Shown one piece after another: positions 1 through 14,061 of a stretch of DNA of 14,061 nucleotides. The stretch lies in assembly GCA_963977445.1 (NCBI GenBank), contig CAXBPH010000188.1:1-14061 (forward strand), in the 5' to 3' direction. The notes under the pieces are model-generated. The model searched no databases and was not told the DNA's origin. It worked only from the letters and a program-made list of their open reading frames with translations. Origin of the DNA: an uncultured bacterium. Its GTDB lineage: Bacteria > Hydrogenedentota > Hydrogenedentia > Hydrogenedentales > JAEUWI01. The position numbers and the translations under genes are program-made. Positions within the stretch are counted from its first letter, which is position 1. Every line of letters begins with the position of its first letter.

Positions 1-1607
1 TCATCATCCGCCATGGAGGTGCGGAATGTTCGAGCCGTTGTCGTCGAATCGATGGCGTCGTCCGAGGCCTCCTCCCAGGGTGGGGGCGTGTCCACAGCAG
101 GTCGGGAACGCCACACCGGCTCCGGAAGCGCTGGCTCCCGACGGACCGGTGCCGGCGGGACCCATTCGTCGTCGCGGTCGGGCGCTTCTATCGCGGCTTG
201 GGGAATGTTCACACCGCGCATGGCCTGGAAGTGCAGATCAAAAATTTTGTTGAAGGCGTTGTTACACCGAAGACTGTACACGGCATAGAGGTTCTCCATG
301 TCTTCCGTATCGAATTCACCTTCCAGCCACTTCCGCTCCGCACCCCGCTGGGTCGCCATGATCTTGTGAATCAGGCAGGTCAGATTGGAGGGGCTGGTGG
401 CCGTTTCTACGGAGTCCCCAAAATCCATCATGGCCTCAAAGTAAGGACGAATCGCTTCCCGGCGGTGGCTTTGAATCGATACGCGCCGACGGCCTGAGAC
501 ATAGTGGATGACACTGGCAAGACAGACGACGCCCGCAAGAAAAAAGGAGAGTATTTCGAAGCGATCCGAAGAGATGGGATTCCTACGGTTGTAGAACGCC
601 GCCGCTGCCAGGTGCAGCGGAAGATTCACCGCAGACTGCGCCCTCTCTTCGTCGAGGTCGTTGAGACGGGCCAGTTTCAAAAAGGGTCCGCTGAAAATTT
701 CTTCCAGAACCGTATAAACCTGCCGCTCCGGCAAGTCGCTCTGACAGACAAGCAGGGTATTCACCGCCAGGGTTTCGAAGGGACCGTCGGCAGGCGCAGG
801 AAAACTCCGATCGGGACCATAGAGATAGGGCGGAAATACTTCGGCGTAGGACCCCGGCAAATAGCGCGAAACCGCCTGGGCTTCCGGAATAGGGATGAGA
901 CGATACCACCCGGTGGAAAGGAGCTTCTCCATGGCAGGCGAAAAAAGTCCATACACCGTAAAGGCCGCATCGATGTCGCCATCAAGAAAGGCCTCGGCCA
1001 AATCGGAATTGTGATCGGGAATGAGCTCGGTGGGCTCACCAAAAGAAAAAAAGCGCATCATCTTCTGTGCAAGCGCATCGGCGCCACCACCGGAAGGCCC
1101 CACACCAAGCCGTTTTCCCGCAAGATCGCGGAAGGTCTGGATTCGGGAATCGGCGGGCACAACGACGTGGACATATTCTTTGCCGAGATTGGCCAAGGCA
1201 ACAAGCTTGTCGGTGTTTCCCAAAAAGCTTGCCCAATCGCCGGAGATGTCACCACGCTCCGCGACCAGACCACCCTGAATCAACGCCAAATCAGCGGTGC
1301 CATCCTGCAGCAGAGCCAGGTTTTCGATGGAGCCACGGGTGGCCCGCACGTCCATGCGATAGGATTGGCTGGCATCCAGCTGGAGACGAAGGTGATTGCC
1401 CAACGCGTAGTACGCACCACCCTCCGCCGCTGTCGCGAGCACCAAGGGCGCATCCGCACGGGAATAGTAGCGGTTGGTCAAGTCGGCACGAATCCGACTC
1501 GCCTGGTAGGGGGCCAGCACAAAGAAAACCCCGCCACCGGCGATCAACAGCAACAAGCTAATCGATAGAATTTTGAGTATCGTTTTCCGTTCAGGAACGC
1601 GCGACAT
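1..1607 (-). CDS. TAXI-family (TRAP-associated) solute-binding protein with C-terminal TM helix and cytoplasmic extension; 3' end beyond window edge
   Basis: Manual translation from ATG 1607 is open to the window edge (535+ aa). It begins MSRVPERKTILKILSISLLLLIAGGGVFFVLAP (signal anchor). TAXI-like motifs LATAAEGGAYYALG, TRGSIENLALLQDGTADLALIQGG, IQTFRDLAGKRLGVGPSGGG and LPLHLAAAAFY follow. It then has TM FEILSFFLAGVVCLASVIHYV and a Pro/acidic tail. Not in the ORF track because there is no stop in the window. Confidence 0.85.
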   Translation of the reverse strand, partial: MSRVPERKTILKILSISLLLLIAGGGVFFVLAPYQASRIRADLTNRYYSRADAPLVLATAAEGGAYYALGNHLRLQLDASQSYRMDVRATRGSIENLALLQDGTADLALIQGGLVAERGDISGDWASFLGNTDKLVALANLGKEYVHVVVPADSRIQTFRDLAGKRLGVGPSGGGADALAQKMMRFFSFGEPTELIPDHNSDLAEAFLDGDIDAAFTVYGLFSPAMEKLLSTGWYRLIPIPEAQAVSRYLPGSYAEVFPPYLYGPDRSFPAPADGPFETLAVNTLLVCQSDLPERQVYTVLEEIFSGPFLKLARLNDLDEERAQSAVNLPLHLAAAAFYNRRNPISSDRFEILSFFLAGVVCLASVIHYVSGRRRVSIQSHRREAIRPYFEAMMDFGDSVETATSPSNLTCLIHKIMATQRGAERKWLEGEFDTEDMENLYAVYSLRCNNAFNKIFDLHFQAMRGVNIPQAAIEAPDRDDEWVPPAPVRREPALPEPVWRSRPAVDTPPPWEEASDDAIDSTTTARTFRTSMADD

Positions 1608-1810
1608 ACAACCCGTCAGTCTCTTCCCGCAAAACACACTGATCGCTAACATGATCGTGCGATTTTGACCTGTTTCTTGCACCGGCGCATGGCTGAAAAC
1701 ACGCGCCCTTAACCATAAATCACCCCGATACCGTCGGAGTAACCCATCCCAAGTACCTTCTTTCTAGCAGGCGGGGTCCCTGCGATGCAAACCGCAGCCC
1801 CCAATTTTAA

Positions 1811-2875
1811 TCACGACTCCCGTAATGCATCCGCGTGTTTACGATAGACCCCCCGAAACTGATGATAGGTGAGGCCCAGCAACGTAGCCGCTTTTCGCTG
1901 GTTGAAGCGCGTCGCCTCGAGGCCAGCCCGTAACAGGTGCCGCTCAAAGAGTTCCACCGATTCACCAAAGGGGCGATCAAATCCCGTCCGAAGGAGTGAC
2001 GCCTCCCCACCGGGAGACGACAGGTCGGGCGGCGTGGCCCCAACCCCCTCCTGAACCGGACGTTGGACCTCCGGCAAGGGCGCATAGGGCGAGATAAAAG
2101 GGTCAAATACGACCGACTCTATGGCGGGGCCGGTAGCCTGGTACACGGCGCGCTCAATCACATTCTTCAATTCACGCACATTGCCCCGCCAGGTATGGCG
2201 CAACAGATCCAGGGTGACCTCATCAGTAAACTCCGGCACGTCCTTCCGCCCCAGTTCCGCCCCCATACGGGAGGCAAAATGATTGGCAAGGAGTATGATG
2301 TCTTCTTTCCGCTCCCGAAGGGGCGGCAAATACAGGACCTCGAAGGACAAACGGTCCAAAAGATCCCGCATGAACAACCCACGGTCTGCCTGGGCGAGCA
2401 AATCGGCATTGGTCGCACCCACGATGCGCACATCCACCGACACCTGCTCACTGCCGCCCACCCGCTCGAAGCGTCCATATTCCACCACCCGAAGGATTTT
2501 TTCCTGCACGGGCAAGGGTATATTGCCCAGTTCATCCAGGAACAGAGTGCCCCCATGGGCCATTTCGAAGCGCCCACGACGCTGACGCTGGGCCCCCGTA
2601 AAGGCCCCCGCCTCGTGACCAAAAAGTTCCGACTCGATTAGATTATCCGCGAGGGCCGCGCAATTTAGCTCCACCAGAGGCTCTTGCCACCGCTGGGAAA
2701 GAAAGTGCACCCGACGGGCGGCCAGCTCTTTACCGGTACCCCGCTCCCCAATAATAAGCACGGGGCGCTCCACACCGGCCACGCGGCTCAGGCGGTCCTG
2801 AAAATCCAGAAAGACCTCCGAATCCCCCAGGGCCTCGGGCATGGCCTCCGGATAACTATCTCTTGCCTCATACAT
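1811..2875 (-). CDS. pspF: Phage shock protein operon sigma-54-dependent transcriptional activator
   Basis: AAA+ enhancer-binding protein with no N-terminal regulatory domain. It has Walker A GERGTGKE, the loop ESELFGHEAGAFTGA, Walker B LFLDE and WRGNVRELKNV. The C-terminal HTH FNQRKAATLLGLTYHQFR is PspF-like, and the gene is divergent from pspA. Start moved to ATG 2875, which is preceded by the RBS AAAGGAAGG. Confidence 0.96.
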   Translation of the reverse strand: MYEARDSYPEAMPEALGDSEVFLDFQDRLSRVAGVERPVLIIGERGTGKELAARRVHFLSQRWQEPLVELNCAALADNLIESELFGHEAGAFTGAQRQRRGRFEMAHGGTLFLDELGNIPLPVQEKILRVVEYGRFERVGGSEQVSVDVRIVGATNADLLAQADRGLFMRDLLDRLSFEVLYLPPLRERKEDIILLANHFASRMGAELGRKDVPEFTDEVTLDLLRHTWRGNVRELKNVIERAVYQATGPAIESVVFDPFISPYAPLPEVQRPVQEGVGATPPDLSSPGGEASLLRTGFDRPFGESVELFERHLLRAGLEATRFNQRKAATLLGLTYHQFRGVYRKHADALRES

Positions 2876-2933
2876 GGCAACCCTTCCTTTCACAGAAGAT
2901 TCCGTAGGACCCCTCAGCAGAAACACCACTATC

Positions 2934-2968
2934 TGGCTTATTCTATCAAGAACTGGTGTATTTAGCCA
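2934..2968. promoter_or_regulatory. Two putative PspF upstream activating sequences, overlapping a predicted pspF sigma-70 promoter
   Basis: TGGCTTATTCTATCA (2934-2948) and TGGTGTATTTAGCCA (2954-2968) are imperfect 15-bp palindromes in inverted arrangement, with centres 20 bp apart, about 100-135 bp upstream of the predicted sigma-54 start. On the minus strand they overlap TGGCTA (2968-2963), a 17-bp spacer and TAGAAT (2945-2940) with an extended -10 TG. Confidence 0.65.
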
Positions 2969-3001
2969 CCTACTTTATGTGTAGCGGAAGGCAGAACACA
3001 C

Positions 3002-3028
3002 CTAAGTCATTACCTATAAGCCACTTAG
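3002..3028. promoter_or_regulatory. Putative IHF binding site between the activator sites and the sigma-54 promoter
   Basis: TATAAGCCACTTA (3015-3027) has one mismatch to WATCAR-N4-TTR and lies within a CTAAGT...ACTTAG dyad. The position matches the usual UAS-IHF-promoter layout. Confidence 0.5.
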
Positions 3029-3043
3029 AAGCAGGCCAATCCT

Positions 3044-3059
3044 TGGCACGTCTGTTGCA
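3044..3059 (+). promoter_or_regulatory. Sigma-54 (-24/-12) promoter of the psp operon
   Basis: TGGCACG-TCTG-TTGCA is an exact match to TGGCACG-N4-TTGCW. It is divergent from pspF, with the TSS expected near 3070. Confidence 0.93.
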
Positions 3060-3106
3060 CTAGTACTACCACGAACAATGCAGCAACAAGAACAGGGGAA
3101 ATGAGA

Positions 3107-3547
3107 ATGAGTGAAGCATGGGAACGGGAGCGAAGAACCCAATTGGGTGGCTCCCTGCAATACACCACGGGCTGCGGCGAAGCGGGGCAAGCCACTTGGT
3201 TAAACATCAGTAGAACGGGAGCAGGGTTGTTGTTGGGGCGCTACTTGCGCCCGGGACGAACGCTCCTGCTCGAATTGGCGGCAACAGAGACGGATTGTAC
3301 CGTCCTGGTTCCGGCAGAGGTCGCCTGGTGCGTCCCACAGTTGGGAAAGCCCAGTTTCAAGACGGGTCTTCGCATCCATCGCGACGACCCGGAAGTTGCC
3401 CTCCACTTCGCCAAATTGGGCTATCGGGCCCTGGCGGAGAATAAAAACGGCGGCAAAACAGTAGTAACGGCAGTATGGACATCGCTCAATGAGCCGATGC
3501 ACCTGCGGCACAACACAGCGGCGTCCAACCTGACGCACGCAGTATAG
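3107..3547 (+). CDS. PilZ-domain protein (degenerate RxxxR motif)
   Basis: Arg-rich N-terminus ERERRTQL, then NISRTGAGL (D/NxSxxG), LRPGRTLLLEL, AEVAWC and GLRI, the beta-barrel pattern of PilZ. RBS AGGGG (3094-3098) favours ATG 3107; 3101 is the alternative start. Confidence 0.75.
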   Translation: MSEAWERERRTQLGGSLQYTTGCGEAGQATWLNISRTGAGLLLGRYLRPGRTLLLELAATETDCTVLVPAEVAWCVPQLGKPSFKTGLRIHRDDPEVALHFAKLGYRALAENKNGGKTVVTAVWTSLNEPMHLRHNTAASNLTHAV

Positions 3548-3558
3548 AGGAGCCTGTC

Positions 3559-4224
3559 ATGGGTATTTTCACACGGGTACGCGACATAATCAGTTCCAAC
3601 ATCAACTCCATGCTCGACAAAGCGGAAGATCCGGAAAAGCTCGTCAAGATGATGATCCGCGAGATGGAAGACACCCTCGTCGAGATCAAGGCCAACTGTG
3701 CCGGCGGCATGGCCACGAAGAAAAAAATCAAGCGCGAAATGGAAACGGTCCTCGACCTCGCCAAGACATGGGACGCCAAAGCCCAGCTCGCCATCAACAA
3801 AGGCCGCGAAGATCTCGCCCGCGAAGCCCTCATGGAAAAGCGCCGCCACGTGGAGCGCGCCGAAGCCCTGGAAGAGGAATTGGAACAATCCAAGACCCTG
3901 GTCACCCAGTGCCAGAGTGATATCATGCAATTGGAAGACAAATTGAGTGCGGCCCGTGAAAAGCAACGGACCCTGGTGCAGCGCCACACCAATGCCAACA
4001 CCAAGAAAAAGGCCCAGCATCAGATTCGTCGCTATGACACGTCAGACGCCCTGGAGCGCTTCGACAATTTCCAGCAGCGCATCGACCGCATGGAAGCCGA
4101 CGCGGAGTTGGTGAACTACGGCCGCAAGAGCTCCCTGGCCGACCAATTCAAGGAACTCGAAACCGACGAGGGCATCGAAAAGGAACTGGCCGCCATGAAG
4201 GCGAAAAATTCCGGCGGCGTCTGA
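3559..4224 (+). CDS. pspA: Phage shock protein A (PspA/IM30, ESCRT-III-like)
   Basis: N-terminus MGIFTRVRDIISSNINSMLDKAEDPEKLVKMMIREMEDTLVE and motif KAQLAINKGREDLAREAL. 221-aa coiled coil, RBS GAGGAG. Confidence 0.97.
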   Translation: MGIFTRVRDIISSNINSMLDKAEDPEKLVKMMIREMEDTLVEIKANCAGGMATKKKIKREMETVLDLAKTWDAKAQLAINKGREDLAREALMEKRRHVERAEALEEELEQSKTLVTQCQSDIMQLEDKLSAAREKQRTLVQRHTNANTKKKAQHQIRRYDTSDALERFDNFQQRIDRMEADAELVNYGRKSSLADQFKELETDEGIEKELAAMKAKNSGGV

Positions 4225-4252
4225 TGGTGGGTTGGTGGTGACCTTTCGCGGC

Positions 4253-4277
4253 CGCCAGGTGTCCGAGATGCCTGGCG
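4253..4277 (+). terminator. Intercistronic stem-loop after pspA (possible attenuator or mRNA stabiliser)
   Basis: CGCCAGGTGTC-CGA-GATGCCTGGCG forms an 11-bp stem with two G-U pairs. There is no U-tract. Confidence 0.4.
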
Positions 4278-4334
4278 CCCGAATTGGGTCCATGGACAAG
4301 GCAATTCCCCGAGTGCAAGGATAGAGGAGGCAAC

Positions 4335-4646
4335 ATGAGACGGATTGTAATCGCCATAGTCGCGGTTCTGGCTATCCTCTTTATCGTAAGAGGTGCCCCT
4401 CGCGTGGCCTTCAGTGGATTCCTGCCCCTGGTTGCTGCGGGCACTATTGCAGTTCTCTTGGATCGTTGGGCCTCCGGCCGTGGTAGTCGTGAAAAAACCG
4501 ATGGGCACCAACGCCACGATCCGGCGCACGCCAACGACGATCTCGAAGGACTCGCCCACGACCTGGACCGCACGGCACGCAATCTGGAAAAGCGCCTGGA
4601 AGCGCTGGAAACCATTCTCCTCGACCGTACGCGAACACCACTGTAG
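4335..4646 (+). CDS. PspB-like membrane protein 1 (two N-terminal hydrophobic segments)
   Basis: RBS GAGGAGG before ATG 4335. Hydrophobic segments IVIAIVAVLAILFIV and FSGFLPLVAAGTIAVLL, then a C-terminal coiled coil ending RLEALETILLD, the PspB-like signature. Confidence 0.8.
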   Translation: MRRIVIAIVAVLAILFIVRGAPRVAFSGFLPLVAAGTIAVLLDRWASGRGSREKTDGHQRHDPAHANDDLEGLAHDLDRTARNLEKRLEALETILLDRTRTPL

Positions 4647-4685
4647 CTGGAATGGCCGTCACGTGACGGAGAAAGGTGAACAAAC

Positions 4686-5150
4686 ATGAAACGCCTGATC
4701 ATAGGAGCCGCCGGACTCGCGATAGCGGGATTCTTCGGGCTCATAGCCTTGGCGATATTGGGGATGATCGCGGCCATCGCCATCCCCAACGTTGAACAAA
4801 GCCGCCACATTGCCGCTGTCCATGCCTCCCCCGAAAGCGAAGTAATCCATCAGCAAGTACTCGGTTCCGCCTACGCACGCGAACCCGTGGGTGCCAACCT
4901 GGTCCTCTTTGACGTCATCAAGGGCACGGGATTGAACCCCGCACTTACCACACTTTTTGTCGGCACGATGTTCTTCGTTTTTATCCTGGGCACGTTCGTC
5001 ATACTCTGGCGACTCACACGCCGAACGGCACCGGCGGAGGATGCCGACAGCCAGTCGGTGCAAGAGCTTCACAGGCAAGCGCAGCATCTGGCACAGCGCA
5101 TGGAAGCCTTGGAAACCATCCTGCTGGAACGCAGCCGCCCCCAACCCTAA
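4686..5150 (+). CDS. PspB-like membrane protein 2, with extra N-terminal pilin-like hydrophobic helix and extracytoplasmic loop
   Basis: RBS AAGGTG. N-terminal hydrophobic helix ending AILGMIAAIAIPN, a loop of about 50 aa, and TM LFVGTMFFVFILGTFVILW. The C-terminus is ELHRQAQHLAQRMEALETILLE. Confidence 0.8.
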   Translation: MKRLIIGAAGLAIAGFFGLIALAILGMIAAIAIPNVEQSRHIAAVHASPESEVIHQQVLGSAYAREPVGANLVLFDVIKGTGLNPALTTLFVGTMFFVFILGTFVILWRLTRRTAPAEDADSQSVQELHRQAQHLAQRMEALETILLERSRPQP

Positions 5151-5168
5151 CCCGGGAGAGAACGTGTT

Positions 5169-5426
5169 ATGAATCCCACATGGATTGAACTACTTATTAT
5201 CGGTGCCGTGCTGTTTGGAATTTTCCGACTTCTCTCCCGCCGGGTTGACCGGAAAGATCGTCAGTATAATCACGAAGACACGGAGACCATCCAGCATTTA
5301 CACCGGGGCATGGAAAAGATGGCGGCCCGTATCGAATCTCTGGAAACCATTTTGCTGGACCAGGGCGAGCACTATCGTCGCACCCCACCGCCCATACCCA
5401 ATTACCAACATACGTCCCGCTACTAA
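5169..5426 (+). CDS. pspB: PspB-like membrane protein 3
   Basis: Single N-terminal TM (WIELLIIGAVLFGIF) and C-terminal EDTETIQHLHRGMEKMAARIESLETILLD. Lies directly upstream of pspC. Confidence 0.8.
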   Translation: MNPTWIELLIIGAVLFGIFRLLSRRVDRKDRQYNHEDTETIQHLHRGMEKMAARIESLETILLDQGEHYRRTPPPIPNYQHTSRY

Positions 5427-5441
5427 TTAAGGAGAACTCTA

Positions 5442-5828
5442 ATGAACCAACGCAATCAACGAGATCACAGTGGCCCCTATCGCAGTCGCAACGGCATCTT
5501 CTTCGGCGTATGCCGGGGCCTTGCCGACTACTTCGATTTCTCCATCTTCTGGATGCGGGTCCTCTTTGTGTTGACCTTTATCTTCACCGGACTTTACCCC
5601 GTCGGCATTGGCTATATTATTGCCGCCCTCATTATGAAGCCCGAACCCGTGTTGCCTTTGGAAAACGACGGCGACCGGGAATTTTATAACAGCTACACCT
5701 CGTCACGCCCCATGGCACTGAGTCGCCTCAAAACGACCTTCGACAATCTCGACAAGCGCATCCAGCGCATGGAGAGCATCGTCACCGCACGGGACTACGA
5801 CTGGGATCAGCGACTACGCAACAGCTAG
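5442..5828 (+). CDS. pspC: Phage shock protein C, copy 1
   Basis: PspC domain YRSRNGIFFGVCRGLADYFD...YIIAALIMKPEP and C-terminal helix FDNLDKRIQRMESIVT. RBS AAGGAG. Confidence 0.93.
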   Translation: MNQRNQRDHSGPYRSRNGIFFGVCRGLADYFDFSIFWMRVLFVLTFIFTGLYPVGIGYIIAALIMKPEPVLPLENDGDREFYNSYTSSRPMALSRLKTTFDNLDKRIQRMESIVTARDYDWDQRLRNS

Positions 5829-5909
5829 TCATTCCGATTAACGTACTACCTGCAAACGCGGCCCAGGCGAATTCCGCGCAGGTCTTTGAAGGAAGGAAAC
5901 TCTTTAATA

Positions 5910-6137
5910 ATGGATCTAACCGCCATAATCATCGTGAGCATCGTTTTCGGTTCCGTAATAACTGCCCTCTTCATCATTTCCAATCTGGTATCCAAAACCC
6001 TCGGAGCCCGGGGCTCGGGTAAATTGAATGAAGAAGAAACCCAGTTGATGCAGGAACTCTTCTACGGTATGAAAAAAATGGAAGAGCGCGTCGAATCTCT
6101 GGAGACTATATTGCTGGAGAAAGGGCGCGGAGGGTGA
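5910..6137 (+). CDS. pspB: PspB-like membrane protein 4
   Basis: ATG 5910 after AAGGAAGG. TM AIIIVSIVFGSVITALFII, then LNEEETQLMQELFYGMKKMEERVESLETILLE. 75 aa, the canonical PspB size. Confidence 0.85.
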   Translation: MDLTAIIIVSIVFGSVITALFIISNLVSKTLGARGSGKLNEEETQLMQELFYGMKKMEERVESLETILLEKGRGG

Positions 6138-6175
6138 GTGGTATGTGTGATAAGACACCTAACTACGCCCCCATC

Positions 6176-6319
6176 GTTGTAGGACCTGTGGGACCAGTCG
6201 GGCACAAGGCCTTCTGCACACGTGGCGGTATTTCGCAAGTTGCCACACACCGACGCTGTGCGACAAAAACTTCATGGCAACCGTCCCACGGGTCGCACTC
6301 GTCCCACAGGTCCCACAAC
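6176..6319. repeat. Palindromic intergenic element built from 9-nt tandem units
   Basis: Arms GTTGTAGGACCTGTGGGACCAGT (6176-6198) and ACTCGTCCCACAGGTCCCACAAC (6297-6319) are complementary at 21 of 23 positions. Tandem 9-mers GTCCCACGG, GTCGCACTC, GTCCCACAG and GTCCCACAA lie at 6283-6318. Confidence 0.8.
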
Positions 6320-6402
6320 CCCAACAAGGCTCCCGTGGCCGATACGTGCCTAGCCGTTTCACCCTTCATACGCCACACATCAAATTCCCAGGGAGGCCAA
6401 TC

Positions 6403-6792
6403 ATGATGACCCAGAGACGACGCCAGCCCGGCGGCCCCTATCGCTCCCGGGACAGTGCCATATTTGGCGTGTGTCGGGGTATCGCAGAACACCTGGATTT
6501 TTCGGTTGGAGGATTACGGATTATTGTGGTCATCGGCACACTCCTCCTGTGGTTCTGGCCGGGCATCATTGCCTATATCATTGCCGCACTCATCATGAAA
6601 CCCGAACCCATTGTCCCCTTTGATTCGGAAAGTGATGCCGAGTTTTACGGCTCCTTCACGGCATCACGCACCATGGCCCTCCGACGCCTTAAGGAAACCT
6701 TCGACAACCTGGACCGGCGCATCCAACGCATGGAAAGCCTGGTCACCTCACCGAAGTTCACGTGGGACGAGCGCCTGAAAGACACCCCCTGA
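6403..6792 (+). CDS. pspC: Phage shock protein C, copy 2
   Basis: RBS GGAGG (6392-6396) before ATG 6403. Sequence YRSRDSAIFGVCRGIAEHLD...YIIAALIMKPEP...FDNLDRRIQRMESLVT aligns without gaps to copy 1 (about 68/128 identical by hand count). Confidence 0.93.
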   Translation: MMTQRRRQPGGPYRSRDSAIFGVCRGIAEHLDFSVGGLRIIVVIGTLLLWFWPGIIAYIIAALIMKPEPIVPFDSESDAEFYGSFTASRTMALRRLKETFDNLDRRIQRMESLVTSPKFTWDERLKDTP

Positions 6793-6824
6793 ACAGCGGG
6801 ACCCTTTCAAGGAGAAAACAGCCA

Positions 6825-6959
6825 ATGAAAAAACAGAGCACACCGCACCCATCGGCAAGCAGGAATTCCCTGCACGAAAACGCGATTTCTAGAACCCACC
6901 TCGCCCTGCTGGCGGCCATCGCCAGTGTGGCCCTACTCCATGCCCTGTTGAGCACCTGA
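6825..6959 (+). CDS. Small (44 aa) protein with a C-terminal hydrophobic segment
   Basis: RBS AAGGAG upstream of ATG 6825. C-terminus HLALLAAIASVALLHALLST. The stop overlaps the next start (TGATG). Confidence 0.5.
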   Translation: MKKQSTPHPSASRNSLHENAISRTHLALLAAIASVALLHALLST

Positions 6960-7189
6960 TGGACCGCCCCCCGGACGATTCGACTATCCCGTGGTATGGA
7001 CTTCCCTTCGTGGGCCTCTGGCGCCTGGCCTCCGCCGTTGAGCGCCGGATTGGTATCGTCCGGTCCCTCTTGAGCGGCCTTGCCCTTATGCTCTTGGGCG
7101 TTGTCTTCTGCATGACCTTCGTGGGTATCCTGATTGGTATTCCCACCGGACTATTCGGCCTCGCACTGGTGCTTCGCGCACTAATCTGA
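6959..7189 (+). CDS. Small membrane protein (76 aa, hydrophobic hairpin)
   Basis: Amphipathic PWYGLPFVGLWRLASAV, then two hydrophobic stretches: LLSGLALMLLGVVFCMTFVG and ILIGIPTGLFGLALVL. Coupled to the upstream ORF and the last gene before a terminator-like hairpin. Confidence 0.7.
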   Translation: MDRPPDDSTIPWYGLPFVGLWRLASAVERRIGIVRSLLSGLALMLLGVVFCMTFVGILIGIPTGLFGLALVLRALI

Positions 7190-7233
7190 CCTGCTTTTCG
7201 ACAGGGTGGCCCCGGCCGCTCTGTCTCCTTCCG

Positions 7234-7274
7234 AATCCGCGTCGTCTTCGCCTGGACGGCGCGGATTATTCTTT
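7234..7274 (+). terminator. Probable intrinsic terminator of the psp operon
   Basis: AATCCGCGTCGTC-TTCGCCTG-GACGGCGCGGATT forms a 13-bp stem with one G-U pair, followed by ATTCTTT. Confidence 0.6.
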
Positions 7275-7371
7275 GGTTCATGACTCAGAGGGGGGCGTAT
7301 CTCTGAACCCATAGGACAACGCTCCATCCGCACCGCCCAATCACCTGTCTTTCGGGTTGACTAATTTACTA

Positions 7372-7400
7372 TTGATTGTTTTACAGTTTTATGGCACGAT
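7372..7400 (+). promoter_or_regulatory. Putative sigma-70 promoter for 7421-8536
   Basis: TTGATT, 17-bp spacer, CACGAT with an extended -10 TG, inside an AT-rich tract. RBS AAGGAG follows. Confidence 0.4.
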
Positions 7401-7420
7401 AAATAAAAAGGAGCTGCGGC

Positions 7421-8536
7421 ATGTTTAAATCGATGGCATTTCTGGGCAAGGGCGCATTGGCCGTGACTACGGTCGCTGTGGGGCTGGGCGCGGGCACCCA
7501 AGTAAACGATTGGGCCCAAACACGGACGGCCGGCGCCTATTCCACCTCACAGACCGCACCGGCGGGCGATGGGCCCGTGGCCGCCCTGGACGATCCCGCG
7601 ACGGCGGATTCCCTCTTTCACTACAACTTCATTCCCGGCCAACGCCTGGATTACGGGCTGGACGCCACCATAGCAGGCACCGGAGCGGAATCCATGGTAG
7701 GGCCTGGCAACGTCGCGATGCGGTTCTGGAGCGATCTCTATGTCCAGACTGAGGGCGTGGATGTGGGCGGCAATGGCAACCTGTCTATCGGCTTCGACCG
7801 GGTAGAGATGAACGGCAGCTTTATGGACGGCCCCGTGAATCTGGTGCACTCCGTGGCCGGCACAGAATTCAGCCACGGAAACGATGCCATCAGCACGGCC
7901 CAGGGCGATTCCATTGCCGGCATACCCCAATTGCAGTTCTTCAATAAACCGACGAAAGTGCGGGTTTCCCCCGCCGGTGAAGTGTTGAGCGTTTCGGGAG
8001 CCCCAGGCATGGAAAAAATGCTGGCCCCCGAGCAAATCCTCACCAGCGTTCAATTTCCTTCGGGCGATCTCGACGCCGGGGCCCAGTGGGAATCGGACTT
8101 CGCCATGCCCATCCCCGGATTCGGCACCCCCGTCGGCTCGAAGACACTCAACGTCCTGGAGGGCTTTGAGCTCTTTCGGGGACGGTATTGTGGCGTCGTG
8201 CGCCAGACCATCATCTCCGAGCAGCAGGAAGGCACCGTGAACTCACCGGAAAGCGCCCTGGGTGAGGAAATGAACTTCAGCCTGCCCGAATTCAAGCTCT
8301 CCGGGGAAAATCTCATCTATTTCGATGTGGACAACGGCCAACTGGTCGAAGCCGACATGAATTTGCGGGTCACCATGCGCATTGGCCAGCAGTTGAAGCC
8401 CATGATGGATGCGCTGAATGTCTACGGAAAATTATTGAACGACATGGACGGGACGAAATCGGAGGACGGAGAAAGCGAATCCCTCCTGGATATGGGCCTC
8501 AATATTGACGCCACGCTGGTCCTCCTGACCGATTAA
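7421..8536 (+). CDS. Secreted or membrane-anchored hypothetical beta-rich protein (DUF6263-like pattern)
   Basis: 371-aa ORF with host-like codon usage and RBS AAGGAG. N-terminal signal-like segment. Motifs YNFIPGQRLDY, VRVSPAGEVLSVSG, FPSGDLDAGAQW and IYFDVDNGQL resemble DUF6263 from memory; the family is unverified. Confidence 0.7.
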   Translation: MFKSMAFLGKGALAVTTVAVGLGAGTQVNDWAQTRTAGAYSTSQTAPAGDGPVAALDDPATADSLFHYNFIPGQRLDYGLDATIAGTGAESMVGPGNVAMRFWSDLYVQTEGVDVGGNGNLSIGFDRVEMNGSFMDGPVNLVHSVAGTEFSHGNDAISTAQGDSIAGIPQLQFFNKPTKVRVSPAGEVLSVSGAPGMEKMLAPEQILTSVQFPSGDLDAGAQWESDFAMPIPGFGTPVGSKTLNVLEGFELFRGRYCGVVRQTIISEQQEGTVNSPESALGEEMNFSLPEFKLSGENLIYFDVDNGQLVEADMNLRVTMRIGQQLKPMMDALNVYGKLLNDMDGTKSEDGESESLLDMGLNIDATLVLLTD

Positions 8537-8580
8537 TAACCGGGCCCCTTTCCCGGTCTCACGCCACAACCGTGGATTTG

Positions 8581-8610
8581 TTGACACAAATCTCCGCAAT
8601 AAGCTACAAT
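8581..8610 (+). promoter_or_regulatory. Sigma-70 promoter of the tRNA pair
   Basis: TTGACA (8581-8586), 18-bp spacer, TACAAT (8605-8610), about 20 bp upstream of tRNA-Gln. Confidence 0.85.
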
Positions 8611-8629
8611 CTCTGCCTACTACCTCTGC

Positions 8630-8705
8630 AGCCGTATAGCCAAATTGGTAAGGCACCAGATTCTGATTCTGGGTATTCTAGGTTCAAGTCCTAGTACGGC
8701 TGCCA
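8630..8705 (+). tRNA. tRNA-Gln (anticodon CTG)
   Basis: Acceptor stem AGCCGTA/TACGGCT, discriminator G, encoded CCA. Anticodon arm CCAGA-TTCTGAT-TCTGG (CTG at 8663-8665). T arm CTAGG-TTCAAGT-CCTAG. Confidence 0.97.
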
Positions 8706-8749
8706 TTTTTCTACATTCACGGCAAGTTAAGCCGTTTGCCACTTTCGGT

Positions 8750-8824
8750 GGCCCGTTCATCTAGGGGTTAGGATGCGGGATTCTCAGTCCCGTCACAGGG
8801 GTTCAAATCCCCTACGGGCTACCA
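8750..8824 (+). tRNA. tRNA-Glu (anticodon CTC)
   Basis: Acceptor stem GGCCCGT/ACGGGCT followed by ACCA. Anticodon arm CGGGA-TTCTCAG-TCCCG (CTC at 8783-8785). T arm AGGGG-TTCAAAT-CCCCT. Confidence 0.97.
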
Positions 8825-8873
8825 TTTTTCTTTTTACCCCCGTAAATAAAGGCGATTGTGCGATTTCGGCTTA

Positions 8874-8998
8874 GGGTGTCGCACAGAATATAGGGCAAAA
8901 GGGGCTATATTCGAGGGGTGTCGCACGGGTGTCGCAGGATTTCGAGGGGTGTCGCACGGCAAAAAAGGGTATCAATCGAAGGGGTGTGGCAGGATTTC
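8874..8998 (+). repeat. Cluster of five direct GGGTGT(C/G)GCA repeats; probable integrase arm-type sites of an att junction at tRNA-Glu
   Basis: GGGTGTCGCA at 8874, 8916, 8927 and 8947, and GGGTGTGGCA at 8982. The 19-mer TTCGAGGGGTGTCGCACGG is identical at 8910-8928 and 8941-8959. The cluster begins 50 bp after the tRNA 3' end. Confidence 0.75.
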
Positions 8999-9029
8999 AA
9001 TATTGTGTCCAATAGTATAGGATAGAGAT

Positions 9030-9395
9030 ATGCAAAATGATCCCCTATACGACTCTTTTCTCTCTGCGCTAAATGCGGGAATAAAGCAAGTAGCAATAGC
9101 CGACGCGACCGGAATACCCATTGCCAGTATTAGGCAGTTCAAGAAGAATTGTTCACTCGGAAGGGCTCACAGAATCGCTCTTGAGAAGTGGCTTGGCACA
9201 TCGAAATTCACGCAGCAAGATGGACGAGCTACGCCCGACGTGCTGGTGGAGGTCAAAAAGAAGCTGGAGGCGTGTCTATCCGCTCTCGGCAATCCTAACC
9301 ATGGGCGGGAACGAAAGGCGCGGATCGTCCTTTGTGAAATCGAGGTCTTGCACCGTGAATACGTGCCGGAACTCTACGAAATGGGAAAACTCTGA
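9030..9395 (+). CDS. Hypothetical protein with a probable N-terminal Cro/XRE-like helix-turn-helix
   Basis: 121-aa ORF. GIKQVAIADATGIPIASIRQF fits an HTH pattern. AT-richer, atypical codons compared with flanking genes. Confidence 0.55.
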   Translation: MQNDPLYDSFLSALNAGIKQVAIADATGIPIASIRQFKKNCSLGRAHRIALEKWLGTSKFTQQDGRATPDVLVEVKKKLEACLSALGNPNHGRERKARIVLCEIEVLHREYVPELYEMGKL

Positions 9396-9717
9396 CTTGA
9401 TATGCCCCTTTTAACCCTGCGAATCACAGGTACCCCAAAGGCGGTCGCAGACTCAAAAGGCTTGTCAATGTAACTGTAGCTCCATTCAGTGTCAAAAGGT
9501 TTTTTTATCGTAAACTGGGAGGCAAAACATGCAATTTGTGTGCCCAAGCTTCGCACACAAATTGGGGATGTACCGCCGCAACAGCCACCCCGAACACGGG
9601 CAATTCACGGTAAGTCAGCAGGCACACGTCGATGCGACGACAACCACCCGGGGCGGAGGCATGTCCCCGCTCGGCAACGTCAACTACGTGAGACCCAGTC
9701 ATCAGCGTAAGCCCACA

Positions 9718-9870
9718 GGGACGGGCCCGCTCCCAACGGTGAACCCGCCACGCAAGATCCCTCTGGATGGCACGATAGACACCGACGCTACGCTACGACA
9801 CGTTTGCGCGGGGCCGTCCCAGACGCCCCCCCTACCCGGCGACTCGCTTGCGCGGGGCCGTCCCGATGCC
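9718..9870. repeat. Degenerate REP-like repeats: two direct copies and one inverted copy
   Basis: TTGCGCGGGGCCGTCCC at 9804-9820 and 9848-9864. Inverted GGGACGGGCCCGC at 9718-9730 is complementary at 12 of 13 positions. Confidence 0.6.
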
Positions 9871-9887
9871 GTCAATCAACATCTCTC

Positions 9888-9916
9888 TTGCATCCATCTG
9901 TCCGGTGAAGTATGGT
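9888..9916 (+). promoter_or_regulatory. Putative sigma-70 promoter of the glycosylation module
   Basis: TTGCAT, 17-bp spacer, TATGGT, about 50 bp upstream of ATG 9965. Confidence 0.35.
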
Positions 9917-9964
9917 TTAGCCACAGCATTCCTACGAGTAACCACGGCGGTATAGAGACGGAAT

Positions 9965-10744
9965 ATGGCAGCACCTTCAACTCCCAGACCACGCGAACCA
10001 CGACAAATATTTATTGTGCTCCCCACCTACAATGAGGAAGGGGGCCTGGGACGCTTGCTGGATCGCATTGACGAAGCCATGTTTGACGCCGACCAGCGCT
10101 ATGAAGTCATCGTGGTGGACGATGGCAGCACGGACAATACCCATGCCATCGCTGAGGAATATGCAGAAAAATACCCCATTTCTCTGGAGCATCACGCCAA
10201 GAACCAGGGACTCGGCGCAACCATCCGGGATGGCATTATCGCCGCAGCGAAGAAAGCGGGTGAGCGGGACATCATCGTCACCATGGATGCGGACGATACC
10301 CACACACCGGGGCTGATTCTGCGCATGGTGCGCATGATTCAAGAGGGCCATGATGTGGTCATCGCGTCGCGCTACCAACCCGGCGCCCAGGTCCGGGGCC
10401 TCTCGGTACCACGACGATGCATCAGTTACATGGCCTCTATCGTGTTTCGTCTGCTCTTACCCATTCCGGGTGTAAAAGATTTCACCTGCGGCTTTCGGGC
10501 CTATCGGGGCAGCGTCATTAAGGGAGCGCTCGATGCCTATGGCGACCACTTTGTCGACCAGGAAGGCTTCCAGTGCATGGTCGATATACTCCTGAAACTC
10601 CGCCACATGAATCTCCTCTTTGGCGAGGTGCCCCTCGTGCTCCGATATGACTACAAAGAGGGTAGCAGCAAGATGAATGTGGGTAAGACCATCCGCAACA
10701 CCCTGCTGTTGATTGCCCGTCGCCGCTTTCTGGGACAACGCTGA
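9965..10744 (+). CDS. Glycosyltransferase family 2, polyprenol-phosphate glycosyltransferase (DPM1/Ppm1-like)
   Basis: Motifs IVLPTYNE, VVDDGSTDNT, NQGLG, MDADDTH (DxD), DVVIASRY, DFTCGFRAYR and GSSKM. Confidence 0.92.
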   Translation: MAAPSTPRPREPRQIFIVLPTYNEEGGLGRLLDRIDEAMFDADQRYEVIVVDDGSTDNTHAIAEEYAEKYPISLEHHAKNQGLGATIRDGIIAAAKKAGERDIIVTMDADDTHTPGLILRMVRMIQEGHDVVIASRYQPGAQVRGLSVPRRCISYMASIVFRLLLPIPGVKDFTCGFRAYRGSVIKGALDAYGDHFVDQEGFQCMVDILLKLRHMNLLFGEVPLVLRYDYKEGSSKMNVGKTIRNTLLLIARRRFLGQR

Positions 10745-11448
10745 TGGCAACGACGGAACCGACAGAAAACATCTGGGACACGGGGCGTTGGGCCGGGGTG
10801 GATCGGGTCGATATGGATTTCATGACTCGCTATATCATCGAGCACTTGACCCGGCGTGTCGCCCTGAAGGGAAAGCGCTTGCTGGAGCTCGGCTCCGGGA
10901 CGGGGCGCTTGAGCTATCTCTTGCTCCAGGCGGGCGCGGCGTCGGTGACGATGGTGGACAATTCCCGAAAGGCCCTGGAGCTTTCCACGGCACTCTTCGA
11001 TGAAGTCCCTTCGGACCGTTATGAAATTGTCGATGCCGATGTTTTTGACGTTGCCGTCGATGGCCCCTTCGATATGGTGTTTTCATCGGGCCTTATAGAG
11101 CATTTTGACGGCACACCCCGCCAGCAGATCATTGATGTCCACCTCCAGCACGCCCGTGAGGATGTGTTGATACTCCACCCTTCCAACCGCCTCTATAATC
11201 GCGTCTTTGATGTGACGCCCATGGCCAAAAAACGCTATGGCTTTGCACGCACCTTTTCGGAGGCGGAGTTGGATGGGCGCATCCGGGCGACACGGCCCGA
11301 TGCCAACGTTTCTCATGAGCGCTTCCACCTGGCCTATACGGTGCCCCTCTTCCACAATCTCGCATTCTTGAACCGCGCGGTGACGGATAGTGCTATCGAG
11401 CGCGCCTGGGGTGGCCTCTGCTTGACCCATGTGCGCCTGGATGGGTGA
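10744..11448 (+). CDS. Class I SAM-dependent methyltransferase
   Basis: Motif I LLELGSGTGRLS, then VTMVDNS, VDADVF and FDMVFSSGLIEHF. TGATG overlap with the GT2 stop. Confidence 0.9.
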   Translation: MATTEPTENIWDTGRWAGVDRVDMDFMTRYIIEHLTRRVALKGKRLLELGSGTGRLSYLLLQAGAASVTMVDNSRKALELSTALFDEVPSDRYEIVDADVFDVAVDGPFDMVFSSGLIEHFDGTPRQQIIDVHLQHAREDVLILHPSNRLYNRVFDVTPMAKKRYGFARTFSEAELDGRIRATRPDANVSHERFHLAYTVPLFHNLAFLNRAVTDSAIERAWGGLCLTHVRLDG

Positions 11449-11487
11449 AGGGCTCACACTACCCTTCGTTGGCATGGTATCGACCTC

Positions 11488-13623
11488 ATGGCGCGCCGTA
11501 GCGACGCGAATTACGACGGATGCCCCATCGTGACCCAAATCGTCGACAACACACCCAACCCCTTTCGTCCGCCGCGGTGGGCGTGGGCCCTCATCATTTC
11601 TCTGGCCCTCATTGACCCCCTTTCTCACGGGGTCATCATGCTGTTTCCGCCGGAAGGCACCGTGCCCACCCAGGGCCATGTGGTGGACACCTTCAATTAC
11701 CTCACGGCCATGAAGTATGCCCATCCGCCGTGGTATTCCCCCTACAATCTCTGCGACAGCCCCTATGCCGCGGGCGACCCGACGCTCTATGCCATTCCCC
11801 ACCATCATCTCTTCGGTGCCATTGGCACGGTGGGCAACTGGCTCCGCATGCCGCCCTTTTACATGATGGCCCTGGCCAATGGACTCGGACTTTTCTTTTA
11901 TCTTTTTGCGGCCTACACCTTCCTTGTTTCGTCCGTGCCCCGCCTCGCACACCGGGCCTTTCTACTCTTTTGCCTGGGAGGTGGTCTCGGCGGCATCCTC
12001 TATCTCCTCACGTGGCCCTTCGGCGTACACACCCATCCCCAGTTCGGCGAATATTTCCTCCGTTACTTTATCTATGAACTCAGCGAAGGCCCCCGCTTCC
12101 AGCCCTGGCTCATGGCCGCACGACTCTATTACACCCTGGCCTTCGGTTTTGGCTTCCTGGCATTGACGACTTTGTGGCATGCCATGGCACGGGATCGAAA
12201 GGCCCTCCTGGCTCTGGCCGCCTTTTTGTTTGCCTGCACCGCCCTCGCCAACTTCCGGGTGGGCCCCATGCTTTGGGGGGCCGCCGTGATAATCCTGTTT
12301 TGCCGCGCTGAATGGTCGTGGACACGACGTATCGCCTGGGCGGCGAGCCTTCTTGTTGGTGTTGCCCTCGGCGGCGGCATTGCCGTCGCCATGGTGGCCC
12401 GCAACCCCGAACTACTGGAAACCGTCGCCCGGAGTGCCCGCCTCGCCCTGTGGTTCTCCCCCATCGTGAGCGCCACCTTCTTCTACTGGCTTCTCATTCC
12501 CGGCACGGTGCTTCGCACCATTAACCGTGCCCCCCAGTGGCTCCGCTACGCCGGTTGGGGTGCCACGGGCTACATCGCGGCCTTTGCCGTCCTCTATTGC
12601 CTCTACCAGGCCTACTACGGCAACTTCCTGCGCACCGGTGAATTCCATGTGGCTGTGAAAATGTCCGACTACGCCCTGCTGCTCGGGGTGCCTGTCGCAT
12701 TCGCCATCGCCTGGTGGAAAGGCCCCGCCCACGAGTTTGGCCACGACGGCTACCACCCGCCCGGACCGCTTGGGGAGCGTCTGCGATTCAGCGAGGACAC
12801 CTTCCCGCCTGCGAAAGCAATCGAACCATTGGGAGCGCAGGTCGAAGACGCGCGGTGGCGGGCGGCCCGCCTGCAAGGTAGCAGCAGTTGGCCCGAACCA
12901 GTCCAGGCAGCGGATGGTAGCGCAATGTCGACATACTCCACCGCCCCACCCTGGGCGGCCCTGTGGCTGCTCGCCTTCTTCGCCCTTTCCTTCTCCGCCT
13001 GGGGCCAGGGCTGGTTCCTCAAATATACCCCCGACCGCTTCATCATCGTCATCGGCGTCCCCCTTGCCATACTCGGTGCGGCGGCCATTGAGCGGGGCCT
13101 CCTCCGACAACCACGTCTCTATCGCGCCCTGCAACGCACCATCATCCTGTGTGGTGTCGTGTCTATCCTCGTCACCTGGCTCGTGAGCTATGGTCCCCTC
13201 GGCTACCACACCCTCCAACAACACTACAGCTGGACGCGCAATGCCTTTATGAACCAGGCCGATGCCGACACCCTGGCCCACCTCAAAGACGGCGTGGTGC
13301 TCGCCCCCTCACTGGGCGCACCCCTCATGGGCGACCTGGCCGTCATGCAGGGCAACGCGACCGTCCACGGAATTGGCAGCGTGGACTACCCCCGCCACGT
13401 GGCCAACGACGTGCGCGCTCAGGTAGCCGATTTCTACCGCCCCGAGACGCCCAATGCAATCAGGCGTGAGATGGTGGAGAAATGGTGTGTCCGCTACGTC
13501 TACTGTCCCGACACCGATCCGGTAGCCCCGGAGACGGTAGCGCAACTGCGGGCAAGTGGATGGCTGCGAGAAGTTGCCGCGAACGAAAAGGCCGTCTTGT
13601 TTGAGGTCAACAATCCAGAGTAG
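11488..13623 (+). CDS. Polytopic integral membrane protein, probable GT-C-fold glycosyltransferase
   Basis: More than 10 hydrophobic segments. The first external loop contains DTFNYL. A soluble C-terminal domain has VVLAP...GNATVHG...EMVEKWCVRYVY, and the gene is next to a polyprenol-phosphate GT2. Start uncertain (GTG 11530 is an alternative). Confidence 0.7.
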   Translation: MARRSDANYDGCPIVTQIVDNTPNPFRPPRWAWALIISLALIDPLSHGVIMLFPPEGTVPTQGHVVDTFNYLTAMKYAHPPWYSPYNLCDSPYAAGDPTLYAIPHHHLFGAIGTVGNWLRMPPFYMMALANGLGLFFYLFAAYTFLVSSVPRLAHRAFLLFCLGGGLGGILYLLTWPFGVHTHPQFGEYFLRYFIYELSEGPRFQPWLMAARLYYTLAFGFGFLALTTLWHAMARDRKALLALAAFLFACTALANFRVGPMLWGAAVIILFCRAEWSWTRRIAWAASLLVGVALGGGIAVAMVARNPELLETVARSARLALWFSPIVSATFFYWLLIPGTVLRTINRAPQWLRYAGWGATGYIAAFAVLYCLYQAYYGNFLRTGEFHVAVKMSDYALLLGVPVAFAIAWWKGPAHEFGHDGYHPPGPLGERLRFSEDTFPPAKAIEPLGAQVEDARWRAARLQGSSSWPEPVQAADGSAMSTYSTAPPWAALWLLAFFALSFSAWGQGWFLKYTPDRFIIVIGVPLAILGAAAIERGLLRQPRLYRALQRTIILCGVVSILVTWLVSYGPLGYHTLQQHYSWTRNAFMNQADADTLAHLKDGVVLAPSLGAPLMGDLAVMQGNATVHGIGSVDYPRHVANDVRAQVADFYRPETPNAIRREMVEKWCVRYVYCPDTDPVAPETVAQLRASGWLREVAANEKAVLFEVNNPE
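12749..12921. repeat. Palindromic element embedded in frame in the membrane protein gene
   Basis: GCTACCACCCGCCCGGAC (12749-12766) pairs with GTCCAGGCAGCGGATGGTAGC (12901-12921). An inner pair is GCGTCTGCGATT (12777-12788) with GGTCGAAGACGC (12840-12851). Confidence 0.55.
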
Positions 13624-13830
13624 GGTGACCAGGAGAGTGCCCCCTTTGTACTACTATCCGGCGTTTTCTTGTTTTTTAGACAAGAAAACATTTCGCAAGA
13701 GTTTGTAACACAATGTCATTCTAAAGGTTACAGTCACGGATCAAGGCTGGAGAAACTTTCCAATTTTGACCACGGATGAGACAATGCAAAATAGAAAGCA
13801 AGATAGCCCAAGCGAAACGCCGAAAAACAA

Positions 13831-14013
13831 AGGGGGTTGACCATTCCTGGTCGACACAAAAGGCACGGTGATTTTCGTGCCCCCCTCTGTCCATGGCGAA
13901 AGGGCGGGAAGTGCCAAAGAATGGTGGTCAGAACTTAACATCACATGAATAACATCACGTGCCCCGTGGAACCTGACGTGAGCCTGATGTCGACCAGGAA
14001 TGGTCAACCCCCT
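13831..14013. mobile_element. REPIN/MITE-like element with perfect 26-bp terminal inverted repeats
   Basis: AGGGGGTTGACCATTCCTGGTCGACA (13831-13856) is the exact reverse complement of 13988-14013. Each arm is itself a hairpin (GTTGACCA-TTCC-TGGTCGAC). The spacer is 131 bp and there is no transposase. Confidence 0.75.
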
Positions 14014-14061
14014 ATTGGACACGTCCGATTTCTTCTTCTTCCTTCGTGCTCTTCGTATCTT

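Follow-up and report, generated by a model that had tools for sequence, protein, structure and literature searches.

The window, a stretch of 14,061 nucleotides from an uncultured bacterium of the Hydrogenedentota, carries at positions 3044-7267 one phage-shock (Psp) envelope-stress operon of the sigma-54/PspF type, an assignment that we hold, for identity and operon structure jointly, to be practically certain. Its genes lie on the same strand in the order PilZ, pspA, B1, B2, B3, C1, B4, C2, x and y, and the four PspB-type genes (B1 to B4), the two PspC genes (C1 and C2), their order and their common orientation are all as an earlier sequence-only reading of this DNA had given them. The PilZ-led layout with multiple PspBs is the phylum-wide form in the Hydrogenedentota, extending beyond this genome alone.

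Operon architecture and core genes

Upstream of PilZ lies a -24/-12 sigma-54 promoter (TGGCAC-N5-TTGCA, 3044..3059, + strand), the sole zero-mismatch match in the window, and a similar element was found 5' of PilZ in 18 of 31 scanned PilZ loci (window counted). At the opposite end, a second hairpin at ~7200-7225 precedes an intrinsic terminator (7234..7267, +), whose 14-bp stem includes 8 GC pairs and runs into a T-rich tail; the predicted fold of the region 7186-7290 reaches -48.2 kcal/mol (z -5.09), in line with the shared operon end at one terminator. Ribosome-binding sites had been claimed for all genes, and a purine-rich Shine-Dalgarno-like stretch precedes nine of the ten; the one without is y, whose start overlaps the stop of x by one base. 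Corrected starts are 4335 for B1, 5910 for B4, 6403 for C2 and 6825 for x.

Divergently from the operon, pspF (1811..2929, - strand, with a probable ATG start at 2875) encodes a sigma-54 enhancer-binding activator in which an N-terminal receiver domain is absent (TIGR02974, 462.4 bits for an NCBIfam cut-off of 443.55; PF00158, 196.2 bits; HTH_8, 29.5 bits). The pspA gene (3559..4224, +; TIGR02977, 257.8 bits, cut-off 242.95) has a dN/dS of 0.04-0.09. The window holds both the only PF04012 match and the sole match exceeding the TIGR02974 cut-off in the genome, and the array thus goes with a single PspA and a single PspF, as stated earlier. A profile search of this genome, which is 94% complete, returned no PspB beyond the operon; a fifth match (13.2 bits, within a 470-aa frame) was rejected as noise. 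PspC-domain open reading frames amount genome-wide to the two in the operon and one other, on contig C19.

The first gene of the operon (3101..3547, +) encodes a PilZ-domain protein (PF07238, 27.6 bits, Pfam cut-off 22.5) and ends 11 nt before pspA; orthologues stand 5' of pspA in 30 further loci. The N-x-S-x-x-G motif is present and the first arginine of RxxxR is missing across this genus, and thus c-di-GMP binding is uncertain.

Every operon gene has intact orthologues at dS ~0.6-2, and every computable dN/dS is below 0.6, values to be read as rough because most pairs have a saturated dS (>1). Moreover, no frameshifts or stops were seen in the PspB copies inspected across relatives, and none of the extra copies is decaying.

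Two canonical PspB-PspC pairs and two long PspBs

As the earlier reading had it, the array comprises two PspB-PspC pairs and, beyond them, two further PspBs. Each canonical PspB lies directly 5' of a PspC: B3 (5169..5426, +; PF06667, 27.1 bits, TIGR02976, 37.6) is a one-TM protein encoded 15 nt upstream of C1 (5442..5828, +; PF04024, 55.5 bits, TIGR02978, 104.1 for a cut-off of 104), and B4 (5910..6137, +; 75 aa, one TM; PF06667, 30.9 bits, TIGR02976, 39.1) is separated by 265 nt from C2 (6403..6792, +; PF04024, 53.1 bits, TIGR02978, 93.9, under the cut-off). C1 and C2 share 53% identity, and in a quick tree their orthologues form separate clades of five rows each (SH-aLRT 93 for C1 and 99 for C2), so that the PspC duplication is older than these five species. 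Orthologues of B3 in five relatives score 73-105 bits. The dN/dS values are 0.16-0.18 for B3 (where dS was computable), 0.08-0.14 for C1, 0.08-0.13 for B4 and 0.10-0.13 for C2.

The 154-aa B2 (4686..5150, +) is built of an added N-terminal TM helix and an outer loop of ~55 aa, followed by a complete PspB domain (PF06667, 29.0 bits, residues 92-146), with TM segments at 13-31 and 89-107. Its AF2 model predicts helices at 2-32, 70-80, 85-113 and 118-149, with a tail pLDDT of 84-97 and block means of 49-63 over residues 31-80; residues 41-69 of the periplasmic loop are without helix or strand in this low-confidence model, and no recognisable sensor domain was found in the loop. Matches to B2 are rare: a search across 1.84 billion proteins gave only 34 representatives at E <= 0.001. 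The 103-aa B1 (4335..4646, +) has two TM segments (4-22 and 24-42) and a PspB-type C-terminal helix; its outer loop of ~9 residues in this genome leaves little for sensing, and its orthologues in loci L006, L007 and L008 have longer ones.

Against the Pfam cut-offs (25.6 bits for PF06667 and 25 for PF04024), the proposed PspB and PspC assignments stand for B2, B3, B4, C1 and C2; B1 stays below with 15.0 bits, although its orthologue profile matches the canonical PspB profile with 97.4% probability (hhalign, E 1.4e-11) over 34 C-terminal columns only, and its head gave no match to PspB in the profile comparison. All four PspBs remain under the NCBIfam equivalog cut-off (21-39 bits versus 51.7 for TIGR02976) and are thus divergent from studied PspBs. 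The four N-termini had been called unrelated, which does not hold: the alignment to the PspB model takes in the TM helices of B3 and B4, an entire PspB domain is present in B2, and only the B1 head is unmatched.

B1 and B2 evolve faster than the other operon genes, with the highest dN/dS of the operon (0.24-0.38 and 0.42-0.57, respectively). Their copy number differs between relatives, the long forms going from none or one up to three among close relatives, and B2 is missing from L007; nevertheless, long forms are intact at every same-genus locus examined, though dS exceeds 1. In the relative L009, three tandem long PspBs have a DNA identity of 76-92% in their tails versus 51-58% in their heads, a contrast in keeping with heads that vary on an unchanging tail. 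The idea of a constant docking helix fused to variable membrane modules is nonetheless overstated: the helix is the ordinary PF06667 cytoplasmic helix and B3 and B4 are plain PspBs.

Distribution among relatives

The proposed survey of copy number and order was run. Among loci with PilZ 5' of pspA and at least 2.5 kb of downstream sequence, 23 of 23 have at least two PspBs (two in nine loci, three in six, four in six and six in two), a count that does not represent 23 independent events because the relatives are kin. Two PspCs occur in 7 of these 23 loci. PF06667 matches 90 of the 135 genomes of the phylum and all eight same-genus genomes, with 2-6 matches each; as a control of our own HMM, 76 of the 91 PspB-like proteins from the surveyed loci match PF06667 independently at E <= 0.01.

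Canonical pspF-pspA-pspB-pspC loci of the same survey come from records labelled Thermodesulfobacteriota, Deltaproteobacteria, Binatia, Verrucomicrobiota and others. Their core order equals that of the window, with PspA 58-66% and PspC 50-60% identical, whereas they have no PilZ, one PspB in 39 of 46, one PspC in 45 of 46 and y in 1 of 46.

Comparison with known systems

The pspF-pspABC(DE) system of Escherichia coli and Yersinia enterocolitica has, like the window, PspF with a sigma-54 promoter and an identical gene order of PspA, one-TM PspB and PspC, and its pspF is likewise divergent from pspA. In contrast, it has a single PspB and a single PspC, no PilZ, and PspD/E/G in place of x and y; the PspBs of the window score below the equivalog cut-off.

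A closer counterpart in composition is found in the catalogue of Ravi et al. 2024 (mSystems, PMC11237479), of which the main text and one supplement file are considered here, and which lists a pspFABC variant named "PspB duplicates in the operon". Its Erythrobacter litoralis entry (AOL22920.1, Table S3) reads PspF / X, PspA, PspB, PspC+PspB, four SIG+PspB, PspB, an operon with six PspB genes. As in the window, numerous PspB-domain genes come after a single PspF and a single PspA, several of them with an added N-terminal hydrophobic segment (compare B1 and B2), and an unnamed gene between pspF and pspA occupies the PilZ position. The differences are that Erythrobacter is an alphaproteobacterium with one PspC and its extra PspBs 3' of PspC, whereas the window is from the Hydrogenedentota, with two PspCs and the long forms 5' of the pspBC pairs. 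As far as these parts of the catalogue go, the operon is a variant of the "PspB duplicates" pattern rather than a new kind of system. Hence the earlier statement that no system of this composition is characterised remains true regarding experiments; as to composition, operons with PspB duplicates are catalogued (PMC11237479) and the layout is phylum-wide. Neither "PilZ" nor "Hydrogenedentes" appears in that main text and supplement file, and we found no mention in the literature of a PilZ-led form with two PspCs and a conserved y.

Proposed model

We propose, as the best overall explanation and a reasonably probable one, a phylum-typical Psp operon in which B1 and B2 tune PspC and two PspBC switches act on one PspA-PspF brake. 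The divergently encoded PspF would activate the sigma-54 promoter driving PilZ through y, and B3-C1 and B4-C2 would be a tandemly duplicated canonical pspB-pspC pair. By analogy with Yersinia and E. coli, PspA would hold PspF inactive, and each PspB-PspC pair would sit in the inner membrane with the cytoplasmic tail of PspC kept silent by the cytoplasmic helix of PspB; upon membrane damage, the PspC tail would capture PspA and free PspF. Since B1 and B2 share the PspB cytoplasmic helix, preceded in them by an added TM helix and a fast-changing outer loop, they most likely occupy on PspC, or on other PspBs, the position that the canonical PspBs take, and may thereby add to or tune the conditions of PspC release. 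The two PspBC pairs would then be parallel switches onto the single brake, and PilZ, always the first gene, would probably provide a cytoplasmic input, possibly c-di-GMP. That the extra PspBs act through PspC as modulators or sensors is, judged from their sequences, a tentative proposal to which we give slightly less than an even chance.

The extra PspBs could also be separate stress sensors. In its full form, with four PspBs and two PspCs in combinatorial complexes, each tuned to its own stress and feeding one PspA/PspF, this is unlikely: differing heads on constant tails, the retention of every copy intact and the variable number of long forms, as expected for gained or lost input modules, argue for it, but no head has a sensory domain recognisable with Pfam or NCBIfam, the B2 loop is modelled with low confidence, the B1 loop is short here, and the heads of B3 and B4 are the family TM helix. 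Improbable to a further degree is an effector rather than a sensor role for the extra PspBs, as stress-induced small membrane proteins that themselves bind and neutralise damaging membrane complexes such as mislocalised secretin multimers. This would extend what is reported for Yersinia, where co-precipitation links PspB and PspC to mislocalised secretin multimers (PMC5596341) and both are needed to tolerate secretin-induced stress, PspA being not essential there (PMC9239133), and fast-evolving outer loops (dN/dS 0.42-0.57) would suit the tracking of variable targets; however, conservation in every copy is highest in the cytoplasmic regulatory helix rather than on the outer side, and the operon encodes no secretin or other target. 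Finally, that B1 and B2 are largely redundant tandem duplicates, drifting because constraint on them is relaxed and serving no separate function, as birth-and-death noise around a functional pspA and pspBC core, agrees with their high dN/dS (0.24-0.57), the loss of B2 in L007 and the truncated B1 loop of this genome, but is highly improbable given at least two PspBs in all PilZ-type loci counted, intact same-genus long forms, open reading frames free of frameshifts and stops, and dN/dS below 1.

Small open reading frames and the B4-C2 spacer

The conserved end of the operon is y (6959..7189, +), a membrane protein of 76 aa whose C-terminal half is long and hydrophobic; it has a dN/dS of 0.24-0.29 and orthologues in 13 of the 23 PilZ-type loci (window counted). 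It reached no family at cut-off (best DUF5362, 15.8 bits, cut-off 25), and the Atlas yielded no named family. The preceding x (6825..6959, +; 44 aa, one hydrophobic helix) has no family match in Pfam or NCBIfam, and its phmmer matches are confined to the closest relatives (L007, L008, L009 and L017; E 1e-6 to 2e-5).

The B4-C2 spacer, which gave no alignment with the spacers of relatives, contains an inverted repeat (6176..6319) with arms at 6176-6198 and 6297-6319 that are 91% complementary (RNA fold z -2.76). This repeat is assembled from copies of a unit dispersed in the genome, often in tandem runs spaced by 9 nt, and a 13-mer from it has 39+64 genome matches versus 21+21 for a control.

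A PilZ-led psp operon with four PspB-type and two pspC genes

As delimited from the ORF list, the sequence and Pfam and NCBIfam scans, the complete Psp locus spans positions 1811 to 7267 of the window (contig C188). The genome is 7.1 Mb in size and 94% complete, and its closest relatives by PspA (87 to 93% identity) are MAGs labelled Candidatus Hydrogenedentota. The pspF gene, on the minus strand (1811 to 2929), encodes a receiver-less activator (TIGR02974, 462.4 bits; cut-off, 443.55) and pspA (3559 to 4224) a protein of 257.8 bits against TIGR02977 (cut-off, 242.95), so that both pass their NCBIfam equivalog cut-offs, and between the two genes lies the sole perfect −24/−12 sigma-54 promoter match of the window (3044 to 3059). 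The operon begins with a PilZ gene (3101 to 3547; PF07238, 27.6 bits; cut-off, 22.5). The PspB-type genes all sit after pspA and beside pspC in this PspF/sigma-54 operon, in the order B1 (4335 to 4646), B2 (4686 to 5150), B3 (5169 to 5426), the first pspC gene C1 (5442 to 5828; PF04024, 55.5 bits; cut-off, 25), B4 (5910 to 6137) and the second pspC gene C2 (6403 to 6792; PF04024, 53.1 bits; cut-off, 25). Two small membrane ORFs, x (6825 to 6959) and y (6959 to 7189), neither matching a Pfam or NCBIfam family, precede a strong terminator (7234 to 7267; fold z, −5.09). A purine-rich ribosome-binding stretch stands before every operon gene except y, which overlaps the stop of x, and the intergenic gaps are 11 to 110 nt, with the sole exception of 265 nt between B4 and C2.

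Within the genome, we found no second PspA, no PspB outside the operon and no second PspF-class activator, as just one of 23 hits reaches the PspF cut-off; one extra PspC-domain ORF lies on a contig other than C188. The family scans and the genome-wide counts of PspA, PspF and PspB confirm the gene set and order that a sequence-only reading had noticed, served by a single PspA and PspF, with start codons corrected. An attenuator hairpin in the pspA-B1 spacer was considered and rejected, its fold being no better than that of shuffles (z, −0.89), and an Rfam search of positions 2900 to 7450 gave no match at an E value of ≤1. A screen of public sequencing runs turned up no RNA run with this sequence; one DNA run had a word share of 0.16.

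The 265-nt B4-C2 spacer (6138 to 6402) contains a 23-nt inverted repeat (arms 6176 to 6198 and 6297 to 6319, 91% complementary) and has an RNA fold z of −2.76. Its repeat unit is dispersed in the genome, a 13-mer giving 39 + 64 hits versus 21 + 21 for a control, and many of these hits form tandem runs at 9-nt spacing, in some cases at the ends of contigs; the spacers of close relatives hold similar heptamers but cannot be aligned with the spacer of the window. The element may represent an insertion of mobile or REP-like nature that influences C2 expression. In two loci of the same genus, L009 and L017, an extra one-transmembrane (TM) PspB lies between B4 and C2 (L009, 9813 to 10220; L017, 9645 to 10060), followed by a small ORF encoding a TM helix and a tail that resembles a coiled coil; the window has neither, and the idea that its spacer is a decayed extra PspB was dismissed, as no alignable remnant was found there.

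The LETILL signature is the PspB helix

Three of the four PspB-type proteins pass the Pfam PspB gathering cut-off (PF06667, 25.6 bits), with 29.0 bits for B2, 27.1 for B3 and 30.9 for B4, and B1 falls below it at 15.0. Against TIGR02976, B1 to B4 score 21.4, 37.7, 37.6 and 39.1 bits, respectively, all under the equivalog cut-off of 51.7. Judged by sequence, B1 to B4 are members of the PspB family, but functional equivalence with the enterobacterial protein cannot be assigned to them. A typical PspB is about 75 to 90 aa long and consists of a single TM helix at the N-terminus and a cytoplasmic helix after it. By hydropathy scan, this canonical size and topology fits B3 (85 aa, one TM) and B4 (75 aa, one TM) but not B1 (103 aa, two TM) or B2 (154 aa, two TM).

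A profile of B1 and three orthologues was compared by hhalign with a reference profile made from the single PspBs of canonical pspFABC loci (18 proteins, all but one of them matching PF06667 individually). The match had a probability of 97.4% and an E value of 1.4e-11, only over the 34-residue C-terminal helix. Because B2 to B4 pass Pfam and the B1 helix matches the canonical profile, the LETILL signature common to the four proteins is the ordinary conserved cytoplasmic helix of PspB and no new docking module. The sequence-only reading had seen in it a constant docking helix fused to variable membrane modules, which the Pfam scores and hhalign do not bear out; its expectation that the LETILL proteins match PspB holds outright for B2, B3 and B4, and for B1 fails by Pfam and holds over the C-terminal helix by hhalign.

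Since its Pfam match covers residues 92 to 146 and it has two TM segments, B2 is a whole PspB with an additional TM helix and an outer loop in front. Its AlphaFold2 model, computed from 15 aligned rows (mean pLDDT, 74.4), contains helices at residues 2 to 32, 70 to 80, 85 to 113 and 118 to 149, with a confident tail (block pLDDT, 84 to 97) and a poorly modelled TM1-TM2 stretch (block-mean pLDDT, 49 to 63 over residues 31 to 80 and <50 at 54 to 58 and 60 to 66), residues 41 to 69 forming no helix or strand. In B1 of the window, only about 9 residues separate the hydrophobic segments, compared with roughly 25 to 35 in its orthologues. Such long PspBs, with an added N-terminal TM helix and outer loop, form a small, restricted family, as only 34 of 1.84 billion representative proteins match B2 at an E value of ≤0.001, with near-full-length alignment in a minority. 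Complex prediction for C1 (26-row alignment) and B2 residues 80 to 154 (15-row alignment) was run twice and each time gave a score of 0.00, which speaks neither for nor against binding. Residues 19 to 41 of B2, in its first TM helix (window positions 4686 to 4810), match NCBIfam ComGE (E value, 0.00056), a likeness to the type IV pilin N-terminal helix that the relatives of B2 do not share and that is probably due to chance.

Constraint on the copies and diversification of the heads

We estimated dN/dS by Nei-Gojobori counting against orthologues in up to five relatives (the PspA-anchored loci L006 to L009 and L017); the ratios are rough because dS is about 0.6 to 2 and often saturated. The lowest values were those of PspA (0.04 to 0.09), C1 (0.08 to 0.14), B4 (0.08 to 0.13) and C2 (0.10 to 0.13), followed by B3 (0.16 to 0.18), y (0.24 to 0.29), B1 (0.24 to 0.38), PilZ (0.31 to 0.51) and B2 (0.42 to 0.57). 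The x ORF is recognisable in four relatives and is too short and saturated for a ratio. No frameshift or stop was found in any orthologue compared in these up to five relatives. With intact copies and all of these rough ratios below 0.6, the decay of extra copies that would have spoken against the sequence-only reading is not seen: no copy in the operon is decaying, and constraint on the copies is weakest in B1 and B2.

The relation between tail and head is best seen in L009, which has three long PspBs in tandem. Their tails are nearly identical in protein and 76 to 92% identical in DNA, whereas their heads share 51 to 58% DNA identity, close to what unrelated DNA gives in a global alignment. 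This contrast could reflect selection on the tail or partial gene conversion. The proposal of a constant tail combined with changing membrane and outer modules thus gains real support from L009, except that the tail is not a new module.

Duplication of the pspBC pair

C1 and C2 are 53% identical, and both follow a canonical PspB gene: C1 comes 15 nt after B3, and C2 comes after B4. C1 just passes TIGR02978 (104.1 bits; cut-off, 104) and C2 falls below it (93.9). In a quick maximum-likelihood search on 86 PspCs, with SH-aLRT supports, the C1 and C2 orthologues of the same five species formed separate clades (93 and 99), and this topology places the duplication of the pspBC pair before the divergence of the five species. 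The C-terminal tail of PspC, conserved across 26 sequences, weakly resembles the PspB helix: TIGR02976 matches C1 residues 90 to 124 with an E value of 0.0073 and C2 with 0.18, and hhalign of the PspC and PspB profiles gave a probability of 16.9% (E value, 0.0015; 18 columns). Ravi et al. 2024 (PMC11237479) regard this tail as a divergent PspB domain (PspC+PspB), a view that the weak likeness neither confirms nor contradicts.

The PilZ and y genes

A PilZ gene leads the sigma-54 psp operon in the window and in 30 related loci, and of 31 PilZ loci scanned for a strict sigma-54 element, the window among them, 18 have one upstream of the PilZ gene. The protein carries a highly conserved G-R-Y-L-R-P-G motif. 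PilZ domains bind c-di-GMP through the motifs RxxxR and D/N-x-S-x-x-G. The window PilZ has N-I-S-R-T-G, which fits N-x-S-x-x-G, and many orthologues have R-R-x-x-R, of which the first Arg is replaced in the genus of the window, leaving RxxR. A profile of the orthologues matches 90 of 135 phylum genomes, and in a non-exhaustive hand comparison the best match often shares a contig with the PspB cluster, 1 to 4 kb apart (e.g., G071:C19, G004:C185, G100:C116, G069:C1 and G066:C2, given as genome:contig). Contig C60 of the window's genome encodes another paralogue from this PilZ family (76.6 bits).

The y protein has 76 aa, with a long hydrophobic C-terminal half; its orthologues share a W-P...W...G-I...R-A-L-Y pattern, and y closes the operon in 13 of the 23 PilZ-type loci surveyed. 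Its identification as PspG or PspD was rejected, as no match was found in Pfam or NCBIfam, and its neighbours in the Atlas are unnamed (first match 0.88, below the level to trust).

A phylum-typical expansion

PF06667 matches occur in 90 of 135 phylum genomes at an E value of ≤0.01 and in 53 of 135 above the cut-off, and each of the other eight genomes of the window's genus (8/8) has 2 to 6 matches clustered on one contig. We surveyed the best 80 of 572 PspA relatives together with the first 14 loci, annotated by phmmer and a PspB-tail HMM (as a control on the HMM, its 91 hits in Hydrogenedentota-type loci were compared one by one with PF06667, and 76 matched). Of the 92 loci annotated after a duplicate, L010, had been set aside, 21 with <2.5 kb downstream of pspA were left out. 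Among the remaining 71, which are kin, so that counts are not independent, 23 have PilZ upstream, window included; these contain two (9 loci), three (6), four (6) or six (2) PspBs, two PspCs in 7, y in 13 and a two-TM PspB in 12. The 46 loci with no PilZ detected contain one PspB in 39, two in 3, three in 3 and none in 1, never two PspCs (one in 45, none in 1), y in 1 and a two-TM PspB in 2. Two further loci have too little upstream sequence to judge PilZ. Detection used the window's protein as the query, and divergent PilZ copies may have been missed, as hinted by sigma-54 elements 530 to 620 nt upstream of pspA in two related loci, L011 and L032. The depositors gave some PilZ-type records other phylum labels. 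Altogether, the window locus represents a real and intact expansion of the known Psp system, of a form typical for the phylum.

Relation to known Psp systems and proposed mechanism

Psp signalling is known almost entirely from Escherichia coli and Yersinia, each with one PspB and one PspC. As its pspF-linked pspA operon contains four genes for PspB-domain proteins, the window fits the "PspB duplicates" variant of Ravi et al. 2024 (PMC11237479), whose Table S3 lists for Erythrobacter litoralis AOL22920.1 the order PspF / X, PspA, PspB, PspC+PspB, four SIG+PspB, PspB. Because that source lists PspB-duplicate operons, the general multi-PspB architecture is already catalogued and the window locus is no new kind of system. 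PspB itself is reported in only 26% of phyla by Popp et al. 2022. The words PilZ, c-di-GMP and Hydrogenedentes are absent from the main text of Ravi et al. 2024 (PMC11237479), and PilZ and Hydrogenedentes also from one of its supplements; its other supplements or web application may list such operons. Nor did the Psp surveys searched contain a PilZ-Psp link, and by title and abstract we found no paper on a psp operon that includes PilZ; the literature search also returned none on Hydrogenedentes with phage shock. Another c-di-NMP receptor domain has been linked to PspA-like coiled coils in cyanobacteria in the ComFB paper. What we find most interesting is the invariable position of PilZ at the head of the operon, the duplicated pspBC pair and the two-TM PspBs that vary in number with a conserved tail.

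In the described systems, PspA inhibits PspF, and PspBC forms an inner-membrane complex that is switched on under stress, upon which the activated PspC cytoplasmic tail binds PspA and PspF is released (PMC5596341, PMC9239133). The PspB-type tails of B1 and B2 may act on the same PspC site, so that B1 and B2 would contribute or adjust inputs for a parallel pair of PspBC switches, with PilZ adding a cytoplasmic input. The multi-sensor reading of the extra PspBs is a reasonable hypothesis, and the position of PilZ before pspA suggests a possible link of second-messenger signalling to an ESCRT-III-like membrane-repair protein. With 2 to 6 PspB copies per operon sharing a constant helix and varying in their membrane and outer parts, these loci offer a natural domain-swap series that could separate the signalling part of PspB from the docking part.

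A bolder reading, which we consider unlikely, is that of a distinct Hydrogenedentota PilZ-led Psp type made of a PilZ gate, two PspB-PspC switches and a birth-and-death array of two-TM PspBs. Here, PilZ as second-messenger receptor would gate PspA or PspF, and the two parallel switches would converge on one PspA brake. The two-TM variants would supply changing outer-face inputs, their loops diversifying by tandem duplication, with the cytoplasmic tail kept constant via selection or gene conversion; the inputs might match, e.g., the numerous machines of secretin or pilus type that these bacteria have. If true, this would be the first case of a bacterial ESCRT-III-like protein fed by a sensor array that is modular and can be expanded.

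Flanking genes

The left end of the window (3 to 1682, minus strand) encodes an NMT1-like binding protein, and the right part a family-2 glycosyltransferase (9965 to 10744), a SAM methyltransferase (10744 to 11448) and a 711-aa protein without family match (11488 to 13623). Directly downstream of the operon, beyond its terminator and transcribed separately, lies the gene of a 371-aa protein without family match (7421 to 8536) that has an N-terminal hydrophobic segment and is also present in the related loci L007 and L008 (67 to 68% identity; dN/dS, 0.16 to 0.19).
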